Shown here: one piece after another, positions 1 to 64,000 of the stretch
How the letters are laid out: every line of letters starts with the position of its first letter
How positions within the stretch are numbered: position 1 is the first letter of the stretch
Source: Diplonema japonicum
Taxonomy: Eukaryota > Protista > Euglenozoa: Diplonemea
Direction of reading: 5' to 3'
Assembly (NCBI GenBank): GCA_964019335.1
Contig: OZ025739.1
Coordinates: forward strand, 335,133 to 399,132
Length of the DNA stretch: 64,000 bases
The notes under the pieces: generated by a model
Databases searched by the model: none
Told to the model about the DNA's origin: nothing
The model's input: only the letters and a program-made list of their open reading frames with translations
Program-made: the position numbers and the translations under genes

Positions 1-1213
1 CTTCGTCTCCGTGCTTGACAAGCTTCGTGTGGAGTTTGCACCTGAGGTCAGCACCGATCTATTTATCAAAGCAGACACGAACACAGACTCCAAAGTGTCT
101 TACAGTGAGTTCCAGAGGTTTGCCGAACAGTACCCGACTCTGTTGGACTCTCTTTACTACCGCTCGAGGGACGACGAAGAGAGCGAGAGACATGCACAGC
201 TCATGACCGCTGCCGCTGTGCAGCTACAGGCTGTGCAGAGCCAACACCTGACTGCCCGTGAGCAGACTGCGGATGCTGCGGATCGTGTCACTGCAATGCA
301 GGCTCAAGTTGATCTAGCCAACGAGGCTCTTGGCCAGGCTGAGGCGGTTGAACGTGACGCGAAGGCACTTGTTGACAGCGCACAGGCCGAGACCAATACG
401 GTGCGTGCCACGGTGGGCCAACGTGCCCAGGATGTGGCACAGGCCAAGGAACAGACCAGGTCGAAGGAAGTGCGTGTTGCAGACATTAAAGTAGAGGTGC
501 AGGGCAGCCTTATCGCTCTCAAGAACCAGGAGGCCGAGCGCATCAAGTCGGAGCAACGTCTTGCAGACATCAGGGAGCTCCTCAGGCAGCAGGAGGAGGA
601 GGTATGTTCAATCACATAGAAGGAAAACTTATGAAACAAACAGCTTGCGGTTCAACGGGAGAACGAATCACGCGCAGCTTCGGAACTTGCTGCGGCGGAG
701 GAGAAGCAGGCGCAGGCAGTCACCGAACTTGAACTGCAAAGAGAAGCCATGCAGCTTGCGTGCGAGCACCTCTCCGTGAGTAAGGCGGAACTGAACGATG
801 CACAGGACAGACAGAGAGAGAAGGGTGTGAACCATTTGCAGGCGAAGGACGGCGTCTTGAAGGCAGGCCATAAGAGAGATGAGGATGAAAGAGAGCTCAT
901 GAGGGCAAGGGAGCTAGAAACTGCTAAAAGAATGCTCGAAGCTGATGCCGAGAGAGAAGTAAGCAAGCAAGAACAGATGTGTGAGAGCCTCGCTGCGCAG
1001 AGCGAAGAGCAAAAAGCGAAGCGGAGGGCAACTGAAGAGGAAGAGAGACCCCTTCTCTCCGAAGAGGTTCGCCTCCGTTCCCAACGTGACACCTTAGAAC
1101 AGGAGGAAGCCAACCTTAGAACTAACCACCGCACCTTCCATTGCAACACTGGTCGTTCGGGTGCCCCTTCCGCCTCCCCGTCGAGAGCCCTCTCGCACTC
1201 CCCTACCATGTAA
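1..1213 (+). CDS. EF-hand plus long coiled-coil protein, 5'-partial (starts upstream of the window)
   Basis: EF-hand loop DTNTDSKVSYSEF. ORFs 11..619 and 749..1213 share a frame and join by removing a 42-nt intron 602-643 (GTATGT...AAACAG, holds an in-frame TAG). Confidence 0.8.
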
Positions 1214-1398
1214 TCTTGTTCTTTAACACTTTACATTTTGTATTATTTTCTCCCTACTTTACTTTTTTCTTATCCCCCCTCCCCCCCGCCTTTTGTTGTA
1301 TTCTTACCCTGTTGCTTCCCTTTTTTTCCCCTTCTACGCTCTTCTTTTTTATTTTGCATCGATCAAAAAAAAAAATCATACTCTGCACCCAACAAAGG

Positions 1399-2874
1399 AT
1401 GGCGTTGTTAAGCTGTTTGCTGTGCGCGGTAAGCGCTGCAAAGCCGCATCTGGTGGTCGTTCTGGGCGATGACGTGGGTTACTACAACATGGGGTTCACC
1501 GAGGGGAACCCTGAGGCTACACACCGAACATGGACGAGCTAGCGAAGGGAGGTGCGGTATTGAAGAGACACTATGTGTACAAGTTTTGCAGCCCGACGAG
1601 AAGCTCACTGATGACAGGGCGTCTTCCCATGCACGTCAACCAGGAGAATCCCGACTATAACGGAGGAGGTGTGGATTTGAGGATGACAATGATGCCCTCG
1701 AAGCTGAAATCAGTCGGCAACTCCACACACCACGTTGGGAAATGGCACCTTGGGGAGACGTTCATGGAAAACGTTCCAGCAGAGCGAGGTTTTGACACCT
1801 CCCTCGGGTACCTAGCTGGTTCTGAGGACCACTACACGCAACGACTAGGCGACAACACCGCAGTGGACCTCTGGGAGAACACCGCACCCGCATACGGAAG
1901 AAACGGCACATACGGCTCATACCTCTACACACAGCAGATGGTGGACCTCATCCACCAACATGATGTGGCCAAGCCGTTTTTCTTGTACGCTGCTTTTCAA
2001 AACACACACTTCCCGTACGAAGTGCCGTCTGTCTATCTGAACGAGTCGATCCCTTCCCCTCGTAGGGTGTACCAAGGGCTTGCACGGGTGCTCGATGAAA
2101 GCATCGGCAACATCACATCCGCGTTGAAAGCAAAAGGAATGTGGGGGCAGACACTGTTTCTGTTCAGTTCCGACAACGGTGGCGCGTCAGGGATCGAAGG
2201 CTGTGCAAGCAACAACTATCCCTTGCGGGGCGGGAAGCATCTCGATTACGAGGGTGGGGTGCGTGCTGGTGCTTTCATCAACGGGGGATACCTCCCCAAC
2301 AAGATGCGGGGTGTTGCTGTGGAAGGGTACATCCATAGCCGATTGGTACACCACCTTCGCTGGCCTAGCTGGGTTCGATGCCAAGGATGACCCACCTGGC
2401 GTTCCAGGCGTAGATGGTGTTGACATGTGGCCTATGCTGTCGGGGGAGAACACCACCTCCCCCCGAACAGAGATCCCGCTTTCCGTAACGGCCCTCTCAC
2501 AATGGGAGGAGGGAGGGTTCCCCACAGGGCAGGGGCTCATCGTTGGGGAGTACAAAGTCGTCTTCGACAACAAAAACGATGGTTTTTGGACGTCGCCGCA
2601 ATACCCCAACCAAACCACGCAATGTGGCAGCACCACGAACCCCGGCTGTCCACAAGGTTGTCTGTTTAACATCAACTCTGATCCCTCTGAGTACCACGAC
2701 CTGCGGACCATGCAGCCCGCCATCTTCGCTTCGCTTACCGCCCGCCTCCAGGCACTCTCGCATGAGGTCTTTCAGACAACGTACCCTCTGAATTTCAATA
2801 GTTCCAAGTGCATACCGCAGGCACAGGCTGTGCAGCAGCATCACGGGTTTTCCGCACCACAATGCATTTTATGA
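1399..2874 (+). pseudogene. Secreted arylsulfatase B-like sulfatase (S1 family) with two frameshifts; pseudogene or sequencing error
   Basis: Signal peptide MALLSCLLCAVSA, then KPHLVVVLGDDVG, formylglycine motif CSPTRSSLMTGR, GKWHLG, SSDNGG, NYPLRGGK, EGGVR and CLFNINSDPSE. Spread over three frames: 1 nt missing near 1519 (EA-xTPNMDELA) and 2 nt missing near 2337 (GYIH-I-ADWY). Confidence 0.75.
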
Positions 2875-3170
2875 TGCAAAAAAAAAAAAAAAAAAAAAAA
2901 AAAAAGAAAGAAAAATGATAAAAAGTCGGGTCGTTTATATATTTATAAATCTACATCTTCAAAAAAAAAAAGAAGAAGAAAAAAAAAAAACCAAATAACA
3001 ACGTTACCTCCCTGAGGTTCGCTCTATCCTCTTTTTTTAATTCTCCCCCCCCCCCCTTCCATCATGTACTAGAAATTACCTGAAAATCTTCTTTCTTTTT
3101 TTTTTAAATGCCTCTCCCCCCTCCCAAAAAAAAAAAAAAAAACCCTTCAACAGTCCCGAGTGGGGGTGCC

Positions 3171-4366
3171 ATGACTACGGATGAGGAGCCCACCGTGAAC
3201 ACGGCTCTTGTGAACGAGCCGAAACCTCCGTCGAACGGGACAATGGTGGAGGTACCGAAGACACAAGGCGTAAAGAGTGACAGGAGCGGGTGGGCGAGTG
3301 AGACAGGTGCGGGAAGGACAAAATGCTTATATCAGTGGTTCATCGGCTTCAGTCTAGTGAACGCGTTGGCGGTCGCAGGCCTGTGCGGATACACCTTCCA
3401 CGAAGGGCTCAAGGACCACAGCCAGGTGGCACTGTGGTGCGCGTTGTGGTGTTGTGTGGTGTCAACGGTCTTCACAGGGTTCCAGATACACCTCCACCTC
3501 ACTTCGTACACAAACCCAACGGAGCAAAAGAAGATTATCCGCATCTTGCTGATTGTGCCTGTCTATTCCATCACATCGCTAGCCGCGTTGAAATTTTACA
3601 AAGAAGCTGCCATCTACATCAACCTTGTGAGGGATAGTTACGAGGCGTTTGTTCTGTTTACTTTCTTCGACTTGATGATCGACTACCTGGGGGGGTACTC
3701 AAAGGCGGCGAAACGGATCCGCGCTGCGGGGTACCAGACGATGTCGCACCCGGCACCGTTGTGTTTTCTTTCCGATTTCAAGATCACACGCGGGGTCATC
3801 GTGGGATGGCAGTGCGCCATTATGCAGTATGTCCTGCTGAAGCCGCTTATGGCGTTGATCGCAATCATCTGCAAGGCAAGCGATAAGTACGACGAAGAGG
3901 ACATGTTTGACTTTGGAAACTCATACCCTTGGTTGCTGTTGTTCGAAAACATAAGCGTCACGATTGCCTTCACGTGTTTGTTTTATTTCTATTTGGCGTC
4001 AAAGAAGACAATCAAGGATCGCGACCCTACTGGCAAGTTCATCGCCATCAAGATCGTTGTCTTCCTTTGCTTCTGGCAGGGCATCTTCATCTCGCTTCTT
4101 GTGAAGGAAGGCGTCATCCACAACTCCAACAACGGGTCATGGACAAAGGATCAGGTTGCTACCGGTATGCAGGACTTCTTGGTGTGTATTGAGATGGTGT
4201 TGGTCACCATTTTGCACAAGCGTGCTTTTTCGCACGTTCCTTATCTTCCTGAAAGCGGGCTCCGTTCTGCAAAGGTTAAACTGGCGCATGTCAAGGATGC
4301 CGTCATCGATGTGAGAGATGTGCACCAACACTCTGTTGGCTGTTGGACAGAATTTATCAAGTATGG

Positions 4367-4400
<34 letters not shown>

Positions 4401-4568
4401 AGGTGGTGTAAGTATAAGCTTGGTATTTTGTCGCTTGAGGAGATCGAGATTCTTACTACCCCCAGCAACTCTGTGCACAACACACCCCGGAGCTTCCCCG
4501 TTGACCCGGGGTGTGATGACATGGAGGCGGGCGATTTTCACTCCATGGAGGATAGTGATGCGGATTGA
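3171..4568 (+). CDS. TMEM184 / organic solute transporter alpha-family membrane protein
   Basis: Motifs EQKKIIRILLIVPVYS, RDSYEAFVLFTFF, KFIAIKIVVFLCFWQG and QDFLVCIEM. The 42-nt intron 4361-4402 (GTATGG-A33-CAG) explains the poly-K in the ORF track. ATG 3171 follows a CAACAG acceptor-like site. Confidence 0.9.
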
Positions 4569-5824
4569 AACTGATGGGGGGTTTTTTTCACTCAATTTTA
4601 CTTCATATATTTAATTTTGGAAATATGGCGGTGATTGGGCCCTGCTGGCTCGGTAAAAAAAAAAAAAAAAAGTCTTGGAGTTCGATCCCGGCCTGATGGT
4701 GCTTTTTTTTAAATTTTGACCTCGGATATCGAATGAAGTAAAATTGAGGAAATAAATAAAACCGCCTTATTCATGTCCAATTGAGCTGTTTGTCTCTTGA
4801 AGAAAAGAAGGAAATAAAAAAAAAAAAAAAAAAACGATGCACTCGAAGGGCATTCGCCTCTCGTGCTTTTTTTTTTTTTTTTTTTTTTTTTGTTTCACTC
4901 GAGTGACGGAAAATTTTCATTATTCGTGAATAAATAGTTTTTTTTTTTTCTCTCTTTTTTTTTTTTTAAATTCTCTCAATTTTATTTATTGGACGTTTGT
5001 GTTGCGGGGTCGTATAATGGTGCAAAGAAAAAAAAATACAAATCCGATTCACTTTATTATAGGTTTTGTTCTAAGTCCGGGGGGGGGGGGGGGTCAAAGG
5101 AAAACAATGCACTCCAAAAAACAAAAATAACAAAATACCAGAGACAAGAAAAAAAAAAATCGCTGTTTCAATTTTCTTGACGGGTTTAAGATATGCGTTG
5201 TTATTGTTATTGTTATTATTATTTTTTTGCAAGAACGAGTCTTTGACAGGTTTTACCCGGCACGTACAAACAACGGCCAGTTCCTTCTTTTCTTTTTTTT
5301 TTTTTTTTTTGGTACTTTCCTTGCCCAGCAGGCTCCTTTGAGGGGAGGGGGTACCTCACCTTACAAAAAGAAACTTTTTACTCGTTTTTGTGTCACACCT
5401 TTGGGAGGGGGGGGCATTTTTCTTTCTTTATATTATTATGCTCATGGGGTTTTTCCTTCCCCCCTCTTTCTCTCAGGGTACAAAAAAAAATCAAATCTTT
5501 CTTCCAGGACATATTATCAGGGAAGAAACTGCCTCCCGATTTTTCTTTTTCTTTAAAGCGTTGCTAACCTGGAGAAAAAAGAAAGTTTATTTTTTTTTTA
5601 TTTTATTTTTTTTCGTTTTTTTTTGTTCTTTTCAACTCCCCTTTTTTTTCCGCGCACCGTCGACGTTCTCTTCTCTTTTTTATTTTATTTTTTTTCATTT
5701 TTTATTTTTTTGGCGATGCTCACATACTGCAGGCCCCTAAAGACACGTTTACCCCCCCCTCTTTTTTTTGTCGTGCCCAGAACACATAATAGTTGAAAGG
5801 AAAAAAAAAAAAAAAAAAAAGAAA

Positions 5825-6559
5825 ATGCCCCCTAAAGCGAGAAGTATCTATGAAAGGCAAAATAAAGATTTTATAAAAGAGCAGCAGACACTGAGGAAGG
5901 AAGTAAAGCTGCAACAGGAAGCTGAAAAAGCGAAGGGTGAAAAGCGGGTGGAGCGGATGAAAGCAAAGTACAACACAACAGGGAGGAAACCGGCAGCAGC
6001 AGCGGTGGCAGCATCACCACCAGCTATGCCCCCAAAGCACAGCCAGCAAAGGCATGGAGGGGAGGTGATCGAGGTTTTTGTGAGGGAAACAGAACCTGAG
6101 TTCTCGCATCATTACACAATAGAAGAAGGGATGGCACCACCACCACCCCGTCAAGCACAAGCAGCTCCCACATCTACACCACCTTCCACACACACTACCA
6201 TGTCCTCCTCAAGGACGCAGAACACCAGCTCCCCGAACCTCCATTCTTGCGGCTCCGCTGCTGGCATGGCAGGTGCCGCGCGGAAAAAACCAGCAGGGCA
6301 CATACCAGCTTACTTAAAACAACGAAGGCAAGAGTTAGAGGTTTGTAAATAAAAAACAAAACAAAACAAACCCCCCCCCCCCCCCCCCCCCAGGATGAAA
6401 AAGCTGAAGTCGAGCGCATCCGGAACGAGGTGAAGGAGAAGCAGCGCTACCCTGCTGGTCACATGCCACTGGGCGAGGAGGAGAAGGAGGCTATCCTGAA
6501 GGGGCTGAATTGCAAGAAAGACGAGCTGATGAGTGAGATGAACAGGTATATAGGGGGGG

Positions 6560-6593
<34 letters not shown>

Positions 6594-6723
6594 CAGATTG
6601 CCAATGCGATATGACACTACCTCTGTCCGAAACAGGCGGAATGCCTTGGAGGATCAGATTAGGGAGGTGGAGAACAAAATAGGTACCTTTTCTAGAAAAC
6701 AAGTTTATGTGCCATGCAATTAG
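5825..6723 (+). CDS. Enkurin-domain protein (ENKD1-like, flagellar)
   Basis: Exons 5825-6340, 6394-6545, 6597-6723. Spliced C-terminus GHIPAYLKQRRQELEDEK...YPAGHMPLGEEEKEAILKGL...RLPMRYDTTSVRNRRNALEDQIREVENKIGTFSRKQVYV is a typical enkurin domain. Confidence 0.85.
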
Positions 6724-7400
6724 AGTTTAGACTGGGGCGAAAGGAATAGGAAGAGAAGGGGGAAATGAACGAGGAAGAAAGGGAGAAAACAAAGAATGCC
6801 CCTCTCACCAACACTTATTTTGAACAAAAATAGTGTTTTTTTTTTTTTTTTTGTCTTTTCTTTGTATGTTCCACCCGCCTTTTGATGATGAACAGCAACG
6901 AAGCACGCATATTGCAAAAAAGGCAAAAAATGCCTTTTTTTTTTCCCCTACTCAATTTTTTTCTGTTTGTCCACCCATGGCCCTGGGAGGACTTGATGCA
7001 AAAGGAAGAGGGAAAAGAAAAAAAAGAAAAAAAAAAAAGAACAACAAAAAGAAGGGTGTCAAAGTTTCCCTCTTTTATTCCTCTCTTCTTTCCCCCCACT
7101 CCTTTTATTTCCCTTTTTTTTCTTTTCTTTTCTTTTTCTTTTTTTGTGAAGCCAAACCAGTTATTTTTCTTCTTCTTTTTTTTTTCCACCTTTTCTTTTC
7201 TAGTAGAGTTAAAACCCAGAAAGAAAAAAAAGGGGGGGGGGAACCAACAACAACAACCTTACTCCCCACCTCAACTACCCCTCCGTTATTACTTTTTTTG
7301 TTCCCCTCCCATGCCTATCAATATCTTATAAAGAACCCCACTAAACAAACAAAAAAAAGGGAAAAAAAAAAAAAAAAAAAAAAAAACGGCAGCGAAAAAA

Positions 7401-8898
7401 ATGACAGAAAAGGGATGGAAGGTTATGCGCCCGTTCAACATGATATTTGCATGTGACAAGAAAGGGGGTATCGGGAAGGGAGGGGACCTTCCATGGAGAC
7501 TTCCTACTGACATGAAGCACTTCAAGGAGGCCACCCTGAAGGCGTCGAACAGCAAGGTAGAGGGAAAGTTGAACGCCTGCATCATGGGCCGCAAGACATG
7601 GGCGTCCATCCCGGAGAAGTACAGGCCTCTCGAAGGACGGTTGAACATCGTCCTCTCCACCACCATGAAGCAAGACGACGTGGCCAGCTTGGATAACGTT
7701 GTTGTGGTCAACGGCGGTCTTGAGGAAGCCCTTCACATGCTCGCGGAGAAGAAGTACATCAACACAGTTGACAGAGTGTTCCTCATCGGCGGGGCAACAC
7801 TCTACAACAAGGCTTTTGAATCGCCGTGCAACTCTGTTCTTCACAACATATACCTCACTAAGGTAGACGGCGAGTACGACTGCGATGCCTTCGTCGACTT
7901 CGACTCCAACGAGCGCTTCTTCAACGTCGTGTCCTCCTCCACCGCAGAGGACAAGGACACCAAGATGACATTCACACACTACTCGAAGCGCAACAAAGAG
8001 GAACAGCAGTACCTCGACCTCGTGGAGGACATCATCAAGTCCGGCTTCAAGAAGGGCGACCGTACCGGTGTGGGCACTATATCGAAGTTCGGCGCGCAGA
8101 TGCGCTTCTCAATGCGTGACGGGGTCATCCCGCTCCTTACTACAAAACGCGTTTTCTGGAAAGGCGTTGCCGAGGAGCTCTTCTGGTTCATCAAAGGCTG
8201 CACCGACGGAAGGGTCCTCAAAGAGAAGGGCGTCGGGATCTGGGATGGCAACGGGACAAGGGAGTTCCTGGACAGCCGTGGGCTCAAGGACAGAGAAGAA
8301 GGCGATCTTGGGCCTATCTACGGGTTTCAATGGAGGCACTTCGGTGCTGAGTACAAAGATTGCCACACAGACTACACGGGGAAGGGGGTTGATCAGCTGG
8401 CGCAGGTGATCAATACGATTAGGAACAACCCCAACGACAGGCGGATAATCATGTCTGCCTGGAACCCCATGGCGCTGGATGAGATGGCGCTCCCGCCGTG
8501 CCACGTGATGTGCCAGTTCTACGTGGCCAACGGGGAACTGTCTTGCCAGATGTACCAGAGGTCCTGCGACATGGGTCTTGGTGTCCCTTTCAACATTGCT
8601 TCCTACGCACTTCTCACCATCATCATCGCGCACATGACGGGGCTCAAGCCTGGTGACTTCGTTCACACCCTTGGTGATGCTCACGTTTACTCGAACCACG
8701 TGGAGCCCCTCATGGAGCAGCTTAAGAGGTCGCCTAGACCCTTCCCTGTTCTGAAGGTTTGGATGACTTTAAAAAAAAAAAAATTAATAATTACAGATCC
8801 ACAACCATTACGACACTATTGAGGAGTACAAGATGGAGGACTTCGAGCTTCTCGAGTACAAGCCTTTCCCCACTATTAAGATGGAGATGGCCGTTTGA
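7401..8898 (+). CDS. DHFR-TS: Bifunctional dihydrofolate reductase-thymidylate synthase
   Basis: DHFR motifs [21 protein letters not shown] and [12 protein letters not shown]; TS motifs [19 protein letters not shown] and [18 protein letters not shown]. Removing intron 8757-8796 restores the canonical end ...[20 protein letters not shown]. Confidence 0.97.
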
Positions 8899-9308
8899 TG
8901 AGGGAGGACAACAAGGTCGGGGGCTTCTCAGCCCTTTTCCCCCCTCTGATTTTTTTTTTGAAAATTTGAATGAAAATTCCCCCCTTATTAGATTTTCTAG
9001 CAAAAGCACCAAATACAGAACAACTAAAGAAGAAACGACTCGGAGGTAGTGCTTGAGTTTGTGTGCCGCCTATCTCTATAAAAAAAGAGGGAAAAAAAAA
9101 GGAAGAAAAAAAACGTAGTTTGCCTCGTACTTAACTATTGGTTGCTTGCACCCCCCCTCACCCACTTGTTTCTTTTCTTCTTGAACAGTGAGCACCCCCC
9201 ATGCACACTGAATTCCGTTCATTTTCCCCCCTCTTAGATACTGACTTTTTTGGACTGACTTTCAATTCGTCTTTTTTTTTTTTTTTTTACGCATGCAGAT
9301 GTAGGGCA

Positions 9309-11168
9309 ATGGGGAAGCATAAGACTCCGAGACTGCCCAAGATTGTAATCCAAGCAGCAGTAAAGGTAAAGATAAAAGAATCGAGGGACTCTGTGGTACT
9401 TGATGCTGTAGAAGGGGATACTGCGCCCATGTCGGGGGAGGGCTCTCTTGAGCTTGAATGGGAGTTAGAAAAACTGGAATGTGGTACCACAGTGCACAAA
9501 GCCCGCAGATGGCTTGTTGTAGTAGCGCACCAAAGTTGTACGGTCTTCGAGAAGGCCTTCAGGCGGTTACGCGCCCTCAACGTGCTGCGCCGTCTGTTCA
9601 AGCCCATCATGCTCTTTCGCAGCAACAGGTCAGCAGCGCAGAAACTCCAGGATTCCCTCGGCTTCAGTCAGGATGAGGTGCCCCCTCTTGTCCCCTTCCT
9701 TCGGTCCATCCCCTTGCTTGCTCACTTCCCACTGCCCTTTCTCGAAGCATTTAGCAAGCGGCTTCGCAAGTTAGTCCACAACCCCGGTACTGTCGTTGTT
9801 CATGAAGGTGAATGCCGCGACTTCTACATAGTCACTAGGGGGGTCGTCGATGTCTTGGTCCGCTCGCCCCCTAAGTACACCTTCACCGTGGTTGAGAGGC
9901 TCGGTCGTGGCAACTACTTCGGACAGTTCAACGTCTTCTCAGGAGACAGCCGCGAGGTCGTGAAGGTGCCCCGTGGCTGCGGGTTGTGTGTTCTGTGGAA
10001 GCTCAATAAGCAACAGTTCCACCTGCTTCTCAAGCAGTACGGCAACGCCGCCTCTGTGGCAAACATGAAAAGGCTCCTCATTCAGAAGCGCCAACAGTGT
10101 ATCAGCAAGTACTACCCGCTTTCGCCCAACCACTTCAGGAACTGCGGCAGGAACACCAACCTCAAGGATTTCCACGACGACGCTCTTGACGAGCTCATTG
10201 CGCTGATGCAGCCTGTGTCGTTCCATGGCGGGGACCTTATCCTCACCGAGGGACGTCCCACGACTGGGCTGTTCCTGGTGGTCAACGGGTACGTGGAAAT
10301 AACAAAAAAGATGAGCCTGCCTGCGGTGGAGAGCCAGTGTGAGACCCCAGCTGCACAACCAGCACCTTTTCCTATTTCCGCAACATCGCGAGCGTCTGTT
10401 CCCGTACCACCTCGAGTGCCGTCGACAGCCTTCCGCAGGCACAGCCTGCAACAGCAGTTCTTCAGAGACGAGAAGCGTGTCGCGCTCTTAGGGTCGTGGT
10501 CTGTACTGGGCGAGGAGGAGGCATTGCTATCAAGAAACTGCACGGCGACAGTACGGTGCGTGCACGACGTGGACTGCTGGTTTGTGAAGAGAGACGTTTT
10601 CGTGAGGTACATGCTGTCCTACCCTGTGCTGTTCCTTGCCGCAAAGGATGCGGTGTCGAAGGTACTCGCAGGGCGCAGCCAGATCATTCACTGCCCCATA
10701 GAGTTCCTAAAGGCAAGCCCCGTTCTGAGAGTGTTGCCCACTAAGTTGCTGTCTTTGCTGTCCATGCACGCCAGCTCCGTGATGTTCCGACCTGGCGAAG
10801 AGTTGGTGGTGCGGCAAGAGGTGTGCAGGCTGCTTGTTGTGTATGAGGGTAACGCACACTTCGCGCTGTTCCCCGACGTCTTGCGCAGGGGAAGCAAGTG
10901 TCGATCGTCTGCTGTGCTTTCCTACTTCGCGATAGACGACAAACAGCTCAAGCCAGGTTCAGTCGTCTGTGCAGAGGAAGCTGTGCTCGGCCTTCAATGG
11001 CCGATGCCGTACACGTACCATGCAAGCCAAGCCGGTTGCAAGGCATGGTGCATCACATCGGGACAGCTTCTGCAGTACATTAAACCCACGATTTCCATCT
11101 GGGAATCCCTTGTTCTGAAAGCCAGGTCTGTTGTATGTGAGGGGAAAAGGCCATCTCTATTCATTTGA
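9309..11168 (+). CDS. Protein with several cyclic-nucleotide-binding (cNMP) domains
   Basis: Repeated cNMP-fold signatures: PGTVVVHEGE..DFYIVTRGVVDV..LGRGNYFGQ; GDLILTEG..GLFLVVNGYVEI..LGEEEALL..RNCTATVRC; and a third degenerate copy. Confidence 0.8.
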   Translation: MGKHKTPRLPKIVIQAAVKVKIKESRDSVVLDAVEGDTAPMSGEGSLELEWELEKLECGTTVHKARRWLVVVAHQSCTVFEKAFRRLRALNVLRRLFKPIMLFRSNRSAAQKLQDSLGFSQDEVPPLVPFLRSIPLLAHFPLPFLEAFSKRLRKLVHNPGTVVVHEGECRDFYIVTRGVVDVLVRSPPKYTFTVVERLGRGNYFGQFNVFSGDSREVVKVPRGCGLCVLWKLNKQQFHLLLKQYGNAASVANMKRLLIQKRQQCISKYYPLSPNHFRNCGRNTNLKDFHDDALDELIALMQPVSFHGGDLILTEGRPTTGLFLVVNGYVEITKKMSLPAVESQCETPAAQPAPFPISATSRASVPVPPRVPSTAFRRHSLQQQFFRDEKRVALLGSWSVLGEEEALLSRNCTATVRCVHDVDCWFVKRDVFVRYMLSYPVLFLAAKDAVSKVLAGRSQIIHCPIEFLKASPVLRVLPTKLLSLLSMHASSVMFRPGEELVVRQEVCRLLVVYEGNAHFALFPDVLRRGSKCRSSAVLSYFAIDDKQLKPGSVVCAEEAVLGLQWPMPYTYHASQAGCKAWCITSGQLLQYIKPTISIWESLVLKARSVVCEGKRPSLFI

Positions 11169-11241
11169 CTCTTCCCTTCCTTTTTTTTTTTTTTTGCTGC
11201 TCGTTCGTTTGTATCGCACACAGCACTAGTTCGACATTAAA

Positions 11242-11844
11242 ATGGGAGAAAAGACAAGTGTGAGGGAGACCAGCATGGAGGTGGTCATTGCAATGTTCTC
11301 TGTGCTTGCGTTGGCATGGACGCTGACAGCGAACCTGGGGTTCCTTCCGGCGCTGTTCGGGGAGAGGGCGGAGACGAAGAAGTTCGAGTCCTACGAGGAG
11401 TTCTACCCTCACTACCTCTCGGAGCACAGTGACGCAACATGCAGGCTCTTGCACTTCATTGGGACTAGCATGGTGGTCCTGTGGCTGTTCGTGTGGAACA
11501 TGGGCACTGCTCACAGGTCGGTGGCACTTATTGCCCTTGCCGGTGCCGTTGGTAACATTGTGCAGGAGATGACAAAGGGTGTTCCCACAGCGCAGTACGA
11601 GGCCCTTGGGATGGCTGTTGTGTTCTTCATTGGTTCGCTCGTCCTCAACCAGCGTATCAGCATCTACATCGTGACCATGATTCTGGGATACGGCTTTGCT
11701 TGGGTTGGCCACTTCCAGTTCGAGAAGAACAAGCCTGCAACGTGGACTTACACCACATGGTCGCTCATGAGCGACTTCAGAATGTACTATGAGATCCTCA
11801 ATGGCTCCCTCACAGTTGCCCTGCCCAAGGAGATGATGCAGTGA
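11242..11844 (+). CDS. DUF962 / Mpo1-like membrane protein
   Basis: Motifs FESYEEFYPHYLSEHSDATCRLLHFIGT and GYGFAWVGHFQFEKNKPATW..SLMSDFRM. Confidence 0.88.
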   Translation: MGEKTSVRETSMEVVIAMFSVLALAWTLTANLGFLPALFGERAETKKFESYEEFYPHYLSEHSDATCRLLHFIGTSMVVLWLFVWNMGTAHRSVALIALAGAVGNIVQEMTKGVPTAQYEALGMAVVFFIGSLVLNQRISIYIVTMILGYGFAWVGHFQFEKNKPATWTYTTWSLMSDFRMYYEILNGSLTVALPKEMMQ

Positions 11845-12048
11845 AAAATAATTTTTTTTTTAATTAGATTGAGAAACCCCCCCCCCGTAGTGTTTCCCCC
11901 CTCCCCCCGGACCAGTTTTACCACCACACAGTAAAACCCTTTATTCAACCACGTTTCATGATATGGGAGCCCCTCCCGTGTCTTTCCCCCTTTTTTTTTA
12001 ACCGTGAGTTGCCATGGAATCCCGTGGTCATGCGTTCATGAGACATAC

Positions 12049-12080
<32 letters not shown>

Positions 12081-12499
12081 GATTAGAAAATCGATGGAGG
12101 TATTTAAAAGAATGAAAAAGAAAAAAAAAGAAAAGAAAAAAAAAAAAAAAAAAGTATGAGAAAGGGAAAAAAAAAGATTTTGAGCCACCCACCCACATAG
12201 TTTGTCGATGATGCCTTTTTTTTTTTCCTCCACAGAAAGCAAAAAAAACAATAAAGCATACCCCTTTTGGAAAAATACTGTAAAAGAAAGGGCAATCGCT
12301 CAGAATAACACCCCTCCTCGCTCACTTTTTTTTTTTTTTTTTGCTTTCTTTTTTATTGGTTGCTCTCAACGCATAACTATAATTATTTATTTTTCCACAC
12401 CCCCCACCTCCCTCCTGGAATTACTTTTTTAAACTGGCTCTTTTTTCTCTTTCTGCACCTGTTTTCCTTCCATCTTCACCACAAACCTCAGACCCAGCG

Positions 12500-13918
12500 A
12501 TGACATGGGTGGTGGTGATGTGTGCTGCCGTGCTTGGGACGCCTGCTGTGCCAGGTGTACCCGCTTCGGTGTACGGGAACAGGCAGTGGGTGGAGGCGAA
12601 CTACTCGAACGGTGCAGTGGATCCCCCGAAGCCTGTGATCCCTGACGAGCTGTCGGTACACGTGAGCATTTCGTCCTACAGAGACGAGTTATGCGGGCGA
12701 ACACTCTTCGAGCTCTTCAACTACGCAAAGAACCCTCTCCTCATCACCGTCGGCATCGTGGAGCAGTTCCTGGAAGGCGACATGCGGTGCTTGGAGGGGT
12801 ACTGCAAGCTAATGAACGAGAGCCGCAACACCTGTCCCTACCAAGACCGCATCAAGATTATCAAAATGACAGCTGGTGAAGCACAGGGCCCCATGCACGC
12901 CAGGTCCTTCGGAGGGAAGCTCATTCAAGACGAGAACTTCTGCATGCAAATCGACTCGCACATCCGTGCCATCCAAGACTGGGACACGAAGATGATCAGC
13001 GAGTGGGAGTCTGCCGGGAACGAATACGCTGTGCTGTCCACCTACGTGCAGAAGGAAGAGGACATGGTGTCGCGGGACTACGGATCGGATATCAACAAGT
13101 GGCGCGAGGTGCCCATGATGTGCTCCACGGTGTCGGGGATGTACGGCATGGTGCGCAACAACCAGGCATCGGCCGCCAGGGCGCTCACCCGCCCGCTCCG
13201 TTCATGCTTCTGGGGTGCAGGGCTGAGTTTCTCGAAGTGCCACATGGAGAAGTCCGTTCTGCACGACCCCTACTCGCGTGGCGTCTTCGATGGGGAGGAG
13301 TTCACACGTGCCATCAGGATGTGGACGCACGGCTACGACATGTACGTCCCTAGCAGGGGCATCATCTTCCATGACTACACCAAAGCCCAGAGGTCCCCGA
13401 AGAAGTGGAGTTCTGTTGCAAAACATTCCAACATTGAACGTGCTGACCCTGCCATCGCTTACGCAAGGCTAAAGGGGCTGTTGGGGATGGGGGGAGGCAG
13501 TACCGATGACCTCGGGGAGTACGGCTTTGGGACGCGGCGCACGAAAGCACAATACGAAAAACTCTGCGGGTTGGAACTATCGAGGTCCCCGAGAAACTTC
13601 GAAGAAGGCAAAGACAGATGCGGGAGGTTGCCTTGGGTGCCCTGGGATGTGCCACAGAAGAGCACAGATGATGTTCATCATGATGACAGCAGCAAGGTCC
13701 AGGTACAGGCCAATGTCCAGGTGCAGGTAGTGCACGACGTGCATCACGAGGATCACGAGGTACAGGTGCACGACGGTGTGGGGGATCACGTCAAAAAACC
13801 TATCGGTCCCCCCCACTTGCACATGAAAGAGATTGCGGTCATCCTCCTTGTGATTGTGTTTGTGCTTTCCCGCATGAACAACAGGGGCATGTTCAGACGG
13901 AGGGTCAGAAACGACTGA
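12500..13918 (+). CDS. GT60-family glycosyltransferase (Skp1-hydroxyproline GlcNAc transferase-like), with signal peptide and C-terminal TM helix
   Basis: Motifs VSISSYRDELC, AQGPMHARS, MQIDSH, FWGAGLSFS and FDGEEFTRAIRMWTHGYDMYVP; hydrophobic N- and C-terminal segments. Confidence 0.88.
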   Translation: MTWVVVMCAAVLGTPAVPGVPASVYGNRQWVEANYSNGAVDPPKPVIPDELSVHVSISSYRDELCGRTLFELFNYAKNPLLITVGIVEQFLEGDMRCLEGYCKLMNESRNTCPYQDRIKIIKMTAGEAQGPMHARSFGGKLIQDENFCMQIDSHIRAIQDWDTKMISEWESAGNEYAVLSTYVQKEEDMVSRDYGSDINKWREVPMMCSTVSGMYGMVRNNQASAARALTRPLRSCFWGAGLSFSKCHMEKSVLHDPYSRGVFDGEEFTRAIRMWTHGYDMYVPSRGIIFHDYTKAQRSPKKWSSVAKHSNIERADPAIAYARLKGLLGMGGGSTDDLGEYGFGTRRTKAQYEKLCGLELSRSPRNFEEGKDRCGRLPWVPWDVPQKSTDDVHHDDSSKVQVQANVQVQVVHDVHHEDHEVQVHDGVGDHVKKPIGPPHLHMKEIAVILLVIVFVLSRMNNRGMFRRRVRND

Positions 13919-14054
13919 CCAATACACCCCTGCTGACCTGCCCTTTGCTCTTAGTGTTTATGATCTATGTGTTTTGTACCACCGTATATTCCACGCTCGT
14001 CCCAACACACAATCTATCACAGGAAGTTGGTGCCACGTCGCCGCTTACATCGTT

Positions 14055-15020
14055 ATGCTGATTGATGACGACGACAAAGAAGCACCGCGGATAGTGGGGC
14101 GCGGCAGAGGAGGGAAAGGAGGTCGGGGGAGAGGGAGGGGGAGGAGCGAGGTAGTAGTCGAGAAAGAGGTAGTTCTGGACAAAGAAGTTGAGAAAGAAGA
14201 GAGGTTGCCAGAGCGAAGGCATTGCGGGAGTCTGCGATTAGTCGAAAGAGTGGTGCTTGTAGGAGCGCTGTTTTGGTTGGGTATATGGTCGATGCCTGGT
14301 GCTGGGAGGCCTGGTGGGAGGTACAGCTCTGAAGGGGTCCACACACACACACACCAGCTGAACGTGAAGCTTCACCTTCCCAACGCCACATGGGATGAAG
14401 GGCACATTGTTTACGCGCGTGACTATCACGATCTTGAGACGCAGCTCCATCGTCAGTACAACCACAGCATCGCCTCGCTTCGAAAGAGGCTTGTCGACTC
14501 TGACGGGGTCACCTCCTACCCAGAGGTGAACGGCGAACAGTTCGAACGCATCATCGCCGAGACCACGAAAACAGTCACATTTTGGGTGGTTTTGGGGTCG
14601 AAAGAGTCTGTGCTTCCACACAGCCCGCTCGACCCGGAACCACCCAGCAAAGAGGGGGAAAAGAAAGAACCCCCCATGCAGCATGAAGCACACGCTGCAC
14701 TCCAAACTGAACCTGAAGAGCCAAAGGTCAAAATAGGGCAGGTGTGTTTGGAGGAGGGGAAAAAAAAAAAAAAAAAAAAAAAAAAAGACGGTTGTCGCGT
14801 CCCGGGACATCACTGTAGGTGGAGCCGTCATCGTGCAGAAGAAGAGTCCCGGTGTGGTGAGGTCTGAGGTGAAAACGCAGGTGTGTCGTAATTATATTTT
14901 TTTTTTATACTCTCGCAGGGTGTCACGAAGTGGATGGTGAGATTTCTGGGAGAGTTCGGGTCGTCCCGACCAGTCGTGGCAGTGGTCAACTTGGAGGACC
15001 TTCAGGCAGTACATACATAA
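14055..15020 (+). CDS. Hypothetical single-pass membrane protein
   Basis: TM segment VVLVGALFWLGIW. Exons 14055-14741, 14788-14880, 14919-15020 (introns of 46 and 38 nt) give an open frame ending VKIGQTVVASRDITVGGAVIVQKKSPGVV...LEDLQAVHT*. Confidence 0.7.
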
Positions 15021-15979
15021 TAAAAAAACAACTTTTTTTGTCCATCCCGTACAAGAAATGTATATAAAATATAGCTCTCTTGATTTTAGACCCCCTTTTT
15101 TCCCCTTTTTGTGTCTTTTTCCGTCCCTCCCCCATTCTTGAAGTAGGCGTCAGTTCAGAGAGGGGTTGTAGTCTTTTCTGATGTTTTCGTAACACCCTTC
15201 CCACCGTACACCGCACTTTTTTTTGATGGGGTCGTTGTAACACTTCTCCTCCAGTGGTTTTTCTTTTTGTAATTCAGACGGGGCTGTTCTCCTCCATCAT
15301 AGTGAATCCCCCCCCTTTTTTTTTCTTTTGTGCGCTCAATCGGGGAACGCATTATCATCCTCTGTATTTCTTCTATTAAATCTTCCTTTCTTTGAACCCC
15401 CCCCCCCCCCCCCCCTCCCTCGTCTGAACCAGGAAAGAATAAGCAACAATGCACACAGATATGCTTTCTTTCATATTTTTTTTTTTGCACCCATTCCCTT
15501 AATGGATATTTTTCTTTGAAAAATATAATTTCTTTTTTTAGAAACGCCACAAGTAGTACCCTTGACCATGCGGTCCTGGGTGCATGGACTCCTTTTTTCC
15601 AAACCCAAGCAATGTCAGCTAACCAATGGCGACTAGGTATCTCACTCTCCTTTTTTTTTCCGTCATGTTTCCCGAACCTTTTTACCTGAGTTGAAACTTT
15701 TTAGTTGAACCAGGGTGACAAAAGGGGTTTTCCCCCTCCCCTTCATCCCCCCTCATCCTTTTGTTTTCCGAATAAAAGAAACCTCATCTCATTTACACCC
15801 CTCCCCCCCCCTTTTTTTATTTCTCCGTTATTTTTCTTATATCCCTTTCCTCTCCCTCCACCCTTTGTTTTTCATGTACACATCTACACGAATTTGCTCT
15901 TCCTCTCTTTTTATTTTTGCTGCCCTGTCGTCGTTACTACCGATAAAAACTCTCTTTCAGGTGCCCGTAAAATGAAGAC

Positions 15980-17137
15980 ATGGCACCTTTGCGGAGAGAC
16001 TCGCGACAAAGCAGCGTCAGACGCGGCAGGAGCCACAACAGCGCGTCGGGTGGTGGCAGCCGCCCCCCGACACCAACCCGTGTTAGCAGCCAGAATGGCT
16101 CTGATAAGCAGCTAGCACCGCCAATGGTGCCCCTCATCATGAGGTGTTTCCAAGAAGAATACCGATGTGACGGAGCAGAACGACAGATAAACGAACGGCA
16201 GCGGCAGGCAGAGCGGGACCTTATCCAAAACGAGCGCAGACTAGCACAGCTGAAAAGCAGAGAAAAACCCTCCGTCGCCGCGTTCAATGCTTACAGTGGC
16301 AGGACCACCTCGGGGTCCATACCTTTGCCACCTGAAGCTATGACGTCTCAAACCCCACAAGCGCGCACACAGCAGACACCACCTATTCAGGTTATTATCG
16401 TTAACAACACACAGCAGGCACCGCAGTCGGTGTCGCAGACGTGCGAGCGTATCTCCACTGCTATGAACGCCCTGCAGAACACGCTCGGTCCAGCACCCCC
16501 CATCAGGACACCGGCATCCTCTGAGATACCCCCTGCAAGGGGCCCCAGCACATGGTCCGCCTCAACACGGGGTGTAGTCACCCCACCAGCTCCTGTGGAA
16601 AAGCCGACACCTTACCATAGGCTTCCCCCTCCCCCTACGCCGATGGGAGGGCAGGGCGTTCCGAGGTTTTCACCTGTTTTCATCCCCACCCGGAGAATGC
16701 AACCTTCCCCGTTGCCGGAACCGAGTTATGGAAGCACACGACCAACACCACTATCACAGACAGCACCTCGGCCCTATGTACACATCCCAGTACCATTTAG
16801 GGAAGGTTTTGTACCCCGTGACTCTTCGCCTGCATACGTGCCGCCTGTCCTTGTGTGCCCCGTGAATGGTGCTGCTGTGCCGTCCAAAAAGCCGCCTTCA
16901 CTCTCCGTTCCCTCCACCTCAGTGGAACCTTACGTGTCCCCACGCCGCATGTCACCCTCGCCAACGCAAACTCGGCATTACAGCCCCCCACACTGCCCGG
17001 GTGAGCCCTGTAAGCCCCCTTCTGTCGAGCCTTTCACGTCACTGAGGACCTCACCCATGCCTCCCGATAGATTCAGTAAACAGGTTGTCCCACTTGTGAA
17101 CTCTGCAATCAGAGAGGGATGTAACCACAGATTTTAG
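15980..17137 (+). CDS. Hypothetical Pro/Ser/Thr-rich, mostly disordered protein
   Basis: 385-aa ORF preceded by a pyrimidine tract and CAG at 15960; short coiled coil near the N-terminus. Confidence 0.65.
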   Translation: MAPLRRDSRQSSVRRGRSHNSASGGGSRPPTPTRVSSQNGSDKQLAPPMVPLIMRCFQEEYRCDGAERQINERQRQAERDLIQNERRLAQLKSREKPSVAAFNAYSGRTTSGSIPLPPEAMTSQTPQARTQQTPPIQVIIVNNTQQAPQSVSQTCERISTAMNALQNTLGPAPPIRTPASSEIPPARGPSTWSASTRGVVTPPAPVEKPTPYHRLPPPPTPMGGQGVPRFSPVFIPTRRMQPSPLPEPSYGSTRPTPLSQTAPRPYVHIPVPFREGFVPRDSSPAYVPPVLVCPVNGAAVPSKKPPSLSVPSTSVEPYVSPRRMSPSPTQTRHYSPPHCPGEPCKPPSVEPFTSLRTSPMPPDRFSKQVVPLVNSAIREGCNHRF

Positions 17138-17226
17138 AAGCCACACGGCATCTTGTATTATGATGTATTATGTTTATCTCTTATGTTGCATTCCGGTCAT
17201 CTGGCTTACAACTTCCCATTCAGGAA

Positions 17227-20200
17227 ATGAGTCTGAGCGGCGATGAGGAAGAGTATGATGTGGAAGCGGGCGAGGTGCCGAAGCCAAGCATGTTGAGGAG
17301 GGCGAAGACTGGGAAAGAGGAAGATGCTGGACCGACCAATGTGCAGCCGCAGGTGATGAGGCGGAGGAAAACCGGCGGCGGCTCCAATACCGTCGTAGTG
17401 TGGACGCTACTCGCGTTCGTGGTGATGGTGGTTCTCACGTGGTGGGGGCTCATGACGGCAGTGATGGGAAGCAACAAGATTGAACCGCACAGAGTGACAC
17501 CGACTAAGAATGCAAAGCAGATAATCGAGCAAACGGAGGGACTTGAGTGGGATCGCATCTATGCAGCACATGCCAAACAAATAGGATGGGTTCTTGAAGA
17601 CAGGGGGGAACTGCTGAACATAGGGTTTCCCGATGGAACTACAAAGTGGTACCCTGCTGAAGCCGTAACACCTGCTGTGAAGTCGGCAGAAAGGAAAAAG
17701 CGCCCAAAGAAGCACAAGAAGATAGAAGAAGACGACAGTGAGGAACACGAAAAGGTGAAGAAAGAAGGCGAGGAGGAGAAGAAGGAAGATAACGAGGACG
17801 TTCAAAAAGAGATACACGTGCTAGACAACGAAGCAGAGAAGCATCATGGAGCGAATGACGCGCAAGAGGCACTAGAGAACGCAGAGTCCCCGCCCCCTGC
17901 CCGCAAGCACCGACGCAAGAGGAAGCGTCACAACACCGATGGGAGCACAGAAGAACACCAGGAGAACGGCACCGATGACGACAACACTCACAAGCACCGA
18001 GGAAACGAAGGGAAAGAAGCGGAGGACACAGAGTCGCCATCTCCAGCGCCTCGCAGGCACCGCCGCAAGAAGAAGAAACTCGATGACAATGAAAACGGAG
18101 CGGAAGAAAATGAACAAGATGAACATAGAAAACCGGTTGAAGAAGATGACAACATCCCCCACAGGCACCGTCGTCACAAGAAGACAGACACCGAGAACAG
18201 CGAGGAACCTTCCAAAGACTCGGACAAAGAGAAAAAAGAAGAAGAACAAGAAGACAAGCCCACTCATAAGCGTCGCAAGAGGAAGAAGCACCTCGAAGAA
18301 GCACACGAAGAGAAAGACGGTGACGAGGAAAAGAAAATCGAAGAGGAAGACACGCCCCCTCCCCACAAACGCCGTAGGAAGAAGCACGTGGAAAATGGTG
18401 TGGAAGAACACAAAGAAACTGACGGAAGCGAGGAAACAAGTCACAAGAAACATGTGAAGAAGCATAAAAAAGGGAAAACACGTGATGCACTAAGCCTGGG
18501 CAGCAACATCCCTAAACATAAGGAGACGTGCACGTACCCTTCATTGCACCCTCATAAGGTATGCGGCTGAATGTTCCTCACGTACCTTCATTGCAGTGGG
18601 CTGAGAAGTTTGGGTGGGGGAAAAAAAAAGAGTTCCCTCCATGCGACGAAGACAGTGCGTTTTCTTCTATCAAGTACAGAGATGCACAGTACGAGAAGAG
18701 TGCGGAAGTGGTGGTGAACTTGCTGGACGAAACAGCCCTCACCTTCAAGGTTGACGAGGGGCACGTGCTGTACAGCAACGGAGTCGACATCACTGATGCA
18801 GACGTGAAGAAAGTAACCTTCACCGCCGATGGGCAGAAGTACGTGCTCAAAGTGAACAAAGCGCCCTACCGCATGGCTCTGGATTGGAGCATTCTTGACA
18901 AGTTGCGTACCATGCTTTCTACATATCAGGTGCACTGCACCATTCCCAGGTATTTCCAATCCCTTCCCTACCTACTGCACACAGACCTGCCACCATAACT
19001 TTCGACTGTAGCGAATCGGCTAAAGTGTTTGGGTTTCACGAGCTTCCCGACAGCTTCTTCAAAAAGATGCAAACTACGGTATGGACATGGCCCACTGCCC
19101 GCTTACCCTTCCACAGATCGATGCCGAGCATAGGCAGAACGAGCTTAAGAACCTTTACACGACGGACAAGATGGAGCACACGACACACAACGTAGAAGAC
19201 AACGCTGCCCTTGACTTGGTATGTCAAGTGCCCACAATAGCAACTTACCACAGGTTGAACCTTACCTTGTGGCTGTGTGCGGGAAGAGGCGTACTTTGCA
19301 CCTGAACCTTCCGTCGCAGGGCATCAAGCCGAAAAAGGAGAACAAAAAGAAGCTCAATGTTCTGCACGTGATGTTTGACTCGTCATCCCTTGCAGCGCTC
19401 ATCAGGGGGTGCCCTAAGATCACCAGCGCGCTGGAGGATCTCAACAACAAGGCCGACTCGCCCAGCAAGGTGTTCACGTTCAAGCATTTGCACGCCGTGT
19501 CGTGCTGCAGTCCTGGGAACCAGATCCCAATGTACAGCGGTAGAATGAACGGTGAAGGGTCACCTTTCGTGAAGGCGGAGCCCAGGCAAGAGTCGACGAA
19601 CTGGCTGTGGAATGTTGCAGGGAAGCTGGGCTACAACACTTTCTTTAGTTTGGACAATTGCCCCGACAAGAGCGCAAGGGACTTTCAAGCATGGCCCAGT
19701 GTAGACCACAGGATTGTAGCTCCCATGTGCATGGCAGGGGTGCTGCTGAGCCACAAAGAAAAACCCTGCCTGACGAGCAGGCCCATTGACGACTATGTGT
19801 TTGAAGGGGCTGACCAGTTCTGGAAGATGTACCCCGACTCACCGAAGTACGCTGCTATGCAGCTCATCACGCCACACGAGGAGACGGAGAAGCTCCTCAT
19901 TGAGCTCGACAACCCGATGTCCTCTTTGCTTCACAAGCTCGAGAAAGACGGCACCCTCAACAACACCGCTGTGGTGTTCTTCTCGGACCACGGGATTAAT
20001 TTCGGGAGGTACGCCTCCACACACGACGGTGAGATCGAGAAAATGTTCCCCTTTATGCACGTGGTGCTGCCTAGGTGGGTGGACCAGAGTGCCATCAGCT
20101 TCGACGCGCTGAGGGCAAACCAAGATGCGCTCGTGACACCTTACGACATGCACCAGCTGGTGCGAGAGCTCCTCTACTACCCCGACAAGGCGCCCCCGTA

Positions 20201-20756
20201 CTCTATCGACGAGGAAGACCCGTCGCTGCCAAAGCCTGAGCAGTCGCACATCGTGGCCTCTATGAAGACACTAAAGGAGTACGAGAAGGTGGCACAGCAT
20301 GTGGTTCCACACAGCAGAGACTGTGTGGCTGCCAACATCCCTCCTGAGTTTTGCACGTGCATCGCGTGGGAGGAGGTGAGTGACAAAGAGAAATTTGACG
20401 TTCAGGTGAACGCTGTGGTGAAGCACCACAAGGAAGTGCTTGAAGGACTGGATCAGTGCGAGCAGGTGGAACTCGATACCGTAACAGGAATCGAACTGCA
20501 AGTGTGGCCCGTTGAATACCATCCTAAAGAACATCCAAAAGCAAAGAAGATATGGATGGCCCCTAACAGAGACATGCTGAGGATTCATTACACGCTGAAA
20601 GGCACCTCAGCACAGTTCGAGGCCATTGTCAGTCTCGTGAAGGACGCCTACCCTACCTTCGACATCGCAATTGCGACACGTCTCGACGCGATGACCAAAA
20701 AATGCGGTGTCACCGAGAAGAAATCGGAGATCCTTTGTGTCTGCAAAGAAGATTAA
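17227..20756 (+). CDS. Type II membrane protein with charged stalk and C-terminal alkaline-phosphatase/sulfatase-superfamily (DUF229-like) domain
   Basis: Exons 17227-18558, 18597-18949, 18985-19078, 19117-19218, 19254-20756. Four introns of 35-38 nt join four ORFs in frame (3384 nt). Motifs LNVLHVMFDSSS, NNTAVVFFSDHG, LVTPYDMH and RDCVAANIPPEFCTC. Confidence 0.82.
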
Positions 20757-20784
20757 CCTCCCCCTTAACCGTAACTAAAGTTAA

Positions 20785-22335
<1,551 letters not shown>

Positions 22336-22424
22336 CAGTCCTCGAGGCCTTCCTGCGTGATAGAAATATCAAAGGAGTGAGACAAATATGGGGGGAAAAA
22401 GTGTATCTGTCATTAATTTTTTTT

Positions 22425-22461
<37 letters not shown>

Positions 22462-22978
22462 GTTTTATAACTAGAAGGGCCGATGACGTCCCTCTAGTGA
22501 GAGAGAAGGAGGAAGAAAAAAAGGGGGGGTATTTTAAAAAAAAAAAAGGAAGAAGAAAAGTAACATGGTATTGACTATTGTTTTCATCCCCTCCTCCCCC
22601 ACCCCCTAAGTTAACCTCTTTTTTTTTTTTCCTATCCCTTTTTTCTTCACATGTTTTTCTTTCTTTCTTTTCCCTCTAATTGTTTCTTTTTTTTTTTTTA
22701 CCATTAATTTTCTTATTCATTTTCTTATTCATCTCGTAGCCCCTTTTACCAATTGATTATTTTCCTGCATAAAACCATCACACAGGAAACTGTTGCCGGT
22801 GAGGGGCAAGGGGGTCCTGGGGGGGTTGGGGGGTGGAGTAGAAAAGGGCTCGCTGTAAATCTTGAGATATTCATTTCTCTTCTTTTACTCACCGTTTCAA
22901 CCCCCCTCTTTTTTTTTTGTTTCACCTCTTTTTTTTAAAAAAAAAACTCTGGTGTTCGGGGTATTCCTCCCGGGCACA

Positions 22979-25900
22979 ATGATGATCGCACCGTTGTCTT
23001 ACAGTGTGCAGGTGTTGCTTGTGTTACTGACGTTGATTGGGCCAAGATGCCAAGGACAAGGGGGAAAGAAAGACGAAGTAGTTAGTTTCACACCAAGCAA
23101 ACTGGTGTTTCCGGCAACTGAAGTGTGCAAAGCAAAGAAGGAGATTGTACGGCTAACGGGTGAACAAGGGAAGTCTGTTGAGATCCAGGACATTATGTCC
23201 AGTTCGCCTTTCCATGTTGAATTCACGTATGGCTCTTCATCTTTCGCGGTGTCCTTCTGCCCTAAGGAGCCCTCTGATGCCGCATCCACCATTACCATCG
23301 AGACCGCGGACGGGTGGCATACCTACAGTGTCGAAGGTCTTGGTATCCCGTCTGCCTACCGCGTGCAGCCCATCATCAACAACATCATCCCAACGGGCGC
23401 CACTCTCAAGAAGACTCTCACCCTGTACAACCCCATCCAGGGACGCGATATCAACATCATCAACTGCACCACTGACAGTCTCTTCGTTGTTCTCAACCAC
23501 TCCGCTTCGCACCAATGGGTCTTGTCGCCTTATCAGCAGAAGCCCATCGTCTCTGTATCCATCCTGCCCATCTTCCCCGGCCTGCTAGAAGGTGTTGTCT
23601 CCATTGCTATGGAAGTGGGTGACGATGTCGAGATCTTGCAGGTCCCTGTCGAGTACACGTCAGCAGAGCCTGGTGTGTTCCCCACAAAGACAAGCATCTC
23701 CTTCGGCACTGTGACGACGGTGGGAGTAGGCATCGAGAGGAAGGTGTCCTTGCTGAACACCGGACAGCACGCTACCATTGAGCACATAGAAGTCGTTCCC
23801 GACGAGGAGGGCGGGCCTCTTGTGGAGCTGGAGGTGCTAAACAAGGTTCTTGTGCCACACAAGACAACGGATGTGGGGATACTGCTGTTCAAATCTTCGA
23901 AGGAAGGTGAGTTTCGGGGCAAGGTGTGGATCACATTTGCCTCTGAGGAGGCACAAGACGTCGAGGTGCGGTACTCCGGGAAGGTGGTGCCGGGACACTT
24001 GTCGTACAACGCAAACGCGACGCTGTTCTTATCCACAGGTGCTGATGCACAACCTGTGAAGCCGTTGTACATCACAAATAACTTTGGTGTCCCTGTCCTT
24101 ATCAAGGAGGCTTTGGTCACCTCGGGGTACTTCCAGGTTATGTCCAAGGTAGGCAGGTTGGTGGTCCAACCCCAGCAGACCGTCAAGGTTCTGTCCCTAA
24201 AGTACATCTCCAAGCAGCCCTTGTTCGTGTGTGGCAACCTCACGCTGTTCACAAACGTGACCTCCTTGGTGGTCCCTTTACAGTCCTACCATGGAAAAGT
24301 CTCCATCACTACCAGTCCTATCACACAACAAGACATCCAAGTCAGTGCACTCAAGGCATTCAGTCCGCCCACTATCAATCTGGGCCTCGTTTCTATCCCC
24401 GACAAGAAGGCCCTTTCACTCCACATATCAAATCCCAACCCCATACCCCTCACCCTCAAGTCCATCAAGGAGGACAAGGGTCTTAAGCTGAAATCACCAA
24501 AACCGACTGGCCAGCACGTGCTGCAGCCTAAGGAGACGAAGGTCGTAAATGCGAGCCTAGAAATAGATACTGTCGGTGCGGGAAGTGCTCTGCTGAACGT
24601 CAAGACACAGTACCAAGACATCCAAGTAGACGTGATCTACAAGGCTATGGAGGGCAGTGCCACTTTTGTGCTGCACAACACGGAAGATCCCATCACAGAA
24701 GATACGCCACTCAATATTGAGAACGTGCTGATGGCATCGCGATCGGAGGCACCCGTCTTCATCAACTCGACACATGACCAGCCGCTGCTTATAGAGAACG
24801 TGACCTCCAACGACAAGCGGGTGCAGATGTGGCTCTCCTCTTCTCACGTTGTGGTCCCGGCTGCGGTGACTGAAGTAGGCCGCATTGTGGTGGTCCCCGA
24901 CGCAGGGAACGGCTCGATAGCCAACAGGAGAAAAAGCCACTTGAGGCGGAAGACCCTGTGCACTGACGACCTGGAGCAATACAAAGCCGTGCAGGCAGCG
25001 AATAGCGAGGCAGGCATGCAGCTCGATGCAGTTGTTTCCCTTGTAGTCACAGACGAGTCGCAGCAGTACAAGAAGTCACTACCGCTGTACATTACAACGC
25101 ACCCTCGTCGTGCCCAGATCCTCTCTTCTCCCACACTCAATTTCGGCAAATGGCCTGTTGGCAAGACAGCAGAGCAGTCCATAGTTATCACCAACCCCGG
25201 CACCTCCGACCTCCACATACAGCTCATGCGTTGGAGCGAAGTCCCCACGCCGCTAGTACACGCATTAAGCGGAACGCTCAACGTCACAACCGACGTAAGC
25301 AACGACGGTGACTTCACCATTCATCCCAACAGTGTCAGGCGTGTGACCATCGCTCCGGGAGAGCAGGTGACACTGGGCCCCATCGCCTTCAAAGCTTCTA
25401 AGATGGAGCAGGTCAGCTCCGTTTTGTTCGTGCGCAACAGCATCTCGGGTGTTGAAAGCCTTGTCCTGTCGGGAAGCGGTGGGAGGGGCCTGCTCATGCT
25501 GGATGGTGTGAAGGACGATGTTCCTAATGTACTGCAGCTCCGGACCACCAAAACAAACTTTGCTAAGTTTGATGTGCGGCCTATATTCGGCGAGGGTGCT
25601 GTACGGGGTGCGTTCGTTCCATGGACCTGCATCTTCTCGCTGATGCTGCACGGCATGCAGTGGCTAAACACGACATACATGGTGCCTGAGCACTTCACAC
25701 ACTCGCGGCCCAACGCCATCAGCAAGTACTTCTCCGACCCTATCAAGTTCAAGAAGACATTTGAGTTCACAAACCATGGGAATTACCATGTCAACATAAC
25801 GAAGGCGAGGTTACTAGGGTCCAACGGGCTGCGCTCTTGCAACGTGAATGGGCTGAGCATTACAGGCTGCGAGTCGTTCACCTCGTTCGTGCCCCCTGGT

Positions 25901-28212
25901 GGACAGCTGTCCCTGACCATGACCTACACACCCGATTTCACAACTGACACAGTGACTGCGGTATTGTGGTTGGAGTCCTCTTACCAGAACGACATAGAGT
26001 TCCCAGTGCAGGGTTTCGTGCCGCGTGAGCAGGTCCTCTTGCATCACGACAACATCCCTCATACGGTGAATGAGACGCTGCTACGCGCGCTGACCCTTCT
26101 GTGCTGCATTGCGGTGGGAGCGTACCTGTCATATACAACGTCTAATGAGCTGTACTTTGGCAACGAGAAAGAGGAGCGCGTGCCTCCCGTGGTGGAAGCA
26201 GCCGGGGATACGCGGGGAGTTACACCAGGGGTCACACCTAGCCCTATTACGATACCCCCAACACCTACACCTACACCGCCTGCCACAGCGACTCCAACGC
26301 CCACGTCTTCTGTTCCTACACCTCCCGCCTCTACACCTCCGCGTCCGGTACTTCCGTCTTCTTTCAACGGTATGGCAGGGATCACGATCCCCTCTGCGGA
26401 GACCGACGGCACTACCCCCACGTCCTCCGAGCAAGCCTCACCCGTCAACGACGACAGGCACGGCGGGTCCTTCAACAGCAAGGGCGACAGAAGTTCCACT
26501 ACCTCTTCCACCGTTGAGAAGCCAGAGAAAGAGAGAAAGAAGCTGCGCAAAGAACGCAACAAAGCTAGCGAGGAGGCGACGCGGAAGCGGATCCATGAGA
26601 AGCTGCGAGTCGAACAAGAGGAACGGGAACGGGAACAGGCTCAGAGACAGAAGATTAAAATGGAAGAAGAAAAGAAGAAGAAGAAAAAAGAAGACGAAGA
26701 GCGCAAGAGGCAACAAAGGGCGCTTGCCGAAAAGCAAGAAGAACTGGAAAAGGAGCGTGAGCGAGAAAAGGAGAAGGAAAAGGAGCGTGAAAAGGAAAGA
26801 GAGAGGGAAAAAGAAAAGGAGAAAGAGAAGGAGAGAGAAAAGGAGAAAGAAAGAGAACGCAAGGAAAGGGAAAAGCTCAAACAAGAAAAACTCGAACGAG
26901 AGCGAAGGGAGAAGGAGAGGTTGGAAAAGGAAAGGGAGAGAAAGCTTAAAGAGAGGCACGAAAGAGAAGAAAAGGAGAAAAAACTACGCAAAGAGTGGGA
27001 AGCGAGGGAGAGGGAGAAGGAAAAGGGAAAAGAACGAGAGAGGAGGAAGCAACAAGAACTTGAGAAGGAAAGGGAGCTCGAGTGCCTGGAAAGGGAAAGG
27101 AGGGAACGTGAGTGGGAAAGGGAAAGGGAGAGGATGGAGTGGAAGAACCAGCACAAGCCGATGCATCACCAAGGCTACCACCAGGGCAAGGGCATGCACC
27201 ATTCGCACGGACACCACGGGCAGAGGGGCGCACCGCCTCCGCCCCCACTCACTGCGGCTCCTCCTCAGGAACAGGCACCCACGTACAAGTACCAGCAGCC
27301 CCCGACAACCACAGGGAGGCAGTTCCACCACACGCAGAACAATCATGTGAACCACAATCAGATGCATCACCAGCAGCAACACCACCAGCATCAGCATCAG
27401 CAAAATCAGCACCAGCACCACTCCCACCACTCGAATCACCCCAACCACATCCAGCAGCAGCAGCAACAGCAACAGCACCACCATCATCACCAACAGCAGC
27501 AGCACCATCAACACCAGAACCCTGCAAACCACGGGCACAGCACAGGGCACGCTCAGTGGGGCCAGCCGTCCTTCTGGGAAGACAGCCATGCACACGTTCA
27601 GAACAACGGGCAGCGTGAGTACATGCAGAACCACTCGCAGCAGACAGGAGCGCAACAACAGCAACAACAGCAGCAGCAGCAGCAGCAGCAGCAACAATCT
27701 GCGCCCCCGCCGCCGCCGTTGGTAAGATGCGGCTTTTCTTTGTTCGACTCCGGGACGCCTGACTTCCTTCAGGAGTTGGTATGACTCTTTATCATATTTG
27801 CTTCCTACACTAAACACAGCGCACTGCAGCCAGTGAGAAGGACAAGCACGCGACATGGCTTCCGAGTGCTGACGAGAGGGACATGTGGCAAGGGACAAGC
27901 GACGGGTGGTCGGGGAACCAGCTGCTGGACCTGAAGAGGGGGAGTCAGACTTGCGACACTGACGACGAGGCAGGGTCGTCGCTCTTTACAGCTGCCTTCC
28001 TCACACAGACCAGGCAGTCGAAGGAGTCACATGATGAACTCACTTTCTACGAGTTATTCAAGGTGTGCCCGTGACGCTCCAAAAGCCATTCAACACTACA
28101 GGACCAAGCCAACGCAAAGACCTCGCCCCTCATGGACCTTGTTGATGACGATGATGCCGCCCTCCCCCTCAACCTGGACAAGGTGCTCAGTGACATTGCT
28201 TGTGATGACTAG
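22979..28212 (+). CDS. TMEM131-like large type I membrane protein (tandem ASH/Ig-like domains; charged and His/Gln-rich tail)
   Basis: Signal peptide; repeated ASH-like units (ISNPNPIPLTL, ITNPGTSDL, SSVLFVRNSISGVESLVLSGSGG, FEFTNHGN, YTPDFT); one TM helix. Introns 27779-27819 and 28063-28101 extend the frame to TAG 28210-28212. Confidence 0.82.
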
Positions 28213-28680
28213 GCTGGAGGACCTTTGATTGCTTTTTTTTTTTCTCCCGCTTTTTCTTTTCAGTTCTCAGTTCTTTTCTCTTTTTTTTTTTTTTTTGAGG
28301 GAAATGGAACGAAGAAAAAGAAACCAAGAACGGAAAAAAACAACAAAAAATAATACCCCATAGTACAAAAAGAGAGTGTTTTTAAACTCTTCCTTTTTTT
28401 GTCCAGCGGTAACAAAAAAAAAAAAGAAAAAAAGAAAAAGCATAAAACGAAAGAATCCCTGTCCTAGTTCTCATATCCCTTCTTTATTTTTTTGTTGCTT
28501 GTAAGGGCTGGTTCCGTTGATGTGCCAACCTCAGGTTTAATAACCTCCTGCGCCCCATATTTTTGTTTACCCCCTTTTTTCTTTTTGGTTTAACTGTTTT
28601 TAAGGGAGGAAAAAAAAAGGTGCGAGAGAAAATAATGAAGAAAAAACCCGCGTTTTTGTGTTTTGTGGTTAACTTTAATG

Positions 28681-28726
<46 letters not shown>

Positions 28727-28805
28727 GTTTCCTTACTTGTCTCCAACTTGCGGCATGCCGGAGGTTGCAGCATGAAACGAAGAAGAAATAGAATTTTTCT
28801 TTGAT

Positions 28806-28842
<37 letters not shown>

Positions 28843-28843
28843 G

Positions 28844-29422
28844 GTGCAGAAGTACCTGCTGGAGGTAGTCACGCGGAGGGATGCAGCGGTGGATGCGAAC
28901 CGCGCACTGCAGACACAAGCTTACCCGTGGCGGGCGGTCGTGACGGGGAGGGCGCACCCGACGCCGACGGTGTCTGAACTACGAAGGCTGGGAGCGTCAG
29001 GAACAGTGATGGACAAGCTGCTGAGGCCGGTGCTGAGATGGTTGGGAGGCCTGCTGTGGGATGACGCGCCTGGTCGGCACACGGCGGTGACGACGTTAGA
29101 GCTGGCCCTCGACTTCGAGAGGGAGATGGAGCTGCCGCTGGACGACGGCGGGGAAGTGGGCAAGGTGGAGGACCTGGGCGTCAAGGCAAGGAGGCTACGG
29201 TATGTGCTGAGACGAGTCCAGGACCTGTACCACGCTGATGGCAGAGGGGTAGCGTTCCCAGCGGCGCGAGTGGAGCGCGTCAACTCCCTACGCTGTATCG
29301 GAGGACCGACCACACACGGGTATGACAGGAGGCCAGTACTCCCGGAACGAACCATGAGTAGCATCGAAGGCTTGCGGGACAGGTACCTGCGCAGACACCG
29401 ACAAGGCTGCCCCGCAGTATGA
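28844..29422 (+). mobile_element. Probable 5'-truncated non-LTR retrotransposon ORF fragment (C-terminal region)
   Basis: GC-rich island between homopolymer tracts, starting abruptly after a long T run with no ATG at the start. WLGGLLW...TTLELALDFE resembles C-terminal motifs I recall from protist non-LTR polyproteins; not searched. Confidence 0.5.
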
Positions 29423-30311
29423 CCACCGCAGTAGGAACCCGCCAGAGCCCCCAGAACGGGGAGAACGGGGACTAAGCGCAGCTCGGCCGGTGAGCGCAAA
29501 AACGCATACCTTAAAAGAATAGTTTTTTTTTTTTGTTTTTTTCATGATTCCCCCCGCACCTTTTTTTTTTTTTAAAGTAAACAAATTACCCTCATTCGCG
29601 CGGCAACAAAACAAACTTTTATTATCCCCTCTCCAACCTCAATTTTTATTGATTTAACTCTCCTACGTCTCAGGTAGTTTTTTGTTCTAAAGAAAAGAGA
29701 GGGGTGGGGGGGGGGGGGGGTACGGGTGAAGTAAGCTATTCCAACAACGTAATACATTTGAATCAGAAAAGACCCGGTTTTTCTTTTGCACAGGTTTCAC
29801 CTCAAAACACCTCTGAAAAACACCTCTGAAGACTCATCAATAATTGGTGCTTTTTGAGCTTAAGTTTGTCTCAGATTAACCCGCAGGAAGATTATTAAGC
29901 ACAGAAAAAAAAGAGAAAAAAAGAGGGGGAAACAAAAAAGCGATCATTCAAAAAAAAGGGGGGGGGGGGGGGGGGGGGCAAACCTTGAACTTTTTCTCTC
30001 CTTCTTTTTTTTTTCCCCCTTTTTTTTCTTTTGGATTTTCCCCGTCTTCACCCCACCCCTCCCTCTTTTTTTTATTACTTTATTCTGTTGTTGTGTTTTA
30101 TAAAAAAAGGGGGGGGGGGGAGGAGGGGCGAAAAAAAGTAACATTGGTGTTTTTTTTTTGATCTTATTTCTTTTTTTTTCTTCTTTTTCTGTCAAAGTCT
30201 ATTTTTTTTGTTTTTTTTTCCCGTTTTCGCGCGTTCTTCCCCCCCCAAAAAAAATCTTAAAAGAAAACTACCGGGGGAAAAATAAAAAAAAAATAACAAA
30301 AAAAAAAAGAA

Positions 30312-33146
30312 ATGTTGGAGACCGCACAGCCGATGTCTCCGACGCAGACGCTGGCAGGAGAGTACAATCCAGCATTAGAGGAGGTGATGAAGAAAGTACG
30401 GTTGTACTGTTTGCAACAAAGAGTACGAATTGACCTGTATCTACACGATTTCGACAAAACAAGGAGCGGTGTGGTGACAAGGGCGCAGTTCCAGCGGGCC
30501 CTGCACATGTCAGGACTGACGAATGTAATCTCCGAGAGGGAGTATGACGTGCTGTTCTCAAACTTCCTCAGCAACAGAGACGTGACTTGCGTTAACTACG
30601 CAGCTTTTGTCGAGGCAGTCGATGAGGTCTTCACCAAGAAGAGGCTTGAGAAGCAACCAGGTGCTGTTGCAACTGCACACATAGCGTCTCACGTCCTGCA
30701 TCAGCCCACCACCCTCCTCTCCCCTGAAGAAGAGAACGTCCTTGGAAGGCTTCAGACACGATTTGTCGCGGAAACGCGTGCTCTTGGTATAGTCCTGAAG
30801 ACATGTTTCGTCGATTTCGACAAGCACCGAAGTGGGAAGATCCCACCTACTCAGTTCGAGCGTGCCATGCCCTTCAAGATGGACCCCTCGGAGCTTCGCC
30901 TCATCATCAGGAAGTACACAGCACCCAACAAGCACGTCGATTACCAGAAATGGATCAACGACATCAACATGGCGTCCGAGGGGCCGGCACCTGTTGCTGG
31001 TCCTATCGCCGTCCCCGAGCCACCCCGACAGGCTCAGTTCACCGCCGACTCGCTTATCGCTGAAATCCGTAAGCAGATCAAACAATCGCGGATCCGCATC
31101 AGCGAGTCCATGACAGACTATGACAAGCTCCGCTCCGGCATGATCACCCCACACCAGTTCAAAGCGTCGCTCGGTCGGTTCAAACTGCAGAGGCTTCCCT
31201 TGACAGATGCCGCGCTGGACCTGTTGTGCGAGAAGTACATGGTGACAGACCACCAGGGGTACCCCAAGATATGCTACCAGCAGTTTGTCAACGAGATGGA
31301 CGAGGTCTTCTCCACCAAGGGGATGGAGAAGGACCCCTCGAAGACCCTCACTTACAAGGCCAGCGATTTCAAGAACAACCCTCGCACCAAAGACCTGTCT
31401 TCTGAACAAGAAGAGCGTGTCCAGAACATTATGAACCGCATCAAGAACATCGTGCGCAGCAGACGTATGCTGTTGAAGCCTGCCTTCCAAGACTTCGACA
31501 GAGCGACGAAAGGCCTGTACCAGACAAGGAGCACCAGCAAGAGGCGCTTCGAACGGGTACTGGCGTTGAACAACATCAATTTGACAGAGGAGGAGTATGC
31601 GTTGCTGGAGGAGAAGTACGAAGTACCCGGCGACAGTGACAACGTGAACTACGTGCTGTTCTGCCAGCACCTCGAGGAGGAGGACAGCCAGGAAGGGCCC
31701 GCCAACTTCACGGCAATAGCACTGCCGCAGAAGAAGTACTTGCGCACAGGGAAAACAGGGGTGGAGTCGTTGGAAGAGGTGATGAGCGATATTCGGGCAC
31801 AGGTGCTGACGCAGAGGATTCGCATCAAGGAGTTTCTCAGGGACTACGACAAGTTGAAGTCGGGGCTTATTCTAAAAGAACAGTTTGCAGCGGGTCTGAA
31901 CATGGCGAAGATCGAGCTCGATGAGAAAGAGCTGCAGTGCCTTGTCGGGGCGTACGGGTCGGAAAAGAGGAAGGGCGCCGTGAGGTGGACTGCATTCTGT
32001 GACGACGTTGACGAAGTGCACACCACGAAGAACTTAGAGTGCTCTCCCTCAAAAGTGAACCACACACAGCACCTTGTGACAAGCAAGATGTTTGGTGAAC
32101 GCGCCCCTCGTGTTGATGGGCCTGTGATGAAGATATTAGAAAAGCTGCGGGAAGCGGTGCGCACAAGAGGCATCCTGCTGCCGCCCTTCTTCAAAGATTT
32201 CGATGTTCGAAACACAGGACAGATCACAGCAAACAGATTGGGCCAGGCGCTGACCCGGCATGGGTTTGGCCTGTCGCCGCAAGAAGTAGAGACCATAGTG
32301 CAAGCATACGCAGACCCTAGGACTCGTGACGTTTGCTACAGGAAACTGGTATGTACACCGCACACCACGTATTCTCACAGATTAACGACATCGATGAGAC
32401 GGAAAAAATGCCCGTGCTGGCATCCACTATGAGCGACGCGCCTACACAAGGGCTGCCCATAGGATATGGGTTCACACACCCACAGCCTTTGTGCGATATC
32501 GAAGAGCTGCTGGAGGAGATCAGGTCCAAGGTGGCGAAGGGCAGCATCAGGATAAAGGATTTCTTCGTCGATGCAGATAAACTAAGAAAGGGTTCTGTCC
32601 CGAAGAGCAAGTTCCGCACTGGGCTAGACGTCGGGGGCATCAGGCTTGATGAGAGGAAGCTGTGCATGTTGGAAGAGAGGTTTGTGAGCGCGTCGGGTGA
32701 GGGCGTGGACTACGTGGCATTCTCTGCAGAGGTGTCGCCTGACACGCAAGACAGGGACCTTGAGAAAAACCCTAACAAGAGCAGGACCATGTATAAACCC
32801 AGCAGTTCACACCCTTTGAAGTCTATGTTGCGGAGGTCGGCCGACCCGAGCAATGAAGCACTCGTTGAGGCCATCCTGCATAAGCTCCGCACGCTGACTA
32901 CCACTCGCAGAATTCTCCTGAAGCCTGTGTTCCTTGATTTTGACAAGATAAGGAAGGGGCATGTGTCACCGTATCAATTCGCAGCCGCGTTGGACAGGCT
33001 TCAACTAAAGCTGCTACCCGAAGAGTGCCAGAAGATTATTGAAAATTATGAGGTATGCTCCCCGCAACCCCAGCCACCACAACACGTAGACCGTCAACGG
33101 TGATGTGAACTACACTGAGTTCTGCGCGGCGATCGACCCCCAGTGA
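30312..33146 (+). CDS. Multi-EF-hand calcium-binding protein (EFCAB6-like repeats, probably flagellar)
   Basis: About eight repeats of the type RI..F.D(F/Y)DK.RSG.I...QF...L...VNY..F. Exons 30312-32348, 32381-33052, 33090-33146. Confidence 0.87.
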
Positions 33147-33291
33147 TGCAGAAGTCCGAATTATTTTCCCCCTTTTGTGAATATACCGTGCCGTTGGTTT
33201 GCCATCTGGCCACCATGCTGATTTCTTATTATTTTTATGAATAGCCAATGCAAAGCCTACAGCGACACGTTCACGAACGTGTCACGGGTAG

Positions 33292-34206
33292 ATGGATAAA
33301 TATGAGCGAGTAGCGAAGCTTGGTGAAGGAGGGCAGGGTAAGGTATACAAGGTGAGGAGCAAGACCAGTGGGAGAGAGTTGGTATGCAAGATGATTTTGT
33401 GCGTTGATCAGGAGACGGTGGAGCTTGCCACAAAGGAGGCAGAGGTGATGGGATGGCTGAAGCACCAGAACATCATACAGTACGAGGGTACCTTTTTGCA
33501 TCAGGGAAAAGCAGGACTGTACTTGTGCCTCATTATGGAGTACTGTTCAAGGGGAGATCTGCACACCAAGATGCGGGAGTACAAGCACAACAAAGAGGTC
33601 TTCAAAGAGAAACAGGCCATCCGTTACCTCCGTCAGATTCTCACAGCATTAGAATTCATGCACAAGAGCGGATTCTGTCACAGAGACATCAAAGCTGCCA
33701 ATATCTTGTTTGACAGCAACGGGTCCCTTAAAGTGGGTGACTTCGGTCTCTCCACGTTAATGAGCCCCATGGGTCAGCAGACAGTCGTGGGCACACCTTT
33801 CTACTTTGCTCCCGAGATCATGCTCCAGAGGAAGTACACAACGAAGGTAGACATGTGGAACTTGGGTGTTGTCTTCTTGGAGCTGTGCACCCTTAGGCAG
33901 CGCCCAGCCAACGTCGAAGTGCTTCACAACGAATCCTCTGTCTTGGAGGACATCCACAAAGAGGTTGTGAGGCACGGTTACAGCAGGTCTCTCGCCACCA
34001 TCATTACACAGTTGCTAAGGAGGAGGCCGCAGGATCGACCGTCTTCTAGTGACGTGTTAAAGCAGGTGAACCAGATATGGGGCGACGGTGGCGAGCCAGT
34101 AAAGGCACAGCAAAGGCACCCAACGCCAACTAGACAGCAGCAACTGAGGCACCAGCAGCAACAACAACAACAGCAGCAACAACAGCAGCAACAACAGCAA
34201 CAACAG

Positions 34207-34263
<57 letters not shown>

Positions 34264-35153
34264 TTGCAATATCAGCAGCAAGCGGCACAGGGAAGACAGC
34301 AAGTGCGCAATCCTACCCCGCCAAGAAGAGCGGCAACACCCCCCAGGAAGCCCCATGCACAGACCCACGCACAGAGCTCCGTTCCTGCACATGTTCAAAC
34401 GCACCAGCACAATGAACCCCAGAGAGTCTTCAGGCAAGCTGTCGCTCCTGCTGCCGCGCAGTCGCCACAGCAGCCGCAGACGCCTACGACTGTGACGCAC
34501 AGCTGGACGCCTCCCACCAGTCAGGGCAGCACCAACCCTGGAAGCAGGGGTGCACCAGGGTCCAACTACACAAGTTCGAACGGACTAACATCCAGTGTGA
34601 CAAGCCAAACGCCGAATTACGCTCAAGCAGCCGCGCCACCGGCTGTGTTGGCCTCACCAAGAGGCCCGACAGGGAGGCCGCCTGTGCCTACACAGACACC
34701 CACGCCCGTATTGCAGCCTCTGCATGCTTGCAGGTCACCGTCGCCAGCTAGGTTGAACGCTGAGGGTGCACTGACGCCAAGAGGAGCGCCGGGCACGCCA
34801 AGGGGGCAGGCCCCTGGGACACCAAGGGGGCAAGCGCCAGGAACGCCCAGGGGGCAGACACCCGGGACTCCAAGGGGACAGGCACCAGGCACACCGCGTT
34901 CGCAGTCGCACGCGTCATCCGACGAGGCACACCAGGGTGTCGTGCAGAAGCTGCTGTCACTGGTGTTTACCGATGTGCGCACAAAAGCTAGGCTGTTGGC
35001 ATGCCACAGTAGACCGGAAGTGGTGACGCTGTGCTCCTCCGTCTCTGACGATACGTTGCTGGCTCAGGCCTTGGAGCAGTGGTTGTCCCTCAAGGTATGA
35101 CACATCACACCACCACCACCACACTGTTGCAGGTCATCGACACCTCTTGCTGA
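33292..35153 (+). CDS. NEK (NIMA-related) family Ser/Thr kinase with polyQ and Pro-rich tail
   Basis: MDKYERVAKLGEGGQG, LCLIMEYCSRGDL, HRDIKAANIL, DFG, TVVGTPFYFAPE. Intron 35095-35132 adds VIDTSC*. Confidence 0.87.
34153..34263 (+). repeat. CAG/CAA trinucleotide repeat encoding polyglutamine (about 37 Q)
   Basis: Seen directly, in frame inside the NEK kinase. Confidence 0.95.
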
Positions 35154-36220
35154 GGCACGATGGGTACGTTAGTATATGTTATAATTGTTGTATTTTTACC
35201 TCTCTTTTTTTTCTTTTTTTCTAGATTTCTTCCTCCTCCCCTTGTGTCAATCTATTTTCTTACTCCATAACCCTCTCCCTACTGCAGCATTGTCAAAAGA
35301 AAACAACATACGGCCGTGCTAAGCGTGTATAGGGCAAGAGGGCAGCGAACCTGTGTGTTCCCTCTGCCCATTCCTTGTCCATTTGTACCCTTTCATTCTT
35401 TCCCCTTTTTTCTATAAAGGGTTTTTATATTTCTTGCCTCTTTTTCCGTAGTACCGAGAAAGCACAACGACGAAGGGAAAGGAAGAGAAAAAAAAGTCAC
35501 AAACACCCTGACTGGCCACCCTCTTTCCTTCTTTCTTTTTTTTTCTTCTTTCCGTTGCCCAATGTCAGAAAAGAAAAAAAAAAGAAAGAGGGGAAGAAAA
35601 GTTACCCAAGGGGGAGGATATGAGGAGAGATGATGAAAAGTAAGAGTTGTGCACTTTCTGTAATTTAGATTTTCACCCCCTCCTTTTTCGCCCCCTCCCT
35701 CTTTTTTTTAGTTCACATTTTAACTTTCTTGTTTTCACATGTTGTATGAAGAACAAGGAAAGGGAAAAAAAGAAAAGAAAGGGAGTGAGCCCCACGTAGG
35801 TGCACATCGCATTTTCATTGTAATTTCCTCATTCCACCGCCCCTCATTCCACACTCCCCTCTTCTCTCTTCCCCTTAAACAGTTGTATTCGATATATATT
35901 CCCCCTCCCCCCTTCTCTCCCCTTTTGCATAGTAAGTTACAATTTTCTTTTTGGATAGCTATATACTCGCATTCGACCACCACACAGGGAACAGAATAAG
36001 AAAAGAAATACACATAAATAAAACGAGCAGGCGAAGAAGAAAAAGAAGGGAATAAAAAGAAGAAAACGATACAAAAAGAAATGTTCTGAGTGCATTACTA
36101 ACAAAATACAAATAAATAAATTAAAAAAGAAAAAGACATCATAAAACCATAACTTGCGCTTTCTCCCGCTCCCCCCTCCCTCGTTGTGTGATTTTGGAGA
36201 AGAAGAGGTTTTTAAAAAAT

Positions 36221-38117
36221 ATGGGTGACACAGAAAAAGTGTCTCGGGCAGAGTCCCCGCCTCCTGGCATGGACAGCCTGACTAGGTTGTTTCAGAGCGA
36301 GCATTTCAACGTGAGGATGTGTGTGACGTACCTCTTCACCCACCGGAAGGAACAAGGGGTGCTTGGGTACCTAGTGAATAAGCTGTACAGCTATCCCATT
36401 GAGGATGTGCAGATGTACACACCACAGCTTATCTGCCTCCTGTGCCTCCCTAGTTCCTTTCCCACTGTCTTGGAGCAGTACGTTCTCGCTGCATGCGCAA
36501 AGAGCATGCACTTTGCCCTCCATGCTATCTGGTACCTCGAGAGCGACACATCAGACAAGACCGACAGGTCTGTCCGTATCGCACTGCGGGAAAAGGTATG
36601 ATACACAAAGAAGAAACAATACACAAAACAGATGGAGATCGCAGCCATCAACAGATCCTTCCGCAACAAGCGGAAGGACAGCACCCCCACATCTGTCGAA
36701 CAGGAGGTCATGGCCAAGGACCGTCTGTGCGAGTACTACAACAAGGAGATTGTGTTTGTAGCAAAAATAACCGACATGTCCCTTATGCTCCGCAAGCTGC
36801 CCCGCCCGGAACGAGAGGACCGCCTAAAGCGGGAGCTCGAAACGCTGAGCATGTCGTTGGCAAGGATGTCGATCAACATACCAATCGACAAGCCTGGCAC
36901 ACCGTTCAGACGCCTTATTAGGGTGCCGACCATCTCTTCCTACTGCAAGGTGCTTAACTCACGGGAGCGGGCGCCGTACCTTGTCATGTTTGAATTTATC
37001 GAAGGTGGCGAGTGCCACGACCCGTTGGAGCTGCAGCTCACACCGCAGTGCGACATCATTGACACGTCGCCCAGCAAAGCAGACTACGAGGGACGGGAAA
37101 CCCTGCAAAACACCATTGTGCATGAAGGGTATTTTGACAGCGAGAGCCCGAAGGGTAGGATGGGGTCGCCGACACCGCCCGACGTGGAGGCGATGGCAGC
37201 CAAGTTGGACAGCGTCTTCGGGAGATCGTGGTACCGCACTGTGGAGGCTGCGAGGAATGAATCACCATACAGCAAACTGCCCGGGTGGGGCGTGATGCCA
37301 GTGATCGTGAAGGGTGGTGATGACATGCGGCAGGAAGTGCTTGCCATGCAGCTCATCAACGCGTTCGACAGGATATGGCGGGATGCAGATCTCCCTGTGA
37401 AGCTGCACCCCTACGGCGTGATAGTGACGTCTGGTGACTCGGGTGTCATCGAGCTCGTCACAGACGCCGTCTCCATAGACGCTGTGAAGAAGGCAATGCC
37501 GTATGACGATCAGAGGTCCCTTGCCGACTACTGGACCTACGTGTACGGGGACCCTTCGTCGGTGCAGTACAAGACGGCGCAGAGGAACTTCATCGAGTCC
37601 ATGGCTGCCTACAGTGTCCTGTCGTACATCTTGCAGTTGAAAGACAGACACAACGCCAACATCCTCCTCAGGCGGGACGGGTGCATCGTGCATATTGACT
37701 TCGGGTTTATGTTGTCCAATAGCCCTGGGGGTGTGAATTTCGAGTCCATGCCCTTCAAGCTGAGCCAGGAGTACGTGGACGTGATGGGTGGTATCAACAG
37801 TGATATGTTCAACTACTACCGGGTGCTGGTGTATTCGGCATTCAAGGAAGCTACGAAGCATGCGGACCAGGTCATATCGCTTGTGGATATGATGCTGCTT
37901 GGGCCTTCATTGCCCTGCTTTGGTGCAGACTCCAAGGCGTGTTTGGAAGCGCTGAAGAGCCGGTTCCAGCCTGACGGAGACCTGACGGTGTGGGTGAGGG
38001 ATGCGATCGATCAGTCTGTGGATAACTGGTATGCTGACTCTGCTTCTCCACACACATTATTACAGGCGGGCAAGAGGGTACGACAAGTTCCAAAAGTGGT
38101 CCAACGGTATCTTGTAG
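36221..38117 (+). CDS. PI4KB: Phosphatidylinositol 4-kinase type III beta (Pik1-like)
   Basis: LTRLFQSEHF helical domain, VLNSRERAPY, IVKGGDDMRQE, LQLKDRHNANIL, HIDFGF. Introns 36596-36631 and 38029-38065; the spliced end DNWRARGYDKFQKWSNGIL* is canonical. Confidence 0.93.
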
Positions 38118-38641
38118 CAGCTGTGCCCTTTTGCGTTTAAATTCTATAAGGTTTTCTGTCCGTTGCCCTAACCCCCCCTGTCCACCCTATTCCCCCCTTT
38201 TTTTCATTCCGCGATCCTAACCCCCCCCCCCCCCCCCCCCCCTCTTCTTTCCGTTATTATTTGTATTTTCTTTCCCTTCGTTGTGCTTCTCTCATTCCTT
38301 TGTGCCCAGTCACCCCCCCTCGGTGTCTGCGGGAGGTGAGTGACAGGGGCATCTACGTAGCTTGCGAAAAAAAGGGCTTCATCTTTGACAAGCAAGGATC
38401 ATGTTGGGTAGCTTTAAAAAAGATTTTAAAAAAACTCATTTTCTTCTAAGAAGAACGAGAGGGCAAGGGGGGGGGGGGGGGGGGGTGGAGTGTCCCGAAT
38501 GCAATCTTATACCCCATATGGGGGCTCAACAAATATTTTACCTTCACCTTTTCTTCTGTTTCTTTTTTTCCCTTCCTCTTTGTGTCCTGTTCCTTACTTT
38601 GTTTGCGTGCATCCCTCCACCACTCATACTAGGTTCCCAGA

Positions 38642-39343
38642 ATGTTGAAATCGTTGCGAACGTGTGCTCTGCGTGAGCCCCGGAGGTACGCATCTGTGCA
38701 CAAGCTGCTGTCCGCCGCAAACAAGTATCACACGGAGCTGCAACAGGGAAAGCAAGTGTTGGAAGAGATCGCACAGGAAGCGATGACAATATTAAAATTT
38801 GAAACACCGATGGAACTCCACCAAGCCTATCCTAACCGCAACCTCGACAGGGTCGTGAACCAAAATGACTTTATGCACTACGTAGGGCTGAGGATGCACG
38901 CGCTGTCCAAGAAAGTTAAAGTAAAAAGCAATCAAATCAGTAAGATTCGGGAAAACCTAGAAAAGGTTGAGCTGCAGCTGCAAGACATATCTGTTGAGGC
39001 GAAAATAAAGGGGCAGAAAAAGCCATGCTCACATATATTCCTCGTGTACCTTGACACGATGCAAATAAACTGGAAAGATGACGTCAGCTCAGTGGGGTAC
39101 CACTTCAAGGTTTGCAAACCACAAAAAAAAAAGCACCACCTCACGCAGAACAAAATAAAAGTGAATCGATACCGCCAGGCGCTTAAGCGAAAACAACACG
39201 ACGCACAAGCGATGCGTTCATACCACCTTAGAAACATGGGCAACACGGATGATAAGAAAAGGATATTGCGTTTTATAGTAAACGCGACTGACGCGCATAT
39301 TGCGGACCGAGTGCAGCAGCGTATAGGTCTTGTGGAGGAGTAG
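38642..39343 (+). CDS. Hypothetical protein, possible mitochondrial presequence
   Basis: Arg/Leu/Ser-rich N-terminus MLKSLRTCALREPRRYAS; probable in-frame 39-nt intron 39110-39148. Confidence 0.6.
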   Translation: MLKSLRTCALREPRRYASVHKLLSAANKYHTELQQGKQVLEEIAQEAMTILKFETPMELHQAYPNRNLDRVVNQNDFMHYVGLRMHALSKKVKVKSNQISKIRENLEKVELQLQDISVEAKIKGQKKPCSHIFLVYLDTMQINWKDDVSSVGYHFKVCKPQKKKHHLTQNKIKVNRYRQALKRKQHDAQAMRSYHLRNMGNTDDKKRILRFIVNATDAHIADRVQQRIGLVEE

Positions 39344-39447
39344 CCAATCTATGCACGTGACGAGTTGGGCGAAGCCCGCGTTGCGTACGTATCCACTTCG
39401 TTTTTTTCTTTCGTTAGGCCAGCCACCGCACACAGGTTTTTTAAAAA

Positions 39448-40623
39448 ATGTCTCGTCGGCGTGAACACTACGACAGGGAGGAGGAAGAGTACTTCAGAGA
39501 AGAGCGCCTCAGGGGCCGGCCCGCGGGCAAGCACTATGACGACACGCAGGTATTTTTTTAAAATTACTTTTGCACAACAAATCAACAGCTTTGTGATGAA
39601 GAATCGGATGAAGAAGATTATAGAGGAAGAGAAAGAGAGCAATATAGACACCGAGAAGAAAGGAACAGGGGCAGGAGAGATGAAGAAGATGAATATGATG
39701 CAAGGAGGCACGAAAGAAGGAGAGGGAGGTGCGAGAGAGGTGACGACAGAAACGACACCGGCAGAAAGGGAAGAGACAAAAGGGAAGAGAGAGACGATGA
39801 TGATGGGAGTTGGGTTGAAAACAGCAGCAGGGGAAGAGACGAATGGATCGAGAGAGAAGAGGACCCCATTCCAAAGGGTAGGGGCAGAGAGAACAGCAGG
39901 AAGGGAAGAGACGAGAGAAGCGAGAGAGAAGACAGCTCCAAGGGCAGGGAAACCCGGAACGGCAGGGAATCCCGGAACGGCAGGGGTAACAAGGTGACGG
40001 GAGAGGCTGCGATTGAAGAGTACCTCGAGATGGAAATCGAGATGCTGAATAAGAAGAAAGCCATGCTGGAAGACCTCATCGAACAACAGCCCAAACAAAC
40101 ACAGTTGACGCTGAAGCAGCCTGAAGCGCAGCTTTTTCTTGAGGGGTTCCAGGCGGAAGAAGTGCAGATGGGACGGCGCAAGACTGTGATGATTGTGGAC
40201 AGGGAGAACAATTGCACGCAATTCCTGAATGGTGTAACGAGACTGCCCAAGTGGTTGGAACTATACGTTGTTTGGAACCCGAAGAGTAAGAACCTCCTCG
40301 ACCTGCACCCCAGTGTGAAGAAAGCAGCATGCTTGATCGAAGCAGAGCATAACGTACTTAAGGCGTGCACCTTCCTGGCGGGCATGGCAGCCAGGCAGCA
40401 TGCCCAGCATGCAGATGAGACCGATATGTACCTCATCTACAACAGAACACACTCGCAGGACTCCCTCAATAGGTACTCTGAGTTGGAAGACGTCTTGGCT
40501 CTTGCAGGCTTCAACGTCGAGCCCAGGAACGGTGCAGGGGCGAACTTCGCCGATTTCTTAGAACATCGTGGGGAGAAATACAGCAAGTATACTAAAGAGC
40601 CGCCAAAGAATGCCACGTTTTAG
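39448..40623 (+). CDS. Hypothetical protein with Arg/Asp/Glu/Gly-rich N-terminal half
   Basis: ATG 39448 follows a CACACAG acceptor. Exon 39448-39549, intron 39550-39588, then an open frame continuous with ORF 39994..40623. Confidence 0.7.
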
Positions 40624-40704
40624 TTTTTCAGCTCTTCGGTAGTTGATTCAGAGTTTTTACTGTATCCTCATATTGCTGCATAACGCAACAGGAATGTACA
40701 CAAC

Positions 40705-43170
40705 ATGTCGACAGAATTAGATTGCTTAGATTTCGAAAAGTACTACAACACCACCTACGGTCTGGGCGATGCCGATGTTTCCGACTCCCGCATTACGTAC
40801 CCCACGCACTTCGAGGAGTTCCCTAGTATCGTACAGGGCGACGATGAAGTGGCCGTAGACTCGTCGGAGATGTACGCCAAGTGCTCGATATGCGGCGCAG
40901 CAGACGAGACGCTCATTTCTGGAGGTGCTTGTAAGCACTGCGACCCTCTCTGGGATGAAAATGGCGTTCAGTCTCCGATGAGCCTTCCTAAGAGCATGGT
41001 CCCCGATCTTCCTCCACACAGCGTCAACAACCATGTCCCTGTTAGGGAGAGTGTTCAGACTGTGCGCAGCAACCACAGATCTCCGGTGTTGCAGTATCAG
41101 ACTCCTCAGGTGCCTGCCACACTGCCTCAGCCCATGCATCAGGAGCACTACGATTTCACCATGCCTAGTGCTAAACCCAGCACGCCGCCACCATCCCAGT
41201 CACCCGTGCTGCAGCAGCAACAACAACCTGAGCACTTCACGCAGACAATGGCATACATGGAGGTGCAGACCCGTGCAATTTCCCAATCTCAAGAGCTACA
41301 CCAGCCTCCAGAATGTGTTGTCGTACCTTCCCCACCCACCCGAGTTGTGGCACCCGCGTCAGCCCTTCCTGCCCAGAACATGAACGTCGTACTTGACAAC
41401 GTGGCGTACTCAGCCGAAATCCAGAGGCTGCAGATGGCGCTGAACGACCAGCAGGAGCACCACCAGAGGGAGCTTCAGCCATTGAAAGATGAGCTTGCTC
41501 AGTTGAAGAGTGACACGAGCTTGTCGGAGCAAACAAGAAACACTTTAGAGAAGAAAACACAGCAATTGACAGCAGACCTCCAGCAGAAGGTTGACGTCAT
41601 TACAAATCTTGAACGTCAGTTGAACGATAAAAACAAAGAAATAGCTAACCTGAAGGATGCCGTGCAGAGGGAGACCGACTGGGGCAAGGACGATGCTGCA
41701 AAGGATGCGAAGGACCTTGCCGAAGCAAAGCGTACACTCAATGATGTAAGATCCGAAAGAAATCAGCTGAGCACCGACCTGAGCAAGGCAAGGGTCGCGG
41801 TCAGTGAGCTGGAAGCGGTAGTGAAGGGGAACGAGCTCAACTTGCGCATTGCTGCTGATGATACTGCAAAACACGAGAAGGCAGAAGACAACTTGAAATC
41901 TGAGCTAGATAGGCTGAGGAATGAGCTCCGCACACTGCAAGAGAGGCTGCACAGGGCCGATATTGCCACATCGAAACTCAATACGGAGAAACATGCCGTG
42001 GAAGATGAAATTAAGACTGAGAGAGCAAACTGTAAAGAAGTTGAGAAAGACTTGCAGAAGATACAGAGAGAGCTTCAGATAGAAAAGCAGAACGTTGTCC
42101 AGCTAGAGACAACGAAGTCCAAGCTGGAGCACAGCACTGCAGAGCTGCAGCACGAATTTAAAACAAGCCAATCAACTGCTGCAAAGGCGCGACAGAAACT
42201 CGATGAAGTGCAGACCTCACTCAGTGATATCACCAAGAAGTACCAAAACCTGCAGTTGGAGAACAGTCAGCTCCAGCACGCATTGACAGCCCAGAAGACT
42301 GGTGCACAAGACAGGTCACGGTCATCAGCGCAGCCCTCCCCACCGCAACACAATATGCAAAGCAGAGTAGAAGAAGAACAATGGGGACGAGAGAGGGAAA
42401 GAGAAAGAGAAAGAGAAAGAGAAAGAGAACGTGAGCGAGAGAAGGAGAGGAACAGAGAGCGAGAGAGGGAACACGAAATGGAACTCGAAAGAAGAAGACG
42501 AGACCAACAACAACAACAACAACGCCAAGAAAGAACCCCTGACATGCGAAGGCCACAAGAACCTGATGAATGGGCGCCCTCTAGGAGCGAGCTGAAAGTA
42601 CTCCGTAAAGTGCTGAACCATTATCACAGCGACGCTCCCAGCAATGCGCATGTTCAGCAACACAGAAGCCCTTATAGAGAAGCTAACGTTCAACCGAAGC
42701 ACCTGGCGCGTGATTATGAATACGAAGCACCCTCACACCACTCATCTGTGAGGCACGCCCACACACACGCACCAGCACCTGCACCTGAAATCCATGAAGC
42801 ACCTCGTACGCCGCCTCACTCACACTCACATGTGCAGCCCCAGGCCAAACAGTCACCCGGCCAACGTTCCCCAACCACGGGGAAAGGACATTTGGGCGGT
42901 GGGTTGTCCGGTTTGGCAGGATTCTCTGGCGGCAAACAGCAAGTGGCAATCCCCATGCAAGGACACTCGATCCAACAGCTAGAAGATGTACTCGTGCAGC
43001 TGCATCAAGAGAAGTCCCTTAAAGAGGATGAAATAGCAAAATTGAATCAGACAAAAGCACGCTCCATAGCAGACAGGAAGCACCGCATGGCGACAGAGCA
43101 GCGCATCCAGTCCCTTGAGAAAGAGATCAACAAAAACAAAACACAGCTCCGGCAGCTGACACGCAGATAA
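40705..43170 (+). CDS. Long coiled-coil protein with N-terminal CxxC..CxxC and an MPHOSPH9/enkurin-like C-terminal helical hairpin
   Basis: 821-aa ORF; CSIC...CKHC; heptad-rich core; RE repeat; C-terminus IQQLEDVLVQLHQEKSLKEDEIAKL...RSIADRKHRMATEQRIQSLEKEI. Confidence 0.75.
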   Translation: MSTELDCLDFEKYYNTTYGLGDADVSDSRITYPTHFEEFPSIVQGDDEVAVDSSEMYAKCSICGAADETLISGGACKHCDPLWDENGVQSPMSLPKSMVPDLPPHSVNNHVPVRESVQTVRSNHRSPVLQYQTPQVPATLPQPMHQEHYDFTMPSAKPSTPPPSQSPVLQQQQQPEHFTQTMAYMEVQTRAISQSQELHQPPECVVVPSPPTRVVAPASALPAQNMNVVLDNVAYSAEIQRLQMALNDQQEHHQRELQPLKDELAQLKSDTSLSEQTRNTLEKKTQQLTADLQQKVDVITNLERQLNDKNKEIANLKDAVQRETDWGKDDAAKDAKDLAEAKRTLNDVRSERNQLSTDLSKARVAVSELEAVVKGNELNLRIAADDTAKHEKAEDNLKSELDRLRNELRTLQERLHRADIATSKLNTEKHAVEDEIKTERANCKEVEKDLQKIQRELQIEKQNVVQLETTKSKLEHSTAELQHEFKTSQSTAAKARQKLDEVQTSLSDITKKYQNLQLENSQLQHALTAQKTGAQDRSRSSAQPSPPQHNMQSRVEEEQWGREREREREREREREREREKERNREREREHEMELERRRRDQQQQQQRQERTPDMRRPQEPDEWAPSRSELKVLRKVLNHYHSDAPSNAHVQQHRSPYREANVQPKHLARDYEYEAPSHHSSVRHAHTHAPAPAPEIHEAPRTPPHSHSHVQPQAKQSPGQRSPTTGKGHLGGGLSGLAGFSGGKQQVAIPMQGHSIQQLEDVLVQLHQEKSLKEDEIAKLNQTKARSIADRKHRMATEQRIQSLEKEINKNKTQLRQLTRR

Positions 43171-43275
43171 GCAATAGATGCATAGATAGATAGAAAAACA
43201 TGTTGGTGTTTCCGCCTTTCGTATTAGTCTTTTCACATCACATTACACATAGCATCACACAGAGGACATCGATGC

Positions 43276-44514
43276 ATGGCTGTCATTGAGGAAGATTTGA
43301 GAAGACCGCTGCTTGAGCTTGAGAGGGTGGGAATGGAGAGCAGCAGAGTAGACGTCGACGTGGGTTTGGAGGCAGTGTTTGTCGCGAGGTTCGATGTCCA
43401 TAAGGGGAATGTGATCGAGTGGAGCCATCCGTTGAGCGAGCAGAGCAGAGCTGAGGGCCAGGAGGGTGGCGGAAAGATCTTAGATCTTGGTGGCTTGGAG
43501 TTTAAAGTGTTAGTGTCGGGTTCCCATCTTGTAGAAGAGGATTATGTGCTGTTCCAGTTTCACGGCCTGTATGGCGTTGCTGTGTACAACCAGCTGAAGG
43601 AGCCGACAGCTCCTCGTGGTGCATGGCAGCGTGCCGCAGGAGTGCTCTGCAGGCACTACTACTACCTGCCGCAGCATTTGTCCGTTTTAAGTAAAGCTGC
43701 GAAAGGGGTGAACAGCAACCCCGGTGTGTACGACACACTGATGGAATATTTCATGGCAAACACTTCGATGGACAGGAGCCTTGTCTTGTCGCCTCACTCC
43801 TTGCCACCCGTACACCCCGAGGCTCTGTCTCCCAAGCAGGCGACTATGTACCTGCAACAGGTTGCCATGGCTTGTGAAAGTATAAACTGTCTGGCTGAGT
43901 ACTTCGGCCCTGATATTTTCAGGTTGTGGCGGGCGTTGTTGTGTGGAGCACGCGTCTTGTTCATGTCGCCGCTTCCGACAGGCGCTGCGTGTTCGAGAAT
44001 GCATGCTGCGTGCGGGTTGTTAACAACAAAAGAGCAGCACTACAACCTCATCGAGCATCCCTCGAGGCTGTACTACGTTAATATTGCAGACATTCCATTC
44101 CTCAAAGATGTTAAGTACTACATAGCCTGTACCACGGAGAAGGTGTTCGCCGACAAGACGCAACTCTGGGACCTTCTTATAGATGAGAAAAAGTTCATTG
44201 TTGGCAAGCAGCACACCAAGCTTTTGGCGAAAATGTCAAAAGATGCCGAGATGTTTAAGGACCTGCAGAGCAAGTCGGGAGAAGGACCCGCTGCAGCTTT
44301 GAAGTACTTTGAGACCCTAAACACTAAACTGGTATGCTGGAATCAAGTGAAATCAAACAACACACCACAGTTCCAAAGATTGATGACCCGAGAAGACATG
44401 TCGTCAGGGGAAGTGAAGAGCCTCGGCCTAAACATGCACACTGCCGTGGCACTGCTGCAAGACTCGTCCAAGCCGTTTCAAGCAAGCATTAGCAAAGGAG
44501 GTACTTGCTGTTAA
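43276..44514 (+). CDS. DENND11/LCHN (Anr2)-like DENN-domain protein
   Basis: AVFVARFDVHKGNVIEWS, GLEFKVLVSGSHLVEEDYVLF, FGPDIFRLWRALL, YIACTTEKVFADK..LWD. In-frame 39-nt intron 44332-44370. Confidence 0.85.
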   Translation: MAVIEEDLRRPLLELERVGMESSRVDVDVGLEAVFVARFDVHKGNVIEWSHPLSEQSRAEGQEGGGKILDLGGLEFKVLVSGSHLVEEDYVLFQFHGLYGVAVYNQLKEPTAPRGAWQRAAGVLCRHYYYLPQHLSVLSKAAKGVNSNPGVYDTLMEYFMANTSMDRSLVLSPHSLPPVHPEALSPKQATMYLQQVAMACESINCLAEYFGPDIFRLWRALLCGARVLFMSPLPTGAACSRMHAACGLLTTKEQHYNLIEHPSRLYYVNIADIPFLKDVKYYIACTTEKVFADKTQLWDLLIDEKKFIVGKQHTKLLAKMSKDAEMFKDLQSKSGEGPAAALKYFETLNTKLVCWNQVKSNNTPQFQRLMTREDMSSGEVKSLGLNMHTAVALLQDSSKPFQASISKGGTCC

Positions 44515-44769
44515 GTGTCAGTCCAGTCTTAGTTCACATTGTCAATATTGTTTTTGTCTTTGTTTTACCTGTTCCTGGGTGTTCCTTGCCATTATTTTTC
44601 TCTTCCCCCTCCCCCCGTTATTTAGTTTTTCTTCTCTGGATCGTGTTTCTCTTTGTTCCCTTTTTTATTTCAGTTTATGTAGCCGTTAGGAACAGCGCCT
44701 GTAAGCATTATATCCCCCTTTTTTTTCCCACTGTTCAAAACTCATCAGTACAGTGCGGCCTCCCGCAAC

Positions 44770-45866
44770 ATGCACGTCCACGAAGAGGATTATGAAGACT
44801 GGCAACTGTCTGATCTGGTATGATGTGTATTCCGGTATCACATAAAACCCTAGGAGTTGCGGGATACACTGGGAACAGGAACATTCGGAAGAGTGAGGCT
44901 TGTGAAGTGCAAGCTTGAGTATGTGGGGAAAGCCACACCGGCGCAACAACAACACACAGTCAAAAGTTTTATGCACTGAAAATATTGAAGAAACAAGAAG
45001 TAATCCGCATGAAACAGATAGAGCATGTCCTGGCGGAGGCCAGCATCATGCAGGAGGTAAACTTCCCATTCATTGTCTCGCTGCTGAAGCGGTTCATGGA
45101 CGATAGCAAAGTATGCACACCTACTATTTATGTTATCCACGCACAGCTGTACTTTCTGCTCGAGTACATCCCTGGGGGTGAATTGTTCTCGCATCATAAA
45201 AAAGCGGGCAAGTTCCCCAACGATGTGTGCAAGTTCTACACCGCGGAAATCGTCCTTGCCTTTGAGTACCTACACTCTAAGGACATTATCTACAGGGACC
45301 TCAAGCCCGAAAACTTGCTGCTCGATCTGCAGGGCCATATAAAAATTTGCGATTTTGGTTTCTCGAAAAAAGTCCCCGAAAGGACACACACGCTGTGCGG
45401 CACACCCGAGTACCTTGCACCCGAGGTCATCCAGTCCAACGGGCACGGCAAGGCTGTCGACTGGTGGTCGCTAGGCATCTTGCTGTACGAGCTGCTGGTG
45501 GGGTACCCGCCGTTCTACGACGAGTCGCCATTTAGGATCTATGAGAAAATTTTGGAGAGGAAACTTTCTTTCCCAAAATGGATCGACTCCCGTGCTAAAG
45601 ACATTATAAAGCAGTTCCTCGTGCTGGACCCTGTCGAAAGGCTGGGCGCCAATAAATTGGGTGTGAAAAACATACGCGACCATAAGTACTACGGCGGCAT
45701 CGACTGGGACGTCGTGCAAGCCAAAAAGATCCCTGCACCTATCCCCATCAAGGCCAGGGAGCAGGGCGACACGCGGTACTTCGACAAGTACCCCGACTCG
45801 TTCGATACACAAACGAAGACTCTTACTGCCAGCCAGCAGGAGTACTTCAAAAACTTTCTAACATAA
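44770..45866 (+). CDS. PKAC: Protein kinase A catalytic subunit
   Basis: Exons 44770-44817, 44854-44918, 44960-45110, 45147-45866. Spliced: WQLSDLELRDTLGTGTFGRVRLV..FYALKILKKQEVIRMKQIEHV, YRDLKPEN, RTHTLCGTPEYLAPE, GDTRYFDKYPD. Confidence 0.93.
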
Positions 45867-46016
45867 ACGAACTTCACACCTCTCAGTTCCGTTCCGTTAC
45901 TAGAGTCTTTGTTCCGTAGGTGTACCTTTATAGCTGGTGCCCGTAATGTTGGCGCCCGCAAACTTGTCTTTCTTATTTGCGCTCCACCTCCACATGCCAC
46001 ACAGGAAGGACATGGG

Positions 46017-47468
46017 ATGAGTGCCGCTCAGACTGACGGGGTGGACGAGGCAGACGCCTTCTTCAGTGTCATGATGCCGTCGCCAAGCATGACAACACCT
46101 CCCAGGGAGATGACCTATGAGAGCAGGGCCAGCCCGGGGTTTGGGGCAAGGTACGTACCGCCGGTGCTGCCTGGCATGAGTCAAGGGTTTGCGAACGAGA
46201 CACCGCTCAAGACGCTCAACAAGAAGGAGCTTCTGCTTGCGAAGAAAGAAAAAGAAGCCGCAGAAAACCTTTTACAAGCCGCGAAGGAGCAGCACGCACT
46301 AGAGTTGAAAGAAATGCGTGACAAGGTGTCTAAGTTGTTGGAGGACAAGCGAAAGGTAGAACGCAAGAATAGCGAAAAAGACAAGGAAGTTGCAACCTGC
46401 AAAGCGGAGCTCCAGAAACTGCAAGAGAAATCTGAGAAGAGGGACGCTGATCTGCAGAAACGGACGCAAGAGCTCATGAAGCTGAGGAAGAGCAGCAGCA
46501 AGCAGTGTGACCCTTTGATTGCTGAGGTTGAGAAGTTGAAGGAAGAAAACGACAAATTGATGGAAACCGCTAGCAGCAGCAAAGGGGAAATGGAAAGGGC
46601 TCTTGAAGTGGCGGCACAACGACACAGCATATCGGAAGAGGCCATGCTTGAGAGCCAACGGTCGCTGCGGGCTGATACGGAAATGTACAGAGCGCGTGAG
46701 CGGGAAGCACTGAATGAGTTGGAGACTTGTAGAGAAATCTTCCGCATCAAAGAAGACGAGGTATCACTCCTGAAGCAGAAGCACGTGCTTGAGGTCGACG
46801 CTCTGCAAGATAAGCTGACTGTTGTGCAGCAGGAATACTCCGACTTGAAAGCAGCGATGGCGGCCTACAACGCGGAGGCAAGATCCTTGCAAGAGGTGGT
46901 TACAGAGCTGCAAGCAACGAAAGACTCCCTTGCAGCAGCAGAGTCTGAGCTGACCAGTGCTAGGGCACATGCAAAAAGTGCAGAAGAGCGGTTAGAAGCA
47001 GTGGAAGAAGAGAGCAAGAACTTTAACAACAGATTAAGTGCACTGCAAATAGAGCATTCTACAAGCGAGGCACTGCTAGGAGCGGCCAAAAAGGTGCAAG
47101 AAGAGTACCTGCATCAGATGAAATCCACAGCAAAGATGCTGAAGAGCAGCGAGTACGAACGGGAGCAGCTCAATGCTATGCTCAACAACACGCACAGCAC
47201 CGTGAAAAGGCAAAATGAGCAGCTGCTTACAGAAATCGCCGAGTCCCGTGAGAAGGGCATCCTTCTGGGCGAGTCCGTTGCAAAGGAGAAGAACCTCCTC
47301 ATACAAATCCAAACGCAAGCGGATCTTATAAAAGAGCTGCAGTTGCAGCTAGAGGCGCAGCCGCCACCCAGGGCCCCTATCAAGGCGCGGGTGGACACGG
47401 GGCGGACGTGGGATGCGTCCCTCGCAGAGGCTGTATTGCGGCAGTCGTCTGAACTGAAGAAGAAGTGA
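46017..47468 (+). CDS. Hypothetical coiled-coil protein
   Basis: Long K/E/L heptad-rich ORF; ATG 46017 follows a CACACAG acceptor at 46004. Confidence 0.75.
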   Translation: MSAAQTDGVDEADAFFSVMMPSPSMTTPPREMTYESRASPGFGARYVPPVLPGMSQGFANETPLKTLNKKELLLAKKEKEAAENLLQAAKEQHALELKEMRDKVSKLLEDKRKVERKNSEKDKEVATCKAELQKLQEKSEKRDADLQKRTQELMKLRKSSSKQCDPLIAEVEKLKEENDKLMETASSSKGEMERALEVAAQRHSISEEAMLESQRSLRADTEMYRAREREALNELETCREIFRIKEDEVSLLKQKHVLEVDALQDKLTVVQQEYSDLKAAMAAYNAEARSLQEVVTELQATKDSLAAAESELTSARAHAKSAEERLEAVEEESKNFNNRLSALQIEHSTSEALLGAAKKVQEEYLHQMKSTAKMLKSSEYEREQLNAMLNNTHSTVKRQNEQLLTEIAESREKGILLGESVAKEKNLLIQIQTQADLIKELQLQLEAQPPPRAPIKARVDTGRTWDASLAEAVLRQSSELKKK

Positions 47469-47597
47469 GGAATAGATGTACTTTGCTTTGAACAACCTGT
47501 ATTCGTTTGTGCCACGTTCCCCTGATTTCGTTTTTTTGAAGTAAACATTCAAGACTAGAAGAAAAGAAGGAAAAAAAAAAAAAAACTAAAAACTAAA

Positions 47598-48286
47598 ATG
47601 GCGGGTGCTTTGGAAAACGATGAGATGAACTGCCTGTACAAGGTGCTGGTGGTGGGCGAAGGTGGTACAGGGAAGACATGTGTGATCAGGAGGTACGTGC
47701 ACAACATCTTCCAAATGAGCACAAAGAGCACGATCGGTGTGGATTTCGCTTTGAAGATGATCAACTGGGACAACAAGAAGCAGATCACGCTGCAGGTGTG
47801 GGACATTGCGGGACAGGAGAGGTACGGGCAGATGACGAGGGTGTACTACCAGGCGGCAGTAGGAGCGCTTGTTGTGTTTGACATCAAGAAGCCGGAAACC
47901 TTCGCGGCAGTGGCGAAGTGGAAACAGGACATCGACAACAAGGTGTACATGCCTGATGGGTCCTCCATCCCGTGTGTGCTGCTCGCCAACAAGAGTGACT
48001 TGGGTCCCCTCTCCGACTTCAAGTCCAAGGCTGAGATGGACGCCTTCTGCGCAGAAAACGGCTTTGTGGCGTGGTTCGAGACCTCTGCCTTCAAAGACAT
48101 CAACATTAAACCCGCTTTCGAAAAGCTCGTAGAACACATTGTGGCCAACGACAACCCCAAAGCCAACGAGGCCAAGGCGACCAATGAGGTATGAGGAGGG
48201 GGGAATGAAATTCTATTAACATACAGAAACTCGTCTCGATTGCTTCCCCTCAACAGCGTGAGAACAGTGGCAAATGCAAGTGCTGA
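47598..48286 (+). CDS. RAB32: Rab32/38/29-subfamily small GTPase
   Basis: GEGGTGKT, STIGVDFALK, subfamily-diagnostic WDIAGQER, NKSD, ETSA. Intron 48189-48226; the spliced end is ...SGKCKC*, a CXC prenylation motif. Confidence 0.9.
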
Positions 48287-49891
48287 GCACAGCATTGGCA
48301 TTTTCTTCCCCCTTTTTCCCAAATCCCCCTTGAATCAACGAGAGACTCGGAAAAAAAAAAAAAAAAAAAAAAAGAGCGTGAAATAAGTAAAACCTAGCCC
48401 TTGCAGCAAGGGCAGCGTCCTGATAAGGTCTTTTTAAAAGACACGAGGAAAGAGTGTGTGGAAATTTTCTTTTTTGTTTTCAAAGTGAAAGAGGTTTTAA
48501 AAAAAAAAAAAAAAATACCTAAACGAATAACTAAAAATGACCTTGCGTGATCCCCCCTTCCCCCCCCTTTTTTTTCCCCCTTCAATGGCCACTAATAGCT
48601 TAAGAGGACTGACAGAGGTACTTTTTTCCCTTCTTCTTTTCCCTCCCTCTCTTCTATTTTTTCTTCTTCTTTCAGGGCTTGCACGGTTAGTCAAACACAT
48701 TGCAGGTCGAGTTATTTTTTTCTTCCCCCTTCTATACTCACATTCCCATTCCCATTTATTCTCCTCTACAGTACCTTCTTATGTCTGGTGGCCGTTTCCC
48801 CGTCTTTTTTTCCCTGTCCCATATTTTTTTTCTTTTCTCTAGCATTCCCTTCCCCCTTCCTTTTTTTTACTTACATTTGCCTAAGTCTGCGGTATTGCAA
48901 ACTTCCTTTGAGACGTTGGAACGAGAAAGGGCTTCCCAATGGTGGAAAGGAAATGAGAAATAGAAATATAGAGCTAAGTCATCCTATGTGTATGTATTGA
49001 CCTTTAGCGGGTTCAGTTTTTCTTTTGCAACTTGTTCTTTATTTCTTATTTTTTTTTACCCTTCTCTTTCCTTTCTCTTGGGTTACCTCCTCTTTGTTTT
49101 GTCTTGGTTAAGAGGTGTGCGCCCGTAATTCTTAGGAATATTTTGAAAAAAAGGAAGTGCAAGTTTCCACCCTCCCCCCCATTCTCTTTTAAAGGAAAAA
49201 GTATGCTGCACTTGGGTTTTAATCGCAAGTAGTCGAGGGTACCCCCTGTTTGGTTGCCTTCCGTTGGATGTTAATCCCCCCCACCCCCCCTTTTTTTTTC
49301 CGTGTGCCTGTTATGCAATAGGGGACTCCTTCCCTGAACCCATTCCCATCCCCCTCCCTACTTTGGATTGAAAGTTACCAAGTGAGCATTTTCATTTTCC
49401 CCTTTCCCCTACATTTTATTTTTTTTTTGAAAAAAAACACGCAAGAAGAAAAAAAAAAAAGAATTAGTTGTCAATTAACCTCTGTCTCCAGCAAAGAAAA
49501 GGTAGTCGGAGAAATACAAAATCGTTAAAATCTCGGGGGAGGGATTCAAATAAAAAAGAAAGAGGAGGAGAGGGAGCACAGGGGGTGAGGAAGGTACACG
49601 TGTACGAATTGTCTTAAAAAGATTTAGCCCCCCCCCCCACCTTTTTTTGACGGAGGACCAAGAATACGTCATTGCAGTCAAAATGTCTCTCTGTTTCCCT
49701 GTCCCTCCCTTCGTTTATTGTTCTTAATTTCCCTTTTTATTCGCTCTTTCCCACTCTTCCACCCTGCGCTCCCTCATTATTTCTTCTCCCTTTCCCCCCT
49801 CCCCCTTCCCCCCGCGCCCTTCATGTGTCTTACGCCACCGCCTTTTTGCAAGCCCTGAAGCACCGACAGGACACACCACCCGAGCATCAAC

Positions 49892-50605
49892 ATGATCAAG
49901 GCTGTGCTGTTGGACATGGACGGTGTGCTTGCTGAGGTGAAGGCCTCGTACAGGGCGTGCATTCTTGAGACGGCAAAGTCTTACGGGGTGCACATCACCA
50001 GCGAGGAGGTGACTGCCGAGAAGGTGAAAGGCAATGCCAACAACGATTGGATTCTGACCCGGAAGATGATGCACGACAGGGGGGTGGATGTGTCGCTGGA
50101 AGAGGTCACTGCGGCCTTCGACAAGCTATACCAAGAGCTGTGTATGTTAGAGACGTTGATCCCGGCACGTGGGGTGCTGGAGGCCTTGTACAATAAGGTG
50201 GGTGGAAAGATGGCTATTGTGACGGGAAGACCTGCTAAGGACTGCCAGTTCTTCTTGAAGAGGTTCAACCTGGAGCACCTAGTGGTCATGTCAGTCTGCA
50301 TGGAAGACGGCCCCGCCAAGCCCCATCCAAACAGCGTGCAGATGGCCTGTAAGGCGCTCAACGTCCGTCCGGAAGACGCCATTATGATAGGAGACACGCC
50401 TGATGACATCAAAGCTGCTGTGGCTGCCGGTGCTAAGGGCATTGGCGTCCTCCTGCAGGATGACCATGCGAAGACCATCCTTTCAGGCAGCTCCCCCAAT
50501 ACCATCCCCGTAGTGCAGTCCATGTTGCAATCTGGTGCGATATCCATCATCAGACCCGGTCTGGCCGACCTTCTTGACCTTGACTACGCTTCACCCAAGC
50601 TTTGA
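49892..50605 (+). CDS. HAD-superfamily subfamily IA hydrolase (TIGR01548-like phosphatase)
   Basis: Motif I LLDMDGVL, cap motif GNANNDWILT, motif II IVTGRP, motif III KPHP, motif IV MIGDTPDD. Confidence 0.85.
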   Translation: MIKAVLLDMDGVLAEVKASYRACILETAKSYGVHITSEEVTAEKVKGNANNDWILTRKMMHDRGVDVSLEEVTAAFDKLYQELCMLETLIPARGVLEALYNKVGGKMAIVTGRPAKDCQFFLKRFNLEHLVVMSVCMEDGPAKPHPNSVQMACKALNVRPEDAIMIGDTPDDIKAAVAAGAKGIGVLLQDDHAKTILSGSSPNTIPVVQSMLQSGAISIIRPGLADLLDLDYASPKL

Positions 50606-50833
50606 ACAACCCCTCCTCCTTGTTGCCCATTGTGTGCAGGAGCAACCTCCGTACATCCCTTTCTGGCATACGATGCAAAAGGTTTTTTCCTGTTTCGTGT
50701 ACGTTTACTTTTTATTTGCGGCTTACAAAACCTGTATCGGAGCTGCCGTCACGTGGCCACCTGCCGGCGGGCATTCCAAGGCAAAGGGACGAGACCCGTG
50801 ATGTTTTCATGTTGTATTCTAAAAATAAATCCT

Positions 50834-52306
50834 ATGGCTTACTACCAGCAGGTGGGGATGGGGAAGTTCCAAATAGTTAAGTCAGTGTCCCTCGATGATG
50901 TGAATGAAGTGTCCCCTTTGAACCCCTTGAAGGGGGGGCGCAAGAAAAGACCACAGACGTTGCCGATGGATGGACTTTCAGCAGGGGGGAAGCGGAAGTC
51001 GCTGACGGAAGCATACTTTGATAATTTGGAGCACATGACGCATGGCAGCAGCAGAGAGAGCTTTAAGACAGAGGGCGAAGGAACCACGAACTGGCAGACG
51101 TTCTTGTTGGTGTTCAAATCCTTTATCGGGACAGGAGTACTGGTGCTGCCGAAGGCATTTGTGAACGGTGGAGTGCTTGCATCGTCGCTGTTCATGGTGT
51201 TCGTGGCAATGCTGAACACATACGTGATGATCAAACTGTCTATCACAAAGGACGTGGTGGGTGAGGGGAGGCTGCAGGACATCGGCAGGCTGGCGGGCGG
51301 GAAGTGGATGGAGTTGTGGGTGTCGTTCTCCGTTGTCTTCATCCAAGTGGCTGCTGGGTGCATGTACTTCATCTTCATGGGCTCCACCCTCTACTCTGTC
51401 ATCGAAGAACTGACCGGCTGCACCGACGCCATCCCAGAAAGCCTCTACTGCCTCCTTCTTGTTCCTTTCATAGCGCCTTTGGTTTGTATCAGAGACCTTA
51501 AGAAGCTCATGTACCCAGCTCTGCTTGCTGACGTCCTCATCGTCGGTGGCCTCGTCTACATCTTTGCCTACGCCATCTACCGTGTGGACGACGGCGGGCG
51601 GCAGGACTACGACCTCTTCAACGCCAACAAGTTCCCCATCTTCCTTGGAACAGCCTTGTTCTCCTTCGAAGGTGTCTGCCTCGTGCTCCCAATTAAGAGT
51701 GCGATGAAAGACCCCCTAGCATACCCCAAGGTTCTCATGAGCGTCATGATATGCCTCGCTGCAATCTACACAAGCTTCAGTGTGGCAAACTATCTCGCGC
51801 ACGGGAAAAACATGGAGACGGCCATCATTTTGGAACTCCCTAAGGGTAGTGTTCCCGTGTTGTTGGTCCAATTGGCATACGTCCTTGCCATCGGCTTCAC
51901 CTTCCCGTTGCAGTTCTATCCTGCTGTGCAGGTGTTGGAAAATTTAATTTGGAAGCCGTTGCCGCCACTGTCGGACGAGGTGCTGCCTGTTGCGGTTGTC
52001 GCGAAGCAAAACATGTTCCGCGCGGTATTGACCACCTTGGCAGCCGTCATTGCGATTGGGGGCTCCACGAGCTTCGACAACTTCACAGCTCTTGGAGGTG
52101 CTCTGTGCTCGATGCCGCTTCTCTTTGTGTTCCCTCCCTTGTTTCATTACCTGCTTGTGCCGCACCTCACGATGGCGGAGAAGGTAATCGACATCACCAT
52201 CACTGTGATGGGTATCATACTCACGCTGGGCACCACAGGCTGGACTCTCAAGACGTGGATCGAGGGCGATGATGACGACAGTAATAGTACCTGTGTCCCC
52301 TTCTAG
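50834..52306 (+). CDS. Amino acid/auxin permease family transporter (SLC36/AVT3-4-like)
   Basis: FKSFIGTGVLVLPKAF.NGG, LGTALFSFEGVCLVLPI..AMKDP, TFPLQFYPA; about 11 hydrophobic segments. Confidence 0.92.
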   Translation: MAYYQQVGMGKFQIVKSVSLDDVNEVSPLNPLKGGRKKRPQTLPMDGLSAGGKRKSLTEAYFDNLEHMTHGSSRESFKTEGEGTTNWQTFLLVFKSFIGTGVLVLPKAFVNGGVLASSLFMVFVAMLNTYVMIKLSITKDVVGEGRLQDIGRLAGGKWMELWVSFSVVFIQVAAGCMYFIFMGSTLYSVIEELTGCTDAIPESLYCLLLVPFIAPLVCIRDLKKLMYPALLADVLIVGGLVYIFAYAIYRVDDGGRQDYDLFNANKFPIFLGTALFSFEGVCLVLPIKSAMKDPLAYPKVLMSVMICLAAIYTSFSVANYLAHGKNMETAIILELPKGSVPVLLVQLAYVLAIGFTFPLQFYPAVQVLENLIWKPLPPLSDEVLPVAVVAKQNMFRAVLTTLAAVIAIGGSTSFDNFTALGGALCSMPLLFVFPPLFHYLLVPHLTMAEKVIDITITVMGIILTLGTTGWTLKTWIEGDDDDSNSTCVPF

Positions 52307-53157
52307 TTCACAGCCTGCCAGGTGACCCAGTGCTCCCTTATCTTCTCTTTCCTCATCATAGTCTTTCTCTCTCTTTACGCTCCGGTTATTTCTTTCTTTG
52401 TTTCACTTTCGCTCTCTCAAAAAGTTATTATGCTTCTTGGAGGCTTGATTGTTCCCCACCCCCTTTTTTTTATACTCGTACTTTTATTGTTATGCTGTCC
52501 TTGAGGACATGCAGGGTTGTTGGGTGTTGTGATGAGCTGCTTGATCCTTTTGTTTTTTTTAAAACCAGGAGAAGCCTGTCGCGTTCGAAAAGTATCAGAA
52601 GAAAAAGAAGGGGGAAAAAAAAAAACAAATTGGAATGAGGGAAAAAAAAAAGGAAAAAAAAAAACGATAGACAAACGAAACGCTCTTTCTCATGACATGC
52701 TCTGCCCGCAACGGTCTTCATGGTCTTGGCAAAGCGAATAATGAGGTGTTTTCTTCACATGCGTGTGAGTGTGCCAACCTGTCGTAAGACGTAGGTTGAG
52801 GCCGCGTGGGTCACATCGGAGGCCTTCAAGGGGGAAAAAAAAATGCAAAATGTATCGAAACCTCGATGGAGTTCTTTTGTTTCACCCACCTTTTTTTTTT
52901 TTTCATCTAGCCAAAAAAAAAAATTGAAAACCAAGAAGGAAGAAGAAAAAAAAAGGAAAAAAAAAAAAAACGAATAGTCCGAGAAAAAAAAAATCGAGCA
53001 AATGGTTATATTTTTAGTCTCTTTTTTTTTTTTTGCTGTTGTGTCTTAATATTATATTACCCGTCGTGCTTGTTATGTTAATTGCTTTCCCCCCCCTGCT
53101 CTACAAGAACGTAGCGATCACATCACATGACAGGTCATCGCAGGTCATCAGTCACTT

Positions 53158-53415
53158 ATGGAAGACGAAACCGAGACCTTTGGAGAGTCGGTGGTCCAGC
53201 TGGCGTTGGAAGAGGACGAGTATGTTAACGGGGCAGAGAGTAGGGCATCAGCAGAGAAAGGGGCAGGGTTGGAAGGAAATGAAGGGCTTATGGCAATGGC
53301 CCAGATGATGATGGGACCCATGAAGACCTGCGAAAGATGTGGAAAGGAAATCGCTGAGAACATGTCCAGTGAACACGCATCCACTTGGTGTAGCGGCTTG
53401 AAGAGCTCGTGGTAG
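53158..53415 (+). CDS. Small acidic protein with a C-terminal C2HC (UBZ-like) zinc finger
   Basis: CERC-x11-H-x4-C; GC-richer coding island between homopolymer spacers, with CAG acceptors just upstream. Confidence 0.55.
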   Translation: MEDETETFGESVVQLALEEDEYVNGAESRASAEKGAGLEGNEGLMAMAQMMMGPMKTCERCGKEIAENMSSEHASTWCSGLKSSW

Positions 53416-53708
53416 ACCAGTTCACCATTGAATTCGCATTCGCTGATCCAGTTTCCCCCCGTTGACACATTCATTTTCCTTTTCTTTTTTGTTCTATTTT
53501 ATTCGCTCCACTTTTTTTTTTCTCTATTCCCTTCGTTTTCATATTCCTGTTCGATACAGGGCAAACCATCGGGGTTTACAACTTACAAAAAAGTTAGTTA
53601 GTATCTATTTTTAATTTTTCTTCTTTTTCTTTTTTTGGTGGGTAGTAGCGAAACACGTCTCCCCCATCATAGTGAAAATTCATTTGGAGTAATTTTCTTT
53701 TCCCCTCG

Positions 53709-53743
<35 letters not shown>

Positions 53744-53919
53744 TGAGCCTGCACATTGAATTTTTTTTGTCGAGTTTTTATTTTATCCCCCCCCTTGAGA
53801 CAAAACTCTTCCCTTTTCTATATGGTATTCACTTTTACTTTTTTTTCTTATTCCTTCTTTTTTTTTTTTTGGCCGTTTATCTTCACGTTATTGACAGGTT
53901 TACCAAGAGAATAAAGAAA

Positions 53920-54275
53920 ATGGATGACCCGGTCCACCCGAAGCCATATCTGCAGGACCTGGCAGGTAAACACATAGTTGCAAAATTAAAGTGGGGACAC
54001 GAATATAGAGGGCTGCTGGCGTCTGTTGACGCGTACATGAATTTACAGCTGGCGAGGTTTGTGGGGGGCTGAAATAAAAAAAAAAAAAAAAAAAAAAACA
54101 AGATGCGAAGAATGGATTGATGGAACTTTCTCGGGGCAGCTGGGTGATGTTTTGATAAGGTATGCTGCACTCACCGTGAGCCCCACACTATCCACGCAGG
54201 TGTAACAACATATTATATGTGAGAGGTATTCCTGAAGATGAAGAGGACATCGACGCAAAGGACGAGGAGGACTAA
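53920..54275 (+). CDS. SNRPF: Small nuclear ribonucleoprotein SmF
   Basis: Exons 53920-54056, 54103-54159, 54200-54275 give [74 protein letters not shown]... Confidence 0.95.
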
Positions 54276-54530
54276 ACACCATCAGGTGTCTGGATCAAGT
54301 GTCGGCTATTCGGCTGCCCCGCCCAACATCACTTATCCCCTTAGTAGTGTGTTTTTTTTTTCTTTCTCTTTTTTTAGCAAAGCTTTTTTGTTGACCTAAT
54401 TAATGAAGAAGAAAATGGAGGGGAAAAATGCACCCCTCCCCCCCCACCCATTTTCTTTTTTTGGAATTTTTTAATTTCTGTTTCCGTCCACGCAGCATTA
54501 CCATAGGGATGGGCTTGAACTACACCTAAA

Positions 54531-56465
54531 ATGACATCAAAGCATCCCTCGCCTCCTTCGGGCGGGATAAAGGTGGTGAGTAACTTCTCACAGCGCAGGG
54601 CTAACCTAACAACCCCCCCAGCGCCGAGCAAAAGGCTGAACCATGACTTGGCAGAGGTGAAGAAAAGGGGCGTGGGGAGCGCGCCTTCCAGCAGTGACCA
54701 AGCGGCAAGGAAACCGGACAAGCCCATCCGAGCAAGGGGTCTAAGGAAGAAGGACACATCTCCTTCACCTCCGTTGGCGCCTATGGCCAACCCCGTGAAG
54801 GGCTTCACACTGCAGGAAGAAGAGGAGGAATTGAATAGGATGGCAATGATGAAGCAGCTAGAAAGAGAAGTAGGAATGACCCTTACGAGGCAGGAGGCTA
54901 ATGTGATCATGCGGACGCGCGCCGTCGCAGCACAGGAAACGGAGACACGCAGCCTTCTGAAAGGTGAAGAGAAGAAGGAGTTCGATGCGCTGCTGGCCAC
55001 TACCAGCTCCCCGCGGAGCTTGCCCTGTGACAACTTGCTCTTCGACGTTGAAGATAAAGGAAGGGCCACTGTTGTGCTAGATGAAGCAAATGCTAGAGGC
55101 CAACTGACAACACAGCACACCATGTATACAAGAGTGGCTAAGTTCTCGAAGATGAAACCCGACACGCTCGACACACGGCCTACATCTGCCACGGCACGGT
55201 TTGTAAAGACAGAGAAAACACTTGGGAAGGGAGCCTTTGGGACGGTGTTCGAAGGCTACGACGAGGAGACGGGGAGGTTTGTCGCAATCAAGGAAGTTGT
55301 GTTTGCAGGCAACAGCGGCTGCACAGAGCAAAAGCTCCAAAAGATCACACGTGAAGTGCGCCTCATGAAAAAGCTCGACCACCCACATATCGTGAGGTAC
55401 ATCGCAGCTGATAGGAAGGGCTTCACGCTGTGTATCTACATGGAGTTGGTCTCGGGGGGCTCCCTCACCAGTGCACTGGTTGACCTTGGCACAAAAGGTT
55501 TCCCAGAAAAGACAGCCAGAGTCTACACGAGGCAAATCTGCGCTGGCTTGGCCTACCTGCACAGCATGGGTGTCGCGCACAGAGATATCAAAGGTGACAA
55601 CATTCTTCTCGAAAAGGCCACAGCGAATATTAAACTTGCAGACTTCAACAGCAGTAAGCAGATTGGTGACCTTAGCATCAACCACGGCATGAACACCCTT
55701 GCGGGGACACCGTGGTACATGGCACCTGAGGTGATACAAGGGGCTAGCTATGGGCTGCCTGCGGACGTGTGGTCATTGGGGATTACTGTGATTGAGATGC
55801 TGCTGGGGCAGCCTCCTTTCGTCAACGACTTCGAGAATCCACACGCTGCCATGTTCCACATTGCACAGCTGCAGGATCCGTATCCGCTTTCACCGGAGCT
55901 TTCACCGTTGGCTTGTGACTTCCTCGGCAGTGCTATTGTCAGGGAGCCAGCACAGCGGCACACAGTCGACGCCCTGATCAAGCATCCATTCGTGGCAGAG
56001 CTCTCGTCACCCAAAAAAGCGACTCCCAAGTTGCAACCTGTGATGCCCACGGTATGAATGACAATATCTGTTTAACCACAAACAGGGCAACCCAGGCAGT
56101 CCCCGGCACCGTACCGGGTATGAGGCGCCTTCTTTGGAGGGCTCGCTGAACGGGAGAAGCAAGTTACCATCGCTGCCTATCCGGGTATGAAGTGGAAACG
56201 TACACCACACCAAGTAACACAGAGCTCGGGATCAGATTTAAACCTTTCGAGGCGGGGCAGTGGCGACAACATGTTCTCAAGGGCCAGGAAAGATCCCCTG
56301 CAAGATCTACCAAGGGCGAATTATACCCCTTCGCCCACACACTTAAGGTCCAGTGCTAAGCAGCTGCTCGAAGCCAGGCTTATCACTGCGCTGGAGTACG
56401 AGAAGCGGACACAGCAGCAGCAGTCACTCCAGGTTGTAAACGCTTCGTTGGGGACTTTGAATTGA
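54531..56465 (+). CDS. STE11/NPK1-like MAP kinase kinase kinase
   Basis: LGKGAFGTV, VAIKEV, IYMELVSGGSL, HRDIKGDNIL, GTPWYMAPEVI, ADVWSLGITVIEM, AAMFHIA. Introns 56052-56085 and 56185-56222. Confidence 0.88.
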
Positions 56466-57987
56466 TCGGTGCAGTCCGTTAACGATGGTGGAAAAGTCTT
56501 CAGACCAGAAGGCCTCTGATCGCCTTGGAGTGAGGTATTAGCGGGCCCGACGGCCATGGCTATGACAAGATATCACTTTTCTCCTCGAGCCAAACTGCCC
56601 TACCTAGCACGACCCCACGTAATGTTTTTGTCCAAATGCTGCTCATCTCATTGTCATTGCCACCGCAGGCGCAGTACGGTGACTGATTAATGTGCTTCTT
56701 GAACAGTGACCCCCTCTGCACACGATTTCTTTCTTTCTTTTTTTTTTTTGCATTCGTTTAGTTCCGTTCAAGCATTAGAGCAAAGCTTTGAAAGGCTTCG
56801 TGTCATCTGTACAGGTGGCAGTATAGGAAATAGGTAGCTGCCTAAACGCGAGTTGTGTTTTTTTAGGTGGGCACTTTTACCCCATCGGTGAATATTTTGT
56901 TTTTGTACCCCTCCCGGAGTTTCCCCCTGTTTCTGCTCCAATTCCTCTCCTTTGCTTTTGAGCCAGGCGCCTCAAGCACCTTGTTAATCAAGTTTAGGTT
57001 GTAAAGGAAGGAATGCAAAACGGAACAGAAAAAGGGGAAAAAAAAAAAAAAAGAAACGGGGAAAAAAAAAAAGCTGGAGTTTTAGTGAGGTTGTTAGCGT
57101 GACAGACAAGGCGTGAAAACAAGGTGGTTTTATTTTTTTACCCCCTCTTAATTTTTAACTTTCATTCTCCAGATCTTTTCATTTGCCTTTCTGGGTGAGA
57201 AACAGAAGTGGTGTGAATACACACTTGGGCACCGGGATTCGCGATGAATAAAAAGAAAACCTGGTCGAACGAACGCTTGGTTTACTGGACCTGAATGTGT
57301 TAAGTTAAAATTGAGATGAGTACCAATACAATCCATCTACAGAATAAAGTTAGAAATAGAATGAAAGTTAACTCATATCTCTGAAGTCTCACGCAAAATC
57401 AAGAAAAGTCCAAGGGGTTCAGGGTGCTAGCGCTTCTGTTTTAGCATGCTAGCTTCAAAAAGGTAAATAGTGCTTCTGTATCACTTTAGAGATATGAGGG
57501 AAACTGTTTGAAGAATTTATCTCCAAATCAGGGAAACAATATGGTCCATCTGTTGAAAGTTGTCTTCAATCCCTCTTTCTTGCAGCCCTCTATTTTGCAT
57601 GGAACCAAGCTGAGATTCTCTGTTGGCACAACAACAGAGATGGAACGTATGATTTAGGTTCCTTACTGTCTTTTTGTTCAGCAGCATTTTCCTCTTAGTT
57701 ACCCTTTGTGGGCACTTCAGCGGACGAACTTACATTGAAAAAAATATGAAGATAGGTATTTTCTCACCGCCCCCCCTTTTTTCCTTATTTTATTCCACCT
57801 TCTTTGATTTCGAAGAAAAGACACATTTCTTTTTTGGACTTTTTACCACTTTTTATTTTTCTCTCTTCCTTTTTTAGTTTCAGTTATGGTCTTTCTCCTT
57901 TATTTTTTTATTTCTTAAGCTGCCATCTACAGCGTCATGCTTTCCTTTCGCAATGTCACCCTCAGAGGTTTGAAACAAGCAAGGAAA

Positions 57988-59974
57988 ATGGCAACCAGCA
58001 CCGCTACCGAAGTTCAGGTATTAAAACCATAGATAGCACGCACCCACCACAGACGTTCATCGATAAGATGAACACGGACTATGACAAGCTGCACAAAGAT
58101 TTCGAGGACAACTTTTGGTCGACCAAAATGTACTTGAAGGGAAACAGCGGTGATGAGCTGACGAGGACGAAGAATGTGTACGAAGCCTTCCTGAGGGACA
58201 GGGACAATCTCGCGGCCGTGAGGAGCCACATGGAGAGCTCTGCGGCGACAGATGAACATAAGAGAATCCTTAAGTGCATGGAGCGCACCTTCCTGTGCTA
58301 CCTCATGGAGTCCGACGAGGCAACGAAGCTCAAGGAAGAGCTCACGGGGCTCGAGTCAGAACTCGAAATGGAAAGGAACGCCATGAAACTGGGCTACACG
58401 GACCCCAAAACCAACGAGTTCAAGGAAGCCTCGTCCGTCCTGCTGCGCACCACGATGTCCACCAACGACGATGAATCCTTGCGCAAAGCGTGCTATGAAG
58501 GGATGAGGAGCATCAGTTCTTTCGTGGCCCCCAAGCTTGCACAGATCGCCAAGATGCGCAACAAGATCTCCCGTTCCAACGGATACGAGGACTACTACGC
58601 CTACAAGATCCAGGTCGCTGAGGGCTTCGGAAAGGAAAGGTTGTTTGAGATCCTTGATGACCTTGAGCAGAGCACGAGGCCCATCCTCGAGAAGGCAAGG
58701 GCCAAGCTTGCCAAGGAGAAGGGTGAGGCGGCACTTGAACCCTGGAACATGAGGTACACAATCTCCGGGGATGTGATAAAGCAGATGGACCCCTACTTCC
58801 CCTTTGAGGAGTCTGTGAGTGCTTGGGCCCGCTCCTTCGCAGCAATGGGCATCGAGTACAAGAAGTCCGTTATGAACCTTGACCTGTGTGACCGTGACAA
58901 GAAGTACTCGAACGGCTTCTGTCACTGGCCGCAATGCCCGTACACTAAGAGCGACGGTACAGTCATCCCATGCGTTACTAACTTCACTTCTCTGGCAGTG
59001 CCTACCGCAGTGGGATCAGGGCACACCGCGCTTGCCACGCTGATGCACGAGGGTGGCCACGCTGCTGCCTTCGCCAACATCGACCAGCCCTCGCCTTTCT
59101 TCGCTCAGGAAAGGCCGCCCATGTCCGTTGCCTACGCAGAGACGCAATCTATGTTCCTTGACTCTCTTGTCAGTGATGCTGCATGGCTCGGGAGGTACGC
59201 AACCTCAAAGGAGGGTACTGTGATCCCGTGGGATCTCTTGAAGAAGCAGAAGGAGCTCACGCACGACTACAGGGTGTTTGCCGTGAGGTCCATGCTCATC
59301 GTGCCCTACTTCGAGAAGGCCTTGTACGAGCTCCCTGAGGAAGAGATGACCTCTGAGAACCTTCAGAAGATCGCTGATGAGATCGACATGAAACTCTTTG
59401 GTGGGATGACGGCCAGGCCCTGCCTCAGCGTGCCTCATATCCTTGCTGACGAGTCGTCGTGCTACTACCAGGGGTATATCCTTGCTGAAATGGCTGTGTT
59501 CCAGACAAGGAACCACTTCCTTAACAAGTACGGCTGCATCACTGATAACGACCAAATCGGGAAAGATCTGGCTGAGACCTACTGGAAGCCTGGCAACAGC
59601 GAGGGCTTCTTGGATCTGGTGCAGAAGATGACTGGGAAGCCGCTTCTTGCCGAAGACATGGTGAACGATCTGAAACAAGATTTGCAGGAGAATGTATGGG
59701 AGTTGAATGATTTAAACACACAAACAGCTTGCGAACGAGGAGAAAGATTACAAGGAGGCGGTGAAGGCTGGTCCCAAGTACACCAACGAAGACGTCACAA
59801 AGCTCCTCAATATGAGGATGAGGCTGGTGCACGGTGATGACTGCATTGCTGACACTGAGGTGTGTGTTTTTTTTTTTTTTTAATGTTAACTTACACTAAC
59901 AGAACCTGAGCTTCTTTGACGCATGCAAGAAGTACAAAGATTGGATCGCAACTGCTTTCCCCAAAAAGGACTGA
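57988..59974 (+). CDS. Peptidase family M3 (oligoendopeptidase-like) zinc metallopeptidase
   Basis: DLCDRDKKYSNGFCHWP, LMHEGGHAA (HExxH), YAETQSMFLD, PHILADESSCYYQGY. Exons 57988-58017, 58053-59693, 59728-59859, 59903-59974. Confidence 0.9.
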
Positions 59975-60399
59975 GAAAAAATTTTTTTTTAAAAACCACT
60001 GCTCTCCGCATGGAGAGCACCAACGTTGTCATTATTAGCTATTTGTCACAAGGTTTTCCGATCTTTCGAAAAATAAGCAAATGTTTCTTGGTACAAGGAA
60101 ACTTAAACTTCTTTTGACACGAAGTTGTGACAAAGAGCGAAGGACAGAAATTGACCATATATTTATTATTAGCTCCTATATAGGTGTTTGTGCCTTTTTG
60201 CTTTCAATCTGCCTTTTGCTTTTTCTAACCTTATTTTTAGAGTTAAAGCAACCTTCTCAGAAAAAAAAAGAAAAATGGTTTGGTGGGTTTCTAATTTTTT
60301 TTGGATCCTTTTGGGGGTATTTAGGGTTTTTTTTTTTAAAAAACAATTTAATATAAATGCAACACCTCCCCCCTTTCTTTATGACTTTATCTTATTACC

Positions 60400-61369
60400 A
60401 GTTGAAGACGTACATCCCGCATCAAGGTTACAAAGGTTGGTTATGTAGTGCCACATCAAGGGTTATCCTTCTCAGGTTCCGTGAGAACGGAAGGCAAAGG
60501 TTTGGGGTAAGAGAGGTGGCGGCGGTGGCTGATTCGATGATGCAGCTCAGGAGGTTTCTCACGTGGCTGATTCGATGAAGAGGTGATAACTTGCAGCTCA
60601 GGTCTTTGCGGGACACCTTCAACATGGACTCGACAGGAGTAGGTGGAGGAGGTGGGGGGTCTTATGGTACTTGACTGGGAAACCAATAGGAGCAGGTGGT
60701 GGTGGTGGGTACTGATGAAGAACGGGTTGCATGAAGCTCGGGATCTTTGCAACGTGATAGGTGATGAGGTGATCAACTCAATGGGATCAATTGTGTTAAA
60801 CGATCAGTACACACTCCACAGCCACTCCATCACTGGTTACACCCGTCTAGTCTTCGCGTCCCCGAAGGCCACGTTATAGGAGAAACTTCGAACACATTGC
60901 ATCCTCAACATCGCGCCCAAGCTGAGCAGAGTCCTGCAAGAAAAACGCTGTGCTTAAGGCGGGAGAAGGAGCGAATCAATGCTCAGCCCTTGACCGGGTG
61001 TGGTATGCAGCTTTCCAGCTGGGGGAGTCCGGGAATGCACCATCTCCACTTTGATTTGTGTCCCTGGGAGCTAAAGTGGACACAACAAGAAGATACGGAG
61101 AGATAGGACACGGCCTATGTAAGGCGTTGCAATCTCTTCTTTTGTAGACCAGTGCCCGCCCTGCAGACTCGTCATCAAAGCGGGCAGAGTGCCACGTCTG
61201 CGTCGAATGTGGTGCCCTTAGATGTGGCATACACCTTTGAACTCTGATAATGGACCTCAGCAAGCTGTTTGCGATAAACAAACTGAAAAGCTGTAGCCTA
61301 TCTATGTCGCCGTTCGATGTTGCTGGACCCCTGTACCATGACATTTCTTGGCCGGTGGATATTTGCCCC
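60400..61369 (+). pseudogene. Decayed coding-like sequence of unknown origin
   Basis: Coding-like composition without homopolymers; a frame continues through stops (..ASPKATL*EKLRTHCILNIAPKLSRVLQE..); internal duplication near 60525-60602. No family recognised. Confidence 0.35.
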
Positions 61370-61406
61370 CCAACGATTCTAAAGCTACAGTTTTTGTACT
61401 TTATTG
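61370..61406 (+). other. Spliced-leader exon copy 1 (first 2 nt missing, one substitution relative to copy 2)
   Basis: CCAACGATTCTAAAGCTACAGTTTTTGTACTTTATTG; ends in the euglenozoan SL core ACAGTTTCTGTACT(A/T)TATTG. Confidence 0.88.
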
Positions 61407-61909
61407 GTCGTTCGTGTTCCTGCTGGTGCCTGCCGCCTCTGCCTGGGTTTGCCGCTGCGTCCGTCGTCCGGGGGGGTTGTTTTGCCTGTCGGCCTGCCCG
61501 CCGCTTACCGAAGGGATCCCCTCCCCCCCAACACACACTTTTAAAAAAATAAAAAAATAAAACGGAACGCAAGAGGAGGTGACCATGCAAACCGCAGGGA
61601 GAAGGAACCCCGACAGGCCGCCAGGCTGCACACGACGCCTGGGCCGACCCAACCAGGTTGGGCAGTCTTATGAATCCCCACCCCCCAGCCCCAGATCCCC
61701 CCACCCCCCTTTAGAAAAAAAAAATAATAAAATAAAAAAATCACAAGTAGATTTTCTTTTGTGGTGATGTGTTTTTCCTGTTTTTGATTTTCTTCTTCCC
61801 CCGCTCTATGCTTTTTCGCATGGACATTGGTCACTCTGCCCCTTTCCCCTTTTTGATTTCTCCCTCTTTCCCCCTCCTAAATTTTACCCCCTGCCCCACT
61901 CGTTCCTCC
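61370..61909 (+). mobile_element. SL-headed repeat element, copy 1 (module A 61370-61750 plus module B 61752-61909)
   Basis: Collinear with 62287-62913; similarity begins exactly at the SL 5' end and the upstream flanks are unrelated. Confidence 0.7.
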
Positions 61910-62285
61910 GTTATCTGCGGAAGATGGGTGTTGAAGAGGTCGACCTGCAGTCAGCGGTGGTGACGGTCCCGGGGTTGTTCGAGGACGTCTCCTTTGAGAG
62001 GTACCTTGGGCTGTTGGCCCGGAAGAAGGAGGAAGACAGGGAGAGGCGGCCTGAGGTGGTTGCCACTGACCTCCCCACCCTGGAAGAGCTGAAGTGGAGC
62101 AAGAAGGACAAGAAGCGGGCCCGGGCCCGATCGGCCAGTACTGACTCGGATTGTGTGGAGGGTGGCTACATCTATCTGAAGGGTACGGGGGCGGATGGCA
62201 CCGTCCAGGCCAGATTGGAGGAGTGGGAGAAGGGAAATTACATGGCTCTCTGGAATAAGCTGGAATCAGGTGAGAAGGGGGAACC
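61910..62285 (+). mobile_element. Fragment of a CRE/SLACS-like non-LTR retrotransposon ORF
   Basis: ARLEEWEKGNYMALW fits the RLxxWxxGxxxxLW motif I recall upstream of the RT domain in CRE-like elements; the frame runs abruptly into the SL copy. Confidence 0.5.
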
Positions 62286-62324
62286 TACCAACGATTCTAA
62301 AGCTACAGTTTCTGTACTTTATTG
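62286..62324 (+). other. Spliced-leader exon copy 2 (39-nt span)
   Basis: TACCAACGATTCTAAAGCTACAGTTTCTGTACTTTATTG, against the diplonemid SL as I recall it: AACCAACGATTTAAAAGCTACAGTTTCTGTACTTTATTG. Confidence 0.92.
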
Positions 62325-62913
62325 GTCGTTCGTGTTCTGCTGGTGCCTGCCGCCTCTGCCTGGGTTTGCCGCTGCGTCCGTCGTCCGTCGTCGCCGTCGT
62401 CCGGGGGGGTTGTTTTGCCCGTCGGCCTGCCCGCCAACGAAAGGATCCCCCCATCACACACTATAAAACAAAAAAAAAAAATGGATCCAAGACGACTCGC
62501 AGGAGGAGGTGACCGCAGCCGCAGCCCGCAGGAGCAAGCCCGCAGCCAGCAGTGCACGGCACCGAGACCCACCCAACCAGGCAATCTGGTTGGGCAGTAT
62601 GAATCCCCACCCCCTAGATCCCCCCACCCCCCTTTAGAAAAAAAAATAATAAAAAAAAAATCACAAGCAGAGACCGCGGTTTTGACCGCCACAACCAAGG
62701 GAGCAGCAGCCCCTGCTACAGCCACGGCCGCCCCGGCCGCAAGCACGACTGCTGCAGCAGCCCCACTTCTTCCCCCGCTCTATGCTTTTTCGCATGGACA
62801 TTGGTCACTCTGCCCCTTTCCCCTTTTTTGATTCTCCCTCTTTCCCCCTCCTAAATTTTACCCCCTGCCCCACTCATTCCTCCCTAGTATGTTTTTGAAT
62901 TTGCCTCTTCTTC
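62287..62913 (+). mobile_element. SL-headed repeat element, copy 2 (module A 62287-62670, about 95 nt unique, module B 62766-62913)
   Basis: SL, about 155 nt of UTR-like sequence, an A-tract, ATG 62481 (MDPRRLAGGGDRSRSP...), then the pyrimidine-rich module B. Confidence 0.7.
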
Positions 62914-63155
62914 TTTTAAGCCTTTTTTGAGATTTTTATTTTTGAATTTTTATCATTTGGAGTTGCTTCTTCTTCTTCCCCTCTCCCTCCCATAAAGAAA
63001 AAGAGAAACCCATGCCTTCCTCGCAGGTTGGAACTTGATTGTCTGTTTTGGAATATTTTTATTTTCTCTTAAGATTTATCGTGCCTTGTGTGTCTTTTGA
63101 AGAAAAAAAAAAAAAAAAAAAACATTCTCAAGTCCCCCTTTTTAAAAAAAAAACC

Positions 63156-63396
63156 GTGGTCAAGGGCGTGGCGAGGGCGGCCATTAGGAAGGGGAAGGTT
63201 CTGGTGGAGAAGATGGAACTGGACTCGGAAGCGGAGCAGCACTCCCAGGAGGAGAGGAGGGAGCGGGAGGATCAGGAGGCGATGGAACGGGAAGCTGCGG
63301 CTACAGGAATGGAGGAGGAGGTAGCTGAGGCGGCGTTCTACCTGACAGGGATGGCTGCTCTGGCCGCGGCGAAGGCGGCGGAGAACAAGTTCCAGC
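63156..63396 (+). mobile_element. GC-rich truncated ORF fragment running into AAACCCGC repeats
   Basis: VVKGVARAAIRKGKVLVEKMELDSE...AAAKAAENKFQ; abrupt compositional boundaries; lies among the repeat modules. Confidence 0.4.
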
Positions 63397-63425
63397 AAAC
63401 CCGCAAACCCGCAAACCCGCAAACC
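63397..63425. repeat. (AAACCCGC)3 plus AAACC
   Basis: Seen directly. Confidence 0.95.
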
Positions 63426-63428
63426 GGG

Positions 63429-63647
63429 TTTTTTTTTTTTTTTTTTTTTTTTTTTTCTTTTTTCTTTTGTGGTGATGTGTTTTTCCTGTTTTTGATTTTC
63501 TTCTTCCCCCGCTCTATGCTTTTTCGCATGGACATTGGTCACTCTGCCCCTTTCCCCTTTTTTGATTCTCCCTCTTTCCCCCTCCTAAATTTTACCCCCT
63601 GCCCCACTCATTCCTCCCTAGTATGTTTTTGAATTTGCCTCTTCTTC
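63429..63647. repeat. Module B copy 3 with a T28 tract, embedded in AAACCCGC repeats
   Basis: Near-identical to 61752-61909 and 62766-62913 (..CCCCGCTCTATGCTTTTTCGCATGGACATTGGTCACTCTGCCCC..). Confidence 0.9.
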
Positions 63648-64000
63648 CGCAAACCCGCAAACCCGCAAACCCGCAAACCCGCAGACCCGCAAACCCGCAA
63701 ACCCGCAAACCCGCAAACCCGCAAACCCGCAAACCCGCCACAAACCCGCAAACCCGCAAACCCGCAAACCCGCAAACCCGCAAACCCGCAAACCCGCAAA
63801 CCCGCAAACCCGCAAACCCGCAAACCCGCAAACCCGCAAACCCGCAAACCCGCAAACCCGCAAACCCGCAAACCCGCAAACCCGCAAACCCGCAAACCCG
63901 CAAACCCGCAAACCCGCAAACCCGCAAACCCGCAAACCCGCAAACCCGCAAACCCGCAAACCCGCAAACCCGCAAACCCGCAAACCCGCAAACCCGCAAA
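63648..64000. repeat. Tandem array of the 8-nt unit AAACCCGC (TTTGCGGG on the - strand), about 44 units, running off the window end
   Basis: Seen directly; only two variant units (near 63684 and 63739). Confidence 0.97.

Follow-up and report, generated by a model that had tools for sequence, protein, structure and literature searches.

The window, a stretch of 64,000 nucleotides of Diplonema japonicum (contig OZ025739.1), ends at a chromosome end of this diplonemid. About its last 2.7 kb is a head-to-tail patchwork on one strand: between 61370 and 64000 there are at least eight same-strand fragments of a LINE family headed by the spliced leader (SL), and one piece of another repeat. The pieces align to L051, which was used as reference copy, and to L054, a long copy that bears a reverse transcriptase (RT) and carries the SL. 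The features are as follows.

61370-61406, plus strand: SL head 1, SL nt 3-39 with C>T at 61394 as the sole mismatch, abutting chromosome-unique DNA
61407-61751, plus strand: 5' leader of subfamily b, with 80% identity to the reference copy (84-86% to L023 and L025-L030)
61752-61909, plus strand: pyrimidine-rich 3'UTR piece (module B), L051 9063-9220, 96.8% identity
61914-62204, plus strand: C-terminal fragment of the long ORF, L051 8244-8535, 99.7% identity, out of order after the 3'UTR piece
62205-62286, plus strand: fragment of the RT ORF, 5' of the RT domain, 95% identical to L054 6814-6895 and 98.8% to L052, L003 and L029
62287-62324, plus strand: SL head 2, SL nt 2-39, exact
62325-62765, plus strand: 5' leader of subfamily a, L051 2655-3108, 96.8% identity
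62766-63100, plus strand: 3'UTR up to the 3' end of the element, L051 9103-9422 at 99.4% identity, then like L011 and L019
63101-63144, plus strand: tail of unit 2, A(21-22), CATTCTCAAGTCCCCCTTTTT, A(10)
63154-63392, plus strand: coding-like piece of another repeat family, ending where telomere repeats begin
63393-63425, plus strand: interstitial telomere repeat (CAAACCCG)x4, matching the published Diplonema telomere probe
63426-63647, plus strand: T-run and third module B copy of the 3'UTR, L051 9049-9250, 99.5% identity
63648-64000, plus strand: terminal telomere array (CCGCAAAC)n, up to the contig end

The SL 19-mer CAGTTTCTGTACTTTATTG has two sites in the window, 61388-61406 (one mismatch) and 62306-62324 (exact), where shuffled sequences are expected to give none. 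The first-pass annotation had described two near-complete genomic SL copies without their first one or two nucleotides, and both (61370-61406 and 62287-62324) are real, copy 1 being without SL nt 1 and nt 2 and copy 2 without nt 1. Regions 61370-61419 and 62288-62337 are 98% alike, the shared repeat beginning with CCAACG. As that annotation had noted, the flanks 5' of the two copies are unrelated and GTCGTTCGTG lies 3' of each; the window 5' of 61366 gave no match in any family locus compared. GTATG, which it had given as the donor of most introns here, is the published donor consensus of the species (PMC12621601). The long T-run is absent for about 100 nt past the SL, where there is only a T4 run. 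In unit 1 the first 100 nt of the leader contain no adenine, and in unit 2 an adenine-free stretch of 111 nt is followed by the A-tract and by a short ORF from the ATG at 62483. The A-tract, the ATG and the pyrimidine-rich module B had all been described from the sequence and were found again; module B occurs at 61752-61909, 62766-62883 and 63460-63617, and its joint differs between the two copies as claimed (L051 coordinates 9063 and 9103).

Each "SL exon" is the 5' end of one broken copy of a LINE of about 9.5 kb. In unit 1 (61370-61909) the head is fused to a 3'UTR piece and two out-of-order ORF fragments come after it. The counterparts of 62205-62286 in L054, L052, L003 and L029 continue with ...CCTAAGAACGACGAGG and not with the SL. 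Unit 2 (62287-63144) kept both its SL head and its poly(A), and lost about 8.6 kb between 62765 and 62766; the CATTCTCAAGTCCCCCTTTTT in its tail is a single unit of a short repeat, which other copies carry in several iterations. Neither window copy contains RT. The repeat family of the piece at 63154-63392 has 14 places in the genome, some of them internal. The breakpoint at L051 8244 is recurrent, and a splice-acceptor origin was considered for it and rejected, as homology begins at ATCTGCGG and not after AG.

The master of this family is a LINE of about 9.5 kb which consists of SL nt 2-39, a leader with 100-115 nt free of adenine, AlkB, OTU, RT, a CCHC/endonuclease-like region, a pyrimidine-rich 3'UTR and poly(A). 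Pfam assigned AlkB (PF13532, 1e-14) and OTU (PF02338, 1.4e-12), and RVT_1 was found in L054 (4.6e-17) and L052 (1.3e-16), as in LINE-type RTs. The best named relative was "SLACS 132 kDa protein [Diplonema papillatum]" (44% identity, E 1.3e-157). Thus an RT and endonuclease-like ORF between the 5' leader (module A) and the 3'UTR (module B), which the first-pass annotation had proposed to look for, does exist, and AlkB and OTU accompany it.

The best solved structures found by sequence were R2 proteins, and the best fold match was also R2 (8gh6_A, E 2.6e-17; model pLDDT 81, more than 900 columns aligned over the whole protein). In an alignment of 33 homologues the CCHC, RH, E and RPAD motifs (C801, C806, H817, C821, R828-H829, E850 and R861-P862-A863-D864) show conservation of 90% or more. 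A sequence search with the endonuclease region alone gave no match among solved structures, and past residue 850 the model of this region is of low confidence. No APE domain was reported by Pfam. From its predicted protein the master is probably a non-LTR element of the restriction-like-endonuclease (RLE; R2/CRE/SLACS) kind, with a putative endonuclease that is assigned from the motifs and the fold of the whole protein.

The family has at least 49 places in the genome (40 of 235 candidate places scored), and nearly all of them are no more than 17 kb from a contig end and direct the sense strand toward it. Of 22 minus-strand places, 21 are this close to the contig start; plus-strand places on contigs whose length is known number 11, and each is found in the last 12 kb of its contig. 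Internal copies are few (C20, C30, C64). Among eight contig ends sampled, seven terminate in (CCCGCAAA)n, which is the published Diplonema telomere probe sequence, and heads, 3'UTR pieces and telomere repeats recur at all eight. In L004 and L053 a poly(A) tail, A(14) within a range of A(13-21), is directly joined to CCCGCAAA repeats. A 3' tail abutting the target together with variable 5' junctions is the pattern of an RLE-type LINE, and copies that are confined to ends, in one orientation and joined to telomere repeats are the pattern of a telomere-targeted retrotransposon. The telomere duplex is (TTTGCGGG)n/(CCCGCAAA)n, and the sense strand of the element and the C-rich telomere strand both run 5' to 3' toward the physical end, so that the 3' end appears to belong to the C-rich strand. 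Such a polarity cannot come from simple priming off a 3' overhang at the terminus, which is a point against the main reading.

The genome has 232 SL sites, and 5' ends were compared in 34 non-redundant heads. These have no flanking sequence in common; 26 of the 34 retain SL nt 2, and nt 1 is effectively random. The heads stop at SL nt 2-3, preceded by a variable nucleotide. According to published work, RT leaves the first A of the SL uncopied in Diplonema, and heads ending at nt 2-3 fit this failure. Chained heads and partial heads were seen; the form SL+TTTCTGTACTTTATTG+GTCG, in which an SL is joined after the CAG inside an encoded SL, was found in three different families. The SL/GTCG joint lies on more than 30 contigs of the genome and is crossed by contigs of several independent runs, two of them RNA-seq-like. 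The nt 2-3 stops and these RNA-like contigs give indirect support to a putative SL-capped element RNA. Most likely the SL now belongs to the DNA of the element and is inherited with it, full-length RNAs beginning at its first nucleotide or close by, and occasional read-through RNAs are most likely trans-spliced again at the AG inside the encoded SL.

We infer that the copies come from reverse transcription in which the G-rich telomere strand served for priming; RT would have continued up to the hypermodified 5' terminus of an RNA bearing the SL, and nt 1 would be absent because RT stops there. The mosaics may have arisen from template jumps or from later deletions. The first-pass annotation had viewed both units as retro-copies of an RNA starting with the SL, placed outside the SL-RNA genes and internally deleted, and the comparison with the long master agrees with this. 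Internal deletion applies to both units, but unit 1 is not a simple deletion as out-of-order fragments follow it. Very probably, then, this part of the window is a patchwork of dead fragments of a telomeric, SL-headed RLE-type LINE family of about 9.5 kb.

How the patchwork was assembled can also be read another way, namely as a DNA-level product of once-complete elements, by deletion, unequal exchange or break-induced copying, and not of RT template switching. Blocks are common to several ends at 96-100% identity, and in the DNA run telomere repeats are fused to the element at many different positions (joints to 63395), which is expected for erosion and healing; MoTeR arrays of Magnaporthe show such behaviour (PMC7367193). 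Short chained heads (SL+6 nt+SL, SL+15 nt+SL and repeated AACCAACGATTCTAAA(A)n) are on the other hand typical of RT end-jumping. We consider a purely DNA-level origin possible but not probable, and the two processes are not mutually exclusive.

The encoded SL could instead be re-added in each generation by trans-splicing of transcripts from one or a few SL-less masters with an AG acceptor, the SL-headed copies being dead ends. Trans-splicing onto element RNA does occur, as seen in the SL+TTTCTG... heads of three families, and the heads never erode past nt 2-3. Ordinary environmental mRNAs also read SL/GTCGT, so the GT needs no special origin; a metagenome scan for SL+GTCGT returned three such SL-trans-spliced environmental euglenozoan mRNAs and no relatives of the element. 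Against this, the leader-start copies scored (40 of 235 candidates) all had the SL, with query start at 1-3 in 33 of 33 rows and one exception whose SL is mutated. The first-pass annotation had anticipated a master in which an AG acceptor stands where the SL is, and none was seen among these candidates; the long master has the SL, and so has the RT-bearing long copy L054. Re-addition in each generation is accordingly quite unlikely, and an SL inherited in the DNA of the element is preferred.

The first-pass annotation had compared the two units with RIME and NARTc, and a mobilised family of non-autonomous deletion copies, of which MoTeR2 is another example, was considered. Unit 2 has the layout of such families, with the SL head at one end, poly(A) at the other and an internal loss in between. 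But no second instance of the joint 61751/61752 or of 62765/62766 was found (40 of 112 and 40 of 152 candidates scored), and the other genome places among the scored candidates match just one side of either joint. Since the deletion joints are unique in the genome as far as these candidates show, the units are one-off dead mosaics and not a propagating RIME/NARTc-like family, and the proposal is left unsupported and very improbable.

Whether the window heads are simply orphan SL-RNA genes or pseudogenes, with GTCGTTCGTG... as the SL-RNA intron, depends on the real gene. The best SL-RNA gene candidate reads SL+GTACCCAATCTG and has nine copies. Two pairs of this class, on C15 and C59, are 361-362 bp from 5S rRNA genes, and two unlinked copies share exactly the SL and about 85-93 nt and then diverge. 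Linkage of SL-RNA and 5S rRNA genes is classical in euglenozoans. The first-pass annotation had stated that its reading would fall if the real SL RNA continued like the window heads; the candidate gene continues with GTACCCAATCTG and not with GTCGTTCGTG. SL-RNA gene candidates are located away from the element copies.

Two properties of the heads do recall SL-RNA genes. A GT is directly 3' of the SL, as at the SL-RNA donor site, and conservation is highest over roughly the first 110 nt, a length close to that of an SL RNA, with pairwise identity of 0.97-0.995 versus 0.83-0.93 beyond. But it is the SL+GTACCCAATCTG class that has the properties of real genes (shared short unit, nine copies, 5S linkage), whereas homology past GTCGTTCGTG spans kilobases into the AlkB, OTU and RT ORFs, and GTCGTTCGTG heads have no common upstream sequence and no nearby 5S gene. 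Folding of the head RNA was no better than that of shuffles (z = 0.34 and 0.38 for copy 2, 1.63 for copy 1). None of 4227 Rfam families matched at the heads or at the gene candidate, and as even the candidate is without a match, Rfam cannot decide the identity of the SL RNA here. Two further ideas were rejected. A pairing of SL nt 4-10 with GTCGTTCG gives five perfect base pairs and is lost in a sister family; the hairpin-type heads SL+GTATCGACCGTGCCAATAAAG, considered as the true SL-RNA intron, belong to LINEs scattered in the genome and have T-rich flanks that are unrelated, and it is the GTACCC class that is linked to 5S genes. It is barely plausible that the window heads are orphan genes.

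An assembly artefact, with cDNA- or RNA-derived reads chimerically joined at the contig end, would account for the uniqueness of both deletion joints but is hardly conceivable, as the assembly was made from PacBio HiFi and Hi-C data (PMC13598402), the SL/GTCG joint recurs across the genome and in contigs of other studies' runs, and the same architecture is present at all eight sampled ends.

We found no published description of leader-headed elements of this kind. A close likeness is with MoTeR1 and MoTeR2 of Magnaporthe oryzae (PMC7367193), which share a SLACS/CRE-like RT with the element described here and have a restriction-like endonuclease region, comparable to the putative one here. They are also embedded in telomeres, in head-to-tail arrays of one orientation with many truncated copies and interstitial telomere tracts, include a short derivative with both ends of the long element, and have a sense strand continuous with the C-rich telomere strand. 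The 5' end of MoTeR consists of telomere-like repeats and faces the chromosome end, whereas here it is an SL head and centromere-proximal. Unlike MoTeR, the Diplonema element has a poly(A) tail, AlkB and OTU, and its short forms are one-off and not a MoTeR2-like family.

CRE1, CRE2, SLACS and CZAR of trypanosomatids and NeSL-1 of nematodes belong to the same broad RT/endonuclease group and are also associated with the SL. Their insertion sites are SL-RNA genes, whose SL exon they split, while the target here is the telomere repeat. A CRE-type insertion in an SL exon is not what is found, as the whole of SL nt 2-39 precedes the element and nothing SL-like is 3' of it. HeT-A, TART and TAHRE of Drosophila and TRAS and SART of Bombyx are LINEs limited to chromosome ends in one orientation, as here, and TRAS and SART in addition insert in the telomere repeat with abutting poly(A). 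These elements differ in being APE-type or endonuclease-less and without SL, and the Drosophila 5' ends point outward.

Within the Euglenozoa, ingi and L1Tc with RIME and NARTc (PMC1874656, PMC8190864) are LINEs with a conserved 5' module, as in this family. Their Pr77 is an internal Pol II promoter bound by transcription factors of SL-RNA genes, and its transcripts are unspliced (PMC1874656, PMC8190864); it is a precedent for a self-starting 5' head, yet it is not the SL. RIME and NARTc are true multi-copy deletion families, and the window units are not. In the relict SLs of retroposed dinoflagellate genes a DNA-encoded SL is likewise the mark of sequence that was once an RNA with SL and was reverse-transcribed. 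For Diplonema papillatum, Valach et al. attributed SL fragments dispersed in their hundreds to retrotransposon activity (PMC10161547 supplement). Those relicts and fragments are by-products on cellular mRNAs or mere fragments, whereas here the SL heads the retrotransposon itself.

A wider reading takes the encoded SL as a working part of the element. Transcription would start under the control of the head itself, made up of the SL and the conserved leader free of adenine and of AG; the cap-4 machinery would recognise this head, and the element RNA would gain a genuine SL-type 5' end without trans-splicing. As the leader would offer no branch point or acceptor, the SL of the cell could not decapitate the element RNA. 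AlkB would strip base methylations from the hypermodified leader, which might allow RT to copy the SL nearly to its end. All chromosome ends in this species would then consist mainly of such elements and the telomere repeat. We regard the combined reading as speculative and rather unlikely as a whole.

The window itself holds dead fragments only, and the interest is in the family. For annotation, the analysis gives an SL-RNA gene candidate with 5S linkage and the make-up of chromosome ends in D. japonicum, and SL-like matches in diplonemid genomes should be taken mostly as retroelement heads and not as genes. In hosts that trans-splice all their mRNAs a retrotransposon needs a translatable, SL-capped RNA and yet a complete 5' end to pass on, and this family appears to solve the problem through a leader carried in its own DNA. 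It may thus be a testable case of a mobile element copying an RNA-processing signal of its host, and it suggests what the unusual AlkB and OTU domains might be for.

The window has two matches to the 3'-terminal 19 nt of the kinetoplastid/diplonemid spliced leader (SL), one at 61388-61406 with a single mismatch and an exact one at 62306-62324; no match is expected in shuffles. The two SL heads aligned in register starting at CCAACG, and 61370-61419 was 98% identical with 62288-62337. Both continue directly 3' of the SL with GTCGTTCGTG, and their 5' flanks are dissimilar, as the first-pass annotation had described. The A-tract, the ATG (62483) and the shared pyrimidine-rich 3'UTR piece (module B; 61752-61909, 62766-62883 and 63460-63617) which it reported were also found. 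The mapped pieces at the window end all lie on the same strand.

Features of the window end. L051 is the reference copy for element coordinates and L054 a long copy bearing the reverse transcriptase (RT).
61370-61751, plus strand: head of a divergent subfamily, 80% identity to L051
61752-61909, plus strand: 3'UTR piece, corresponding to L051 9063-9220
61914-62204, plus strand: C-terminal ORF piece, L051 8244-8535, 99.7%
62205-62286, plus strand: RT ORF piece, L054 6814-6895
62287-62765, plus strand: head of the main subfamily, 96.8%
62766-63144, plus strand: 3'UTR end, A(21-22), one 21-nt unit, A(10)
63154-63392, plus strand: piece of another repeat, 14 places in the genome
63393-63425, plus strand: four telomere octamers
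63426-63647, plus strand: T-run and third 3'UTR piece
63648-64000, plus strand: terminal telomere array

Family matches were absent 5' of 61366, so the first head abuts chromosome-unique DNA directly. At the start of the second SL, other copies of the preceding fragment continue ...GGGGGAACCTAAGAACGACGAGG, therefore two pieces of the element are fused at this joint, overlapping by 1-2 nt at most. In unit 2 (62287-63144) the two natural ends are still present, and about 8.6 kb between them is lost. The piece at 63154-63392 is a glutamate-rich, coding-like fragment from a different repeat; a spacing of 10,320 bp separates two of its places on contig C31 and points to a further long element in tandem.

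The genome searched comprised 62.5 Mb in 132 contigs, with the window as the final 64 kb of contig C92. The published assembly of Diplonema japonicum YPF1604 is 62.3 Mb, from HiFi and Hi-C data (PMC13598402), and the published intron donor consensus of this species is (G)/GTATG (PMC12621601). With the 385-nt unit 62286-62670 as probe, at least 49 genomic places were identified. On the minus strand, 21 of 22 places were less than 17 kb from the first base of the contig, and on the plus strand all 11 places on the seven contigs with known length were less than 12 kb from the last base; internal copies were few (C20, C30, C64). It means that the sense strand is almost always directed to the chromosome end. 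Module B alone matched with 100% identity at no fewer than 35 places, nearly all a few kb from contig ends.

The window closes with (CCGCAAAC)n, as do seven of the eight contig ends examined, and the published telomere probe of Diplonema papillatum is CAAACCCGCAAACCCGCAAACCCGCA (PMC10161547 supplement), so the window ends at a telomere. At every end read (window 63648-64000; C79, C84, C62, C113, C102 and C108, loci L051-L058), the C-rich strand (CCCGCAAA)n points 5'>3' outward to the physical end, which puts the 5' end on the G-rich strand. Telomeres made by telomerase have the reverse polarity. The terminal arrays were short (65-425 bp).

The first-pass annotation had predicted an RT-bearing master copy, and L054 (C38:573560 onward) is such a copy. 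It has the same SL head (97.6% identical) and continues through an AlkB-type 2OG-Fe(II) oxygenase (PF13532, 1e-14), an OTU protease (PF02338, 1.4e-12) and a reverse transcriptase (RVT_1, 4.6e-17). Its post-RT region showed 38% identity to the sister element on C24, a 10.66-kb tandem array with OTU and RVT_1 domains. Across 33 aligned homologues, conservation was at least 90% for a CCHC knuckle and for the residues RH, E and RPAD. The same motif set is reported for the restriction-like endonuclease of R2/CRE-type elements (Yang, Malik and Eickbush 1999), and the region is a putative endonuclease. R2 proteins were the closest solved structures by sequence (1.1e-7) and also by fold (model pLDDT 81; 8gh6_A, E 2.6e-17, >900 columns aligned). 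The element is about 9.5 kb when L054 is joined to the 3' part of L051; L051 and L052 represent this element too, with parts lost internally. At its 3' end the element reads ...TTTTGAAG and then A(13-21). These A's directly adjoin CCCGCAAA repeats in two copies (L004, L053), and other copies have, after the first A-run, a 26-nt unit in iterated form and a second A-run. The 26-nt unit, ATTTATTTTCTCAAGTCCCCCTTTTT, is flanked by the two A-runs in 1-4 iterations (L011, L012, L019, L058; window 63123-63143).

Unit 1 (61370-61909) and unit 2 had been proposed as a family of non-autonomous derivatives. Probes across 61751|61752 and 62765|62766 matched fully in the window only, with one-sided matches at all other places (40 of 112 and 40 of 152 candidates scored for the two probes), so this proposal was rejected; the two units are one-off mosaics.

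The 19-mer had 232 genomic places, with many unrelated sequences downstream. One class, SL+GTACCCAATCTG..., had nine copies. Two unlinked members (L035:357-490; L038, minus strand) share an identical SL and the about 85-93 nt after it, up to and including a hairpin, and are completely different on either side. Two tandem pairs of this class, at C15:779068 and 779420 (locus C15:778588-779440) and at C59:512403 and 512749 (locus C59:511924-512770), have copies 346-352 bp apart, and a distance of 361-362 bp separates the pairs from 5S rRNA genes encoded on the other strand (C15:778588-778706; C59:511924-512042). Linkage of SL and 5S is a known euglenozoan pattern, and the SL RNA of D. papillatum is 39 + 75 nt (PMC10161547). 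The real SL-RNA gene is likely SL+GTACCCAATCTGATCC..., reaching about 85-93 nt past the exon with a 3' hairpin. The heads in the window are therefore not SL-RNA genes, an alternative which the first-pass annotation tied to a real SL RNA continuing with GTCGTTCGTG: the gene-like, 5S-linked class continues with GTACCCAATCTG.

The 5S rRNA genes are dispersed (22 matches, no array). Downstream of genomic SLs there were at least eight unrelated sequence classes (L032-L050, L060-L089), six of which begin with GT. Two SL classes have a hairpin complementary to the SL 3' end (CTTTATTGG...CCAATAAAG) and are located behind T-runs. At L045 (C17:633373) the SL is followed by just 12 nt (GTAGGGAAGGCT) and about 40 A's, and this locus may be a DNA copy of a very short polyadenylated SL-bearing RNA.

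Homology started at SL nucleotide 2 in 26 of 34 non-redundant heads and otherwise at nucleotide 3, with C, T, G and A in similar numbers at position 1. Valach et al. reported that RNA-seq consistently lacks the first A at the 5' end of the Diplonema SL, and attributed this to a cap-4-type modification; the genomic heads stop at the same point, which supports their derivation from RNA 5' ends. Chained heads (SL+GTCGTT+SL, SL+15 nt+SL, SL+CCCT+SL) and the repeated AACCAACGATTCTAAA(A)n preceding the L051 head resemble end-to-end template jumps. SL+TTTCTGTACTTTATTG+element heads occur in the window's family (L009, L021), the C24 family (L043) and a hairpin-type family (L071), and their second part starts exactly after CAG inside the encoded SL. 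Because the same two boundaries appear in three independent families, these heads are best explained as read-through RNA trans-spliced at the AG of the encoded SL and then retrotransposed. The old heads L020 and L021 have CG>TG changes in the SL (CAACGATT>CAATGATT) and the leader (GTCGTTCGTG>GTTGTTTGTG), a pattern like CpG decay.

In sequencing runs X7 and X3 the depth of the SL-holding bin exceeded that of adjacent bins roughly 30-fold to several hundred-fold, and in X1 it exceeded that of the next bin about 2.6-fold; judged by depth, X7 and X3 would be RNA-seq-like and X1 DNA-like. Contigs spanning the SL|GTCG joint came from X3 (record 20) and from X7 (record 27), the latter with 295 other letters 5' of the joint. 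X1 had many different element positions joined to a telomere-repeat start (joints to 63395), consistent with other chromosome ends having undergone either erosion and healing or internal priming.

Among described systems, MoTeR1/MoTeR2 of Magnaporthe comes nearest, with SLACS/CRE-like RT and restriction-like endonuclease, head-to-tail arrays within telomere repeats, truncated copies and a short form with both ends common (PMC7367193). In both systems the sense strand is continuous with the C-rich telomere strand, but MoTeR 5' ends point outward whereas the D. japonicum element has its 3' ends outward, the whole arrangement being inverted. The SL head, poly(A) tail, AlkB and OTU domains also set the D. 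japonicum element apart. CRE, SLACS and CZAR insert into SL genes, and the SL is not part of these elements. In dinoflagellates, SL relics are known from retrogenes in the genome. In D. papillatum, SL relics were described as 'hundreds of fragments' and attributed to retrotransposon activity (PMC10161547). In our literature search, no description was found of SL-headed retrotransposons, of LINEs with AlkB or OTU, or of telomeric elements from diplonemids. Three JGI metagenome/metatranscriptome contigs (L090-L092) begin within the SL and go on through a short 5'UTR to a long ORF; they were rejected as ordinary trans-spliced mRNAs of uncultured euglenozoans, beginning GTCGT by chance.

The first-pass annotation expected a master with an AG acceptor in place of the SL. 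Among the 40 of 235 candidates scored, no SL-less master with an acceptor site was found, and every copy with the start of the leader (the 5' stretch after the SL) also had the SL, including RT-bearing L054. Re-splicing of an SL-encoding transcript could not regenerate a single exact SL, since the exon ends with TTG and not AG; the partial SL duplications expected from re-splicing were seen in a minority of heads only. So we infer that the element now inherits its SL as DNA, with full-length RNAs beginning on the first SL nucleotide or close to it. Conservation is highest in the SL and the 74 nt after it (pairwise identity 0.995 and 0.97, versus 0.83-0.93 beyond). Adenine, and hence AG, is absent from 94-115 nt after the SL in both window copies, L054 and the C24 family (L031), two element families differing by about 25%; the window overall has 27% A, versus 0 in 61407-61506 and 62325-62435. 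The conserved SL plus 74 nt and the adenine-free stretch are compatible with a functional head.
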